This document shows, piece after piece, positions 1-64,000 of a stretch of 64,000 nt of DNA. The notes under the pieces were generated by a model. The model ran no database searches and had not been told where the DNA came from. It worked only from the letters and a program-made list of their open reading frames with translations. The DNA comes from Gammaproteobacteria bacterium (GTDB lineage: Bacteria; Pseudomonadota; Gammaproteobacteria; Steroidobacterales; Steroidobacteraceae). The DNA is taken from positions 5,862-69,861 of the forward strand of contig VGVB01000008.1 of the NCBI GenBank assembly GCA_016882265.1, written 5' to 3'. The position numbers and the translations under genes were made by a program. Numbering within the stretch: the stretch's first letter is position 1; each line of letters begins with the position of its first letter.

Positions 1-1
1 G

Positions 2-3000
2 ACCGAGCAGCTCGCGCGCTACTTCCCCGACCTCGTCAATCCGGCGATGGAGACGGCGCTGGCGCTGGTGCATTCGCGCTTCTCGACCAACACCTTCCCG
101 AGCTGGGACCGCGCTCATCCGTACCGCTACCTGGCGCACAACGGCGAGATCAATACGCTGCGCGGCAACGTCAACTGGATGGCCGCGCGCGAGGCCCGGT
201 TCGAATCGGCGCTGTTCGGCGACGACATGAAGCAGATCCCACCGATCGTCAATCCGAACGGCAGCGATTCGGCGATGTTCGACAACGTGCTCGAACTGCT
301 GGTGCTCGCCGGCCGCTCGCTGCCGCACGCGATGATGATGATGATTCCGGAGCCGTGGTCGAATCACGCCGACATGGACGACGCGCGGCGCGCCTTCTAC
401 CAGTACCACTCGAGCCTGATGGAGCCGTGGGACGGCCCGGCTTCGATCGCCTTCACCGACGGCGTGCGCATCGGCGCGGTGCTCGACCGCAACGGCCTGC
501 GCCCGTCGCGCTACTACGTGACCAGGGACGGCCTCGTCGTGATGGCCTCCGAGGCCGGCGTGCTGGACATCCCGCCGGAGAACGTGCTGTGCAAGGGCCG
601 CCTGCAGCCCGGCCGCATGTTCCTCGTCGACACCGAACTGGGCCGCATCGTCGACGACGCCGAGATCAAGAGCGCGATCGCGGCCGAGCGGCCGTACCGG
701 CAGTGGCTCGATGAGCATCTCGTGCACCTCGACCAGATTCCGCCGGCGCCGGAGGTGCCGGCACCGGATCACGACACGCTGCTGCACCGGCAGATCGCTT
801 TCGGCTACACCTTCGAGGACCAGCGCCTGCTGCTGACGCCGATGGCGCGCGACGGCGTCGAGGCGCTCGGCTCGATGGGCAACGACACGCCGCTGGCGGT
901 GCTGTCGGAACGGCCGCGGCTGCTGTACGACTATTTCAAGCAGTTGTTCGCGCAGGTCACCAACCCGCCGATCGACAGCATCCGCGAGGAGCTGATCACT
1001 GCGTCCGAGGTCTGGCTCGGCTCCGAGGGCAACCTGCTCGAGCCGCAGCCGGCCGACTGCCGGCGCGTCGAGCTGTCCGGGCCGATCCTCGACAATGAGC
1101 AGTTCGCGAAAGTGCGGCGCCTCGACCTGCCGGGCATCCGCGCCGGCGTGCTGCCGGCGCTGTTTCGTGCGGCGCGCGGCGAGAAGGGGCTCGCGGCGGC
1201 GCTCACCGAGCTGTGCGAGCGCGCCTGGCGCATGGTCGTGGACGAGGGCCAGAACGTCCTGATCCTCAGCGACCGCGGGGTCAGCCGCGAATTCGTGCCG
1301 ATTCCGGCGCTGCTGGCCGTCGCCGGGCTGCACCACTTCCTGATCCGCGAGGGACTGCGCACGCGCGTCAGCCTCGTACTCGAGACTGGCGAGGCGCGCG
1401 AGGTGCACCACTTCGCGCTGCTGATCGGCTACGGCTGCAGCGCGATCAATCCGTACCTGGCGCTCGAGACCCTCGACGGCATGATCGAGGACGGTCTGCT
1501 GCCCGGCCTCGACCACCGCAGCGCCGTGAAGAACTACGTCAAGGCCGCGACCAAGGGCGTGGTCAAGACCATGTCGAAGATGGGCATCTCGGCGGTGCAG
1601 AGCTACCACGGCGCCCAGGTGTTCGAGGCCGTGGGCCTGCGCCAGGACGTCATCGACGAGTATTTCACCTGGACCGCCTCGCGCATCGGCGGCATCGGCA
1701 TCGAGGTCATCGCTCGCGAAGCCCTGCTGCGCCACCGCCAGGCCTTCCCGGCGCGGCCGGTGGACGGCCACAGCCTCGCGCCGGGCGGCCTGTACCAGTG
1801 GCGCGCCGACGGCGAGCACCATCTGTTCAACCCGGAGACCGTGCACCTGCTGCAGCAGGCGGTGCGCAGCGGCGATTACGCGACCTGGCGCGAGTACGCG
1901 ACGCGGGTCAACGATCAGTCGCGCCGGCTGGCGACGCTGCGCGGACTGCTGCAGTTCACCGCCGGCACGCCGGTGCTGCTCGACGAGGTCGAGCCGGTCG
2001 AGAGCCTCCTGCTGCGCTTCAAGACCGGCGCGATGTCCTACGGCTCGATCAGCCAGGAAGCGCACGAGACGCTGGCGATCGCGATGAACCGCATCGGCGG
2101 CAAGTCCAACACCGGCGAGGGCGGCGAGGATCCGGAGCGCTACCAGCCGCTGCCGAACGGCGACTCGAAGAACTCCGCGATCAAGCAGGTCGCCTCGGGC
2201 CGCTTCGGCGTGACCAGCGAGTACCTGGTCAACGCGCAGGAACTGCAGATCAAGATGGCGCAGGGCGCCAAGCCCGGCGAGGGCGGCCAGTTGCCGGGCA
2301 CCAAGGTCTATCCGTGGATCGCGCGCACGCGGCACACGACCGCCGGCGTCGGCCTGATTTCGCCGCCGCCGCACCACGATATCTACTCGATCGAGGACCT
2401 GGCCGAGCTGATCCACGACCTGAAGAACGCCAACCGCGACGCGCGCATCAGCGTCAAGCTGGTCGCCGAGGTCGGCGTCGGCACGATCGCCGCCGGGGTC
2501 GCCAAGGCCCACGCCGACGTCGTGCTGATCAGCGGCTACGACGGCGGCACCGGTGCCTCGCCGCGCAGTTCGATCTTCCATGCCGGCCTGCCGTGGGAGC
2601 TGGGACTGGCCGAGACGCACCAGACGCTGGTGCTCAACAACCTGCGCAGCCGCATCCGCGTCGAAACGGACGGCCAGCTCAAGACCGGCCGCGACGTCGT
2701 CATCGCCGCGCTGCTCGGCGCCGAGGAATTCGGCTTTGCGACCGCACCGCTCGTCGCGATGGGCTGCGTGATGATGCGCGTCTGCCACCTCAACACCTGC
2801 CCGACCGGCATCGCGACGCAGGACCCGCGCCTGCGCGAGCGTTTCGCCGGTGAGCCCGGGCACGTGATCCACTTCATGCGCTTCGTCGCCCAGGAGGCGC
2901 GCGAGCTGATGGCCGAACTCGGCTTCCGCACGCTCGACGAAATGGTCGGGCGCGTCGATCGGCTCGAGCCGGTGCACGCGCTGGAGCACTGGAAGGCGCG

Positions 3001-3973
3001 CGGCTTCGATTTCAGCAACATCCTGTACCAGCCGGATCTCGGGCCGGAGGTCGGGCGCTACTGCCAGATCGCGCAGGACCACGGGCTGCAGGACTCGCTC
3101 GACCTGCAGCAGCTTCTGGCCATCTGCCAGCCGGCGCTCGAGCGCGGCGCGCAGGTCAGCGCCGAGCTGCCGATCCGCAACGTCAACCGCGTCGTCGGCA
3201 CGATCACCGGCAGTGAGGTCACGAAGAAGTGGGGCGCGAAGGGTCTGCCGCACGACACGATCCGGATCCGCTTCACCGGCTCGGCCGGGCAGAGCTTCGG
3301 CGCGTTCCTGCCCAAGGGCATGACCTTCACGCTCGAGGGCGACGCCAACGACTACTGCGGCAAGGGCCTGTCCGGCGGCCGGATCATCGTGTTCCCGCCG
3401 GCCGCGGCCACGTTCCGCGCCGAGGACAACATCATCGTCGGCAACGTCGCGTTCTACGGCGCGACCAGCGGCGAGGCCTTCATCCGCGGCATGGCCGGTG
3501 AGCGCTTCGCGGTGCGCAACAGCGGCATGGACGCGGTGGTCGAGGCGGTCGGCGATCACGGCTGCGAATACATGACCGGCGGGCGCGTCGTCGTGCTCGG
3601 CCCGACCGGACGCAACTTCGGCGCCGGCATGTCCGGTGGTATCGCTTACGTGCTCGACGAGGCGGGCACGCTCGAGCGCAACATCAACCGGCAGATGGTC
3701 GGCACGGAGAGCGTCACCGACGCGGAGGAGATCGCCGGGCTGCGGGCGCTGATCGAGCGGCACGCGACGCTGACCGGCAGCAGCCGCGCGCGCGCGGTGC
3801 TCGACGGCTGGCACCGGCTCGTGTCGAAGTTCGTGCGCGTGATCCCGCGCGACTACCAGCGCATGCTGTCCTGCATCCGGCGCGCCCACGAGCAGGGCCT
3901 GACCGGCGACGAGGCGATCATGGTGGCGTTCGAGGAGAACGCGCGCGACCTGGCGCGCGTCGGCGGCAACTGA
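2..3973 (+). CDS. gltB: glutamate synthase (NADPH) large subunit, 5'-truncated by the window edge
   Basis: ORF 47..3973 stays open in the same frame back to nt 2 ([17 protein letters not shown]...). It has FMN/TIM-barrel motifs '[10 protein letters not shown]' and '[15 protein letters not shown]', the cluster region '[13 protein letters not shown]', and a C-terminal GXGXG beta-helix ('[25 protein letters not shown]'). gltD starts 3 nt after the stop. Confidence 0.95.
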
Positions 3974-3975
3974 CC

Positions 3976-5460
3976 ATGGGCAAGCCCACCGGCTTCATCG
4001 AATTCCTGCGCGAAGTGCCGGTCGATCGCGCGCCGCGAGAGCGCATCCGCGACTGGGACGAGTTCCACCTCGAGCTCGAGGAGCGCCGGCTGCGCCAGCA
4101 GGGCGCGCGCTGCATGGACTGCGGCACGCCGTTCTGCCACACCGGACTGCTGCTGAACGGCGCGGCTTCCGGCTGCCCGATCAACAACCTGATCCCGGAA
4201 TGGAACGATCTCGTCTACCGCGGCCTGTGGCATGAGGCGCTCACGCGCCTGCACCGCACCAACAACTTCCCCGAGTTCACCGGCCGGGTCTGCCCGGCAC
4301 CGTGCGAGGGCTCCTGCGTGCTCGGCCTGCACGCGCCGGCGGTGACGATCAAGAACATCGAGTGCAGCATCGTCGAGCGCGGCTGGGAGGAGGGCTGGAT
4401 CCTGCCCGAGCCGCCGGTGGCGCGCACCGGCAAGAAGGTCGTCGTGATCGGTTCCGGTCCCGCGGGACTGGCCGCGGCTGCGCAGCTCAACCGTGCCGGG
4501 CACCTGGTCACTGTGCTCGAGCGCGCCGAGCGGCCGGGCGGCCTGCTGATGTACGGCATCCCGAACATGAAGCTCGACAAGCACGAGGTCGTCGCGCGGC
4601 GCCTGCGCCTGCTGGAGGCCGAGGGCGTCAAGTTCATCTGCAACGCCAACGTCGGCGAGAACGTCGAGGCGCAGTTGCTGCTGACGGACTTCGACGCGAC
4701 GGTGATCTGTACCGGCGCGACGCGCCCGCGGGATCTGCCGGTCGAGGGGCGCGGACTCAGTGACGTGCTGTTCGCCATGGACTACCTGACCGCGGCGACC
4801 CGCGCGGTGCTGGCCGGCACGCCGGACGAGACGCCGCTGCACGCCCGCGGCCGCGACGTCGTCGTGATCGGTGGCGGTGACACCGGCACCGACTGCGTCG
4901 CCACTGCGCTGCGCCAGGGCTGCCGCTCGCTGCTGCAGTTCGAGATCCTGCCGCGACCGCCGGCCGAGCGGGGCGCCGACAACCCATGGCCGGAATGGCC
5001 GCGGATCCAGCGCAGCGACTACGGCCACGAAGAAGCGGCGGCACGTTTCGGCAGCGATCCGCGCGTGTACCAGACCACGGTGCAGCGCTTCAACGGTGAC
5101 GCCGACGGCAACGTGCGCGAAGTCGTCACCGTCGAAGTCGACTGGGCGCGCGACGCCGAGGGCCGCTGGCAGTCGCGCGAGCGAGCCGGCAGCGAACGTG
5201 TGCGACCGGCGCAGATCGTACTGCTGGCGCTCGGTTTCCTCGGCCCGGAAGCGGGGCTGCTGCGCGACTTCGGCGTCACCACCGATGCGCGCGGCAACGT
5301 GCAGGCCGGCCACGGCAGTTACGCCACCAACGTGAAGGGCGTGTTCGCCGCCGGCGACTGCCGCCGCGGCCAGAGCCTGGTGGTCTGGGCGATCCACGAG
5401 GGCCGCGGCGTCGCCCGCGAGGTGGATCGTTACCTGATGGGCAGCACCGATCTGCCGTAG
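3976..5460 (+). CDS. gltD: glutamate synthase small subunit (NADPH-dependent oxidoreductase)
   Basis: 494 aa. Fe-S Cys motifs '[10 protein letters not shown]' and 'CPAPCEGSC'. Two dinucleotide-binding folds, '[14 protein letters not shown]' and '[13 protein letters not shown]'. Immediately follows gltB. Confidence 0.95.
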
Positions 5461-5513
5461 CGGCGCGCGGCGGCCGGATCGCAAACCCAAGCCCGGCGGA
5501 GCGACGAGTTCCG

Positions 5514-6371
5514 TCAGCAGTCCGCACTCGGCGGAAATTCCCGGTACTGCGGGAGGTCGTCGGCGATGTCGAACCACGGCGCCTTCGAGCCGACGAAGAT
5601 GTGCAGTTGCGGGCGCAGGCCGGGATCGTCATCCAGCGAGCCCATCGGAATGCCGACCGGGCCGGCGGCGGGGCGCGGCAGCGAGGAGCCGCAGTCGACG
5701 CAGAACGCGTAACTGAAACGCGGCGCTTCCGGCAGCGTGAATGTCTGCAGCCGATCGGCGCCCCGCGTGTAGGTCACGGCCGCAAAGAGATAGGAGCCAT
5801 GCGCCGCCGAGCGGGCCCGGCGGCAGCGACTGCAGTGGCAATTGACACTTCGCTGCGGCGCGGCGGCGAGGCGATACGCGACTGCCCCGCACAAACAACT
5901 TCCGCGCGGCGTACCCGGCGGGTCCGACGATCGGCACTCCGGAAGAGACGGCGCCGCAATGCCCGGCGGATAGCAGTCGAAGCGCGGCAGACGATCGGGG
6001 ATCTCGTACCACGGGGCTTTCGAAGCGGTGAAGATATGCGCCAGCGGACGAATGCCGGGGTCCTCGGTGAAGTTCCCGGCTGGCACGAAGACCTGACCGT
6101 CGACGGGGTCGCCGGGCACCACCGAACCGCAGTGCCGGCAGAAACAGCGGTATGCACCAGGCGCTGATTCCCAGCGGGCCCGGTGAGTCGTGCCGGACAG
6201 GCGGAAGTTCGCCACCCGGCCGGCCAGATAGGTCGCAAAGGCCGACCCATGTGCCTTGCGGCACCGCGAGCAATGGCAATGCACCATCGACTCGAACGGC
6301 CCGTCGAGTTCCCAGGCGACGGCTCCGCACAGGCACTGCGCACTCGCCATGTCAGTCTCCGGTCTCCACAA
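5514..6371 (-). CDS. GFA-family (glutathione-dependent formaldehyde-activating / CENP-V-like) zinc protein with two tandem GFA domains
   Basis: Two internal copies of the GFA Cys pattern: 'CLCGAVAWEL...HCHCSRCRKAHGSAF...CRHCGS' and 'CLCGAVAYRL...NCHCSRCRRARSAAHGS...CVDCGS'. The start could be 6371 or the Met at 6350. Confidence 0.8.
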   Translation of the reverse strand: MWRPETDMASAQCLCGAVAWELDGPFESMVHCHCSRCRKAHGSAFATYLAGRVANFRLSGTTHRARWESAPGAYRCFCRHCGSVVPGDPVDGQVFVPAGNFTEDPGIRPLAHIFTASKAPWYEIPDRLPRFDCYPPGIAAPSLPECRSSDPPGTPRGSCLCGAVAYRLAAAPQRSVNCHCSRCRRARSAAHGSYLFAAVTYTRGADRLQTFTLPEAPRFSYAFCVDCGSSLPRPAAGPVGIPMGSLDDDPGLRPQLHIFVGSKAPWFDIADDLPQYREFPPSADC

Positions 6372-6449
6372 CGGACTCTACGTGGCTGCGACCGTGCTCT
6401 CAACGAGATCCGGCGGAGCGACTGCGCCGGCGCCCGGGTGGCGGCACGC

Positions 6450-7562
6450 TCACGCCCGATGCGCCCGCGCCAGGTACTCCCGCCCCTGCATCTCGTGCAA
6501 TCGGCTGGCCGTGCGCCGAAACTCGAAGGCGAGGCGCTGGCCGCGGTACAGGTCATCGGGCGTGGCCGCGGCGCAGGACAACAACAGCTTGACGCCGCGG
6601 TCGTAGAACTCGTCGACCAGCGTGATCAGGCGCCGCGCGGCATCGTCGGCCAGCGCATCGAGTGCCGGCACGCCGCTGATCAGCACTGTGTGGTAGCAGC
6701 GTGCCAGCTCGATGTAGTCGGCAGCGGCGCGCGGCCGCACGCACAGCTCGTCGAAGTCGAACCACACGATGTCCTCGGTCGCCCCGCGCGCCCGCAGGGG
6801 GCGTCCGGCGATGACGATGCGCGGGTCGGCGGTCGCGCCGTCGGCGGCCAGTGCGGCGAATTCCGCGGCGAGGCGCTGTTCACGGTCGGCGACGGCGGCA
6901 CCGAGAAAGGTCGGCAGCCGCTCGAGTTGCCGCAGCCGGTAGTCGTCGGGGCCATCCAGTTCGAGCACCAGGCAATGGCGCTCGAGCAGCGCGATCGCCG
7001 GCAGGAAGCGGGCGCGCTGCAGGCCGTCGCGGTACAGGTTGGCGGGAGCGACGTTCGAAGTCGCGACCAGCGTGACGCCGCGGGCGAACAGCGCCTCGAG
7101 CAGGCCGCCGAGGATCATCGCGTCGGCAATGTCGCTGACCACGAACTCGTCGAAGCACAGCAGGCGGGTGCTGGTGGCCAGATCGTCCGCGACGCGCGCG
7201 AGCGGCTCGGGCCGGTTGCGATGCCGGCGCAGGCCGGCGTGCACGTCCTGCATGAAGCGATGGAAGTGCTCGCGCCGCTTGTCCGGCAGTGGCAGCTCAG
7301 CGCAGAACTGGTCCATCAGGAAGGTCTTGCCGCGGCCGACCGCGCCCCACAGGTACAGGCCGCGCAACGGCGTCACGCGACGGCGCGGAGCGAGCGCGGC
7401 GAGTCCGCGTGCCAGCAACGTCGGCCGTGCGGCGCGCGCCAGCAGCCGCCGGCGCAGATCCTCGAGGCGGGCGATCGCCCGGCGTTGCGCCGCATCCGGC
7501 TGGTGGCCGTGAGCGGCGAGCGCGGCCGTGATCCGGGCCGCGAGCGGCGACGCGCTGTGCAT
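6450..7562 (-). CDS. zapE: AFG1-family ATPase, cell division protein ZapE
   Basis: 370 aa. Walker A 'GLYLWGAVGRGKTFLMD'. Walker B-like 'LLCFDEFVVSDIADA'. Overall AFG1/ZapE layout. Confidence 0.85.
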   Translation of the reverse strand: MHSASPLAARITAALAAHGHQPDAAQRRAIARLEDLRRRLLARAARPTLLARGLAALAPRRRVTPLRGLYLWGAVGRGKTFLMDQFCAELPLPDKRREHFHRFMQDVHAGLRRHRNRPEPLARVADDLATSTRLLCFDEFVVSDIADAMILGGLLEALFARGVTLVATSNVAPANLYRDGLQRARFLPAIALLERHCLVLELDGPDDYRLRQLERLPTFLGAAVADREQRLAAEFAALAADGATADPRIVIAGRPLRARGATEDIVWFDFDELCVRPRAAADYIELARCYHTVLISGVPALDALADDAARRLITLVDEFYDRGVKLLLSCAAATPDDLYRGQRLAFEFRRTASRLHEMQGREYLARAHRA

Positions 7563-7567
7563 CGGTG

Positions 7568-9517
<1,950 letters not shown>

Positions 9518-9518
9518 C

Positions 9519-11114
9519 CTAGAGCTGGTTGTAGTTCGGTCCGGATCCGCCCTCGGGCGTGGTCCAGGTGATGATCCCGTACGGATCCTTGATGTCGCAG
9601 GCCTTGCAGTGCACGCAGTTGGCGGCGTTGATCTGCAGGCGGCGGTTGCCGCTGTCGTCGCTGACCATCTCGTAGACGCCGGCCGGGCAGAACTTCTCGC
9701 AGGGATTTCCGAACTCCGCGGTGCAGCGCGTCACGCAGATCGAGGGATCGGCCACCTTCAGGTGTACGGGCTGGCTTTCCTCATGCGCGTTGCCAGCATT
9801 GAAGACCGCGGCGAGCCGGTCGCGCGGCGGGAGTGTGCGCTCCGTCCAGCCGCGCTCTGGCGTGGCGCCCGCGTCGAGCTGCTGCAGCGCCGTGTGGTTC
9901 TCGTGGTTGGCGAGCGTCCACGGGCTGCGGCCGCCGAGCACGGTCTCGAGCCCGGCATTGGCAAGGCCCACCCACAGACCGCCGCGGAAACCGGGCTTGA
10001 CGTTGCGCACGCGGCGCAGTTCCTGGCCGCCGGCCGACGCGCGCCAGCGCGCATCGAAGCCCTCGGTCGCGCCGCGCTCGACGAGATGCTCCGCGGCCAG
10101 CACGCCGGAGCGGATCGCCTGGTGCACGCCCTTGATCTTCGGCACGTTCAGCGTGCCGGCCGCATCGCCGACCAGCAGCAAACCCGGCGCGTCCATGCGC
10201 GGCAGCGACTGCCAGCCGCCCGCCGCGATCGTGCGTGCGCCGTAGCCGAGCAGTTCGCCGCCCTCGAGCAGCGGCCGGACGCTCGGGTGATGCTTGAACT
10301 GCTGGAACGCCTCGAACGGGCTGAAGCGCGGATCACGGTAGTCGAGCCCGACGACGAAGCCGAGGTACACGCGATCCTGATCGAGGTGATAGAGAAAACT
10401 GCCGCCGTAGGTGCGCGCATCGAGCGGCCAGCCGATCGTGTGGCGGATCAGTCCCGGCTCTGCGCGACCCGCAGGAAGCTGCCACAGCTCCTTGAAGCCG
10501 AGCCCGTAGGTCGGCGGCGAACAACCGTCCGCCAGCTTGAGGCGCGCGATCACCTGCTTGGTGACGCTGCCGCGGCAGCCCTCAACGAGCACGGTCGTGC
10601 CGGCATGGATCTCGGCGCCCGGCGTGTGATTGGGCCCGGGCGTGCCGTCCTTGTTGAGCCCCATGTCGCCGATGCGCACGCCGCGGACGCGGCCGTCGTC
10701 GGCGTAAACCGCCTCAGCGGCGGCGAATCCGGGGAAGATATCGACGCCGAGCGCCTCGGCGCGGGTCGCCATCCAGGCGGCGAGCAGCCCGAGCGAGACG
10801 ATGAAATTGCCCGCGTTGTGCATCTGCGGCGGATTCGGCATCCACCAGCTCCGCCGCCGGGTCAGCAGGCGGAACTCGTCGCGCGCCGCCGGCACGCAGA
10901 TCGCGGGCGGCGACTCGCGCCATTCCGGCAGCAGGGCATCGAGCGGTCCGGGTTCCATGACGCAGCCGGACAGGAGCTGCGCGCCGACCGCCGAGCCCTT
11001 CTCCAGCACGCAGATACTGAGCTCCGGTTGAAGCTGCTTCAGGCGGATCGCGCAGGCGAGACCGGCCGGGCCAGCGCCGACCACGACCACGTCGTATTCC
11101 ATCACCTCAGTCAT
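9519..11114 (-). CDS. electron-transfer flavoprotein:ubiquinone oxidoreductase (ETF-QO)
   Basis: 531 aa. FAD fold 'YDVVVVGAGPAGLACA'. C-terminal 4Fe-4S region 'CPAGVYE...NCVHCKACDIKDP...TWTTPEGGSGPNY'. Confidence 0.93.
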   Translation of the reverse strand: MTEVMEYDVVVVGAGPAGLACAIRLKQLQPELSICVLEKGSAVGAQLLSGCVMEPGPLDALLPEWRESPPAICVPAARDEFRLLTRRRSWWMPNPPQMHNAGNFIVSLGLLAAWMATRAEALGVDIFPGFAAAEAVYADDGRVRGVRIGDMGLNKDGTPGPNHTPGAEIHAGTTVLVEGCRGSVTKQVIARLKLADGCSPPTYGLGFKELWQLPAGRAEPGLIRHTIGWPLDARTYGGSFLYHLDQDRVYLGFVVGLDYRDPRFSPFEAFQQFKHHPSVRPLLEGGELLGYGARTIAAGGWQSLPRMDAPGLLLVGDAAGTLNVPKIKGVHQAIRSGVLAAEHLVERGATEGFDARWRASAGGQELRRVRNVKPGFRGGLWVGLANAGLETVLGGRSPWTLANHENHTALQQLDAGATPERGWTERTLPPRDRLAAVFNAGNAHEESQPVHLKVADPSICVTRCTAEFGNPCEKFCPAGVYEMVSDDSGNRRLQINAANCVHCKACDIKDPYGIITWTTPEGGSGPNYNQL

Positions 11115-11126
11115 GGCGAAAGTATA

Positions 11127-11192
11127 GCGAAAAAGGGGACGCTTCCCTTTTTCACCGAGGACGGTGAAAAAGGGAAGCGTCCCCTTTTTCGC
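11127..11192. repeat. perfect 30-bp-arm hairpin (6-nt loop), copy 1 of a repeated palindromic element; terminator/attenuator-like
   Basis: 11127-11156 (GCGAAAAAGGGGACGCTTCCCTTTTTCACC) is the exact reverse complement of 11163-11192. It shares the core AAAAGGGGACGCTTCCCTTTT with 27432-27518. It lies between the M16 gene and the ETF-QO start (11114). Confidence 0.9.
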
Positions 11193-12513
11193 CCACCAGA
11201 ACGGTGGTCATCGCATCAGAGCGCAGGAAGCGCTGCGCGGCGGCGCTGACCTCGGCCGGCGTCACGGCGTGGACACTGGCGACCCAGCGGGTCAGGTACT
11301 CGTCCGGCAGGCCGTGCAGGTCGAGGAAGGCAAGCTGCGCGAGCAGGCCGTCGGCGCTCGAGTTGACGACGACGAACAGGCCGGCGCGGTAATTCGCGAT
11401 CGCGCGCAGCTCCTCCGGCGGCGGCGGCTCGCTGCGCAGCCGCTCGATCTCGCGGTTGATCTCCACGAGGGCTGCCGCGGTGTGGGCCGCGGTCACGTCC
11501 GCCTCGAGCACCCACAGCGCGGCGCCGCGGAACAGGCGGAGCGAGGAGCCGGGCGAGTACGCATAGCCCTTGTCCTCGCGCAGGTTGCTGGTGATCCGCG
11601 AGATGAACGAGCCGCCGAGCAGGGTGTTCATCACCGAGAGCGGAAACCACCCGGCCTGCGCCGGGCCGGTGACCGGCACGGCGATCCGCACGGTGGTCTG
11701 GTTCGAGCCGGGCCGCTCGATGAACTGCTGCCGGGCCTGCGCGCTCGCGACCGGCGGGTGATCGGTCGGCGCCGCGCCCGCCGGCCAGTCGGCAAAGACC
11801 TCGCGCAGCGCCGCTTCCAGTGTGCCGCGCTCGAAGCGGCCGGCGATGTACAGATGCGTGCGCCGCGCGCCGAAGTTGCGCGCATGGAATTCGCGCACTG
11901 CCTCGATACCGTAGCCCGCGAGCTGGCCGGGGCGCGGCAAGGTTCGCGCGAACGGATGCTCGCCCCAGATCATTGCGGCGAGCGCCTCGTCGGCGAGCGC
12001 ATCGGGCTCGGCGCGCGCGACGCTCAGCCGGCGCTCGAAGTTCGCAAGCACACGTGGCAGCTCGCCGGCCGGGAAGCGCGGCTGCCGCAGCAGGTCGGCG
12101 ATCAGGCGCACGGCCTGCGGCGCGTGCTCCGAGAGTACCGACAGGCCGACGCTGGTCTGCTCGGCGCCGGCGGCGAGCGCGAGGCTGCCGCCCATGCCGG
12201 CGACGTCGCGCGCGATGTCTTCGGCACTGCGCCCGCCCGCCCCTTCGCGCAGCATCTCGACCGCGACGTCGGCGAGCCAGGTGTTCTCGCCCTCGTCGAC
12301 GTTGCCGGTGCGCACGACCGCGAGCACGGTGGTCTTCGGAATGCGGCCCCAGGGAACGAAGGTGATGGCGAGGCCGTTGTCGAGGCACACGGTCTCCTTC
12401 GCTGGCAGCGCGAAGTCGCGCGGCGTGCCGGGTGCTGGCGGAGACTCGGCGGCTCCGGCGCCGGTGACCAGCGCCGCAGCGAGGACCGCAGCCGCGAAGA
12501 CGACCGACTTCAT
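11152..12513 (-). CDS. M16-family peptidase, non-catalytic (M16B-like) subunit, secreted
   Basis: 453 aa. Signal peptide 'MKSVVFAAAVLAAALVTGAGAAE'. Insulinase fold without an HxxEH motif. Its ATGA start overlaps the upstream M16 gene by 4 nt. The last ~13 codons run into hairpin copy 1. Confidence 0.8.
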   Translation of the reverse strand: MKSVVFAAAVLAAALVTGAGAAESPPAPGTPRDFALPAKETVCLDNGLAITFVPWGRIPKTTVLAVVRTGNVDEGENTWLADVAVEMLREGAGGRSAEDIARDVAGMGGSLALAAGAEQTSVGLSVLSEHAPQAVRLIADLLRQPRFPAGELPRVLANFERRLSVARAEPDALADEALAAMIWGEHPFARTLPRPGQLAGYGIEAVREFHARNFGARRTHLYIAGRFERGTLEAALREVFADWPAGAAPTDHPPVASAQARQQFIERPGSNQTTVRIAVPVTGPAQAGWFPLSVMNTLLGGSFISRITSNLREDKGYAYSPGSSLRLFRGAALWVLEADVTAAHTAAALVEINREIERLRSEPPPPEELRAIANYRAGLFVVVNSSADGLLAQLAFLDLHGLPDEYLTRWVASVHAVTPAEVSAAAQRFLRSDAMTTVLVGEKGDASLFHRPR

Positions 12514-13928
12514 GGCTGGCCCGCCGTGCGACCCGGCGCGAGGGTCAGGATCGTACGATTCTCCGGCCTCAGCCAGTCCGCGGCGACCTGTCGGATCTGC
12601 TCCGGTGTGATCGCGCGGAACCGCTCCTCGAGGCGATTGATCCGGGCCGGGTCGTCGTCGAACAGCGCGAAGGCAGCCAGCAGGTTGGTCAGGCCGAAGC
12701 GCGTATTCGAGCCGGCGAGATCATAGAGACCGGCGCGCAGCTTGGTCAGTGCCCGCTCGAGTTCCGCTGCGGACGGCGGTTCACGTTGCATGCGGGCGAT
12801 CTCGGCGTCGAGGTCGGCGAGGATCGCATCCGCGGCGGCCGGATCGTCGTGCACGAGATAGACCATCCACAGCATCGGGCCGTCGTAGTCGAACAGATTG
12901 CCGAGCAGGTTGACGCCGCCGGCGACCTCGCCGGCATGGCCGCGCTCGCGGACGAGGCGCTGCCACAGCCGGCTGTCCTCGCCCTGCAGCAGGATCTGGT
13001 CGAGCAGGCCGAAGACGTAGTGCTCGGGCGTGCCGCGCGGCGGCACGTGCCAGGCGAGGGCGAGGCCGGGCCGCGGCGCGAGCGCGTCCGTCTGCGTGTG
13101 GCGCTTGCCGGCCTGCTGGCGCGGCTCGGACACGTCCGGCCGCGGCGGTGTCGCGCGCGCCGGCACCGGGCCGAAATATCGCTCGATCCAGCCGCGGACC
13201 TGGTCCCGGTCGAAATCGCCGGCGACCACCAGCACCGCGTTGCCCGGCGCGTAGTAGCGCTCGAAGAACCCGCGCACGTCGGCCAGCGTCGCCGCGTCGA
13301 GATCGGCCATGTCACCGTAGAAGTTGTGCGCGTTGTGCCAGTTCTCGTTGGCGAGCTGCGGCAGCGACAGCCACGGGAAGCCACCGTACGGCCGGTTCAG
13401 CACATTGTCGCGGACCTCGTTCTGGACCACGCTGCGCTGGTTGTCGAGGTTGTCCTGCGTGATAGCCAGCCCGCGCATGCGGTCCGCCTCGGCCCACAGT
13501 ACGGTTTCCAGCGTGTGTGCCGGTACGACCTGGAAGTAGTTGGTGTAGTCGAAGCGCGTCGAGCCGTTCAGGATCCCGCCGTTGCCCTCGACCAGCCGGA
13601 TGAATTCCATCTTGCCGAGGTTGACCGAGCCCTGGAACATCAGATGTTCGAACAGGTGCGCGAAGCCGGTGCGGCCACGCGGCTCGTTACGGAAACCGAT
13701 CCGGTACCAGACGCCGGCCGTGACCGTGGGCGCGCCCGGATCTCGCGACAGCACGACGCGCAGGCCGTTGTCGAGCCGGTAGTACTCGATCGGAATATCG
13801 ATGCCGGTGACGGCGGCCGCTGCTTGTGCCGGGGCCGACTCCGCGGCCGGCCGCGGGCCGGCGGCGCAGCCGGCCAGCAACGCTGCGCCGAGCGCCGTCG
13901 CCAGCCACGCGCTGCGCCGGCTCGTCAT
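12510..13928 (-). CDS. M16-family zinc metallopeptidase (insulinase/pitrilysin-like), lipoprotein
   Basis: 472 aa. Lipobox 'ALLAGC'. Inverted zinc motif 'HLFEHLMFQG'. Paired with the downstream inactive subunit. Confidence 0.88.
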   Translation of the reverse strand: MTSRRSAWLATALGAALLAGCAAGPRPAAESAPAQAAAAVTGIDIPIEYYRLDNGLRVVLSRDPGAPTVTAGVWYRIGFRNEPRGRTGFAHLFEHLMFQGSVNLGKMEFIRLVEGNGGILNGSTRFDYTNYFQVVPAHTLETVLWAEADRMRGLAITQDNLDNQRSVVQNEVRDNVLNRPYGGFPWLSLPQLANENWHNAHNFYGDMADLDAATLADVRGFFERYYAPGNAVLVVAGDFDRDQVRGWIERYFGPVPARATPPRPDVSEPRQQAGKRHTQTDALAPRPGLALAWHVPPRGTPEHYVFGLLDQILLQGEDSRLWQRLVRERGHAGEVAGGVNLLGNLFDYDGPMLWMVYLVHDDPAAADAILADLDAEIARMQREPPSAAELERALTKLRAGLYDLAGSNTRFGLTNLLAAFALFDDDPARINRLEERFRAITPEQIRQVAADWLRPENRTILTLAPGRTAGQP

Positions 13929-13939
13929 CGCTGCCGGCC

Positions 13940-14707
13940 TTACTTCGGCGCCATGCGGATCGCGCCGTCGAGCCGGATGGTCGTGCCGTTCAGCATCGGG
14001 TTGGCGCAGATCGCCGCGACCAGGTCGGCGTATTCCTCGGGCTTGCCGAGGCGCGGCGGGAATGGCACCTGGCGGCCGAGCGATTCCTGCGCTTCTTTGG
14101 GCAGGCCTGCCATCATCGGCGTCTCGAACAGGCCCGGGGCGATGCCGACGACGCGGATGCCGAAGCGGGCGAGTTCGCGCGCCAGCGGCAGGATCATGCC
14201 GGCATTCGCGGCCTTGGAGGCCGAATAAGCCACCTGGCCGATCTGGCCTTCGTAAGCCGCCACCGAGGCGGTGTGGATCAGCAGGCCGCGTTCGCCGCCG
14301 GCATCGGGCGCGTTGTGCTGCATCAGCGCGGCCGCCGCGCGGTCCACGGTGAAGTGGCCGACGGTGTTGACGGTGAGCACGCGGGTGAACGCGGCCGTGG
14401 ACAGCGGGCCGTCCTTGCCCAGCAGCTTCGCTGCCACGCCGATGCCGGCGCAGTTGACCGCGACGTTGAGTCCGCCGAGCCAGTCGGCCGCGGCACGGAC
14501 CGCCGCCTCCGTCGCGGCCTCATCGGTGACGTCGCAATGCTGGAAGCGGGCGGCGGCGCCGAGCCGCGCGGCCGCGGCCTTGCCGAGCTCGTCCTGGACA
14601 TCGAGGAGCACGGCCCGGCCGCCTTCGGCGACGATCCGCGTCGCGGTCGCCAGTCCGAGCCCCGATGCGCCACCGGTGATGATGGCCCTGATCTCTTTCA
14701 TCTGCAT
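13940..14707 (-). CDS. short-chain dehydrogenase, type-2 3-hydroxyacyl-CoA dehydrogenase-like (3-hydroxy-2-methylbutyryl-CoA dehydrogenase family)
   Basis: 255 aa. 'ITGGASGLGLATA' cofactor motif. Catalytic 'YSASKAA'. Overall similarity to HSD17B10-type enzymes. The exact substrate is inferred from context. Confidence 0.75.
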   Translation of the reverse strand: MQMKEIRAIITGGASGLGLATATRIVAEGGRAVLLDVQDELGKAAAARLGAAARFQHCDVTDEAATEAAVRAAADWLGGLNVAVNCAGIGVAAKLLGKDGPLSTAAFTRVLTVNTVGHFTVDRAAAALMQHNAPDAGGERGLLIHTASVAAYEGQIGQVAYSASKAANAGMILPLARELARFGIRVVGIAPGLFETPMMAGLPKEAQESLGRQVPFPPRLGKPEEYADLVAAICANPMLNGTTIRLDGAIRMAPK

Positions 14708-14743
14708 GCTGCGCCAACCTCTGGTTCGCGTGGTCCGTGAATC

Positions 14744-15505
14744 TTACAGCCGCAGGCCGCCGTCCACCTCGAGTACGCGGCCGGTCAGGAAATCGTTGCG
14801 GGCGATGAAGACCGCGGCGGCAGCGATTTCGGCCGGCTCGCCGAGGCGCTGCAGTGGCACCGGGGCCGTGACCTTGGCCAGGGCCTCCGGCTTCATCGAC
14901 GAGAGGATATCGGTCGCGCAGAAGCCCGGCGCGATCGCCGCGCTGCGAATGCCGTAGCGAGCGAGCTCCTTGGCCCAGACGACGCTCATCGCCGCGACGC
15001 CGGCCTTGGCGGCGGAATAATTGGTCTGGCCGGGATTACCTTCGCGGGACACCGAGGAGATGTTGATGATCACGCCGCCGTTGCCGAGCCGGATCATGCG
15101 GGAGGCAGCCTCGCGCCCGCCGAGGAACACGCCGGTCAGGTTGACGTCGATGACCGCCTGCCATTGCGCAAGCGTCATGCCGCCGGCGACCTCGCCGTCC
15201 CTGACCTTGACCAGCAAGGCGTCGCGGGTGATGCCGGCGTTGTTGATCATCACGTCGAGCCGGCCAAGATCGACGACGACCGCATCGAGACTTGCGATCA
15301 CCTGGGCTTCGTCGGCGACGTTGGTCGGGTAGCCGGCGGCGCGGACGCCCTGGGCCTCGCACAGTGTGCGGGTCTCAGCGAGATCGGCCGCGTTGAGGTC
15401 CAGCAGCGCGAGGTTGGCGCCCTCGGCGGCAAAGGCGAGCGCCATCGCGCGGCCCAAACCGCGCCCGCCACCGGTAATTGCGACAACTTTCTGCTGCAGT
15501 CTCAT
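14744..15505 (-). CDS. SDR-family oxidoreductase (FabG-like 3-oxoacyl reductase)
   Basis: 253 aa. '[13 protein letters not shown]', 'NNAGI', catalytic 'YSAAKAG'. Confidence 0.8.
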
Positions 15506-15584
15506 AGAGGTGCCGGACGTTCGTTTGGAAATTCGGGCACGTTAGCGGGTTTTGCGGCGCAAAACAACGGTCCGGCCGGGGCAA

Positions 15585-17554
<1,970 letters not shown>

Positions 17555-17558
<4 letters not shown>

Positions 17559-18343
17559 GCGTCCGGGATCCAGTCGGGGCGGCGCTTCTCCAGAAAGGCA
17601 GCGAGTCCTTCGCGGCCCTCAGCGCTCGCCCGCAGGCGTGCCAGCCAGCGCGCGTTGTTCGCGTTGCGCGCGCGGTCGCTGGCCTCGTCGCGGCCGCAGC
17701 CCGCGGTGAGCAGCCGCTTGATCTCGGTCTGCGCGCGCGGCCCGCCGGCCAGCAGCTCGTCCACCAGCGCGGCGACCCGGGCCGGCAGCTCCGCGGCCGG
17801 CGCGGTTTCGTGCACGAGGCCGATGCGCAGCGCGGTCGCCGCGTCCATCGCCGCTCCGGTCAGGGACCAGCGCCGGGCCTGGCGCGGGCCGATCGCGCGC
17901 AGCACGTACGGCGAGATCATCGCCGGCAGGATGCCGAGCCGCACTTCCGACAACGCGATGCGCGCATGATCCGCGGCCAGCGCGATGTCGCAGGCCGCGA
18001 GCAGGCCGACGCCGCCGCCGAAAGCGGCGCCGTTGATGATCGCGACGGTCGGCTGCGGCAGGATCTCCAGCAGCTCGAGCATGCGGCTGAACCGCCCGGC
18101 ATCGGCCTCATTCGCCGCCACGCTCGCCTGCGCGGCGGCGCGCATATCACCGATGTCGGCGCCGCCGCAGAAGGCGCTGCCGGCCCCGCTCAGCAGCACG
18201 ATGCGGACGCCCGGGTCCGCGGCCAGGCGTTCGAGCGCCGCGCTCAATGCAGCGACCAGCGCCGCCGACAGCGCATTGCGGGCTTCGGGCCGCTCCAGCG
18301 TCAGCGTCACCACGCCGCGCCGGTCACGTTCTTCACGCAGCAT
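17555..18343 (-). CDS. liuC: enoyl-CoA hydratase, methylglutaconyl-CoA hydratase-like
   Basis: 262 aa crotonase fold ('FCGGADIGDM', 'INGAAFGGGVGL'). Lies between the two carboxylase subunits and overlaps liuD by 4 nt. Confidence 0.85.
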
Positions 18344-18346
18344 GCG

Positions 18347-19957
18347 TCACATCCTGAATACGCCGTAGGCTTCGGGCGCGGGCGGCGGGCCCTGCGCGAT
18401 GATGCCGAGCGCGAGGCCGAGCACGCGGCGGGTATCGGTGGGTTCGATCACGCCGTCGTCCCACAGCCGCGCGGTCGCGTAGTACGGGTTGCCCTGCTGC
18501 TCGTAGCGGGTGCGGATCCCGGCGACGAAGCGCTCTTCCTCGTCGGCCGGCCACTCGCTGCCGCGCGCCTGCAGCGCGTCGCGGCGCACCGTCGCCAGCA
18601 CGCTGGCCGCCTGCTCGCCGCCCATCACCGACACGCGCGCGTTCGGCCAGGTCCACAGGAAGCGGCCGCCGTAGGCGCGCCCGCACATCGCGTAATTACC
18701 GGCGCCGTGCGAGCCGCCGATCACAATGGTCAGCTTCGGCACCGTGGCGCAGGCCACCGCGGTGACCATCTTGGCGCCGTCGCGGGCGATGCCGGCGTTC
18801 TCGTAGCGACGCCCGACCATGAAGCCGGTGATGTTCTGCAGGAACAGCAGCGGAATGCGCCGGCGGCTGGCGAGCTGCACGAAGTGCGCACCCTTCAGCG
18901 CCGACTCGGAAAACAGGATGCCGTTACTGGCGACGAGCGCGAGCGGATAGCCGCAGACGCGGGCGAAGCCGCAGACCAGGGTCTTGCCGTACAGCGCCTT
19001 GAACTCGTGGAACTCGGAGGCGTCGACCAGCCGCGCGATCACCTCGTGCACGGCGTACGGCTGGCGCAGGTCGCGCGGCAGGATGCCGCCGATGTCCGCG
19101 GCCGGATACAGCGGCTCCGCCGGCTCCTGCTGCGCCAGCCACTCCGGTGCCGGCGCATCGAGCGCAGCACAGGCTGCGCGCGCCAGCGCGAGTGCGTGCG
19201 CGTCGCTGTCGGCGAGATGGTCGACTACACCCGAAGTCCGCGCGTGCACGTCGCCGCCGCCGAGACTCTCCGCATCCACGACTTCGCCGGTGGCGGCCCG
19301 CACCAGCGGCGGACCGCCGAGGAAGATCGTGCCCTGGTTGCGCACGATGATCGACTCGTCGCACATCGCCGGCACGTAGGCACCGCCCGCCGTACACGAG
19401 CCCATGACCACCGCGAGCTGCGGAATGCCGGCGGCCGACAGGTGCGCCTGGTTGTAGAAGATCCGCCCGAAATGCTCGCGGTCCGGGAACACCTCGTCCT
19501 GCAGCGGCAGGAACGCGCCGCCCGAATCGACCAGATAGATGCAGGGCAGGCGGTTCTCGAGCGCGACCAGCTGCGCGCGCAGGTGCTTCTTCACCGTCAT
19601 CGGCAGATACGAGCCGCCCTTCACGGTTGCGTCGTTGGCCACGACCATGGCCAGCCGGCCCTGTACGCGGCCGACGCCGGCGATGAGGCCCGCCGCCGGC
19701 GCCTCGTCGTCGTACATGCCATTGGCCGCGAGCGGGCTCAGTTCGAGGAACGGGCTGCCCGGATCGAGCAGCGCATCGACGCGATCGCGGGCCAGCAGCT
19801 TGCCGCGGGCGACGTGGCGTGCCCTGGAGCCGGCGTCGCCGCCCAGCGCCGCGGCGGCCTGGCGCTCGCGCAGCGTCGCGCACAGCGCCTGCATCGCGGC
19901 GGCGTTGTCGCGGAACTCGGCGCTGCGGCTGTCGGCGTGGGAAGTCAGTCGGGTCAT
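18347..19957 (-). CDS. liuB: 3-methylcrotonyl-CoA carboxylase beta subunit (carboxyltransferase)
   Basis: The carboxyltransferase domain spans the whole length. Start chosen at Met17 of the 552-aa ORF ([15 protein letters not shown]...), giving about 536 aa. This start is 22 nt after the liuA stop and follows a GAGGG-like SD. Confidence 0.9.
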
Positions 19958-19979
19958 TGTTGTGCCCTCGCCGGAAGCC

Positions 19980-21179
19980 TCAGGCGGTTGCCCGGAACAG
20001 TTCACGGCCGATCAGCAGCCGGCGGATCTCGGTGGTGCCGGCGCCGATCTCGTACAGCTTCGCATCGCGCAGGATCCGCCCGGCCGGGTAGTCGTTGACG
20101 TAGCCGTTACCGCCCAGCACCTGGATCGCGGCGAGGCCGGCGCGGGTGGCGCGTTCGGATGCGAACAGCAGGCAGCCCGCCGCGTCGAAGCGCGTCGTAT
20201 GGCCGGCGTCGCAGGCGCGCGCGACCGCGTAGGCATAGGCGCGGGCCGCGTTGGCCTCGGAGTAGAGATCGGCGAGCTGCGCCTGCATGAGCTGGAAATT
20301 GCCGATCGGCTGGCCGAACTGCTGGCGTTCGTGCAGGTACGGGACGACGAGATCGAGCGCCGCGCGCAGCAGGCCGAGCGGGCCGCCGGTCAGCACGACG
20401 CGCTCGTAGTCGAGGCCCGACATCAGGATCGCCGTGCCTTCGCCGACGGCGCCGAGCACGTTGGCGGCCGGAACGATGCAGTCGTCGAACACCAGCTCGC
20501 TGGTGTCGGAGCCGCGCATGCCGAGCTTGTCGAGCTTCGCTCCGGCGCGGAAGCCCGGCATGCCGCGCTCGACGAGGAAGGCCGTGATGCCGGCCGCCCG
20601 GCTGCCGGGCGCGACCGTCGCGTACACGATCACGACATCGGCGACCGGACCGTTCGTGATCCACATCTTGCTGCCGTTCAGGCGGAAGCCATCGGCGCAG
20701 GGCTCGGCCCGCGTGCGCAGCGACAGCACGTCCGAACCGGACCCCGGCTCGCTCATCGCCAGCGCGCCGATGTGCTCGCCGCTGACGAGGCCCGGCAGCA
20801 GGCGGCGCTTCTGCGCGTCGGTGCCGAAGCGAACGAGCTGGTTCACGCACAGGTTCGAATGCGCGCCGTAGGACAGGCCGACTGCGCCCGAGGCGCGGCT
20901 GATTTCCTCCATCGCAATCACGTGCTCGAAGTAGCCGTAGCCGAGGCCGCCGTAATCCTCGGGCACGGTGAGGCCCAACAGGCCCATCGCGCCCAGCTCC
21001 GGCCACAGCTCGCGCGGGAAGCGGTTGTCGCGGTCGATCCCATCCGCCACGGGTGAAATGCGGCGGCGGGCGAATTCGCGCACGGCGGTCCTCAGTTCGT
21101 CCGCCCGCTCGCCTGACTGAAAGTCCAGCTCGATATCGAACACCAGGAGCCTCGAATAACCCGGTTCTTGCGGCTCCAT
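19980..21179 (-). CDS. liuA: isovaleryl-CoA dehydrogenase
   Basis: Acyl-CoA dehydrogenase family with C-terminus '[20 protein letters not shown]'. The N-terminal region '[19 protein letters not shown]' parallels the IVD N-terminus. The start is uncertain: ATG at 21179 has no SD, and GTG at 21143 is preceded by GAGG. The track start at 21203 is a TTG. Confidence 0.9.
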
Positions 21180-21183
21180 GATA

Positions 21184-21204
21184 ATTGTCCGACAATCCGA
21201 CAAT
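21184..21204. promoter_or_regulatory. candidate operator: ATTGTC-C-GACAAT inverted repeat followed by a second CCGACAAT direct repeat
   Basis: Read directly from the sequence: 21184-21189 ATTGTC, 21191-21196 GACAAT, and CCGACAAT at both 21189-21196 and 21197-21204. It lies in the AT-richer divergent region between liuA and the GntR gene. Confidence 0.35.
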
Positions 21205-21230
21205 CAATACCCGGATCGCAGGATGTGACG

Positions 21231-21962
21231 ATGTTCGAACCAGTCGGCCAATCGCCGGCCTACCGCCGGGTCTGCGAGGTGATCCGCGGGCGGATCCTGA
21301 GCCGCGACCTGCCGGAAGGGGCCGTTCTGCCGACCGAGACCGAGCTCGCCCGGCAGTTCGAGGTCAATCGCTCGACCGTGCGGGAGGCGCTGCGGCAGTT
21401 GCAGAGTAACGGTCTGGTCGGCCGGCGCCGCGGCGGTAAGCGGCTGGTGGTGACGCGGCCGACCAAGGAAGCAGTGGCTGGCGGATTCTCGCAGGCACTG
21501 GCGTTGCACGAAGCCCGGGTCATGGATGTCTGCGAGGCGCTGCTGGCCGTCGAGCCCGGCATCGCCGCCGCCGCGGCACGCCAGCGCGGCGACGCAACGG
21601 TGCAGCGCCTGCGCGCAGCCGCGCAGCGCTTCACCGGCGCCGGCGGCGACAGCGCGGAAGCCGTCGGGGCCGTCGCCGAGTTCTTCGATGCGCTGGCGGC
21701 CGGCAGCGGCAACCCGGTGTTCGTACTGCTGAACGAGCCGCTGATGGGGCTGCTGCAGCCGGGACTTGCGGACATCATCGACCGGGTACCGCAGGCGCGG
21801 CGCCGGATCGGCATGGCGCAGCAGCAGATCCTGCAGGCCGTCGCGGCCGCTGACGCGGACGCCGCGGCCGCCTGGATGTCACGCCACGTGCAGGATTTCC
21901 GTCGCGGTTACGAGGTCGCGGGCCTGCCGCTCGCAGCGGCGGTGGGCCACGGGCCGGGCTGA
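21231..21962 (+). CDS. GntR-family (FadR/FCD-type) transcriptional regulator
   Basis: Start at Met22 of ORF 21168..21962 (MFEPVGQSPAYRRV...). Winged HTH 'LPTETELARQFEVNRSTVREALRQLQSNGLV' plus a helical C-terminal ligand domain. Divergent from liuA. Confidence 0.88.
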   Translation: MFEPVGQSPAYRRVCEVIRGRILSRDLPEGAVLPTETELARQFEVNRSTVREALRQLQSNGLVGRRRGGKRLVVTRPTKEAVAGGFSQALALHEARVMDVCEALLAVEPGIAAAAARQRGDATVQRLRAAAQRFTGAGGDSAEAVGAVAEFFDALAAGSGNPVFVLLNEPLMGLLQPGLADIIDRVPQARRRIGMAQQQILQAVAAADADAAAAWMSRHVQDFRRGYEVAGLPLAAAVGHGPG

Positions 21963-21970
21963 GCCGGGGA

Positions 21971-23152
21971 TCAGAGCAGTTCGATCGCGACCGCGGTGGC
22001 TTCGCCGCCGCCGATGCACAGCGAGGCGACGCCGCGCCGGCCGCCATGGCGCCGCAGCCCGTGCAGCAGCGTCGCGAGGATCCGGGCGCCCGAGGCGCCG
22101 ATCGGGTGACCGAGCGCACAGGCGCCGCCGTGCACGTTGACGCGCGCGTGGTCGAGCCCGAGCTCCTGCATCGCCGCCATCGTGACGACCGCGAAGGCTT
22201 CGTTGATCTCGTACAGGTCCACCTCCCCCGCTTGCCAGCCGGCGCGCTCGAGCACCTTGCGCAGCGCGCCGACCGGGGCGGTCGTGAACCACTCCGGCTC
22301 CTGCGCGTGCGAGGCCTGCGCGACGATGCGGGCCAGCGGGCGCAGCCCGGCCTTCCGGGCCGCAGCGGCACCGGCGAGTACGAGCGCCGCCGCGCCGTCC
22401 GAGATCGACGACGAACTCGCGGCCGTGACCGTGCCGTCCTGGGCGAACGCCGGTTTCAGTTGCGGAATCTTCTCGAGCGAGCAGGTGAATGGCGTCTCGT
22501 CGCGCGCGATGCGGCTCTCGCCCTTGCGCTCGCGGACGGTGACCGGCGCGATTTCCGCCTCGAATGCGCCCGACTCGATCGCGGCCAGTGCGCGGCGCAC
22601 CGACTCGGCGGCGAAGGCATCCTGCGTCGCGCGGTCGTAGCCGTAGCGCCGTGCGGTGGCCTCGGCGAACGCGCCCATCATGCGACCGTCCCAGGGGCTC
22701 TGCAGACCGTCGCAGAACATGTGATCGAGCAGCTCACCGTGGCCCATGCGGTAACCGCTGCGGGCCTTCGGCAGCAGGTAGGGCGCGTTGCTCATCGACT
22801 CGATGCCGCCGGCCAGCACGAAGGCGGCGGCGCCGGCGGCGATCTGCTCGGCGCCCAGCATCACGGCCTTCATGCCGGAGCCGCACATCTTGTTGATGGT
22901 CATCGCCGGGACCGCGTGCGGCAGGCCCGCGGCGAGCGCGGCCTGGCGGGCGGGCGCCTGGCCCTGGCCGGCGGGCAGCACGCAGCCGAGGATCACCTCA
23001 TCGACCGAGGCGGCGGCGAGGCCGGATTCCTCGAGGACAGCACGCAGCACGGCCGCGCCGAGCTGGGGCGCCGGGAGTGCGGCGAGGGAGCCCAGCAGCG
23101 CGCCGATCGGCGTGCGACGGGCGCTCAGTACGACGGGGGAATGATCTGGCAT
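21971..23152 (-). CDS. acetyl-CoA C-acetyltransferase / thiolase II family
   Basis: Start at Met174 of the 566-aa ORF (MPDHSPVVLSARRTPIG...), giving 393 aa. Active-site Cys 'NKMCGSGMKAV'. C-terminal motifs 'NVHGGACALGHPIGASGAR' and 'CIGGGEATAVAIELL'. Confidence 0.92.
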   Translation of the reverse strand: MPDHSPVVLSARRTPIGALLGSLAALPAPQLGAAVLRAVLEESGLAAASVDEVILGCVLPAGQGQAPARQAALAAGLPHAVPAMTINKMCGSGMKAVMLGAEQIAAGAAAFVLAGGIESMSNAPYLLPKARSGYRMGHGELLDHMFCDGLQSPWDGRMMGAFAEATARRYGYDRATQDAFAAESVRRALAAIESGAFEAEIAPVTVRERKGESRIARDETPFTCSLEKIPQLKPAFAQDGTVTAASSSSISDGAAALVLAGAAAARKAGLRPLARIVAQASHAQEPEWFTTAPVGALRKVLERAGWQAGEVDLYEINEAFAVVTMAAMQELGLDHARVNVHGGACALGHPIGASGARILATLLHGLRRHGGRRGVASLCIGGGEATAVAIELL

Positions 23153-23228
23153 GTTGCTGATCCTGAAAGAAATAGTGACACCGGAACCGAAGACGGTTGC
23201 CCGGGGTCCCATTCGGTCCTGGTGGCTG

Positions 23229-23245
23229 ATTTTGCCCTGCAAAAT
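23229..23245. promoter_or_regulatory. AT-rich perfect palindrome ATTTTGC-CCT-GCAAAAT upstream of the thiolase gene (candidate operator)
   Basis: Seen directly in the sequence. 7-bp arms with a 3-nt spacer. It lies in the 107-bp gap between the TetR stop (23260) and the thiolase start (23152). Confidence 0.3.
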
Positions 23246-23259
23246 GAAAAAAGTCTCGC

Positions 23260-23901
23260 CTACCGGCGCGGTCGGAGACCGTCCTCGAAGAAGCCAATGA
23301 ACCGGTCGGCGATGTCGGCCGCAGCCAGCGCCTCGGATTCGCGGTGCCAGTGCGCGATCCAGTTCAGGGCTCCGGCGATCGCAAATGCCGTGATCTTCGC
23401 ATCGCAATCCCGAATCGAGCCATCGGCCGTGCCCTGCTGGATCAACGCGCGGATCTGCCGGTCGATTTCGCCCTTGCGGGCGCGGATCCGGGCGCTCATC
23501 GCGGCGTCGAGATCCTGGTCCTCGGCGCGGACCATGCACCAGCCGAATTCCGACGCGATCGCGAGTGCATAGCCGCGCAGGACGATGCGCAGCCGCTCGC
23601 GGCCGTTCCCGTGCGACCGGCGCGCTTCGTCGAAGGCCGCGCCGATGCCGGCGAGGCCGGCCTGGAAGCACTCGAACAGCAGGTCCTGCTTGTTGCGCAC
23701 GTAGTAATACAGCGTCGGCTTGGTCACGCCGAGCGCCGCGGCAATGTCGTCGAGCGAAGTGTTGTGGTAGCCGCGTTCGCGAAAGGCGCGGGCCGCCGCG
23801 CGAATCACGGCATCGCGCTTCAGTGCGCGGTCGCGCCGGCGGCGCCCGCCGTGCCAGGGGGAAGCATGCCCGGCGGCGACCGTTCGCTGCTGCTGCGTCA
23901 T
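23260..23901 (-). CDS. TetR-family transcriptional regulator
   Basis: Start at Met27 of the ORF (MTQQQRTVAAG...). HTH 'TSLDDIAAALGVTKPTLYYYVRNKQDLLFE'. Divergent from icmF and upstream of the thiolase. Confidence 0.88.
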   Translation of the reverse strand: MTQQQRTVAAGHASPWHGGRRRRDRALKRDAVIRAAARAFRERGYHNTSLDDIAAALGVTKPTLYYYVRNKQDLLFECFQAGLAGIGAAFDEARRSHGNGRERLRIVLRGYALAIASEFGWCMVRAEDQDLDAAMSARIRARKGEIDRQIRALIQQGTADGSIRDCDAKITAFAIAGALNWIAHWHRESEALAAADIADRFIGFFEDGLRPRR

Positions 23902-23920
23902 CGGAACTCCACGCCTGCGC

Positions 23921-23949
23921 TTGACGGCCACCCCGCCGCGGCCGATACT
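23921..23949 (+). promoter_or_regulatory. sigma70-like promoter candidate, TTGACG-N17-GATACT, for icmF
   Basis: TTGACG at 23921-23926 and GATACT at 23944-23949, with a 17-nt spacer. It ends 20 nt upstream of the ATG at 23969. The track's ORF start at 23921 is the TTG of the -35 box. Confidence 0.4.
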
Positions 23950-23968
23950 GCTCGCAGTTATCTTACTC

Positions 23969-26900
23969 ATGGGTAACATCGTGGGTCAACCGGTCCGGCG
24001 GGCGATCGGCGCTGGTGCGGCGACGGTGACCGCGGCGGACCGGCGCGGGCCGCTGCGCTTCGTCAGCGCGGCCTCGCTGTTCGACGGCCACGATGCCGCG
24101 ATCAACGTCATCCGTCGCGTGCTGCAGGCGCACGGCGCCGAGGTCGTGCACCTCGGCCACAACCGCAGCGTGGCCGAACTGGTCGACGCCGCGATCCAGG
24201 AAGATGCCGACGCGATCGCGATCAGCAGCTACCAGGGCGGGCACAACGAGTACTTCCGCTACCTGGTCACGCAGCTTCGCGAGCGCGGCGCCGGGCACGT
24301 GCAGGTAGTCGCTGGCGGCGGCGGCACGATCGCGCCGGACGAGATCGCCGCGCTCGAAGCGGCCGGCGTGGCGAAGATCTACACGCCGGACGACGGCCTG
24401 AAGCTCGGCCTCGACGGCATGATCGAGGACGTGCTGCAGCGCGTCGGCGCGGTGCTGCGGCCGGCGTTCGCCGGCGACCGGGTCACGGTGGACGATCCGG
24501 TGGGGCTGGCCCGCGCGATCACGGCGCTCGAACTGGACCGCGACGGCCCGGCGGGAGCCCGCGTCCGCGCGCTCGCCGCCAGCGCTGCGACGCGGCCACC
24601 GGTGCTCGGCATCACCGGCACCGGCGGGGCGGGCAAGTCGACGCTGACCGACGAGCTGCTGGCGCGGCTGCTGCGCTGCTTCCCGGAGAGTCGTTTCGCG
24701 GTACTGGCCATGGATCCGACCCGGCGTCGCACCGGCGGTGCGCTGCTCGGCGACCGCATCCGCATGAATACGCTGGCCGGCGGTCGCGTGTTCATGCGCT
24801 CGCTGGCCACGCGGCGCCAGCATCTCGCGACCAGCGCGGTACTCGCCGACGCCGTGCGCCTGACCCAGGCGGCCGGTTTCGATCTGGTGATCGTTGAGAC
24901 CGCCGGCATCGGCCAGAGCGACAGCGAGATCATCGATCGGGTCGACCTGTCGCTGTACGTGATGACCCCGGAGTACGGCGCCGCTACCCAGCTCGAGAAG
25001 ATCGACATGCTGGACTTCGCCGATTTCATCGCGCTGAACAAGTTCGAGCGGCGCGGCGCCGAGGATGCGTTGCGCGACGTGCGCCGGCAGGTGGCGCGCA
25101 ATCGCGGGCGCACCGGTGAGCCAGCCGAGCGGCTGCCGGTCTATCCGACGATCGCGAGCCAGTTCAATGACGCCGGCGTCAACGCCCTGTGTGCGGCATT
25201 GTGTGCGCGGCTCGACGCCGGCTGGGGCAGGCTGCGGTCGTGGCAGCCGGTGGATCTGGCGCCGCTCGGCCCGCCGCGTCGCGAGCCGATCGTGCCGGCG
25301 GAGCGCGGTAACTACCTGGCCGAGATTGCCGCCGGCGGGCGGGCCGCGCGCGAGCGCGCCGGGCAGGCCGCTGCCGCGGCCGCTCGCGCGCATGGTCTGT
25401 ACCGCGCGCTGGCGACACTCGCGGACCCGGCGCTGCCCGCGCCTCTGGAATCTCATGCCGCGGCTGCGGCCGTAGTAGCCGACGGCACGCTCACCCGGCT
25501 GCGCCAGGAGTACGACGCGGCGCTGGCCGCGATCGGCGCCGAGGGCCTCGCGCTGCTGCGTGCCTGGCCGGAGCGCGCGCGCGCGGCGACGGCCGAGCGC
25601 TACCAGTACGAAGTCCGCGGCCAGCCGATGCAGGGTGACAACTACACGGCCACGCTGGCCGGACTGCGCCTGCCGAAGATCGCGGTACCGCGGCTGCAGG
25701 ACTGGGGCGAGCAGCTCGCCTTCCTGCTGGCCGAGAATCTGCCGGGCTCATTTCCGTACACCGCCGGTATCTATCCGTACCGGCGTGAGGACGAGGATCC
25801 GACGCGCATGTTCGCCGGCGAGGGCATGCCGGAGCGGACCAACCGGCGCTTCCATTACCTCGCGCGCGGGCATCGCTCGGTGCGCCTGTCGACCGCGTTC
25901 GACTCGGTGACGTTGTACGGCGAGGATCCGGACGAGCGCCCCGACATCTACGGGCGGATCGGCAACTCCGGCGTGTCGATCGCGACGCTCGACGACCTGA
26001 AGCGCCTGTACTCCGGCTTCGACCTGTGCGCGCCGTCGACCTCGGTGTCGATGACGATCAACGGGCCGGCGCCGATGATCCTGGCGATGTTCCTGAACAC
26101 CGCGATCGATCAGCAGGTCGAGCGCTGGCTGCGGGAGCAGGGGCGCTGGGCGGCCGCGGAGGCCGCGCTGCGGCAGCGTTGCGCCGGCCGCGAACGGCCG
26201 GTCTATCGCGGCGAGCTGCCCGCCGGACATGACGGCAGCGGCCTCGGCCTGCTCGGCGCCAGCGGCGCCGACATCGTCGACCGGGAGACCTATGAGCGCA
26301 TCCGTGCGGACGCGCTGGCCCGCGTCCGCGGCACCGTGCAGGCCGACATCCTGAAGGAAGACCAGGCGCAGAACACCTGCATCTTCTCCACCGAGTTCGC
26401 GCTGCGGCTGATGGGCGACGTGCAGCAGCACTTCATCGACCAGCGGGTGCGCAACTTCTACTCGGTGTCGATCTCCGGCTATCACATCGCCGAGGCCGGC
26501 GCGAACCCGATCACGCAGCTCGCGTTCACGCTGGCCAACGGCTTTACGATCGTCGAGTACTACCTCGCCCGCGGCATGGCGATCGACGACTTCGCGCCCA
26601 ACCTGTCGTTCTTCTTCTCGAATGGCATGGATGCGGAATACGCGGTGATCGGGCGCGTCGCCCGGCGCATCTGGGCGCGCGCGCTGCGCGAGCGCTACGG
26701 CGCCGGCCCGCGCAGCCAGATGCTCAAGTACCACATCCAGACCTCGGGCCGCTCGCTGCATGCCCGCGAGATCCAGTTCAACGACATCCGCACGACGCTG
26801 CAGGCGCTGTATGCGCTGTTCGACGGCTGCAACAGTCTGCACACCAATGCCTACGACGAGGCGCTGACGACGCCGACCGAGGCCAGCGTGCGCCGCGCGG

Positions 26901-27430
26901 TCGCGATCCAGCTCATCATCGCGCGCGAGCTGGGCCTGAACTTCAACCAGAACCCGTGGCAGGGCTCGTTCGTGGTCGGCGAGCTGACCGACCTCGTTGA
27001 GGAAGCGGTGTGGAGCGAGTTCGAGCGCCTGGCGGCGCGCGGCGGCGTGCTCGGCGCGATGGAGACGATGTACCAGCGCGGCCGGATCCAGGAAGAATCG
27101 CTGACTTGGGAACGGAAGAAGCACGATGGCAGCCTGCCGCTCATCGGCGTCAACACCTTCCTGCCGGAGCGCCCGGATGCGGACGAGAACCGCGTGGCCG
27201 AGCTGATCCGCTCGACCGGGGAGGAGCGGCAGGCGCAGGTGGCCGGCGTGCGCGCCTTCGATGCCGCCGACCCGGCGCGCCAGCAGGCGGCGCTGGCGCG
27301 GCTGCAGCAGGTCGCCGCCGCGGGCGGGAACCTGTTTGCCGAACTGCTGGACACCGTGCGCTACGCCTCGCTCGGGCGCATCACCCGGGCCCTGTACGAG
27401 GTCGGCGGCCAGTACCGCCGCGGGATGTAA
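23969..27430 (+). CDS. icmF: fused isobutyryl-CoA mutase IcmF (B12-binding domain + MeaB-like GTPase + mutase catalytic domain)
   Basis: N-terminal B12 motif 'FDGHDAAINV'. Central G-protein P-loop 'GITGTGGAGKSTL'. C-terminal methylmalonyl-CoA-mutase-like barrel ('AGIYPYRRE...FAGEG', 'TNAYDEALTTPT'). The start is ATG 23969 (preferred) or TTG 23921. Confidence 0.92.
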   Translation: MGNIVGQPVRRAIGAGAATVTAADRRGPLRFVSAASLFDGHDAAINVIRRVLQAHGAEVVHLGHNRSVAELVDAAIQEDADAIAISSYQGGHNEYFRYLVTQLRERGAGHVQVVAGGGGTIAPDEIAALEAAGVAKIYTPDDGLKLGLDGMIEDVLQRVGAVLRPAFAGDRVTVDDPVGLARAITALELDRDGPAGARVRALAASAATRPPVLGITGTGGAGKSTLTDELLARLLRCFPESRFAVLAMDPTRRRTGGALLGDRIRMNTLAGGRVFMRSLATRRQHLATSAVLADAVRLTQAAGFDLVIVETAGIGQSDSEIIDRVDLSLYVMTPEYGAATQLEKIDMLDFADFIALNKFERRGAEDALRDVRRQVARNRGRTGEPAERLPVYPTIASQFNDAGVNALCAALCARLDAGWGRLRSWQPVDLAPLGPPRREPIVPAERGNYLAEIAAGGRAARERAGQAAAAAARAHGLYRALATLADPALPAPLESHAAAAAVVADGTLTRLRQEYDAALAAIGAEGLALLRAWPERARAATAERYQYEVRGQPMQGDNYTATLAGLRLPKIAVPRLQDWGEQLAFLLAENLPGSFPYTAGIYPYRREDEDPTRMFAGEGMPERTNRRFHYLARGHRSVRLSTAFDSVTLYGEDPDERPDIYGRIGNSGVSIATLDDLKRLYSGFDLCAPSTSVSMTINGPAPMILAMFLNTAIDQQVERWLREQGRWAAAEAALRQRCAGRERPVYRGELPAGHDGSGLGLLGASGADIVDRETYERIRADALARVRGTVQADILKEDQAQNTCIFSTEFALRLMGDVQQHFIDQRVRNFYSVSISGYHIAEAGANPITQLAFTLANGFTIVEYYLARGMAIDDFAPNLSFFFSNGMDAEYAVIGRVARRIWARALRERYGAGPRSQMLKYHIQTSGRSLHAREIQFNDIRTTLQALYALFDGCNSLHTNAYDEALTTPTEASVRRAVAIQLIIARELGLNFNQNPWQGSFVVGELTDLVEEAVWSEFERLAARGGVLGAMETMYQRGRIQEESLTWERKKHDGSLPLIGVNTFLPERPDADENRVAELIRSTGEERQAQVAGVRAFDAADPARQQAALARLQQVAAAGGNLFAELLDTVRYASLGRITRALYEVGGQYRRGM

Positions 27431-27431
27431 G

Positions 27432-27518
27432 AAGGGCGCCAGAAAAGGGGACGCTTCCCTTTTCCGTGTTTCGGGGCCGAGCCTGGAAAAGGGAAGCGTC
27501 CCCTTTTCTGGCGCCCTT
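27432..27518. repeat. perfect 34-bp-arm hairpin (19-nt loop), copy 2 of the repeated palindromic element; bidirectional terminator candidate
   Basis: 27432-27465 (AAGGGCGCCAGAAAAGGGGACGCTTCCCTTTTCC) is the exact reverse complement of 27485-27518. It fills the whole gap between the convergent icmF stop (27430) and the plsC-like stop (27519). T-runs flank it on both strands. Confidence 0.9.
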
Positions 27519-28232
27519 TTACAGCAGCCCTTCGCCGAGGGCGGCGCCCATGTTGCTGCGCGCGCGGTCGCGCAGCCGCGCGGCGGCGTCGTCGCCCGGC
27601 GGTGCCGGCAGCAGTTCGAGCACCTCGACTTCGAGCCGGCTGCGCCGCGGCAGCCACGTGCCCGAAGGCAGGATCCGGCGCGTGCCGCGGATCACGACCG
27701 GTACTACCGGGACCCCGGCGCGCACGGCCGTCGCGAAGGCGCCGGCGTGAAAGCGCGCGAGGCCGACGCGCGCGGTGAACGTGCCTTCGGGGAAGAACAC
27801 CATCGACTCGCCGGCGCCGGCCGCACGCAGGATACGGCGCGTGTCGTTGGCGCCCTCGTGGCGGTTGAAGCGCTCGACGAACTGGTGGCCCATCCGGATC
27901 AGCAGCGGGCCGGCGACCGGCAACCGGGACGCCTCCTTCTTGATCACGAAGGCGAACCGCGGCGGCAGAGCCGAGAACAGCAGCGGCCCGTCCAGGTAAC
28001 TCGAGTGATTGGCGACGACGATGCAGGGCCCGGCCGGCAGGTGTTCGAGGCCGCGGCAGTGCACGGGCAGGCCGGCCAGCAGGAAGAACCAGCGACCGGC
28101 GCGCCGGGCGGCGCGCCGTCGCCACGACAGTGACGGCAGCAGCAGCACGGCCAGCGCCGCCACGAGTACCATGACTCCGAGCAGCAGCCACAGCCATGCT
28201 GCCCAGAGCCGGCGCAGCGCTTTGGTCGTCAC
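27519..28232 (-). CDS. lysophospholipid (1-acyl-sn-glycerol-3-phosphate) acyltransferase family protein
   Basis: 237 aa. N-terminal TM segment. Acyltransferase motifs 'VANHSSYLD' (HX4D) and 'FFPEGT'. Confidence 0.85.
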   Translation of the reverse strand: MTTKALRRLWAAWLWLLLGVMVLVAALAVLLLPSLSWRRRAARRAGRWFFLLAGLPVHCRGLEHLPAGPCIVVANHSSYLDGPLLFSALPPRFAFVIKKEASRLPVAGPLLIRMGHQFVERFNRHEGANDTRRILRAAGAGESMVFFPEGTFTARVGLARFHAGAFATAVRAGVPVVPVVIRGTRRILPSGTWLPRRSRLEVEVLELLPAPPGDDAAARLRDRARSNMGAALGEGLL

Positions 28233-28426
28233 GGGCGACGGTCCGATGACCGGGGCACAATCTGTGATACAGGTCTGGTTATGTCAATGGCCATGGGGGT
28301 CTGTGAGGCATTTCACACCGGCCGTTGCCGGCGGCGCACGATACTGCCTCCGCATTCTGTCGAACAGACCCGCGGTTGGCCACCGGAGAGACGGTTTCCG
28401 GGCCGGAGCGAAGAGCACACCAGCGC

Positions 28427-29383
28427 ATGAGCATCGCGATGAAGTCGTCGACGTCACTGCGGTCGTCTCCGCCGGTGGACCTTGCCGACGACGGTGGACC
28501 GGAGCCCGAGGTTCAGCGCTTCCTCGACGCGGTGTGGATGGAGCGCGGCCTGTCGCCGAACACGCTCGCCGCCTATCGTGCCGACCTCGGCGCGTTGTCG
28601 CGCTGGCTGCACGGGCGTGGTGCGGGCCTCGCGCGCGCATCCCGCAATGAACTGCTGGCCTTCATCGCCTGGCGGGTCGAGAGCGGGGCGCAGCCGCGCT
28701 CGACGGCGCGCCAGTTGTCGAGTTTCCGCCGCTTCTTCCGCCATCTGGTCCGCGAGGGCCTGCTGCGCGAGGATCCGACCGCGCAGATCGCGATGCCGAA
28801 GATCGGTCGCGCCCTGCCCAGGTCCCTGACCGAGAGCCAGGTCGAGGCGCTGCTCAACGCGCCGCTGACCACCGATCCGCTCGGTTTCCGCGATCGGACC
28901 ATGCTCGAGGTGCTGTACGCGACGGGGCTGCGCGTTTCGGAACTGGTCGGCCTGCGCCACAACCAGGTCAACCTGAACCAGGGCGTGATCCGCATCGTCG
29001 GCAAGGGCAACCGCGAGCGGCTGATCCCGCTCGGCGAGGAAGCAGTGCGCTGGCTGTCGGAGTTCCTGCACGGGGCGCGCGGCGAAATCCTGCTCGACCG
29101 GCAGACCGACCACCTGTTCCCGACCCGCCGCGGCGACCGCATGACCCGCCAGGCGTTCTGGCACATCATCAAGCGCTACGCACGCAAGGCCGGCATCGAG
29201 CGCGAGCTGTCGCCGCACACGCTGCGTCACGCTTTCGCGACGCACCTGCTGAACCACGGCGCCGACCTGCGCGTCGTGCAGATGCTGCTCGGCCACAGCG
29301 ACCTGTCGACGACGCAGATCTACACGCACGTGGCCCGCGAGCGCATGAAGGAACTGCACGCGCAGCATCACCCGCGCGGCTGA
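28427..29383 (+). CDS. xerD: site-specific tyrosine recombinase XerD
   Basis: Start at Met35 of the ORF (318 aa). 'ERGLSPNTLAAYRADL', catalytic region 'HTLRHAFATHLL' and 'LLGHSDLSTTQIYTHV'. Classical xerD-dsbC adjacency. Confidence 0.9.
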   Translation: MSIAMKSSTSLRSSPPVDLADDGGPEPEVQRFLDAVWMERGLSPNTLAAYRADLGALSRWLHGRGAGLARASRNELLAFIAWRVESGAQPRSTARQLSSFRRFFRHLVREGLLREDPTAQIAMPKIGRALPRSLTESQVEALLNAPLTTDPLGFRDRTMLEVLYATGLRVSELVGLRHNQVNLNQGVIRIVGKGNRERLIPLGEEAVRWLSEFLHGARGEILLDRQTDHLFPTRRGDRMTRQAFWHIIKRYARKAGIERELSPHTLRHAFATHLLNHGADLRVVQMLLGHSDLSTTQIYTHVARERMKELHAQHHPRG

Positions 29384-29441
29384 ACGTCTCTGCTAGACTG
29401 CCCCGGTTCGAACGACCGGCGACCGGACCGGTCGAAGCCTC

Positions 29442-30191
29442 ATGATGACGACCACCGCCATGCTCCACGGCCGTTCGCTGCTGCTGCTGCTGACCGCAGT
29501 CCTGGCGCCGGCGCTGGCCGAGTCGCCCCGACCGGCCGACCCACGGACCGCGATCGCCGAACGCCTGGACGTGCGCATCGAGGACATTCGTCCGTCACCG
29601 ATACCGGGTCTGTACGAAGTCCGGCGCGGTGCGGAGATCGGTTACGTGTCGGCCGACGGCCGGCACTACATCGACGGCGACCTGTTCGACATCGGGACCC
29701 GCGACAACCTGACCGAACTGGCCCGCGAGCAGGGGCGCGTCGAGCTGTTGGCCGGCGTTCGCGACGACGACGCGATCGTATTCGCGCCGGACGGCCCGGC
29801 GCGCCATACGATCACGGTATTCACCGACATCGATTGCCAGTACTGCCAGAAGCTGCATCAGGACATGGCGGAGCTGAACCGGCTTGGTATCCGCGTGCGC
29901 TACCTGATGTTCCCGCGCGGCGGGCCCGACACCGCGTCCTGGCGCAAGGCCGAGGCGGTCTGGTGCAGCGCCGACCGGCGCGATGCGCTGACCCGGGCCA
30001 AGCGCGGGGAGGCCATCAAGGCCAGAACGTGCACGACGCCGGTCGCCGATCAGTACGAGCTCGGGCGCCGCGCCGGCATCCACGGAACCCCGGGCATCAT
30101 CAGCGACCGCGGCGAGTACATCGCCGGGTACCTGCCGCCGGCCCGCCTCGCGAAGCTGCTGGCCGGCGCGAGCGTCAAAGCCGACGACTGA
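29442..30191 (+). CDS. dsbC: thiol:disulfide interchange protein DsbC
   Basis: 249 aa. Signal peptide. Thioredoxin-fold active site 'DIDCQYCQKLH'. 'GTPGII' motif. Confidence 0.9.
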   Translation: MMTTTAMLHGRSLLLLLTAVLAPALAESPRPADPRTAIAERLDVRIEDIRPSPIPGLYEVRRGAEIGYVSADGRHYIDGDLFDIGTRDNLTELAREQGRVELLAGVRDDDAIVFAPDGPARHTITVFTDIDCQYCQKLHQDMAELNRLGIRVRYLMFPRGGPDTASWRKAEAVWCSADRRDALTRAKRGEAIKARTCTTPVADQYELGRRAGIHGTPGIISDRGEYIAGYLPPARLAKLLAGASVKADD

Positions 30192-30200
30192 ACCCGCGGC

Positions 30201-30524
30201 TCAGCGCTCCAGCAGATGCCGCTTCGGGCGGATGTCCTGCCACTGGTCGGCGTCCGGCGGCGGTTCGCCGCGACGGGTGATCGTCGGCCACTTCCGCGCC
30301 AGTTCCGCGTTCAGGGCGAGGAACTCGCGCTGCTCCCCGGGCACATCCTCCTCGGAGCAGATCGCGTCGACCGGGCATTCGGGCTCACACAAGGTGCAGT
30401 CGATGCACTCCTCGGGGTCGATGACCAGGAAGTTCGGACCTTCATGGAAACAGTCGACCGGGCAGACCTCGACACAGTCCATGTACTTGCAGCGGATACA
30501 GCTCTCCGTGACGACGAATGCCAT
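30201..30524 (-). CDS. fdxA: 7Fe ferredoxin (3Fe-4S / 4Fe-4S), FdxA type
   Basis: Start at Met17 of the ORF ([26 protein letters not shown]...[12 protein letters not shown]), 107 aa. Confidence 0.92.
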
Positions 30525-30592
30525 CCCTGGGACTCCTGCGGAGGAAACGACGGGGGACGCGCATTCTGCCACAGGCCGGCGGGCCGGGCCGC

Positions 30593-31135
30593 TCAGCCGG
30601 GCCGGCGCCGGTCGATCGTCGTGAAGTGCAGGCCGCGGCTCCCGGCCGCGCGGTCCTCGAGATAGCGACGCAGCGCGAACGCGACGCTCGGGAACGCGAT
30701 TTCATCCCAGGGGATCGCCGCTTCATCGTACAGGTCGACTTCGAGGCTCTCCTCGCCGATGCCGAAGCGCGGTTCGGTGAGGCCGGCCCGGAACATCACG
30801 TGAACCTGGTGCGCGTGCAGCACATGGACCACCGCGCACAGCTCGCCGATCTCGACCTCGGCCAGGGCTTCCTCGCGGCACTCGCGGGCCGCGGCCTGCT
30901 GCAGCGTTTCGTCGTTCTCCATGAACCCGGCGGGAATGGTCCAGAAGCCGTGGCGCGGCTCGATCGCCCGCCGGCACAGCAGGATTCGGCCGGCGTGCTC
31001 GACCACGCAGCCCGCCACGATCTTCGGGTTCTGGTAGTGGATCGTGCCGCAGGCGGCGCAGACGTGACGCGGGCGGTGGTCGCCGGAGGGAACCAGCAGC
31101 GCCACGGCCGACCCGCATTGCGAGCAGTACTTCAT
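30593..31135 (-). CDS. Nudix hydrolase with an N-terminal zinc ribbon
   Basis: The C-terminal 180 aa of the 437-aa ORF, starting MKYCSQCGS...CAACG. Nudix box '[26 protein letters not shown]'. The upstream part of the ORF runs across the tRNA gene and is spurious. Confidence 0.85.
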
Positions 31136-31236
31136 GGAGCGATTGTCGGGGCGCCGGGCCGCGCTGCCAAGCGCGGCCGGGGGCGGCACGGCCACGGCGG
31201 CGGGCCGGGCGGGGCTATATACTCGCGACCCGCAGC

Positions 31237-31323
31237 GCCGGGATGGCGGAATCGGTAGACGCAGTGGACTCAAAATCCACCGGTGGCGACACCGTGCGAG
31301 TTCGAGTCTCGCTCCCGGCACCA
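31237..31323 (+). tRNA. tRNA-Leu (anticodon CAA), class II with a long variable arm, CCA encoded
   Basis: Folded by hand. Acceptor stem GCCGGGA/TCCCGGC. D-arm GCGG-AATCGGTAGA. Anticodon stem GTGGA/TCCAC with loop CTCAAAA. Long variable arm CGGTGGCGACACCGTG. T-arm GCGAG-TTCGAGT-CTCGC. Ends in ACCA. Confidence 0.93.
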
Positions 31324-31390
31324 GCAGGTCGCTCCCGCCCCGGGGCCAGGACCTGCGACCTTTTTCCGGACCGGCGCATCTAAGGTGCCG

Positions 31391-31975
31391 ATGGCCCGCC
31401 TCAGCGAACTCGAATTCCCGGCCGAACTGGTTGCGTCCGCCCGTGCAGGCGACCCGGCCGCACTGGCTGCGATCTACGACCAGGCCGCCGGTCCGATACT
31501 CACGCTGCTGGTCCGGCTGGTACGGCGCCGGGCCGTAGCCGAGGAATTGCTGCAGGAAACCTTCGTCGACGTGCTCGAGCACATCAGCGACTTCGCCGGC
31601 CGCTGTCCGCTCGCCGCGTGGATCCGCACGCTGGCGGTCAACCGGGCCCTGATGTACCTGCGTTCGCCTTGGCACCGCGCCGTCGATCGGCTCACGCCGG
31701 ATCAGCACGCCGATGCCGGCCTCACGCTGGCCGGCAGCCGGTCGGGCGGCAACGACCAGGATCTGGAGCGGGCCCTGATGCGACTGCAGCCGCTGACCCG
31801 GGCGGTCATCTGGCTGCACGACGTCGAAGGCTATACCCATGCCGAGATCGGCGCGCTGCTCGGGCGGACGCCGAGCTTTTCCAAGTCCCAGCTCGCGCGC
31901 GCCCACCTGCGGCTGCGCGGCCTGCTGGAACGGGACACCGCTGTTCCCGAGGGGGCCGCATGCCGCCCCGTCTGA
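31391..31975 (+). CDS. ECF-family RNA polymerase sigma factor
   Basis: Start at Met37 of ORF 31283..31975 (MARLSELEFPAELV...), preceded by AAGGTG. Sigma-2 region 'ELLQETFVDVLEHISDF...AWIRTLAVNRALMYLR'. Sigma-4 region 'VIWLHDVEGYTHAEIGALLGRTPSFSKSQLARA'. Confidence 0.88.
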   Translation: MARLSELEFPAELVASARAGDPAALAAIYDQAAGPILTLLVRLVRRRAVAEELLQETFVDVLEHISDFAGRCPLAAWIRTLAVNRALMYLRSPWHRAVDRLTPDQHADAGLTLAGSRSGGNDQDLERALMRLQPLTRAVIWLHDVEGYTHAEIGALLGRTPSFSKSQLARAHLRLRGLLERDTAVPEGAACRPV

Positions 31976-32463
31976 ACTGTCTGGCCGCCCGGCTCGCGAC
32001 GCTGCCGGAGTTCCGGCCGCCGGCCGGGGGCTGGCCGGCGGTGCTCGAGGCGCGCCGGCTCCGGCAGAGCCATGGCCCGCGGCAATGGCCGGCGCTGGCC
32101 GGCGTATTGGCGCTGGGTCTGGCGGGTGGACTGACGTGGCTGTCGACGCAGAGCGGTCCGGAGTCCCTGGCCGACCACCGCCCGGCGGCTTCCCTGGTGA
32201 GCGGCAGCGATGCGATTCGCCTCGAGAATGCCCGCCTCGAGTATCTGCTGGCGGCGATGCCGGAGCCCGGCTCGATGCGGGGCAGCACGGCCTTTACCGT
32301 CGTGGTCCTCGAGGACCGGCTGGCTGCGATCGATGACCGCCTGAGCGTGACCGTACTCGAGCCGCACGCTCCGGAAGCCGCCGACCAGCTCTGGCGGGAG
32401 CGGCGGGAACTGCTGGATTCACTGGTCCAGGTCCGCTACGCCGGCCTGGCCCGCAGCCGTTGA
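31960..32463 (+). CDS. putative single-pass anti-sigma factor
   Basis: Met115 of ORF 31618..32463. The ATG overlaps the sigma gene's 3' end by 16 nt. About 45-aa cytoplasmic segment, one TM helix 'WPALAGVLALGLAGGLTWL', then a periplasmic helical region. No recognisable HxxxCxxC motif. The call rests mainly on position. Confidence 0.55.
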   Translation: MPPRLNCLAARLATLPEFRPPAGGWPAVLEARRLRQSHGPRQWPALAGVLALGLAGGLTWLSTQSGPESLADHRPAASLVSGSDAIRLENARLEYLLAAMPEPGSMRGSTAFTVVVLEDRLAAIDDRLSVTVLEPHAPEAADQLWRERRELLDSLVQVRYAGLARSR

Positions 32464-32483
32464 GCTGACGACTGGAGGTACCG

Positions 32484-33434
32484 ATGAACATTCGACTGTT
32501 GTTCCTGACTCCGCTGGCCGCGGTTGCCGCCCTGGCCGCACCGGTGCCGCCGGCGCTGGCGCAATCCGATCCGCAGCCGGCGGTCACTGCCGAGCAGCGC
32601 CTGGAGGAGGCCAGCCGCCGCCTCGAGGAAGCCGCGCGCGAGGTGGCGCGCCTGTCGGCGGAGGTCCACGGCGCCCAGGACGTGGAGCGGTTTGAATTCC
32701 GGCTGGGCGGCCCGCCGCGTGCAATGCTCGGAGTCGTCCTCGGCGACAGCGACGCCGATCTGAAGGGCGTGCGGGTCACCAGCGTCAGCCCGGGCGGCCC
32801 GGCCGCCGAGGCCGGCGTACGCGCCGGTGACGTCATCGTTGCGATGGACGGCAACAAGGTCCGGACCGGTCGCGAAGTCGTGCGCGCGATGCGTGAGGTC
32901 GAGCCGGGCCGGAAAGTAGCGCTCGAGCTGCGGCGCGATAGTCGGCCGCTCCGCATCGAGGTCGAGGCCCGGGCGCGGGAAGGCGTCGGGCCGGGGCCGA
33001 TGGGCGGCATGTTCGTACCGGATTGGACGCCGATGCCCCCCGATCATTTCGAGCACTGGCTGCTGGGCGGCTGGGGTGATGCGGAGCTGGCCACGCTGAC
33101 GCCGGCCCTGGCCCGCTACTTCGGCACCGACAAGGGCGTGCTGGTCGTGCGCGCGCCTTCCGGCGTGAAGGAACTGCAGGACGGCGACGTGATCCAGTCG
33201 ATCGGCGGGCGCGAACCGGCGGATGCACCGCATGCGATGCGGATCCTGCATTCGTACCAGTCGGGCGAGAACGTCGAGATGCGGGTTCTGCGCGAACGGC
33301 GCTCGCTGACCGTCCGTTTCGCCGTGCCGGAGCAGCACCGGCCCGGGCCGATGCGACGCCACCGGATCATCGAAGCGGTACCCGCGCCATTGGCGCCGCC
33401 TCCGCCGCCGGCACCGGAGGCGGACCGGACCTGA
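32484..33434 (+). CDS. secreted tandem-PDZ domain protein (no protease domain)
   Basis: 316 aa. Signal peptide 'MNIRLLFLTPLAAVAALAAPVPPALA'. PDZ-like segments 'GVRVTSVSPGGPAAEAGVRAGDVIVAMDGNKV' and 'GVLVVRAPSGVKELQDGDVIQSIGGRE'. Pro-rich tail. Confidence 0.75.
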   Translation: MNIRLLFLTPLAAVAALAAPVPPALAQSDPQPAVTAEQRLEEASRRLEEAAREVARLSAEVHGAQDVERFEFRLGGPPRAMLGVVLGDSDADLKGVRVTSVSPGGPAAEAGVRAGDVIVAMDGNKVRTGREVVRAMREVEPGRKVALELRRDSRPLRIEVEARAREGVGPGPMGGMFVPDWTPMPPDHFEHWLLGGWGDAELATLTPALARYFGTDKGVLVVRAPSGVKELQDGDVIQSIGGREPADAPHAMRILHSYQSGENVEMRVLRERRSLTVRFAVPEQHRPGPMRRHRIIEAVPAPLAPPPPPAPEADRT

Positions 33435-33462
33435 AGCCTGCCTGTGCTAGTCTGCGCGGCCC

Positions 33463-35633
<2,171 letters not shown>

Positions 35634-35688
35634 TCCCGCGCCTTTCCGGGGATCGGCGCTGGCCGGTTCCGCTGCACAGAGGATATAC

Positions 35689-36015
35689 ATGGACTTCTTC
35701 CTGTCTCCGGCCTGGGCCCAGGCCGCGGCGCCCCAGGGCAACGTCTGGGTCAGCATGCTGCCGCTGGTGCTGATCTTCGTCGTGTTCTACTTCCTGCTGA
35801 TCCGGCCGCAGACGAAGCGGGCCAAGGAGCACCGCGAGATGGTCGGCCGGCTGGCCAGCGGCGACGAGGTCGTCACCAGCGGCGGCATCCTCGGCCGGGT
35901 CACCGAGGTCGGCGAGGTCTTTATCACGCTCGAGGTCGCCCCCGGCGTCGCGCTGCGCGTGCAGAAGGTGCAGGTCGGGCAGTTGATGCCGAAGGGCACG
36001 CTGAAGGGCGCCTGA
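35689..36015 (+). CDS. yajC: preprotein translocase subunit YajC
   Basis: Met26 of ORF 35614..36015. 'LPLVLIFVVFYFLLIRPQTKRAKEHREMV...GDEVVTSGGILGRV'. Confidence 0.92.
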   Translation: MDFFLSPAWAQAAAPQGNVWVSMLPLVLIFVVFYFLLIRPQTKRAKEHREMVGRLASGDEVVTSGGILGRVTEVGEVFITLEVAPGVALRVQKVQVGQLMPKGTLKGA

Positions 36016-36036
36016 GCCGGCTGGGGCCGCACCGCA

Positions 36037-37884
36037 ATGCATCAGTTTCCGGCCTGGAAGAGCTGGACCGTGCTGGTGGTTCTGCTGGCCGGCCTCGTGC
36101 TGGCGCTGCCCAACGTGTTCGGCGAGTCCCCGGCGCTGCAGTTGTCGCGCAAGGACCGGGCGCCGTTCACCGAACCGGCGCTGGCGGAATTCGCCGGGCT
36201 GCTGGCCGGTGCCGGTATCGCCAGCGAGACTGTCTATCTGGACGACGGTGGCCGCCTGTGGCTGCGCTTCGGCGACGTGCCGGCACAACTCGCCGCGCGC
36301 GACCTGATCCAGCGCCAGTACGAGGGTCAGTTCGCGATCGCGACCACCTTTGCCTCGCGTGCGCCGCGCTGGCTCGGGACGCTCGGTCTCGAGCCGATGA
36401 GCCTCGGCCTCGACCTGCGCGGCGGCATCTATCTCGTTTACGAGGTGGACGTCAACGGCGCAGTTACCCAGCTCGTGCAGGTCATGGAGCGCGACCTGCG
36501 CAAGACGCTGCGCGACGCGCGCATCCAGTACGACGACGTCGCGGCCGAGGGCACGCGCGTCAGCATCCGCTTGCGCGACCCGGCGCGGCACGACGACGCG
36601 CTCGCGGCAATCCGCAAGTTCGATCCGCAGCTCGTGCTGAAGGACGGCGCGACGCCCGCGGAGCTGCTGACCGAACTGACCGAGGACCAGGTGCGCCAGC
36701 GCCAGGATTTCGCGATCCAGCAGAACATCACCGCGCTCAACAACCGGGTCAACGCGCTCGGCGTGGCCGAGCCGGTGGTGCAGCGGCAGGGCCTGAACCG
36801 GATCGCGGTGCAGTTGCCGGGCATCCAGGACGCCTCCGAGGTCGTGCGCGTGCTCGGCAAGGTCGCGACGCTGGAATTCCGGCTGGTCGATCCGGTGAAC
36901 AGCCCGCTCGAGGCGGAGCGCAGCGGCCGCACGCCGCTCGGCATGCGGCTGTACCGGCAGCGCGACGGCGGCCCGGTGCTGCTGCGCCGCGACATCATCG
37001 CCACCGGCGACCAGCTCGTCGACGCGTCGTTTGCGCCGGCCCAGGGTGAGCCGGCGGTCAGCGTCGTGCTCGACAGCCGCGGCGGCGAGGAAATGCTGCG
37101 CACGACCCGCGAGAACGTCGGCCGGCCGATGGCGGTCGTGTTCATCGAGAAGGAGCGCGAGCTGGTCGAGCGCGACGGCCGCAAGGTGGTCGTCGATCGC
37201 TCGAAGGAGGAGGTCATCAGCGTCGCGACGATCCGCGGCGTGTTCTCCAGCCGCTTTCAGATCACCGGGCTGAGCGCGGCCGAGGGCCAGGAGCTGGCCA
37301 AGCTGCTGCGCGCCGGCGCGCTGGCCGCGCCGCTGTACATCGTCGAGCAGCGCCTGATCGGCCCGAGCCTCGGCCGCGACAACATCCAGCGTGGCTACCA
37401 GGCGCTGCTGCTCGGCATGGCGGTCCTGTTCGCCTTCATGGCCGTCTACTACCGGGTGTTCGGCCTGGTCGCCTGCGCGGTGCTGGCCGCCAACGTGGTG
37501 TTGATCACCGCGCTGCTGTCCCTGTTCAAGGCGGCCCTGACCCTGCCCGGCATCGCCGGCATCGTGCTGACGGTTGGCATGGCGGTCGACGCCAATATCC
37601 TGATCTTCGAGCGCATCCGCGAGGAGCTGCGCAACGGCAGCAGTCCGGTCGCCGCGATTACTGCCGGCTTCGAGCGCGCGTTCTCGGCGATCCTCGATTC
37701 GAACGTCACGACCCTGATCGCCGGCATCATGCTGTTCGCGTTCGGCACCGGGCCGATCAAGGGCTTCGCGGTGGTGCTGAACCTCGGCATCCTGACCTCG
37801 ATGTTCACGGCGCTGGTCGGCAGCCGGGCGCTGCTGCACGTGATCTACGGCCGCCGCCGGCGCGTCGAGCGGCTGGCGATCTGA
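36037..37884 (+). CDS. secD: protein translocase subunit SecD
   Basis: 615 aa. Large periplasmic domain followed by six C-terminal TM segments ('LPGIAGIVLTVGMAVDANILIFERIREE'). Confidence 0.95.
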   Translation: MHQFPAWKSWTVLVVLLAGLVLALPNVFGESPALQLSRKDRAPFTEPALAEFAGLLAGAGIASETVYLDDGGRLWLRFGDVPAQLAARDLIQRQYEGQFAIATTFASRAPRWLGTLGLEPMSLGLDLRGGIYLVYEVDVNGAVTQLVQVMERDLRKTLRDARIQYDDVAAEGTRVSIRLRDPARHDDALAAIRKFDPQLVLKDGATPAELLTELTEDQVRQRQDFAIQQNITALNNRVNALGVAEPVVQRQGLNRIAVQLPGIQDASEVVRVLGKVATLEFRLVDPVNSPLEAERSGRTPLGMRLYRQRDGGPVLLRRDIIATGDQLVDASFAPAQGEPAVSVVLDSRGGEEMLRTTRENVGRPMAVVFIEKERELVERDGRKVVVDRSKEEVISVATIRGVFSSRFQITGLSAAEGQELAKLLRAGALAAPLYIVEQRLIGPSLGRDNIQRGYQALLLGMAVLFAFMAVYYRVFGLVACAVLAANVVLITALLSLFKAALTLPGIAGIVLTVGMAVDANILIFERIREELRNGSSPVAAITAGFERAFSAILDSNVTTLIAGIMLFAFGTGPIKGFAVVLNLGILTSMFTALVGSRALLHVIYGRRRRVERLAI

Positions 37885-37894
37885 GGGCGGCGAC

Positions 37895-38827
37895 ATGGAG
37901 CTGTTCCACAAGGCGACCAACATCCGCTTTCTCGAGCGGCGCCGCTACTGGTATGCGGCATCGGCCCTGCTGGTCGTGCTGTCGCTGGCGGCGGTCGCGG
38001 TGCGCGGCCTCAATCTCGGCATCGACTTCACCGGCGGCGTGGTCGTCGAGATGCACTTCCCGCGGGCACCGGACCTCGACCGCCTGCGCCGGACGCTCGC
38101 GGAGACCGGGCTCGGCGAGGCCCAGGTTCAGAGCTTCGGCACGGCGCAGGACGTGCTGATCCGGGTGCCGCCGGCCGAGGGGGCCGCAGCCCGCGAGATC
38201 ACCGAGCAGGTGCGCGCGGCGGCGGCTGCGATCGATGCCGGAGCCGAGCTGCGGCGTACGGAGTCGGTCGGTCCGCAGGCCGGGCGTGAACTGGCCGAGA
38301 AAGGGGCGACCGCGCTGCTGATGGCGCTGCTGTTCATCGGCGTCTATGTGATCGCGCGCTTCCAGTGGAAGTTTGCGGTTGGCGCGATCGTGGCGGTGCT
38401 GCACGACCCGATCGTCGTGGTCGGGGTGTTCGCGCTGTCCGGCCTGACCTTCGACCTGTCGGTGCTGGCGGCAATCCTCGCCGTGATCGGCTACTCGCTG
38501 AACGACACGGTGGTCGTGTTCGACCGCGTGCGCGAGCGCCTCGTGCAGATGCGCAAGGCGACAGCGCTCGAGGTCATGGATGTCGCGATCAACGAGACCC
38601 TGTCGCGGACCCTGCTGACCTCCGGCACGACGGCCCTCGTCGTGCTGGCGCTGATCGCCTTCGGCGGACCGGCCCTGCGGCCGTTCGGCATCGCGCTGCT
38701 GACCGGCATCGTCGTCGGCACCTACTCGTCGATCTACGTGGCCGGCGCGCTGGCGCTCGACCTCGGCCTGTCGCAGCGCGACCTGATGGCGCCGGAGAAG
38801 CGCGCCGAGGTCGACAACCTGCCGTGA
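37895..38827 (+). CDS. secF: protein translocase subunit SecF
   Basis: 310 aa. 'LNLGIDFTGG', 'IGYSLNDTVVVFDRVRE'. Confidence 0.95.
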   Translation: MELFHKATNIRFLERRRYWYAASALLVVLSLAAVAVRGLNLGIDFTGGVVVEMHFPRAPDLDRLRRTLAETGLGEAQVQSFGTAQDVLIRVPPAEGAAAREITEQVRAAAAAIDAGAELRRTESVGPQAGRELAEKGATALLMALLFIGVYVIARFQWKFAVGAIVAVLHDPIVVVGVFALSGLTFDLSVLAAILAVIGYSLNDTVVVFDRVRERLVQMRKATALEVMDVAINETLSRTLLTSGTTALVVLALIAFGGPALRPFGIALLTGIVVGTYSSIYVAGALALDLGLSQRDLMAPEKRAEVDNLP

Positions 38828-38863
38828 AGCGGCCGCGGGATTGCCGCGGAGCGGAGTGCCACG

Positions 38864-39634
38864 ATGCTCGAACTGCTGACCGACCCGGCGGCCTGGGTCT
38901 CGTTCCTGACCCTGACGGTGCTCGAGATCGTGCTCGGCATCGACAACATCATCTTCCTGTCGATCCTGGTCTCGCGGCTGCCGAAGGCGCTGCAGCAGCG
39001 GGCGCGGCTGCTCGGGCTCGCGTTCGCGATGCTGACGCGCATCGCGCTGCTGTTTTCGATCACCTGGCTGGTACGCCTGACCACGCCGTGGTTCACGGTG
39101 CTCGGCGAGGAGATCTCCGGGCGCGACCTGATCCTGCTGATCGGCGGTCTGTTCCTGCTGGTCAAGAGCGTCAATGAGATCCACTCGGCGCTGGAGGGGC
39201 CGGAGCAACCGCTGGGCCACGGCGTGCGGCTGCGCTCGCAGGTCACCGCGGTGATCGTGCAGATCGGCCTGATCGACATCGTGTTCTCGCTCGACTCGGT
39301 CTTCACCGCGATCGGGCTGGCCCAGCACGTCGAGATCATGGTCGCGGCGATCGTGCTGGCGGTGCTGGTGATGATGCTGCTGGCGCGGCCGATCAGCGAA
39401 TTCGTCGACCGGCACCCGACCATCAAGGTGCTGGCGCTGGCGTTCCTGATCCTGATCGGCGTCGCGCTGGTGGCCGAGTCGCTGGACTTCGAGATCCCGA
39501 AGGGCTACCTGTACTTCGCGATGGCCTTCTCGATCGGCGTCGAGATGATCAACCTGCGCATCCGCCGCCGCGGCCAGCCGGTCGGGCTGCACGCCGGCCC
39601 GCGCGCACCCGGCGCGCCGCCGCCGGGCGGCTAG
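38864..39634 (+). CDS. TerC-family integral membrane protein
   Basis: 256 aa. Multi-TM with the paired motifs 'EIVLGIDNIIFLSI' and 'DIVFSLDSVFTAIG'. Confidence 0.85.
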   Translation: MLELLTDPAAWVSFLTLTVLEIVLGIDNIIFLSILVSRLPKALQQRARLLGLAFAMLTRIALLFSITWLVRLTTPWFTVLGEEISGRDLILLIGGLFLLVKSVNEIHSALEGPEQPLGHGVRLRSQVTAVIVQIGLIDIVFSLDSVFTAIGLAQHVEIMVAAIVLAVLVMMLLARPISEFVDRHPTIKVLALAFLILIGVALVAESLDFEIPKGYLYFAMAFSIGVEMINLRIRRRGQPVGLHAGPRAPGAPPPGG

Positions 39635-40428
39635 TTGGCGAGCTCCGCGGGCACGAGCGGCGCGAACGCATCGACCAGCGCGCGATAGACGGTCGGATTG
39701 CCGGCCACGATATGGGGACCGTCCCCATATTCGCGGCCGGCGGGCGTGCCGACCAGGCCGCCGGCTTCGGTGATCAGCAGCACGCCGGCGGCCGTATCCC
39801 AGGGCGCCAGGCCGATTTCCCAGAAGCCGTCGAAGCGGCCCGCCGCGACGTAGGCCAGGTCGAGCGCAGCGGAGCCGGCGCGGCGCAGGCCGGCCGCGTG
39901 CAGCGCCACGTGTTCGAACATCGCCAGATACGGCTGCATCCAGCGCCGGTTGTCGCGGTACGGGAAGCCGGTGCCGATCAGCGCGCCGTCGAGACCGCGA
40001 TGGTTCGAGACGCGCAGTCGCCGGCCGTCGAGCAGCGCGCCGGCGCCGCGCGCCGCGGTGAAGAGCTCGCCGCGCAGCGGATCGAAGACGACGCCGGCTT
40101 CGAGCCGGCCGCGGTGGCGGCAGGCGATCGAGACCGCGAGATGCGGGAAGCCGTGCAGGAAGTTGGTGGTGCCGTCGAGCGGGTCGATGATCCACAGGTA
40201 CTCGTGGTCGCCCTGCCGGCCGCTCTCTTCGGCGAGGATCGCGTGCTGAGGATAGGCCTTGCGGATCGCGGCGATCACCTGCTGCTCGGCGGCCTGGTCG
40301 ATTTCGGTGACGAAGTCATTGCGGCTCTTCTCGCTGACCGACACGCCGCCGGCGCGGTCGAGATTGCGCGCGATCAGTTCGCCGGCCCGCCGCGCGGCGC
40401 CGACCGCGATGTTCACGAGGGGATGCAT
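39631..40428 (-). CDS. suhB: inositol monophosphatase family protein SuhB
   Basis: 265 aa. 'ILAEESG', 'WIIDPLDGTTNF', 'WDTAAG'. Its stop overlaps the TerC stop (CTAG). Confidence 0.92.
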   Translation of the reverse strand: MHPLVNIAVGAARRAGELIARNLDRAGGVSVSEKSRNDFVTEIDQAAEQQVIAAIRKAYPQHAILAEESGRQGDHEYLWIIDPLDGTTNFLHGFPHLAVSIACRHRGRLEAGVVFDPLRGELFTAARGAGALLDGRRLRVSNHRGLDGALIGTGFPYRDNRRWMQPYLAMFEHVALHAAGLRRAGSAALDLAYVAAGRFDGFWEIGLAPWDTAAGVLLITEAGGLVGTPAGREYGDGPHIVAGNPTVYRALVDAFAPLVPAELAN

Positions 40429-40524
40429 CGTCCGCTCCGGATGGCCATGGGCGCAGCACGGGCCCGCCGGGGCTGCTGCGCAGGGCGGCTAGAATAGCAG
40501 CATGCAGCAGGCGACGGGTCGGCG

Positions 40525-41718
40525 ATGAACACGGCGGCGGGGCGGCCTGTCTACCTCGACTACGCGGCGAGCGCGCCGCTCGAGCCGCGCGTCGCCGAGC
40601 TGATGTGCGCGTGCCTGCGCGATCCGGCGTTGCAGGCCAACCCGTCCGCTGTGCACCGCCCGGGACGCGCCGCCGCCGCCGTCGTCGCCCAGGCCCGGGC
40701 CCGAGTCGCGGCGCTGATCGGCGCCGGGCCGGAGGCGATCGTGTTCACCTCCGGCGCCACCGAGAGCGTGAACCTTGCCGTGCTCGGCACCGTGCGCGCG
40801 GCGCCGGCGGGCCGGGGCCACGTCGTCACGGCGCGCACCGAGCATCGTGCCGGGCTCGAGGCCTGCCGCGAGCTGGAGCGGGCCGGACATCCGGTCACCT
40901 GGCTGCGCCCGGACGCCGGCGGCCGCATCAGCGCCGCGCAGGTCGGCGCGGCGCTGCGACCGGACACGGCCCTGGTGTCGCTCATGCATGCGAACAACGA
41001 GCTCGGCGTGCTGACCGACCTCGTGGCGATCGGCCGGGCCTGCGCCGAACGCGACGTACCGCTGCACGTGGACGCGGCGCAGAGTGCGGGGCGCGTGCCG
41101 CTCGACGTGCGCGAGTCCGGGGTGGCGCTGCTCAGCTTCTGCGCGCACAAGCTGGGCGGGCCGAAGGGCATCGGCGCGCTGTACCTGCGGCGGCGGCCGC
41201 GGCCGGCGCTGCGGCCGCTGCTGTTCGGCGGTGGTCAGGAGGGCGGCCTGCGTCCGGGTACGCTGGCGACGCCGCTGATCGCCGGCTTCGGCCTGGCCTG
41301 CGAAATTGCCGTGGGCGAGATCGTGAAGGAAGAACCGCGGGTGCGGGCGCTGCGCGAGCGGCTCTGGGCCGGGCTGCAGCCGGCGGCGCCGGTCTGGCGC
41401 AACGGTGCCGCCGAACCGAGCGTGCCCGGGATCCTGAACGTCTGTTTCCCCGGCATCGAAGGCGAGAGCCTGCTGTTCGCGCTCGACGGGCAGCTCGCCG
41501 CGACCAGCGGTTCGGCCTGCAGTTCGGCCAGTGGGGAACCGTCTCCAGTGCTGACCGCAATCGGCCGTTCGGAACTCGCGGCGCAGGCCTCGCTGCGCCT
41601 GAGCCTCGGGCGCCACACGACGGCCGCGGAGGTGGACGCGGCGGCAGCGCTGCTGATCGCCGCGGTGCAGCGGCTGCGCCGGGCGGCGCCGCCGGGCGCG
41701 ATCGAGCGCATCGCCTGA
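40525..41718 (+). CDS. iscS: cysteine desulfurase (IscS/NifS class)
   Basis: 397 aa. PLP-lysine region 'SFCAHKLGGPKGIGALY'. Active-site loop 'TSGSACSSASGEPSPVLTAIG'. Confidence 0.85.
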   Translation: MNTAAGRPVYLDYAASAPLEPRVAELMCACLRDPALQANPSAVHRPGRAAAAVVAQARARVAALIGAGPEAIVFTSGATESVNLAVLGTVRAAPAGRGHVVTARTEHRAGLEACRELERAGHPVTWLRPDAGGRISAAQVGAALRPDTALVSLMHANNELGVLTDLVAIGRACAERDVPLHVDAAQSAGRVPLDVRESGVALLSFCAHKLGGPKGIGALYLRRRPRPALRPLLFGGGQEGGLRPGTLATPLIAGFGLACEIAVGEIVKEEPRVRALRERLWAGLQPAAPVWRNGAAEPSVPGILNVCFPGIEGESLLFALDGQLAATSGSACSSASGEPSPVLTAIGRSELAAQASLRLSLGRHTTAAEVDAAAALLIAAVQRLRRAAPPGAIERIA

Positions 41719-41725
41719 GGCGCGC

Positions 41726-42118
41726 ATGGAGTACTCCGAGGAAGTCCGCCGCCTGTTCGACACGCTGCCGCACTGCGGTGAACTGGCCGCCGGCGCCGGA
41801 CCGATCGTCGCCGGCGAGGCGGCCGAGCTCGAACGCGGCGCGTGGCTGCGCTTCGAGGCACGGCTTGCGGATGGCGCCATCGTCGATGCTGCGTTCCGGG
41901 CCTGGGGCTGCCCGCACACGCTGGCGGCGGCCGCGCTGACCGCGGCGCGCCTGCCCGGCTGGCGGGCCGGTACGCCGCCGCCGGTCGATGCGCGCTCGCT
42001 GGCCGGGGAACTCGCCGTGCCGGCCGACAAACTCGGGCGGCTGCTGGTGCTCGAAGATGCGCTGCAGTCGCTGCTGCGCCGCGCTTCTGAGCTACAATCG
42101 GCGCCGCCCGGGGGCTGA
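41726..42118 (+). CDS. IscU/NifU-N-like protein lacking two of the three cluster-ligand cysteines
   Basis: 130 aa. Collinear with IscU ('MEYSEEV...', 'FRAWGCPHTLAAAA', 'LVLEDAL'). Only Cys17 and Cys62 are present. The GxPxCGD and HC ligand positions are replaced. Confidence 0.7.
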   Translation: MEYSEEVRRLFDTLPHCGELAAGAGPIVAGEAAELERGAWLRFEARLADGAIVDAAFRAWGCPHTLAAAALTAARLPGWRAGTPPPVDARSLAGELAVPADKLGRLLVLEDALQSLLRRASELQSAPPGG

Positions 42119-42142
42119 TTCCCCGCGGAGTGCCGCACCACC

Positions 42143-42466
42143 ATGGCCATCACGCTGACCGCCGCCGCTGCCGATCGGGTCCGCCGCCATCTCGCCGAGC
42201 GCGGGCGGGGCGTCGGCCTGCGCCTCGGGGTCCGCAAGACCGGCTGCTCGGGCTTCGCCTACCTGGTCAACTACGCCGAAGAAGTGCGCCCGGACGACCG
42301 GGTGTTCGAGTCCGGCGGCGTGCAGGTTGTGGTCGATCCCGAGAGCCTCGCGCTGATCGACGGCACCGAGGTGGATTTCGTGCGCCAGGGCTTCAGCGAA
42401 GCCTTCCGCTTCCGCAATCCGAACGTGCGCGGCGAGTGCGGCTGCGGCGAGAGTTTCAACGTCTGA
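42143..42466 (+). CDS. iscA: iron-sulfur cluster insertion/A-type carrier protein
   Basis: 107 aa. 'GLRLGVRKTGCSGFAY' and C-terminal 'GECGCGESFNV'. Confidence 0.9.
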   Translation: MAITLTAAAADRVRRHLAERGRGVGLRLGVRKTGCSGFAYLVNYAEEVRPDDRVFESGGVQVVVDPESLALIDGTEVDFVRQGFSEAFRFRNPNVRGECGCGESFNV

Positions 42467-42507
42467 CCTTCCGGTTTCCCTGTCATTCCTGATCTCGCGA
42501 GGTATCC

Positions 42508-42939
42508 ATGGCGGTTGAGCGTACCCTGTCCATCGTCAAGCCCGACGGCGTGGCTGCTAACCTGATCGGCGAGGTCTGGCGCCGCTTCGAGCAGGCGGAC
42601 CTGCGGATCGTCGCGGCGCGCATGCTGCAGTTGACGACCCCGCAGGCCGAAGGCTTCTATGCGGTCCACCGCGAGCGGCCGTTCTTTCGCGATCTGTGCA
42701 CGTACATGTGCTCGGGGCCGGTCATCGTGCAGGTACTCGAGGGCGAGAATGCGGTCGCGCGCAACCGCGAGCTGATGGGGGCCACCGATCCGAAGAAGGC
42801 GGAGCCGGGCACGATCCGCGCCGATTTCGCCCGCAGCATCGAGGAAAACGTCGTGCACGGCTCGGACAGTGTCGAGAACGCCGCGCGCGAGATCGCCTAC
42901 TTCTTCGCCGCCACCGATCTCTGCCCGCGCAGCCGCTGA
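42508..42939 (+). CDS. ndk: nucleoside diphosphate kinase
   Basis: 143 aa. '[12 protein letters not shown]', 'NVVHGSDS'. Confidence 0.96.
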
Positions 42940-42944
42940 CCTCG

Positions 42945-44069
42945 ATGGACGCCGCGCCGGTCACGCCGCAGAACCTGCTCGGGCTGCCCCGCCCGGAGCT
43001 GGAGGCGTACGTCGCGACGCTGGGGGCGCGGCCCTACCGGGCGCGGCAACTGCTGCAGTGGATCTACCGCCGCGGCGCCCACCGCTTCGCCGACATGACC
43101 GACCTGGCCAAGGACTTTCGCGCCACGCTCGCGGGCACGGCCGAGGTCCGCGTCCCGGAAATTCTGCGGGCGAGCGCCTCGGCCGACGGCACGCGCAAGT
43201 GGCTGCTGCGCATGCCCGGTGCCGCGACCGCGGAGCAGGCCATCGAGACGATCTGGATCCCGGAACCCGATCGCGGCACGCTGTGCGTGTCCACGCAGAT
43301 CGGCTGTGCGCTCGACTGCGCGTTCTGCGCGACCGGGCGGCAGGGCTTCAACCGCAACCTGACCGCGGCCGAGATCATCGGCCAGGTGTGGCTGGCCAAC
43401 CGTGAGCTCGGCCGCTGGCCGGACGGCCCGCGGCTGATCACCAACGTCGTGCTGATGGGCATGGGCGAGCCGCTCGCCAACTACCGCAACGTGCTGGCGG
43501 CGCTGCGCCTGCTGCTCGACGACCTCGGCTACGACCTGTCGCGGCGCCGGGTGACGCTGTCGACTTCGGGCCTGGTGCCGCAGATCTACCGGCTCGCGCA
43601 GGACTGCAACGTCGCGCTGGCGGTGTCGCTGCACGCGCCGAACGATGCCTTGCGCGACCGGCTCGTGCCGATCAACCGGCTGCACCCGATCGCCGGGCTG
43701 CTGGCGGCCTGCTGGCACTACCTCGAGCGCCAGAATGGCCGCAGCATCACCTTCGAGTACACGCTGCTCGACGGCGTCAACGACCAGCCGGCGCTGGCCC
43801 GGGAACTGGCCGCGCTGCTGCGCGGTCATCTGGCCAAGGTGAACCTGATTCCGTTCAATCCGTTCCCCGGCACTTCGTTCCGGCGTTCGCCGCCGGCGGT
43901 CGTCGCGCGGTTCCGCGACGAGCTGGTCCGTGCCGGCCTGACGACCACCGTGCGGCGGCCGCGCGGTGACGACATCGATGCGGCCTGCGGCCAGTTGCGC
44001 GGGCGGGTGCTGGACCGGACCCAGGTCCGGCTCGGCGAGCGCGCCGGGCGCGCGGCGGTGCCGGCATGA
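42945..44069 (+). CDS. rlmN: 23S rRNA/tRNA adenine-C2 methyltransferase RlmN (radical SAM)
   Basis: Met84 of ORF 42696..44069. 'RARQLLQWIY', radical-SAM 'CALDCAFCATG', 'GMGEPLAN', 'DIDAACGQL'. Confidence 0.93.
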   Translation: MDAAPVTPQNLLGLPRPELEAYVATLGARPYRARQLLQWIYRRGAHRFADMTDLAKDFRATLAGTAEVRVPEILRASASADGTRKWLLRMPGAATAEQAIETIWIPEPDRGTLCVSTQIGCALDCAFCATGRQGFNRNLTAAEIIGQVWLANRELGRWPDGPRLITNVVLMGMGEPLANYRNVLAALRLLLDDLGYDLSRRRVTLSTSGLVPQIYRLAQDCNVALAVSLHAPNDALRDRLVPINRLHPIAGLLAACWHYLERQNGRSITFEYTLLDGVNDQPALARELAALLRGHLAKVNLIPFNPFPGTSFRRSPPAVVARFRDELVRAGLTTTVRRPRGDDIDAACGQLRGRVLDRTQVRLGERAGRAAVPA

Positions 44070-44827
44070 AGCGCGCGGGCTGGTGGCCGCTGCTCGGCCT
44101 GTGCTGCTGCCTCGCGGCCGCGGCGCAGGACACCAGCCCGGCGGATCCGCGCATCGAAGCGGCGCGCATCAACACGCGGCTGGCGATGGAATACCTGAAG
44201 CTCGGCCAGCTCGCAGTCGCCCGCGACAAGATCGAGCGGGCGCTGCTGCAGAACCCGCGCGATGTCGCGGTGCAGATCGGCGCCGGACTCGTGTACGAGC
44301 GGTTGCTCGACAACCGGCGCGCCGAGCGCCATTACCGCCAGGCGCTGAAGACCGATTCGAGCCACCCCGAGGCGCAGAACGCGCTCGGCGCATTCCTGTG
44401 CCGCAATGGCGACCAGCAGCGCGGCGAGACGATGTTCGTCAGCGCGGCGCGGAATCCGCTGTATCGCACGCCCGAGGTGGCCTATACCAACGCCGGTGTC
44501 TGCGCCCGCGGCGCCGGGCGGCTCGAGCAGGCCGAAGCCTATCTGCGCCAGGCGCTGGCGCTGCGCGCGAACCACGCCGAGGCTCTGCTGCAGCTCGCCG
44601 GCGTCGCCTTCGAACGCGGCAACTACCTGTCGGCGCGGGCCTTCGTGCAGCGCTTCCTCGACTCCACCCCGGTGACCGCCGAGGTGCTGCTGCTCGGCTA
44701 TCAGGTCGAGAAGTCGCTCGGCGCCGCCCGCGCCGCCCTGGCCTTCGCCGAGCGCCTGCGGCAGGAGTTTCCCGAATCCGCGCAGCGGCGCGCACTCGAC
44801 GCCCAGACCGCGCCGACTCCGGAATGA
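44066..44827 (+). CDS. pilW: type IV pilus biogenesis/stability lipoprotein PilW (TPR)
   Basis: 253 aa. Signal/lipobox region 'LLGLCCCLAAA'. TPR repeats. Conserved position after rlmN. Confidence 0.8.
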   Translation: MKRAGWWPLLGLCCCLAAAAQDTSPADPRIEAARINTRLAMEYLKLGQLAVARDKIERALLQNPRDVAVQIGAGLVYERLLDNRRAERHYRQALKTDSSHPEAQNALGAFLCRNGDQQRGETMFVSAARNPLYRTPEVAYTNAGVCARGAGRLEQAEAYLRQALALRANHAEALLQLAGVAFERGNYLSARAFVQRFLDSTPVTAEVLLLGYQVEKSLGAARAALAFAERLRQEFPESAQRRALDAQTAPTPE

Positions 44828-44889
44828 AGCGCGCGAATTCCGCCAGCGCGGCGCCATGGCCGGCCGCGCCGGCTGCTGAAGGCTGAGCG

Positions 44890-46161
44890 ATGAGCCGGAC
44901 CCTGCAGGCGGTGCGCGGCATGAACGACCTGCTGCCGGCGGCGCTGCCGCTGTGGCAGTTCGTCGAGCGGCAGGCGCGCGAGCTGTTCGCCGCGTACGGC
45001 TACCAGGAGATGCGCGTGCCGCTGGTCGAGCACGCCGACCTGTTCCAGCGCTCGATCGGCGAACAGACCGACATCGTTGAGAAGGAGATGTACACCTTCG
45101 AGGACCGCGGTGGCGACCGCCTGAGCCTGCGTCCCGAGGCGACCGCCGGACTGGTGCGCGCGGCGATCGAGAACGGCCTGCTGCACAACCAGCGGCACCG
45201 GCTGTGGACCAGCGGGCCGATGTTCCGGCACGAGCGGCCGCAGCAGGGCCGCTACCGCCAGTTCCACCAGATCGACTGCGAGGCCTTCGGCTACGAGGGC
45301 CCGGACATCGACGCCGAGATGATCCTGCTGTCGGCGCGATTGTGGCAGCGGCTCGGCCTCGGCGGCCTGCGGCTGCGGATCAACTCGCTCGGCACGCCGG
45401 AGTCGCGGCGCGAATACCGCGCGCAGCTCGTCGACTACTTTACCCGGCACCGCGACCAGCTCGACGCCGACAGCCTGCGGCGCCTCGACGGCAACCCGCT
45501 CCGGATCCTCGATTCGAAGAACCCGGCGCTGGCCGCAATCGTCGCCGGTGCGCCGGCGCTCACCGAGCACCTCGATCCGGCCTCGCGCGAGCACTTCGAA
45601 CGCTTCCAGCAACTGCTCGCGGCCGGCGGCATCGACTTCACCATCGACCAACGCCTGGTGCGCGGGCTCGACTACTACTCGCGCACCGTGTTCGAGTGGA
45701 CCACGACCGCGCTCGGTGCCCAGGATGCCGTCTGCTCGGGGGGACGTTATGATGGCCTCGTCGCGCAGCTCGGCGGCGAGCCGACCCCGGCGGTTGGCTG
45801 GGCGCTCGGTGTCGAACGACTGGTCAGCCTGCTGCAGGCCAGCGGCATCGCGGCGCCGCCGGGCCCGCCCGGGGTCTATGTCGTGCTGGCCGGCGAGCGC
45901 GCACTGCTTGCGGGTCTGCCGCTGGCCGAGCGGCTGCGGGCAGCGCTGCCAGGCGTGACGGTCGAGGTGAACCTCGGTGGCGGCGGTTTCAAGGCGCAGT
46001 TGCGGCGCGCGGACCGCAGTGGTGCACGGCTGGCCCTGATCCTCGGCGATGACGAGGTCGCGCGCGGTGTGGCGGCGCTCAAGGATCTGCGCGGCGCGGG
46101 CCCGCAGCAGGATTGCGCCTGGGACGAACTGCCGGCGCGGCTGCGCGCGCTGCTGGAGTAA
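44890..46161 (+). CDS. hisS: histidine-tRNA ligase
   Basis: 423 aa. 'RGMNDLLP', 'FRHERPQQGRYRQFHQ', 'RGLDYYSRTVFEW', 'GGRYDGL'. Confidence 0.96.
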   Translation: MSRTLQAVRGMNDLLPAALPLWQFVERQARELFAAYGYQEMRVPLVEHADLFQRSIGEQTDIVEKEMYTFEDRGGDRLSLRPEATAGLVRAAIENGLLHNQRHRLWTSGPMFRHERPQQGRYRQFHQIDCEAFGYEGPDIDAEMILLSARLWQRLGLGGLRLRINSLGTPESRREYRAQLVDYFTRHRDQLDADSLRRLDGNPLRILDSKNPALAAIVAGAPALTEHLDPASREHFERFQQLLAAGGIDFTIDQRLVRGLDYYSRTVFEWTTTALGAQDAVCSGGRYDGLVAQLGGEPTPAVGWALGVERLVSLLQASGIAAPPGPPGVYVVLAGERALLAGLPLAERLRAALPGVTVEVNLGGGGFKAQLRRADRSGARLALILGDDEVARGVAALKDLRGAGPQQDCAWDELPARLRALLE

Positions 46162-46164
46162 GGG

Positions 46165-46812
46165 ATGGTCGACGAATATCTGTCCGAGCGCGAACAGGCC
46201 GAGCTGCTGCGCCAGTGGCTGCGCGAGAACTGGCTGTGGCTGTTCAGCGGCATCGCACTCGGACTCGGCGGCCTGTACGGTTATCGCTGGTGGGAGGGCC
46301 ATCACGAGCAACGCTCGCTGGCCGCGGAGCAGCGCTTCACCGCGATGCTCGCGGCGCTGGAACGCAATGCCCGCGATGAAGGTGTGCGCATCGCCGGCGA
46401 AATCACCGGCGAGTACGACGATACACCCTATGCGGACCAGACGACGCTGGTGCTGGCGCGGCTCGACGTCGAGGCCGGCGTGCTGGCGCAGGCGGCCAAT
46501 CGTCTCGGCAGCGTCATGAATACCTCGCGCGACCCGGAACTGGCGCTGGTCGCCCGGCTGCGCCTCGCGCGCGTGCAGCTTGCGCAGGGTCAGTACGACG
46601 CCGCGCTGGCCACGCTCGACGGCGCGAAACCGGCGGCCGCCGCAGCGCGCGTGGCCGAGCTGCGCGGCGATGTGCTGCAGGCGCGCGGCGACCTGGCCGG
46701 GGCGCTCGCCGCCTACCAGCAGGCGCAGCAGGCCGCGGCCGGCGGCCAGGTCGACCCGGAGCTGCTGGCGCTGAAGATCGAGTCGCTGGCCGCGCAACAG
46801 AAGGTGGAGTGA
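46165..46812 (+). CDS. yfgM: YfgM-family membrane-anchored TPR-like protein
   Basis: 215 aa. N-terminal 'EQAELLRQWLRENWLWLFSGIALGLGG' anchor. Conserved hisS-yfgM-bamB-der order. Confidence 0.8.
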   Translation: MVDEYLSEREQAELLRQWLRENWLWLFSGIALGLGGLYGYRWWEGHHEQRSLAAEQRFTAMLAALERNARDEGVRIAGEITGEYDDTPYADQTTLVLARLDVEAGVLAQAANRLGSVMNTSRDPELALVARLRLARVQLAQGQYDAALATLDGAKPAAAAARVAELRGDVLQARGDLAGALAAYQQAQQAAAGGQVDPELLALKIESLAAQQKVE

Positions 46813-46815
46813 GCG

Positions 46816-47976
46816 ATGCGCATCACGAGACAGACGGGCCTGTTGCTGCTGTGTGCAGTCCTCGCGGCCTGCGGCAAGGGCAAGGAGAAGGATATCGATC
46901 CGCCGGCCGAGCTGGTCGGGTTCAGCGCGCGCATCGACGTCGCGCGCGCCTGGAGCGGCGGCGGCGGTGGTGGCGAAGAAGTGCTGCGCCTCGGCCTGCG
47001 CCCGGCGGTCGCGGATGGGGTCGCCTATGTCGCGGGCTACGGCGGCGCGATCGAGGCGTTCGATCTCGCCACCGGCCGCGCGAAGTGGCGCTACTCGGGC
47101 AAGCTGCCGTTCGGCGGCGGGCCCGGGATCGGCGAAGGCCTGGTCGCGGCCGGCTCCGTCGCGGGCGACGTCGTGGCGCTCGAGGCCGCGACCGGCAGCC
47201 AGCGCTGGCGGGTGACGGTCGGCGGCGAAGTGCTGTCCGCGCCGGCGATCGGCGGCGGGCTGGTCGTGGTGCGGACGGTGGACGGGCGAGTCCGCGGACT
47301 GCGTGCGGCCGACGGCAGCGAGGCCTGGAACTACGAACAGCCGGTGCCGCGCCTGACCCTGCGTGGCAGCGGCGGGCCGGTGATCCACGGCGACCTCGTG
47401 CTGACCGGCTTCGACAACGGCCGCGTGGCCGCGCTGGCGCTGGCGAGCGGCGACCTGCTGTGGACCGCGACGGTCGCTCCGGCCAAAGGTCGCACCGAGA
47501 TCGAACGGCTGGTGGATATCGATTCGACCGTCGCCGTCGTCGGTGAGGACGTGTTCGTCGTCGGCTTCCAGGGCCGGGTCGCGATGCTCGCGCTGGAGTC
47601 CGGCCAGATCTGGTGGGCGCGCGAACTCTCGAGCCATCGCGGACTGGCCGCGGACGAGGACAAGCTGTACGTGACGCTCGCCGACAGCACGGTCGTCGCG
47701 CTGCGGCGCCGCGACGGCACCGAGGTCTGGCGCCAGGCGCAGTTCCTGAACCGGGCGCTGTCCGCGCCGGCGGTGAATGGCGAGCTGCTCGCGGTCGGCG
47801 ACTTCGAGGGCCACGTGCACTGGCTCGACACGGCGACCGGCGCGGTGGTCGGCCGCGCCAAAGCCGGCGGCAGCCGGATCAGTAACCGCCCGGTGGCGGC
47901 CGGGGATCTGTGGCTGGTGCAGTCCGACTCCGGCGCCGCCCACGCACTGCGTACGCGACCCCGCGCCAGCGGGTGA
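46816..47976 (+). CDS. bamB: outer-membrane protein assembly factor BamB
   Basis: 386 aa. Lipobox '[10 protein letters not shown]'. Repeated PQQ-like beta-propeller blades. Confidence 0.9.
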
Positions 47977-47998
47977 TCTGCGCCCGCTGGTCGCCCCG

Positions 47999-49387
47999 AT
48001 GCTGCCCGTTATCGCGCTCGTGGGGCGGCCGAACGTCGGCAAGTCCACGCTGTTCAACGCGCTGACCGGGACCCGCGACGCGCTGGTCGCGGACGAGCCC
48101 GGCCTGACCCGCGACCGCCAGTACGGTTTTGGCCAGTCGGGCGAGGCGCGCTTCATCGTCGTTGATACCGGCGGTCTGGTCGAGTCACCGCGCGGCGTCG
48201 AGGAGCCAATGGCGCGGCAGACGCTGCGCGCGGTCGAGGAAGCGGATCGGGTCGTGCTGCTGGTGGACGGCCAGCAGGGTCTCGTCAGTGCCGACCGCTT
48301 CGTGGCCGAGGTGTTGCGCCGCAGCGGCCGGCCGGTGACGGTCGCGGTCAACAAGAGCGAGGACCGCGATCCGGTGCTCGCGGTGGCCGAGTTCCACGCG
48401 CTCGGGCTCGGCGAGCCACTCGCGCTCTCGGCCGCGCACCGCCGCGGGGTCGCGGATCTGCTCGAACGGGTGCTGGCGGGCTGGGAGTTTCCGGCCACCG
48501 CGCCCGCGCCGCAGGCCACGGACGCGATCCGGGTCTGCGTGGTCGGCCGGCCCAACGTCGGCAAGAGCACGCTGATCAACCGGTTGCTCGGCGAGGATCG
48601 CCTCGTCGCCTTCGACGAGCCCGGCACGACGCGCGACACCGTCGCGGTGCCATTCGAGCGCGACGGCCAGGCCTACGTGCTGATCGACACCGCCGGCGTG
48701 CGGCGCCGGGCCAGGGTCGAAGAGGGGGTCGAGCGGTTCAGCGTGATCAGGACGCTGCAGGCGATTGACGGTGCGCACGTCGTCATCGGCGTGCTGGACG
48801 CGCGCGACTCGGTCGCCGAGCAGGACGCGACGCTGCTCGGCCTGGTCGCCGAGCGCGGCCGGGCGCTCGCGATCGCGGTCAACAAGTGGGACCACGTCGC
48901 GGCCGAGCAGCGCGATCGGATCCGCGAGCAGCTGGCCGAGCGCCTGCGTTTTCTCGACTTCGCGCCGCTACACTTCATCTCGGCGCTGCACGGCAGCGGC
49001 GTCGGCGAACTGATGGATTCGGTGCGCCGGGCCTATGCGGCGGCGATGCGCGAACTGCCGACCCCGGAGCTGACCCGCGTCCTCGAGGCGGCGATCAGCC
49101 GGCACCAGCCGCCGCTGCTGCGCGGGCGCCGCATCCGCCTGCGCTATGCGCACCAGGGCGGGCGCAATCCGCCGCTCATTGTCGTGCACGGCGCGCAGGC
49201 CGAGCGCACGCCGGAGGACTACCGGCGCTATCTGATGCACTGCTTCCGCGAGGCTTTCCGCCTGGCCGGCACGCCGGTGCGGATCGAGTTCCGCACCGAG
49301 GGCAACCCCTACGCCGGGCGGCGCAACGTGCTGACGCCGCGGCAGCGGCGGCGGCGCGAGCGGGTGCAGCGGCACTCGCGGCGTTGA
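47999..49387 (+). CDS. der: ribosome biogenesis GTPase Der (EngA)
   Basis: Met75 of ORF 47777..49387. Two G domains, '[12 protein letters not shown]' and '[12 protein letters not shown]'. Basic KH-like C-terminus. Confidence 0.95.
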
Positions 49388-49503
49388 CCGGCCCGGCACC
49401 GGCGGATTCCTCGCTGAACCCGGCAGATTTGCACACCATCCGCCACATGCTGAACCGGTAGCTTGGCTCCCGCGGCAGGAGGTCCTGCCCGGGAGGCCTG
49501 TTC

Positions 49504-51618
<2,115 letters not shown>

Positions 51619-51621
51619 GCG

Positions 51622-52995
51622 ATGCAGATCCGCTGCATCCAGGACTGGTTGACGCGGCGCCGGGCGCAACGGGCCGCGGACCGTCGCGACGAGCTCGCCT
51701 TCCTGCCGGCCGCGCTCGAACTGCGGGACACTCCGCCAGCGCCCGCCGGCCGGGCCGTGCTGTGGACGATCGCCGGCCTTTGTGTATCCGCGGTCGCCTG
51801 GGCCAGCGCGGGGCGGGTCGATATCGTCGCCGTCGCGCCCGGACGTTTGCTGCCCGCCGGTCATGTCCGGACGGTCCAGTCGCCCGGCAGCGGAACCGTA
51901 CGCGCGATCCACGTCCGTGATGGCCAGCAGGTAGTGCAGGGCCAGGTCCTGATCGAGCTCGACCCGGCGCTGGCGGAGGCCGACCGGACCGCCAGCGAGG
52001 TCCGCCTGCAGGGTATGGAGTTCGAGCTGGCCCGCCAGCGCGCCTTCCTCCACTGGCTCGGGGCCGCCTCCGCGGAGCCCGGGTCGCGGCTCGGCGTGCG
52101 CGAGCTGCCGGCGCTGCAGCGCGCAATCCTCGAACAGTCCGCTGCGGAGTATCAGAGCCGGCGGGCGGCAAACCGGCAGGCCATGCTCCGGCGTGAGGCC
52201 GACCGCGAGGCGACGCGACGCCAGGTCGGCAAGCTGGAGCGGACCTTGCCGCTGGTGGCGCGGCGGACCGCAGCGGTCCGCGAGCTGGCCGAGCGCGACC
52301 TGCTGCCGCGGCTGCAGCATGTCGAGCTCGAGCAGCAGCGCATTGCAGTGGAAGAGGACCTCGCGGCCGCGCGCGCCGGGCTGGCCTCGATCGAGGCCGC
52401 GATCGCCGAGCTGACCAGTCAGCGACGCGAGCTCGAATCCGGCACGCGGCGCACGACACTGCAGCGGATCGCGGAACTCGAGCAGCTCGTGGCAGAAGCC
52501 TGGCAGCAGCAGTTCAGGACCGCGCGGCTGGTTGCACAACAGGCGCTGGTGGCACCGGTCGGAGGCGAAGTGCAGCAGCTTGCCGTACACACGATCGGCG
52601 CCGTCGTCGGGCCCGGACAGCCGCTGCTGGTCATCGTCCCGGCGGGCGAACCACTCGAGGTGGAGGCCCGGATCCTCAACCGCGACATCGGTTTCGTCCG
52701 CGAAGGTCAGGCGGCCGGCATCAAGGTCGAGGCGTTTCCATTCACCCGTTACGGAATCCTCCCGGGGCAGATCGTCGCGATCAGCGAAGACGCGACTCCG
52801 GACGAGCAACTCGGTCCGGTGTATGTCGCCCGGGTCCGGCCGCAACGCGCGGTGCTGGAAGCCGAGGGCCGGCCGGTCGCGCTGACGTCCGGAATGGCCG
52901 TCAGCGTGGAAATCCTGACCGGCCGCCGCAGTCTGCTCGACTACGTGCTGTCGCTGTTGTCACGGCACCTGCAAGAAAGCGTACGCGAGCGCTGA
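51622..52995 (+). CDS. HlyD-family type I secretion periplasmic adaptor
   Basis: 457 aa. 'FLPAALELRDTPPAP', a single TM, long coiled-coil, C-terminal 'LLDYVLSLL'-type tail. Confidence 0.92.
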   Translation: MQIRCIQDWLTRRRAQRAADRRDELAFLPAALELRDTPPAPAGRAVLWTIAGLCVSAVAWASAGRVDIVAVAPGRLLPAGHVRTVQSPGSGTVRAIHVRDGQQVVQGQVLIELDPALAEADRTASEVRLQGMEFELARQRAFLHWLGAASAEPGSRLGVRELPALQRAILEQSAAEYQSRRAANRQAMLRREADREATRRQVGKLERTLPLVARRTAAVRELAERDLLPRLQHVELEQQRIAVEEDLAAARAGLASIEAAIAELTSQRRELESGTRRTTLQRIAELEQLVAEAWQQQFRTARLVAQQALVAPVGGEVQQLAVHTIGAVVGPGQPLLVIVPAGEPLEVEARILNRDIGFVREGQAAGIKVEAFPFTRYGILPGQIVAISEDATPDEQLGPVYVARVRPQRAVLEAEGRPVALTSGMAVSVEILTGRRSLLDYVLSLLSRHLQESVRER

Positions 52996-53030
52996 GCATC
53001 GGCATCGATGGCCAATCGGGGAGAGAGCCC

Positions 53031-53492
53031 ATGTTGCGCAGTCTGAATGTGTTCGTTGCGATCCTGGTCACGGCTGGAACCGTCACCGTACTGGCCTGCG
53101 GCACGCTGCTGACCCTGCTGTTCACGCGGCTGTCGCAGATATGGCCCGTACTGGCACTGGGTTCCCTGTCCGCCGGGTACTACGTCGCTGGCATCGTCGG
53201 CCTCGCCGTTCCGACCTGGATATGGTGGCGGCATGGGCTGATTCCGCCGGCGGTGCTGCCCGGCTGTGAGAAGCGGCTGCGGCGCGGCGAACGGATGCTG
53301 GCCGTGGCGAATGTCGTATTCCTGGTGAGCTTCGTCGGACCGTTCGTGGCGTCCGCCATCATGAAGAACCCGCTGCTCCCCTGGCTGGCGATCTACGGCT
53401 TCCTCGCGCTGCCGCTGTGCGTGGTGGCCTGGTGTCTCGGCCTGCACTACATCAGTTCTTCACGCGATCGCTCGAGGGCCTGGCGACGCTGA
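53031..53492 (+). CDS. hypothetical small integral membrane protein (about 4 TM helices)
   Basis: 153 aa. GGGGAGAG SD 5 nt upstream of the ATG. Four hydrophobic segments (about aa 5-31, 37-60, 85-107 and 112-137). No recognisable family motif. The region looks less GC-rich than its flanks. Confidence 0.65.
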   Translation: MLRSLNVFVAILVTAGTVTVLACGTLLTLLFTRLSQIWPVLALGSLSAGYYVAGIVGLAVPTWIWWRHGLIPPAVLPGCEKRLRRGERMLAVANVVFLVSFVGPFVASAIMKNPLLPWLAIYGFLALPLCVVAWCLGLHYISSSRDRSRAWRR

Positions 53493-53544
53493 TCGCCGCT
53501 CACGGTGGCCATGAAGGCCGCCAGCAACCGCTACGGAGGGTGTC

Positions 53545-54300
53545 ATGGTCACGAACGAAGAATATGCAGCGATGTCGGCGGCTGTGTACGGCGCCGCACC
53601 GGGCAACCGTCTGGTCGTCGAGGGCTGGACCGCCGACGAGGTCGGGTTGCCGCCCTGGCTGTTCCTCGGTTTCAAGTACGGAATCTATACGCGGGGCACC
53701 GGCAGCGAACGCGAGATCGTGATCGCCTACGCCGGCACGGATCGCGGCTTCAATCCGGACCTGCTGTCGGGCTTCTTCGGCGTCAGCGGTCAGCCTCTGC
53801 CATCGCAGTTGACTCAGGCCGCGGTCGTTTACGCAATGGTGCGCCGGGACTTCCCCGGTGTACCGGCCGAAAACATCTCGTTTACCGGCCACTCGCTCGG
53901 CGGCGGGCTGGCCTCGGTGATGGCGGTGTGGTTCGACCACCCGGCGACCGTGTTCGCGCCCGCGCCGTTCGAGTACTCGGCCCAGGGCAGTGCCGCGGAG
54001 TGGACCGCCGATCTGGCGCGATTCGCGCTGCTGATCACACCCGGGCTGCAGAATGCGGACGACCTGCTGGTCTTCGATCCGGACCGCGATTTCGCAGCGC
54101 GCGAAGCCAACGTGACCAGCTTATCGATCACGGGTGAAGTGCTCGAGCGATTCCTGAGCTGGCTGCCGACGATCGAAGGCACGGCTCATGAAATCGATCT
54201 CGGCGACAGCCCGCTCAGTCCGTTCCAGCGACATGGTATCGACCTGCACGCGGCAACGATCATGGACGAGGACTTCCGCCGGGCGCTGGCCGGACTGCCG
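53545..54300 (+). other. lipase (class 3 / family I.3-like) alpha/beta-hydrolase domain of the RTX protein (approximate bounds)
   Basis: 'EIVIAYAGTD' strand followed by the nucleophile elbow 'GHSLGG'. The candidate catalytic His lies in 'QRHGIDLH' (His230 codon at 54232-54234). The acid residue is not assignable by eye. Confidence 0.6.
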
Positions 54301-63763: not shown

Positions 63764-63845
63764 GCGGGCTGGGGACTGGGACACTCGCTCGCTCGCGCGG
63801 CCAGAACTTACGCGCTCGCTCGCGCCGCCCCAGCCCCCAGCCCGC
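63764..63845. repeat. imperfect inverted repeat enclosing two 12-nt direct repeats, in the xseA-guaB intergenic region
   Basis: GCGGGCTGGGGACTGGG (63764-63780) pairs with CCCAGCCCCCAGCCCGC (63828-63845) with one mismatch. GCTCGCTCGCGC is repeated at 63787-63798 and 63814-63825. Confidence 0.6.
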
Positions 63846-63933
63846 TGCGATGCCAAGGGACCGCGAGCGACTGCTGCCGGCTCCCCGTCCCGGTGGCGAG
63901 TGCCGCGATGCCGCCCGGAACACCGGCACCCGG

Positions 63934-63939
63934 TATAAT
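63934..63939 (+). promoter_or_regulatory. perfect TATAAT -10 hexamer 5 nt upstream of the guaB ATG (possible leaderless transcript)
   Basis: cggTATAATgccgcATG. There is no SD between the hexamer and the ATG, and no good -35 by eye. Confidence 0.35.
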
Positions 63940-63944
63940 GCCGC

Positions 63945-64000
63945 ATGCGCATAGCCCAGGAAGCACTGACCTTCGATGACGTCCTGCTGGTGCCCGCGTA
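63945..64000 (+). CDS. guaB: IMP dehydrogenase, 3'-truncated by the window edge (first 18 codons only)
   Basis: Translates to MRIAQEALTFDDVLLVPA, the canonical GuaB N-terminus. Divergent from xseA, as in enterobacteria. Confidence 0.85.
   Translation, partial: MRIAQEALTFDDVLLVPA

Follow-up and report, generated by a model that had tools for sequence, protein, structure and literature searches.

A rare four-helix membrane protein between a type I secretion adaptor and a giant lipase-headed RTX protein: a candidate immunity-type partner

Introduction

In the window, by which we mean the whole 64,000-nucleotide stretch of DNA analysed here, a small gene encoding a protein with four predicted transmembrane helices (4-TM) lies between the adaptor gene of a type I secretion system (T1SS) and the gene of a giant RTX protein that begins with a lipase-like head. 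This raises the question of what a small membrane protein does at such a position, and whether it belongs with the secretion machinery or with the putative toxin. The first-pass annotation of this DNA proposed that the protein either protects the producer against the lipase head or acts as an accessory component of the T1SS. We therefore evaluated the reality of the gene, its family, the loci in which its relatives occur, and its divergence relative to its neighbours.

Results

A small gene between hlyD and a lipase-headed RTX gene

The window is chromosomal proteobacterial DNA with a GC content of 70.9%. Pfam and NCBIfam scans gave, in this order, gltBD, secDF, rlmN-hisS-yfgM-bamB-der, the T1SS block and xseA (Table 1). 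The latter runs convergently to the RTX gene, with an overlap of 38 nt at the RTX 3′ end; a convergent gene call at the matching place on contig L001, which carries an ortholog of the 4-TM gene, likewise overlaps by 38 nt, its identity as xseA there being putative. The Cys-Gly catalytic motif was looked for in the C39-like N-terminus of HlyB and was not found.

Table 1. Features of the T1SS/RTX block and its borders (positions are those of the window).
Feature	Position	Strand	Basis or remark
der (EngA), left housekeeping border of the T1SS/RTX block	47777..49387	+	TIGR03594, E 2.5e-162
hlyB-type T1SS ABC transporter with N-terminal C39-like domain	49504..51618	+	TIGR01846, 989 bits; Pfam Peptidase_C39, ABC_membrane, ABC_tran
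hlyD-type T1SS periplasmic adaptor	51622..52995	+	TIGR01843, E 8.5e-104
Shine-Dalgarno-like GGGGAGAG 5′ of the 4-TM ORF	53018..53025	+	sequence read directly
4-TM ORF, 153 aa, ATG start	53031..53492	+	rare unnamed four-helix inner-membrane family (predicted)
Cytoplasmic loop 2 (predicted) of the 4-TM protein, aa 63-88, WIWWRHGLIPP...EKRLRRGER	53217..53294	+	segment with the strongest conservation in the family
Lipase/phospholipase-like head of the RTX protein, aa 1-350	53545..54594	+	Pfam Lipase_3, E 5e-5; GHSLGGG nucleophile elbow
Giant RTX protein, 2923 aa	53545..62316	+	Pfam HemolysinCabind 2.2e-123, He_PIG 2.2e-44, HCBP_related
xseA, right housekeeping border	62279..63952	-	Pfam Exonuc_VII_L, 1.2e-102

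The 4-TM ORF begins after a 35-nt gap from the end of hlyD and is followed by a 52-nt gap before the start of the RTX gene, which agrees with the length, position and spacing given by the first-pass annotation. The strong Shine-Dalgarno sequence that it claimed is also present, with a GGAG core 7 nt ahead of the ATG, and the ortholog carries GGGGAGA at the equivalent place. Between hlyD and the RTX gene, a scan of 49200-54000 gave neither promoter-like nor terminator-like sites; the sole terminator-like match in the scanned region (49991-50007) lies inside hlyB and is within chance expectation.

The RTX protein, the presumed T1SS substrate, begins with an alpha/beta-hydrolase head in which FTGHSLGGGLAS occurs, and also contains He_PIG Ig-like domains and 28 matches to RTX repeats. 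Orthologs of the head have a precomputed match to PF26363 (Phospholipase-like), and the head matched no sequence in the PDB. Because the head of the window retains all 38 columns that are near-invariant among heads, GHSLGGG included, it looks catalytically competent.

The 4-TM ORF is a genuine gene under selection

At 71% GC an ORF of 153 codons carries little weight by itself: many overlapping ORFs of similar length occur in the window, among them an antisense ORF of 168 aa (52941-53447), and a frame that arose by chance in high-GC DNA was therefore weighed as an explanation of the 4-TM ORF itself. The codon-position GC of the ORF is 0.63/0.51/0.83, a pattern found in this frame only and resembling those of the RTX gene and hlyD. 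An ortholog, P0002, is 78% identical to the ORF and is present on eight Logan contigs (L001-L008), which show, where their reach suffices, the order hlyD-ORF-RTX followed by the convergent gene overlapping the RTX 3′ end. The mismatches between the two genes are distributed over the codon positions as 25/11/42, and the dN/dS is 0.124/0.407 = 0.31, compared with 0.18 for hlyD. Together with 22 homolog clusters sharing conserved motifs and a confident AlphaFold2 (AF2) model (see below), the codon-position GC and the dN/dS refute a chance reading frame, to which we assign a negligible probability, and ORF 53031-53492 is a genuine, selected gene. Its start codon is fixed by the N-terminus MxRSLNV, which is common to remote homologs. 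In comparison, the antisense ORF is spurious, since its GC3 is 0.66 and stops interrupt it in the ortholog.

The stretch had also been described as lower in GC than its neighbours. The lower GC was confirmed (65.4% in the ORF versus 71.5-71.6% in hlyD and hlyB), but the dip (63-68%) spans approximately 52750-54400 and includes the hlyD 3′ end and the RTX head, and therefore is not specific to the ORF.

The 4-TM protein is predicted to expose its conserved face to the cytoplasm

Hydrophobic segments were found at about residues 5-31, 39-62, 89-111 and 117-139, and AF2, run with a 16-sequence alignment, modelled four long helices at 2-37, 39-68, 80-111 and 116-143 (pLDDT 87.6, pTM 0.72). The four helices and the lack of a recognisable family motif reported by the first-pass annotation thus both hold: Pfam and PADLOC scans of the ORF gave no match, the NCBIfam scan gave only a chance-level match to NF040674 MrtP (16.3 bits against a cut-off of 250, E 0.005), and a Foldseek search of the model against the PDB gave nothing significant (best E = 1, TM ≤ 0.35). 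An immunity protein of the CPBP/Abi intramembrane protease type was considered and rejected, as the MrtP match is below the cut-off and no conserved Glu-Glu or His motifs are present in the family alignment.

Exhaustive phmmer searching of 1.84 billion cluster representatives identified 22 family proteins or clusters at E<1e-3, mostly of 120-175 aa. The family was visible only by this exhaustive search, the word-indexed protein searches having returned 3 and 6 members, and a metagenome scan with a 3-sequence alignment gave L053 again and nothing further. One match, P0003, which joins the first 63 residues of the ORF to a LuxR-type HTH on a 903-bp metagenome contig, was set aside as a probable assembly chimera.

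The family alignment displays four motifs: xxRxLNV at the N-terminus, WWRxGLxP where helix 2 ends, RExRxRxGxR where helix 3 begins and GLxxVxSS where helix 4 ends. Loop 2 is the segment with the highest conservation (0.57), with W65, L70 and G86 invariant and G69, P72 and R82 near-invariant, and no invariant residue in the family looks catalytic. Across the family, K+R residues average 6.75 for loop 2, 2.2 for the C-terminal tail and <0.6 for loops 1 and 3. Because positive charges concentrate in loop 2 and at the C-terminus and loop 2 is the most conserved segment, the predicted topology is N-in/C-in with the conserved face in the cytoplasm. The predicted periplasmic loops are variable and span just 5-6 residues, and a cleavable signal is absent. 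Two unusual members agree with this topology: P0009 has a cytoplasmic-type zinc ribbon as an N-terminal extension, and in P0012 a fifth TM helix would take a fused domain of a second small-protein family, 183L, outward.

Most family members occur in T1SS/lipase-RTX loci

Contexts were examined for ten family members (Table 2); P0008, P0011, P0014, P0015, P0017 and P0019-P0023 lie outside this count. Seven of the ten are T1SS/lipase-RTX loci or remnants thereof, and the other three (P0009, P0016 and P0018) form a more distant family branch in unrelated neighbourhoods. The L060 contig is too short for a context call.

Table 2. Contexts of the ten family members examined.
Member	Locus	Identity to the ORF	Gene order or neighbourhood
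ORF and P0002	window, L001	78% (P0002)	hlyD-4TM-head
P0006	L057	33%	hlyD-4TM-RTX with head
P0007	L061-63	28%	hlyB(C39)-hlyD-4TM-183L(lipobox)-head
P0013	L013-15	31%	hlyB-hlyD-4TM-183L-124-aa TM protein-183L-3359-aa RTX with PF26363 head
P0005	L009/10	35%	hlyD C-terminus-4TM-183L
P0004	L052/53	39%	4TM-183L-151-aa head fragment; hlyD absent upstream
P0012	L054-56		183L, 46-aa hlyD remnant, 4TM::183L fusion; BrnT toxin gene alongside
P0009	L011		T1SS, head and 183L all absent nearby
P0018	L012		T1SS, head and 183L all absent nearby
P0016	L016/17		T1SS, head and 183L all absent nearby

The first-pass annotation had proposed a survey of homologous T1SS loci for co-occurrence of the small ORF with lipase-headed RTX genes. 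Such a survey supports a link with these genes: remote members (28-39% identity) were found after hlyD and/or before lipase heads in L057, L061, L013, L009/10 and L052. In every T1SS-linked case the 4-TM gene is the first gene after hlyD, and its start often abuts the hlyD stop, or nearly so (4095/4096 in L061 and 111/112 in L009). Its distance to the head is likewise tight, at 49-53 nt across the window, L001 and L057.

Candidates for displaced 4-TM cassettes are limited to L052, which has 4TM-183L and the 151-aa head without hlyD, and the degenerate L054-56, all on short contigs. Judging from the piece of hlyD left in L054-56 and from the lack of hlyD beside the L052 cassette, the hlyD 3′ end seems to serve as one homology arm with which the cassette moves.

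These contexts bear on the possibility that the protein is a general hypothetical membrane protein, unrelated to toxin or T1SS, which by chance occupies a variable intergenic slot. The distant branch in unrelated neighbourhoods would agree with this, as would the want of catalytic-looking invariant residues and of a known fold. Nevertheless, occupation of the same slot in seven independent T1SS/lipase contexts (28-39% identity) together with a 183L fusion is unlikely to be due to chance, and we regard this explanation as very improbable.

A second small-gene family, 183L, precedes most lipase heads

A reverse survey, in which reference genomes were scanned with a three-sequence head alignment, returned 34 head loci, none with above about 40% identity to the full-length head of the window. 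Betaproteobacteria account for most of them (Polaromonas, Undibacterium, Chitiniphilus, and MAGs placed in Rhodocyclaceae and Burkholderiales), and Hyphomicrobiaceae for some. No 4-TM family member was found in the 34 loci, even at E<50, and therefore the 4-TM gene is not generally required. In every proteobacterial head locus, however, a small gene ends −10 to +100 bp before the head start. In the 34 loci this gene directly before the head is 183L. The window, L001 and L057 have the 4-TM gene there instead, and no 183L was found in them in any frame (the window was searched in six frames).

The 183L proteins preceding proteobacterial heads are of about 190-280 aa and have a signal anchor or lipobox, a predicted periplasmic domain, a conserved W.EEVQL.DG motif and conserved Cys residues. 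The AlphaFold model is beta-rich (pLDDT 80.7), and its Foldseek search against the PDB gave nothing significant (best E = 0.014, TM about 0.2). Pfam, NCBIfam and PADLOC scans of 183L gave no match, and every source annotates it as ‘hypothetical protein’; the 124-aa TM protein of L013 was also without a Pfam match. A comparison of the 4-TM and 183L profiles by hhalign gave no sign of a relationship between the two families (probability 0.3%).

Multiple complete [183L-head-RTX] genes are present in L021 and L029, and tandem units of 183L plus a truncated head in L040, L049 and L050, the latter being clear cases of orphan or displaced 183L cassettes. Such tandem truncated-toxin arrays are typical of polymorphic toxin systems. 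Compared with the usual polymorphic toxins the arrangement is mirrored, the variable toxin domain being N-terminal and the secretion signal C-terminal, and CDI and Rhs toxins are the mirror image of this layout with an N-terminal exchangeable toxin.

The two small genes are adjacent in L013, L009/10, L052/53 and L061 and fused in P0012. In an NJ tree the heads of the window, L001, L057 and L052 form one clade, with the L013 head elsewhere; the L061 head was grouped with the window/L057/L052 clade by pairwise identity (45% to the window, 56% to L057 and 59% to L052, versus 34% to L013). Because L052 and L061, of the same head clade, carry both small genes, the older order is likely to have been hlyD-4TM-183L-head; the window/L057 branch would then have lost 183L.

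The adjacency and the fusion would also fit a 4-TM protein that serves primarily as a partner of 183L, as an anchor, stabiliser or signalling component, and that is in the window lineage a leftover of reduced or changed function; the probable loss of 183L in the window, L001 and L057 points in the same direction. On the other hand, the window and L001 copies are under purifying selection without 183L, the L057 copy is intact (163 bits to the family HMM at 33% identity), and most 183L genes are without any 4-TM gene, which makes this role quite unlikely, though less so than mere chance placement.

The 4-TM gene and the lipase head diverge together between conserved flanks

Between the window and L057, the C-terminal 140 aa of HlyD are 76% identical and the 4-TM proteins only 33%, while the RTX proteins share 46-59% over aa 1-600 (about 50% in the head) and mostly 66-84% beyond aa 600. 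Between the window and the closer L001 the identities are 86% for HlyD, 81% for RTX and 78% for the 4-TM ORF, the least conserved of the three. Thus, the 4-TM gene and the head constitute a divergence trough between conserved flanks. This pattern fits a toxin/immunity module better than a structural T1SS component. The data as a whole link the 4-TM ORF with the variable lipase-head module rather than with the conserved T1SS components, which favours an immunity-type role in self-protection. Fast divergence could, however, merely mean weak constraint on a small membrane protein.

The pattern also bears on the alternative raised by the first-pass annotation, that the protein is a T1SS accessory. 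In such a role it would dock with cytoplasmic or membrane parts of HlyB or HlyD and might tune secretion, hold the N-terminal head at the translocon or retain RTX on the cell, with no part in protection. In its favour, the gene always comes first after hlyD in T1SS-linked cases, often abutting it or nearly so, L054-56 keeps 46 aa of hlyD alongside it, and the predicted conserved face lies in the cytoplasm, as do the C39-like domain of HlyB and the N-terminus of HlyD. Against it, the 33% identity alongside 76% for HlyD argues that the protein does not co-evolve with the machinery; the gene is missing from the 34 homologous T1SS/head loci; a 4TM-183L-head cassette exists without hlyD in L052, and 4-TM genes exist without any T1SS in L011, L012 and L016; and the fusion partner is 183L, not a T1SS component. 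The accessory reading is thereby weakened, and we consider it unlikely, if somewhat less so than a 183L-partner role.

Comparison with known toxin partners

The classical small gene of RTX operons encodes HlyC/CyaC, a soluble cytoplasmic acyltransferase of about 170 aa. The 4-TM gene likewise sits beside the toxin gene of an RTX/T1SS operon, but an HlyC/CyaC-type acyltransferase was rejected on the absence of a Pfam/NCBIfam match and the presence of four TM helices.

Small genes beside lipase toxin genes are also known from the T6SS, where the Tle phospholipase effectors have periplasmic Tli immunity proteins. The arrangement here is alike, and the location of 183L, which has an anchor or lipobox and is predicted to be periplasmic, resembles that of Tli. 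In contrast, the 4-TM protein is predicted to be integral to the membrane, with no periplasmic domain and a cytoplasmic conserved face, and delivery would be by T1SS and not T6SS. With no cleavable signal and periplasmic loops of about 5-6 residues it was rejected as a member of the Tli type, and since its conserved residues are predicted to face the cytoplasm, periplasmic neutralisation on the Tli model does not fit it.

The immunity proteins of pore-forming colicins of the A type (e.g. Cai) are of about 150-180 aa, with four TM helices, an N-in/C-in topology and very short periplasmic loops, and act within the inner membrane by recognising the membrane-inserted helices of the pore-forming toxin. 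The 4-TM protein has the same predicted topology, with four helices and both termini cytoplasmic, on which hydropathy, AF2 and K+R agree. Unlike the Cai type, it has no match to a colicin immunity Pfam family or to a PDB fold, and the neighbouring head is a GHSLG alpha/beta-hydrolase and not a pore-former.

With respect to the hallmarks of polymorphic toxin/immunity pairs, the small gene adjoins the toxin domain in the same orientation, 52 nt upstream of the head, and in the comparison of the window with L057 toxin domain and partner vary more than the delivery parts do.

Among T1SS substrates, the closest parallel is CdzI of Caulobacter crescentus, a 3-TM inner-membrane immunity protein encoded in the T1SS bacteriocin operon cdzABCDI (PMC5380434). 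Like the 4-TM protein, CdzI is small and polytopic, has no homologs of known function, and shares an operon with genes for an ABC transporter, an HlyD-type adaptor and a secreted toxin, a likeness of gene context and membrane location only. The two differ in helix number (3 vs 4) and in gene position (after the toxin genes vs before the toxin), and CdzI counters small glycine-zipper pore-forming peptides, whereas the putative toxin here is an RTX protein of 2923 aa that begins with a lipase head. Precedent for antibacterial giant RTX proteins is provided by the rhizobial RTX bacteriocins (RzcA and relatives), which are very large, T1SS-exported and inhibit related bacteria by a mechanism that the review terms uncharacterised (PMC3034196); a lipase head and a 4-TM partner are absent from its description, and the likening is by description only.

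Discussion

Taken together, we tentatively favour, with a confidence somewhat short of even, the 4-TM protein as an immunity-type partner that protects the producer from the RTX lipase head. The immunity role put forward in the first-pass annotation is strengthened by the recurrence of the gene after hlyD and before lipase heads and by its fastest divergence together with the head. It is weakened by the absence of the gene from all 34 other head loci, by the predicted cytoplasmic location of the conserved residues and by three members in contexts without a T1SS.

As to mechanism, the 4-TM gene would be transcribed and translated just ahead of the toxin within an hlyBD-ORF-RTX operon, and its product would reside in the inner membrane with both termini cytoplasmic. 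The conserved loop (WWRxGLxP...RExRxRxGxR) and the helices may then hold or block the lipase head, already folded, at the cytoplasmic face during C-terminus-first export of the chain of about 2900 residues; alternatively, the 4-TM protein may shield the membrane from the lipase. In relatives carrying both small genes, 183L could represent a periplasmic arm of protection, of which the window lineage would keep the 4-TM arm alone.

More broadly, these loci could represent a class, so far undescribed, of polymorphic lipase toxins delivered by T1SS, with an N-terminal exchangeable toxin and upstream immunity from two new families (183L and 4-TM), the 4-TM protein being sufficient in the window lineage. 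We regard this wider proposal as possible but doubtful, and less probable than the immunity-type role itself. Under this proposal the 4-TM protein would confer immunity before export or at membrane level, acting from the cytoplasmic face or within the membrane.

Both families are absent from Pfam, NCBIfam, PADLOC and the PDB, and a full-text literature search turned up no account of giant RTX genes that have a lipase head and partner cassettes upstream, nor of the 4-TM or 183L families; the papers found on T1SS antagonism concern small bacteriocins such as Cdz. A protective 4-TM protein would raise a question for T1SS biology, since an N-terminal enzyme domain exits last and waits by the inner membrane: how does the producer cope? 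Because the usual 183L partner is missing from the window, L001 and L057, these lineages offer a natural setting for the 4-TM protein on its own. If the 4-TM protein does protect, it would be a new lipase-toxin immunity family that acts at the inner membrane or its cytoplasmic face instead of in the periplasm, and it would mark those giant RTX proteins of the T1SS that start with a lipase head as interbacterial weapons with exchangeable toxin/immunity cassettes.

A small-protein family precedes the lipase head in related loci

Directly before nearly all proteobacterial genes with a homologous lipase head (the N-terminal part of the giant RTX protein), at loci L018-L050 and also L013 and L061, lies a gene of a different small-protein family without a name, here called 183L. 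Its products are about 190-280 aa long and carry a lipobox or signal anchor together with conserved Cys residues and the motif W.EEVQL.DG; the AF2 model is beta-rich. No relatives of 183L were found in Pfam, NCBIfam or the PDB, and the family is not present in the window.

At L049, L050, L040, L021 and L029, either tandem arrays of 183L plus a truncated head fragment (76-145 aa) or several complete 183L-head-RTX genes in series were observed. These loci mirror the orphan toxin/immunity arrays known from CDI and Rhs systems, the variable domain here being N-terminal.

Other small proteins were also encoded in these loci. Between the two 183L genes of L013 lies the gene for a hydrophobic protein of 124 aa with several TM segments and no Pfam match, possibly a third type of membrane protein associated with the cassettes. 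An ORF of 157 aa was called in each of three head loci, and the one in L032 had one RTX repeat match.

Degenerate and fused members of the 4-TM family

The L054 locus is degenerate: a 183L gene is followed by 46 aa left over from the C-terminal end of hlyD and then by P0012, a 334-aa protein in which the 4-TM family is joined to a 183L domain. The same arrangement was found in L055 and L056. A BrnT-type toxin gene adjoins the L054 locus, and no T1SS was found within reach of it. P0003, encoded on the 903-bp metagenome contig L059, joins residues 1-63 of a 4-TM ortholog in frame to a LuxR/GerE-type HTH; this joint is probably an assembly chimera, while it could alternatively be a recombination junction. 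P0009, a distant family member on L011, carries an N-terminal zinc-ribbon extension. Its gene stands in a series encoding small proteins, secreted or in the membrane, without Pfam matches, plus a DUF4279 protein; the series resembles an island made up of small orphan genes.

Coordinates of features in the window and in related loci
Feature	Locus	Coordinates
hlyB-hlyD-ORF-RTX block with the flanking housekeeping genes der and xseA	window	47777-63952
Fused B12-binding, MeaB GTPase and methylmalonyl-CoA-mutase-type protein, 1169 aa	window	23921-27430
183L	L028	9357-9956
183L	L024	9361-9954
183L, two copies	L013	4819-5370, 5882-6427
183L	L061	4576-5193
124-aa hydrophobic protein	L013 (L014)	5448-5822 (5361-5648)
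157-aa ORF, after hlyD	L019	2973-3446
157-aa ORF, after hlyB	L032	3273-3746
157-aa ORF, further upstream of 183L	L030	7506-7979
Array locus	L049	9129-12606
Array locus	L050	3894-6049
Array locus	L040	8005-12604
Array locus	L021	9390-21053
Array locus	L029	3991-11242
Degenerate locus	L054	8358-10169
P0003	L059	73-546
Small-gene row around P0009	L011	440-4440

The 4-TM gene and the RTX head share a divergence trough

In the window, the RTX gene overlaps the convergent xseA at its 3′ terminus by 38 nt (62279-62316). At the ortholog locus L001, too, a convergent gene was called that overlaps by 38 nt. No TolC-type outer-membrane gene was seen beside the block. Elsewhere, the 1169-aa fusion protein, of IcmF-like architecture, is ordinary and without relation to the 4-TM gene.

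Comparison of the window with the related locus L057 revealed a divergence trough at 53031-55344, within which identity was 33% for the 4-TM gene and 46-59% for the first ~600 RTX residues, against 76% for hlyD and 66-84% for the RTX body in the conserved flanks. The trough coincides with a local GC dip (63-68%), and this coincidence suggests that the 4-TM gene and the RTX head stretch have undergone cassette exchange through recombination.

Follow-up and report, generated by a model that had tools for sequence, protein, structure and literature searches.

A giant RTX protein with an N-terminal lipase-type head, encoded beside a HlyB/HlyD exporter pair, and its possible role in bacterial competition

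T1SS substrates are usually sorted as exoenzymes, host-directed RTX toxins, adhesins or small bacteriocins, and their secretion signal is C-terminal, uncleaved and without a consensus sequence. In MARTX toxins the ABH domain is internal, not N-terminal. Toxin domains are known both from interbacterial effectors and from the N-terminal ends of large RTX proteins, and a proposal exists that FrpC and FrpD are toxin and immunity protein of a T1SS (PMC6759196). The Tle of Enterobacter cloacae, a lipase effector of the T6SS, uses the triad Ser341/Glu393/His448 (PMC11470151). The family of RTX proteins with an N-terminal lipase that is considered here fits none of the usual T1SS substrate classes neatly. 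Literature searches on the topics RTX-lipase, T1SS phospholipase/antibacterial, PF26363 and polymorphic toxin-RTX found no paper on it; a 2010 review of RTX proteins does not mention such an N-terminal head, and the head-on-RTX arrangement is missing from the account by Zhang et al. (2012), which does list Tox-ABhydrolase domains.

Here we describe a member of this family that is encoded in the window, the whole 64-kb stretch of DNA analysed. The ORF at 53545..62316 on the forward strand starts with ATG and encodes 2923 aa, exactly as given in a preliminary description made from the sequence, and the Shine-Dalgarno sequence GGAGGG lies immediately 5' of the ATG. An identical protein is on record in an NCBI MAG (MBM5811182.1, 'hypothetical protein') and was recovered in an independent SRA assembly, and a colinear orthologue of the locus with 81% identity occurs in three other runs. 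Relative to this orthologue, dN/dS is 0.20 for the protein overall and 0.21 for the head, near the 0.175 of HlyD. With a dedicated pair of genes for HlyD and for HlyB with its C39-like domain (CLD) adjacent, the locus is, to judge from these comparisons, a functional one. The neighbours of the giant gene are those for HlyD and TM153 (a small protein with hydrophobic segments) and xseA. The features are as follows.

49504..51618, + strand: T1SS ABC exporter of the HlyB type, 704 aa, its N-terminal C39-like domain non-catalytic (TIGR01846, Pfam)
51622..52995, + strand: HlyD-family T1SS membrane-fusion adaptor, 457 aa (TIGR01843, 348 bits)
53031..53492, + strand: TM153, 153 aa, with about four hydrophobic TM-like segments (hydropathy; kept in the orthologue)
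53545..62316, + strand: giant RTX protein, predicted T1SS substrate, 2923 aa (Pfam, orthologues, dN/dS)
53545..54264, + strand: alpha/beta-hydrolase core of the head, aa 1-240 (AF2 model, Foldseek, PDB profile, conservation)
53893-53895, 54136-54138 and 54232-54234, + strand: codons of the predicted triad Ser117, Glu198 and His230 (conservation, model)
54265..54714, + strand: C-terminal helical/beta subdomain of the head, aa 241-390 (modelled confidently as one unit; aligned across homologues)
54715..57819, + strand: RTX blocks and inserted non-RTX modules, aa 391-1425, with an HCBP_related cap at aa 1384-1411 (HemolysinCabind, nonapeptides)
57820..58095, + strand: He_PIG Ig-like domain 1, aa 1426-1517 (Pfam PF05345)
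58096..60537, + strand: RTX blocks, aa 1518-2331, with HCBP_related as cap at aa 1802-1839 and 2280-2305 (Pfam, nonapeptides)
60538..60822, + strand: He_PIG Ig-like domain 2, aa 2332-2426 (Pfam PF05345)
61252..61536, + strand: He_PIG Ig-like domain 3, about aa 2570-2664, start approximate (Pfam PF05345, which matches twice in segment 8 and once in segment 9)
61537..62076, + strand: final RTX block, aa 2665-2844, closed by an HCBP_related cap at aa 2811-2844 (Pfam, nonapeptides)
62077..62316, + strand: C-terminal tail, about 79 aa, presumably the T1SS secretion signal, which would stay uncleaved (position only)

The body of the protein is a mosaic of modules. HemolysinCabind (Pfam, E 2e-123) matches at least 28 stretches, with a match in every RTX segment (aa 391-1425), He_PIG occurs three times (Pfam, E 2e-44) and HCBP_related at four sites (Pfam), while a nonapeptide regular expression finds 58 copies in 14 blocks. 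An RTX-plus-cap unit matches the RTX domain of CyaA (E 8e-25), and the non-RTX insert at aa 481-700 yields a marginal PDB match only (E 0.011). The RTX blocks, HCBP-related modules and three cadherin-like Ig domains of the preliminary description are thus recovered as these three Pfam families; its statement that the remaining ~2650 aa are RTX beta-roll blocks has to be amended, the body not being beta-roll alone. RTX repeats are C-terminal, an N-terminal signal peptide is absent, and the tail is presumed to hold the T1SS signal because it follows the last RTX block and its cap. Nonapeptide calcium-binding repeats together with adjacent ABC and MFP genes place the protein among RTX T1SS substrates of the HlyA/CyaA class, and export is predicted. 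Along the whole protein no hydrophobic translocation or pore segment was found (maximum 19-residue Kyte-Doolittle mean, 1.44). Lysine accounts for 4 of its 2923 residues, compared with 0.4-2.6% in neighbouring genes; lysine depletion was rejected as a special signal, being mostly genome-wide.

The head measures ~390 aa, of which the hydrolase core takes up ~240 aa and the adjoining subdomain ~150 aa; the earlier estimate of a hydrolase of ~250 aa fits the core and falls short of the whole head. Both motifs noticed at the outset are present, the strand 'IVIAYAGTD' at aa 58-66 and the nucleophile elbow FTGHSLGGGLASVMA at aa 113-127, which contains Ser117 within the motif GHSLGG. A profile search and a structure prediction had been proposed for this region, and both lead to an alpha/beta-hydrolase. 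The profile of 45 heads matches the Tle entries 7UBZ/9CYS in the PDB at E 9.9e-14 and, over ~80 residues, fungal class-3 lipases (1DT3) at E 1.5e-6. The AF2 model (pLDDT 90.4, pTM 0.91) has as its best Foldseek match 9CYS_A, a T6SS lipase effector (E 1.1e-6), which is the sole strong fold match in the PDB. Searching the PDB with the single head sequence returned nothing relevant, and Tle emerged only by family profile and fold search. Lipase_3 (PF01764) matches 22 residues at the elbow with 20.5 bits in the whole protein and 23.4 bits in the head alone, the cut-off being 22, and a precomputed match to PF26363 'Phospholipase-like' (E <= 1e-5) is on record for the giant protein, as for nearly all head homologues.

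Conservation agrees with the model. Across 45 diverse homologues Ser117 is kept in all 45, Glu198 in 40 and His230 in 44, and in the model the three residues come after strands 111-116, 190-195 and 212-217, respectively. They occupy the canonical nucleophile, acid and histidine positions, and form a predicted triad. Thirteen family members have an elbow unlike GHSLGG; the serine is kept in 12 of them, including all five of those of at least 2000 aa, and the thirteenth is a 337-aa fragment in which no elbow motif was seen. By profile and model, then, the head is a predicted lipase-type alpha/beta-hydrolase akin to the antibacterial T6SS phospholipase Tle. The fusion of a lipase-like hydrolase head to an RTX/Ig-like body, as first proposed, is borne out by Pfam and the head fold together.

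This fusion is no one-off: among the 206 top-match proteins of the head family that were fetched, at least 29 are RTX giants of >=2000 aa with an N-terminal head, one of them in the complete-genome record of Rhodoferax ferrireducens T118 (GCA_000013605.1). The family comprises ~1000 clusters at 50% identity, many of which are RTX giants of 2000-3900 aa, all without names, and species-representative genomes contain 312 or more of its loci. Its carriers are mainly Betaproteobacteria, joined by Xanthomonas, Stenotrophomonas, Desulfobacterota and Nitrospira; by their record titles they are free-living bacteria of freshwater, soil and groundwater. The enzyme is the N-terminus in every member, and short members combine the same head with few RTX repeats. 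When 72,556 plasmids were searched with the head by tblastn, none matched at E 1e-8, which gives no reason to think close relatives plasmid-borne. One distant relative, at locus L002, sits amid ParA, toxin-antitoxin and integrase genes.

The exporter encoded upstream is clearly of the HlyB type: it scores 990 bits with TIGR01846 (HlyB) versus 384 bits with TIGR01842 (PrtD), and Pfam finds Peptidase_C39 (E 4e-12), ABC_membrane and ABC_tran. In its C39-like domain the catalytic cysteine is replaced by threonine (motif 'TDTGLLG'). The HlyB-type pairing noted in the preliminary description is therefore upheld. An exact-sequence look-up of this exporter gave no record.

In related loci the head gene has a companion. 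Directly upstream of it, 79 of 85 loci encode a ~220-aa Sec-exported, often lipidated protein with a signal peptide or lipobox, here called LP. All 115 LP ORFs share the strand of the nearest head gene, 98 of them lying less than 600 bp upstream of a head gene, and LP-head pairs often form arrays of divergent copies, of very different lengths, within one locus. LP identity follows head identity (Spearman 0.49; permutation maximum 0.11), and LP is the faster evolving of the two (median identity 22%, versus 36% for the head). The LP family has ~3700 clusters without annotation. Its AF2 model (pLDDT 71) is beta-rich, with a best PDB fold match of E 0.14; likeness to FrpD or to the ankyrin-type Tli is unsupported, no PDB match being better than this. 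The LP-head arrangement looks like a toxin-immunity organisation. Co-variation of LP and head could also stem from tandem duplication of pairs without mutual binding.

Neither tblastn (E < 10) nor an iterated HMM search (three rounds, all six frames) detected an LP in the 64-kb window. The LP gene is missing both here and from the 81% orthologue loci, and only TM153 stays; neither TM153 nor the lack of LP had been remarked on in the preliminary description. In the orthologue TM153 occupies the same position, with 77% identity and a dN/dS of 0.305. Its homologues lie between hlyD and the LP gene in loci L002 and L087; in L086, a short-read assembly, TM153 is fused to an LP domain, apparently also in L007, where the assembly is frameshifted. 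Relatives of TM153 amount to only 3 clusters among 5.8 billion proteins, and neither TM153 nor LP matches a Pfam or NCBIfam family. This pattern, judged on the 64-kb window and the orthologue loci, suggests that LP was lost in the window lineage while the linked four-TM protein TM153 was kept, as a candidate immunity or accessory protein. Since the window has no LP, the main toxin-immunity argument does not apply directly to the window locus.

We consider the best reading, at about even confidence, to be that the giant RTX protein is a T1SS-exported phospholipase toxin for competition. HlyB and HlyD, with a TolC-type outer-membrane channel encoded elsewhere, would export the unfolded 2923-aa protein C-terminus first, and extracellular calcium would let the capped RTX blocks fold into a long rod with the three He_PIG domains, which probably attaches to a target surface. 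The 390-aa N-terminal head would leave the cell last and, as a Ser117-Glu198-His230 hydrolase of the Tle lineage, may attack membrane glycerophospholipids. In nearly all relatives the partner of the head is the periplasm-facing LP, which would be the cognate immunity protein; on that view the head would act in the periplasm of Gram-negative competitors, in the manner of a bacteriocin. In the window lineage TM153 alone may protect the producer, or protection may be encoded elsewhere, or self-intoxication may have ceased. Several points stand against this, besides the missing LP of the window: T1SS frees its substrate outside the cell, with no evident route into a target periplasm, the giant has no hydrophobic segment for translocation or pore formation, and the LP model matches no known immunity protein. 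The preliminary description, too, had judged a toxin or competition factor likelier than a simple adhesin. We favour the same role over a plain adhesin because, among solved structures, the one nearest to the head belongs to an antibacterial effector and the coupling of head and LP in the family is toxin-immunity-like.

The lipase head on an RTX body also fits an attack on eukaryotes, in which the RTX/Ig body would bind protist or other eukaryotic surfaces, the phospholipase head would harm membranes and LP would only guard the envelope of the producer. Classical RTX toxins that carry enzymes at the N-terminus or embedded in the chain, such as CyaA and MARTX with its ABH phospholipase domain, hit eukaryotic cells, free-living carriers meet grazers, and the window lineage keeps its head under purifying selection although it has no LP. 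We nevertheless think this unlikely: the nearest characterised relative, Tle, is antibacterial, and LP-head pairs that are strictly one-to-one, co-varying and set in arrays commonly mark interbacterial polymorphic toxins rather than those directed at a host. Neither a pore/translocation domain, nor an acyltransferase gene, nor an autoprocessing protease domain accompanies the head, and the near-absence of lysine in the giant (4/2923), which might be taken for a sign of such a toxin, is largely genome-wide (0.4-2.6% in neighbours).

Similarly improbable, in our estimation, is that the giant serves at the surface as an adhesin or matrix protein, stays on or near the producer in the way of LapA-type RTX adhesins, and breaks down lipids of the environment with its lipolytic tip, be it to feed or to condition a surface; LP would then be no immunity protein but a periplasmic or outer-membrane anchor or folding helper. 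The giant does resemble RTX adhesins in size, in Ig domains of the He_PIG/cadherin-like kind and in having a HlyB-type transporter with CLD, but a retention module is missing, LapG/LapD genes were not found in the 64 kb, and the enzyme itself is the N-terminus in every family member. Precedents for a helper exist: genes of family I.1/I.2 lipases adjoin those of lipase-specific foldases, E. cloacae Tli is reported to activate its lipase as well, and in FrpC, an RTX protein, the N-terminal domain is bound by the lipoprotein FrpD (PMC6759196). A one-step T1SS substrate, however, would never meet a periplasmic helper, the LP fold is unlike FrpD or any PDB entry, and nutrition hardly explains why one locus should contain several divergent LP-head pairs that differ greatly in length. 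The head might, lastly, be an inert, bulky N-terminal plug that holds an adhesin in the T1SS channel, much as an N-terminal folded domain retains RTX adhesins (PMC7777525), and the Pfam Lipase_3 match does span 22 residues only. This is very hard to reconcile with an entire 390-aa fold that is that of an intact hydrolase, with Ser117 invariant and Glu198 and His230 nearly so across 45 diverse homologues, or with the serine kept in 12 of 13 variant-elbow members (5/5 of those >=2000 aa). Short members with the same head and few RTX repeats, moreover, have no long body to hold.

Extending the competition-toxin reading from the window to the family, we propose tentatively, and with some doubt, that RTX proteins with an N-terminal lipase and LP constitute a widespread, undescribed T1SS interbacterial toxin-immunity system. 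The body would target competitors, the Tle-like phospholipase would reach the periplasm and LP would confer periplasmic immunity, with a TM153-type anchor in one clade; the window variant without LP would have turned to a new membrane-embedded immunity or a changed target. If LP and head are indeed immunity protein and toxin, giant RTX proteins would join the T6SS, CDI and X-T4SS among the systems with which bacteria fight one another, a role so far raised as a hypothesis only, for FrpC/FrpD. A new question would then arise, namely how a protein of ~300 kDa brings its last-secreted end across the outer membrane of the target. Cultured strains carry the LP-head system, among them Rhodoferax ferrireducens T118 with three pairs in an array, Polaromonas sp. 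JS666, Xanthomonas translucens CFBP 2541 and Stenotrophomonas rhizophila DE0483, and the LP-less window lineage offers a natural experiment on the role of LP.

Among known systems, adhesins of the LapA/MpIBP/SiiE type are of similar size and likewise have C-terminal RTX repeats, Ig-like extenders and an exporter with a C39-like domain. In contrast to the retention module with LapG site at the N-terminus of LapA-type proteins, the giant begins with a conserved hydrolase, and its RTX blocks occur throughout the body instead of at the C-terminal end only. BTLCP (LapG) or LapD was not seen among the window ORFs scanned. Bordetella CyaA and the MARTX toxins are large T1SS substrates that join an enzyme to RTX blocks, as the giant does, and their exporter is of the HlyB type with CLD, as in the window; their hydrophobic pore/translocation region, acyltransferase gene and cysteine-protease autoprocessing domain are absent here, and the enzyme of CyaA is a cyclase whereas that of the giant is predicted to be a lipase. 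No HlyC-type acyltransferase was seen among the neighbouring genes, and the protein lacks the marks of a pore-forming RTX cytolysin.

Family I.3 lipases (MIS38 PML 2Z8X, P. fluorescens TliA, Serratia LipA 2QUA) share with the giant an N-terminal enzyme, a C-terminal RTX beta-roll, T1SS export and GHSLGG, and the head had first been called family I.3-type. This label was dropped: homology between the catalytic domains is not detectable, 2Z8X, 2ZJ6 and 2QUA match only at profile positions 393-451, which are RTX, and the NCBIfam PueAB match is confined to aa 1498-1591, again RTX. The I.3 lipases are ~50-65 kDa proteins with a Ser-Asp-His triad and a PrtD/AprD-type ABC exporter without a C39-like domain, whereas the giant has 2923 aa, a predicted Glu as the acid and a HlyB-type exporter.

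The E. cloacae T6SS Tle ('Tle6' group; 7UBZ, 9CYS) has a lipase domain homologous to the head by profile (E 1e-13) and Foldseek (E 1e-6), and both share the GHSLGG elbow, the Ser-Glu-His pattern and the conserved N-terminal Y/W and 'GT...D' motifs. The head differs by ~30 extra aa between Ser and Glu and by the ~150-aa subdomain. Tle is delivered by the T6SS and paired with the ankyrin-repeat Tli, whereas the head opens an RTX protein of 2923 aa encoded beside a T1SS, and LP, the partner in the family, is missing from the window and is a beta-rich protein instead of an ankyrin-repeat one like Tli. T6SS genes (VgrG, PAAR, adaptor linkage) and an ankyrin-repeat Tli were absent among the window ORFs scanned. 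Neisseria FrpC/FrpD and the Smlt3024-like domains (Bayer-Santos et al., 2019; PMC6759196) follow the same concept: the LP model does not match their LP counterparts FrpD and Smlt3025 in the PDB, and their N-terminal domain is of unassigned function, where that of the giant is a predicted lipase, but in them too a large RTX substrate of a T1SS begins with a toxin-like domain homologous to effectors of another secretion system, and a (lipo)protein of proposed immunity function is encoded just upstream.

The 2923-aa giant occurs, with identical sequence, in a MAG entry of GenBank (MBM5811182.1, 'Gammaproteobacteria bacterium', labelled hypothetical) and was also recovered in an independent SRA assembly. 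A colinear orthologue (2905 aa, 81% identity) with the same neighbours occurs in three other runs, and dN/dS against it is 0.20 for the giant gene, 0.21 for its head and 0.175 for hlyD; for these reasons the gene is no assembly artefact. The ORF reported in the preliminary description is borne out by its ATG start, the ribosome-binding site GGAGGG that precedes it and its Pfam domains. The features of the type I secretion (T1SS) cassette and of the giant are:

49504-51618 (+), HlyB-type ABC exporter (TIGR01846, 990 bits), upstream of the giant gene
51622-52995 (+), HlyD adaptor, upstream of the giant gene
53031-53492 (+), TM153 (153 aa, conserved; about four TM-like hydrophobic stretches), following hlyD and preceding the giant gene
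53545-62316 (+), giant gene, 2923 codons
head, nucleophile elbow: short Lipase_3 match (Pfam)
giant: HemolysinCabind, 28 stretches (Pfam E 2e-123)
giant aa 1426-1517, 2332-2426 and about 2570-2664: He_PIG Ig-like domains 1, 2 and 3 (Pfam)
giant aa 1384-1411, 1802-1839, 2280-2305 and 2811-2844: HCBP_related caps (Pfam)

The RTX blocks and three Ig-like domains described earlier for the body are recovered by Pfam, and the pairing with a HlyB-type exporter, encoded directly upstream with hlyD, holds; the N-terminal C39-like domain of this exporter has Thr in place of the catalytic Cys. The TM153 ORF had not been mentioned before. The capped RTX blocks resemble the CyaA RTX domain (E 8e-25). After the first RTX block, aa 485-570 (about nt 54997-55254) form a conserved non-RTX module ('...DxDGxGxI...W.S.D...L.I...I.I.N...G.LGI.L'), marginally matched in the PDB (E 0.011) and shared by short and giant family members, among them P0001 and a Rhodoferax 796-aa protein. 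Lys makes up 4 of the 2923 residues (0.1%), compared with 4.9% Arg and 15.8% Asp+Glu; it reaches 0.4-2.6% in neighbouring genes and 0.3-2.7% in other family giants.

The cassette (49504-62316) is inserted between der and xseA, within the conserved run rlmN, hisS, yfgM, bamB, der, and GC3 is 0.82-0.84 in hlyD, TM153 and the giant gene versus 0.87-0.94 in the neighbours, with hlyB itself at 0.93. This interruption of a housekeeping run and the lower GC3 suggest acquisition as an island. Downstream, xseA is convergent and the 3' ends overlap by 38 bp (62279-62316), an overlap also seen in two independent assemblies (L001, L004). The rest of the 64-kb window is housekeeping (gltBD, leucine catabolism, secDF, rlmN, hisS, yfgM, bamB, der); adjoining the leucine-catabolism genes, 23921-27430 (+) encodes an IcmF-like fused mutase of 1169 aa, in which methylmalonyl-CoA mutase domains are joined to a B12-binding domain and a MeaB GTPase.

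In the head, the motifs noted earlier are in place: IVIAYAGTD at aa 58-66 and FTGHSLGGGLASVMA at aa 113-127, including Ser117. With 44 homologues as input, AlphaFold2 models aa 1-390 confidently (pLDDT 90.4, pTM 0.91), and the model has one strong PDB fold match, the T6SS lipase effector Tle of Enterobacter cloacae (9CYS_A, E 1.1e-6), followed by generic esterases at about 1e-3. The family sequence profile again finds Tle (E 9.9e-14), then fungal class-3 lipases (E 1.5e-6). Profile and structure searches therefore uphold the proposed hydrolase-type head, with an alpha/beta-hydrolase fold; the 'family I.3' label was wrong, since I.3 lipase structures are reached solely through the RTX repeats. 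The triad of Tle is Ser341-Glu393-His448 (PMC11470151). Among 45 head sequences Ser117 is invariant, Glu198 is found in 40 and His230 in 44, and in the model these residues follow strands 111-116, 190-195 and 212-217, where the nucleophile, acid and His of this fold canonically lie. Members with an elbow motif other than GHSLGG were inspected, and those of at least 2000 aa retain the Ser, as GHSLGA. The head is a hydrolase of the Tle type in which the Ser, Glu and His of the predicted triad are conserved, and it is very unlikely to be inert.

The fusion proves to be common rather than a one-off. An exhaustive search of 1.84 billion representatives returned 1021 head-related clusters (549 with E <= 1e-10), and at least 29 of the 206 family proteins fetched from the top matches are 2000 aa or longer. 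These 29 have an N-terminal head (Ser at about residue 100-142) followed by 28-102 RTX nonapeptides, and the giants checked with Pfam share He_PIG, HCBP_related and Cadherin_4 in the body. Rhodoferax ferrireducens T118 encodes one of 3026 aa. Species-representative genomes contain at least 312 head loci, mainly in Burkholderiales, Rhodocyclales, Nitrosomonadales and Hydrogenophilales, and also in Xanthomonas translucens, Stenotrophomonas rhizophila, Desulfobacterota and Nitrospira. A newer Pfam release has a head model (PF26363, 'Phospholipase-like'), on record for the window giant, and our literature search found no paper on the head family; the giant belongs to a large family visible in databases but without experimental characterisation. 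One relative (L002, 1-21899, metagenome contig ERZ25039527 contig_64568; head 52% identical) is probably on a mobile element, given the surrounding ParA, RES, ParD/ParE toxin-antitoxin and phage-integrase genes. Frameshifts, probably due to misassembly, interrupt its large genes.

The main new result is a partner gene. In the Rhodoferax locus (L003) small ORFs encoding signal peptides alternate with three head genes (796, 498 and 3026 aa); an HMM was seeded from these ORFs and run on 85 related loci. The protein, here called LP, is about 190-260 aa long; a Sec signal peptide and often a lipobox come first, and then the motif sWKEEVLLhDG.kI.V.R. It was found in 79 of the 85 loci. Positions noted for it are:

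L003, 4272-10282: LP genes
L007-L085: LP genes directly upstream of head genes

Strand agrees with that of the nearest head gene in all 115 LP ORFs, and for 98 of them the gap to a head gene directly downstream is below 600 bp, typically below 60 bp. Two or three head genes occur in at least 14 loci, over the roughly 20 kb covered for each; where both LP and head could be scored, pairs from the same locus mostly differ as much as randomly chosen ones do (LP 16-29%, heads 33-39% identity). LP identity follows head identity (Spearman 0.49, permutation maximum 0.11), and LP diverges faster than the enzyme. No Pfam or NCBIfam model matches LP, its 3715 clusters in a 5.8-billion-protein collection are all unnamed, and its beta-rich model (pLDDT 71) has no PDB match. 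In L003 (CP000267.1 2988979-3006475) the ABC exporter is followed not by a HlyD adaptor but by a protein of 445 aa that weakly matches an EryCIII-like glycosyltransferase, and then by the three LP-head pairs. LP is tightly linked to the head gene, exposed to the periplasm and faster to diverge than the enzyme, and divergent pairs occur in arrays; in combination these traits match effector-immunity modules. The LP-head module, with its loss here, is of more interest than the single protein.

LP was not found in the window by tblastn and HMM over all 64 kb. Of the six LP-less loci, two carry the head at the end of a contig; the others are the window's own contig and three copies of the 81% orthologue. 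TM153 stands where LP would be, and its 77% identity and dN/dS of 0.305 against the orthologue establish it as a real gene. It is very scarce, with only three clusters in the 5.8-billion-protein collection, and belongs to no assigned family. The nearest relatives point to its origin: in L087 (head 46% identical) and in L002 the order is hlyD, TM150/156, LP, head; in L086 (head 50% identical, short-read assembly) a single polypeptide unites helices like those of TM153, a further TM segment and an LP domain. The L007 giant (3142 aa) looks colinear with that of the window, and its TM/LP region, broken by frameshifts, appears to keep the TM-then-LP order. Adjacency and fusion in these relatives argue that TM153 and LP are functionally linked, and the most parsimonious reading is that the window lineage dropped the LP part and retained a head that is intact and under constraint. 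TM153 alone may protect the producer, as four-helix membrane immunity proteins do against pore-forming colicins; other possibilities are protection encoded beyond the window and a changed target.

At about 300 kDa, the giant would be exported C-terminus first, with the head leaving last, and fold outside the cell, driven by calcium; its RTX/Ig-like body would bind a surface, and its head would hydrolyse phospholipid. Because LP faces the periplasm family-wide, the head would act in a Gram-negative periplasm, on competitors or kin. We give a competition toxin about an even chance; for the window locus itself the immunity argument is indirect. A toxin directed against eukaryotes seems rather unlikely, and we rate equally low a lipase-bearing surface adhesin for which LP serves as anchor or helper. 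That the head is an inert plug is highly improbable in view of its conserved predicted triad.

TolC, LapG/LapD, T6SS and acyltransferase genes are absent from the ORFs scanned in the window. The giant is not a LapA-type adhesin, having no retention module and no LapG/LapD nearby, nor a pore-forming cytolysin, since hydropathy reveals no hydrophobic pore region and the acyltransferase is missing. The defining features of family I.3 lipases and of Tle6 effectors, when tested, place it in neither group. It resembles CyaA and the I.3 lipases in joining an N-terminal enzyme to RTX repeats and T1SS export, and its head is homologous to the T6SS Tle of E. cloacae. FrpC/FrpD and Smlt3024-like N-terminal domains of large RTX proteins have been proposed as T1SS toxin/immunity systems (PMC6759196), a proposal that the LP-head module echoes.
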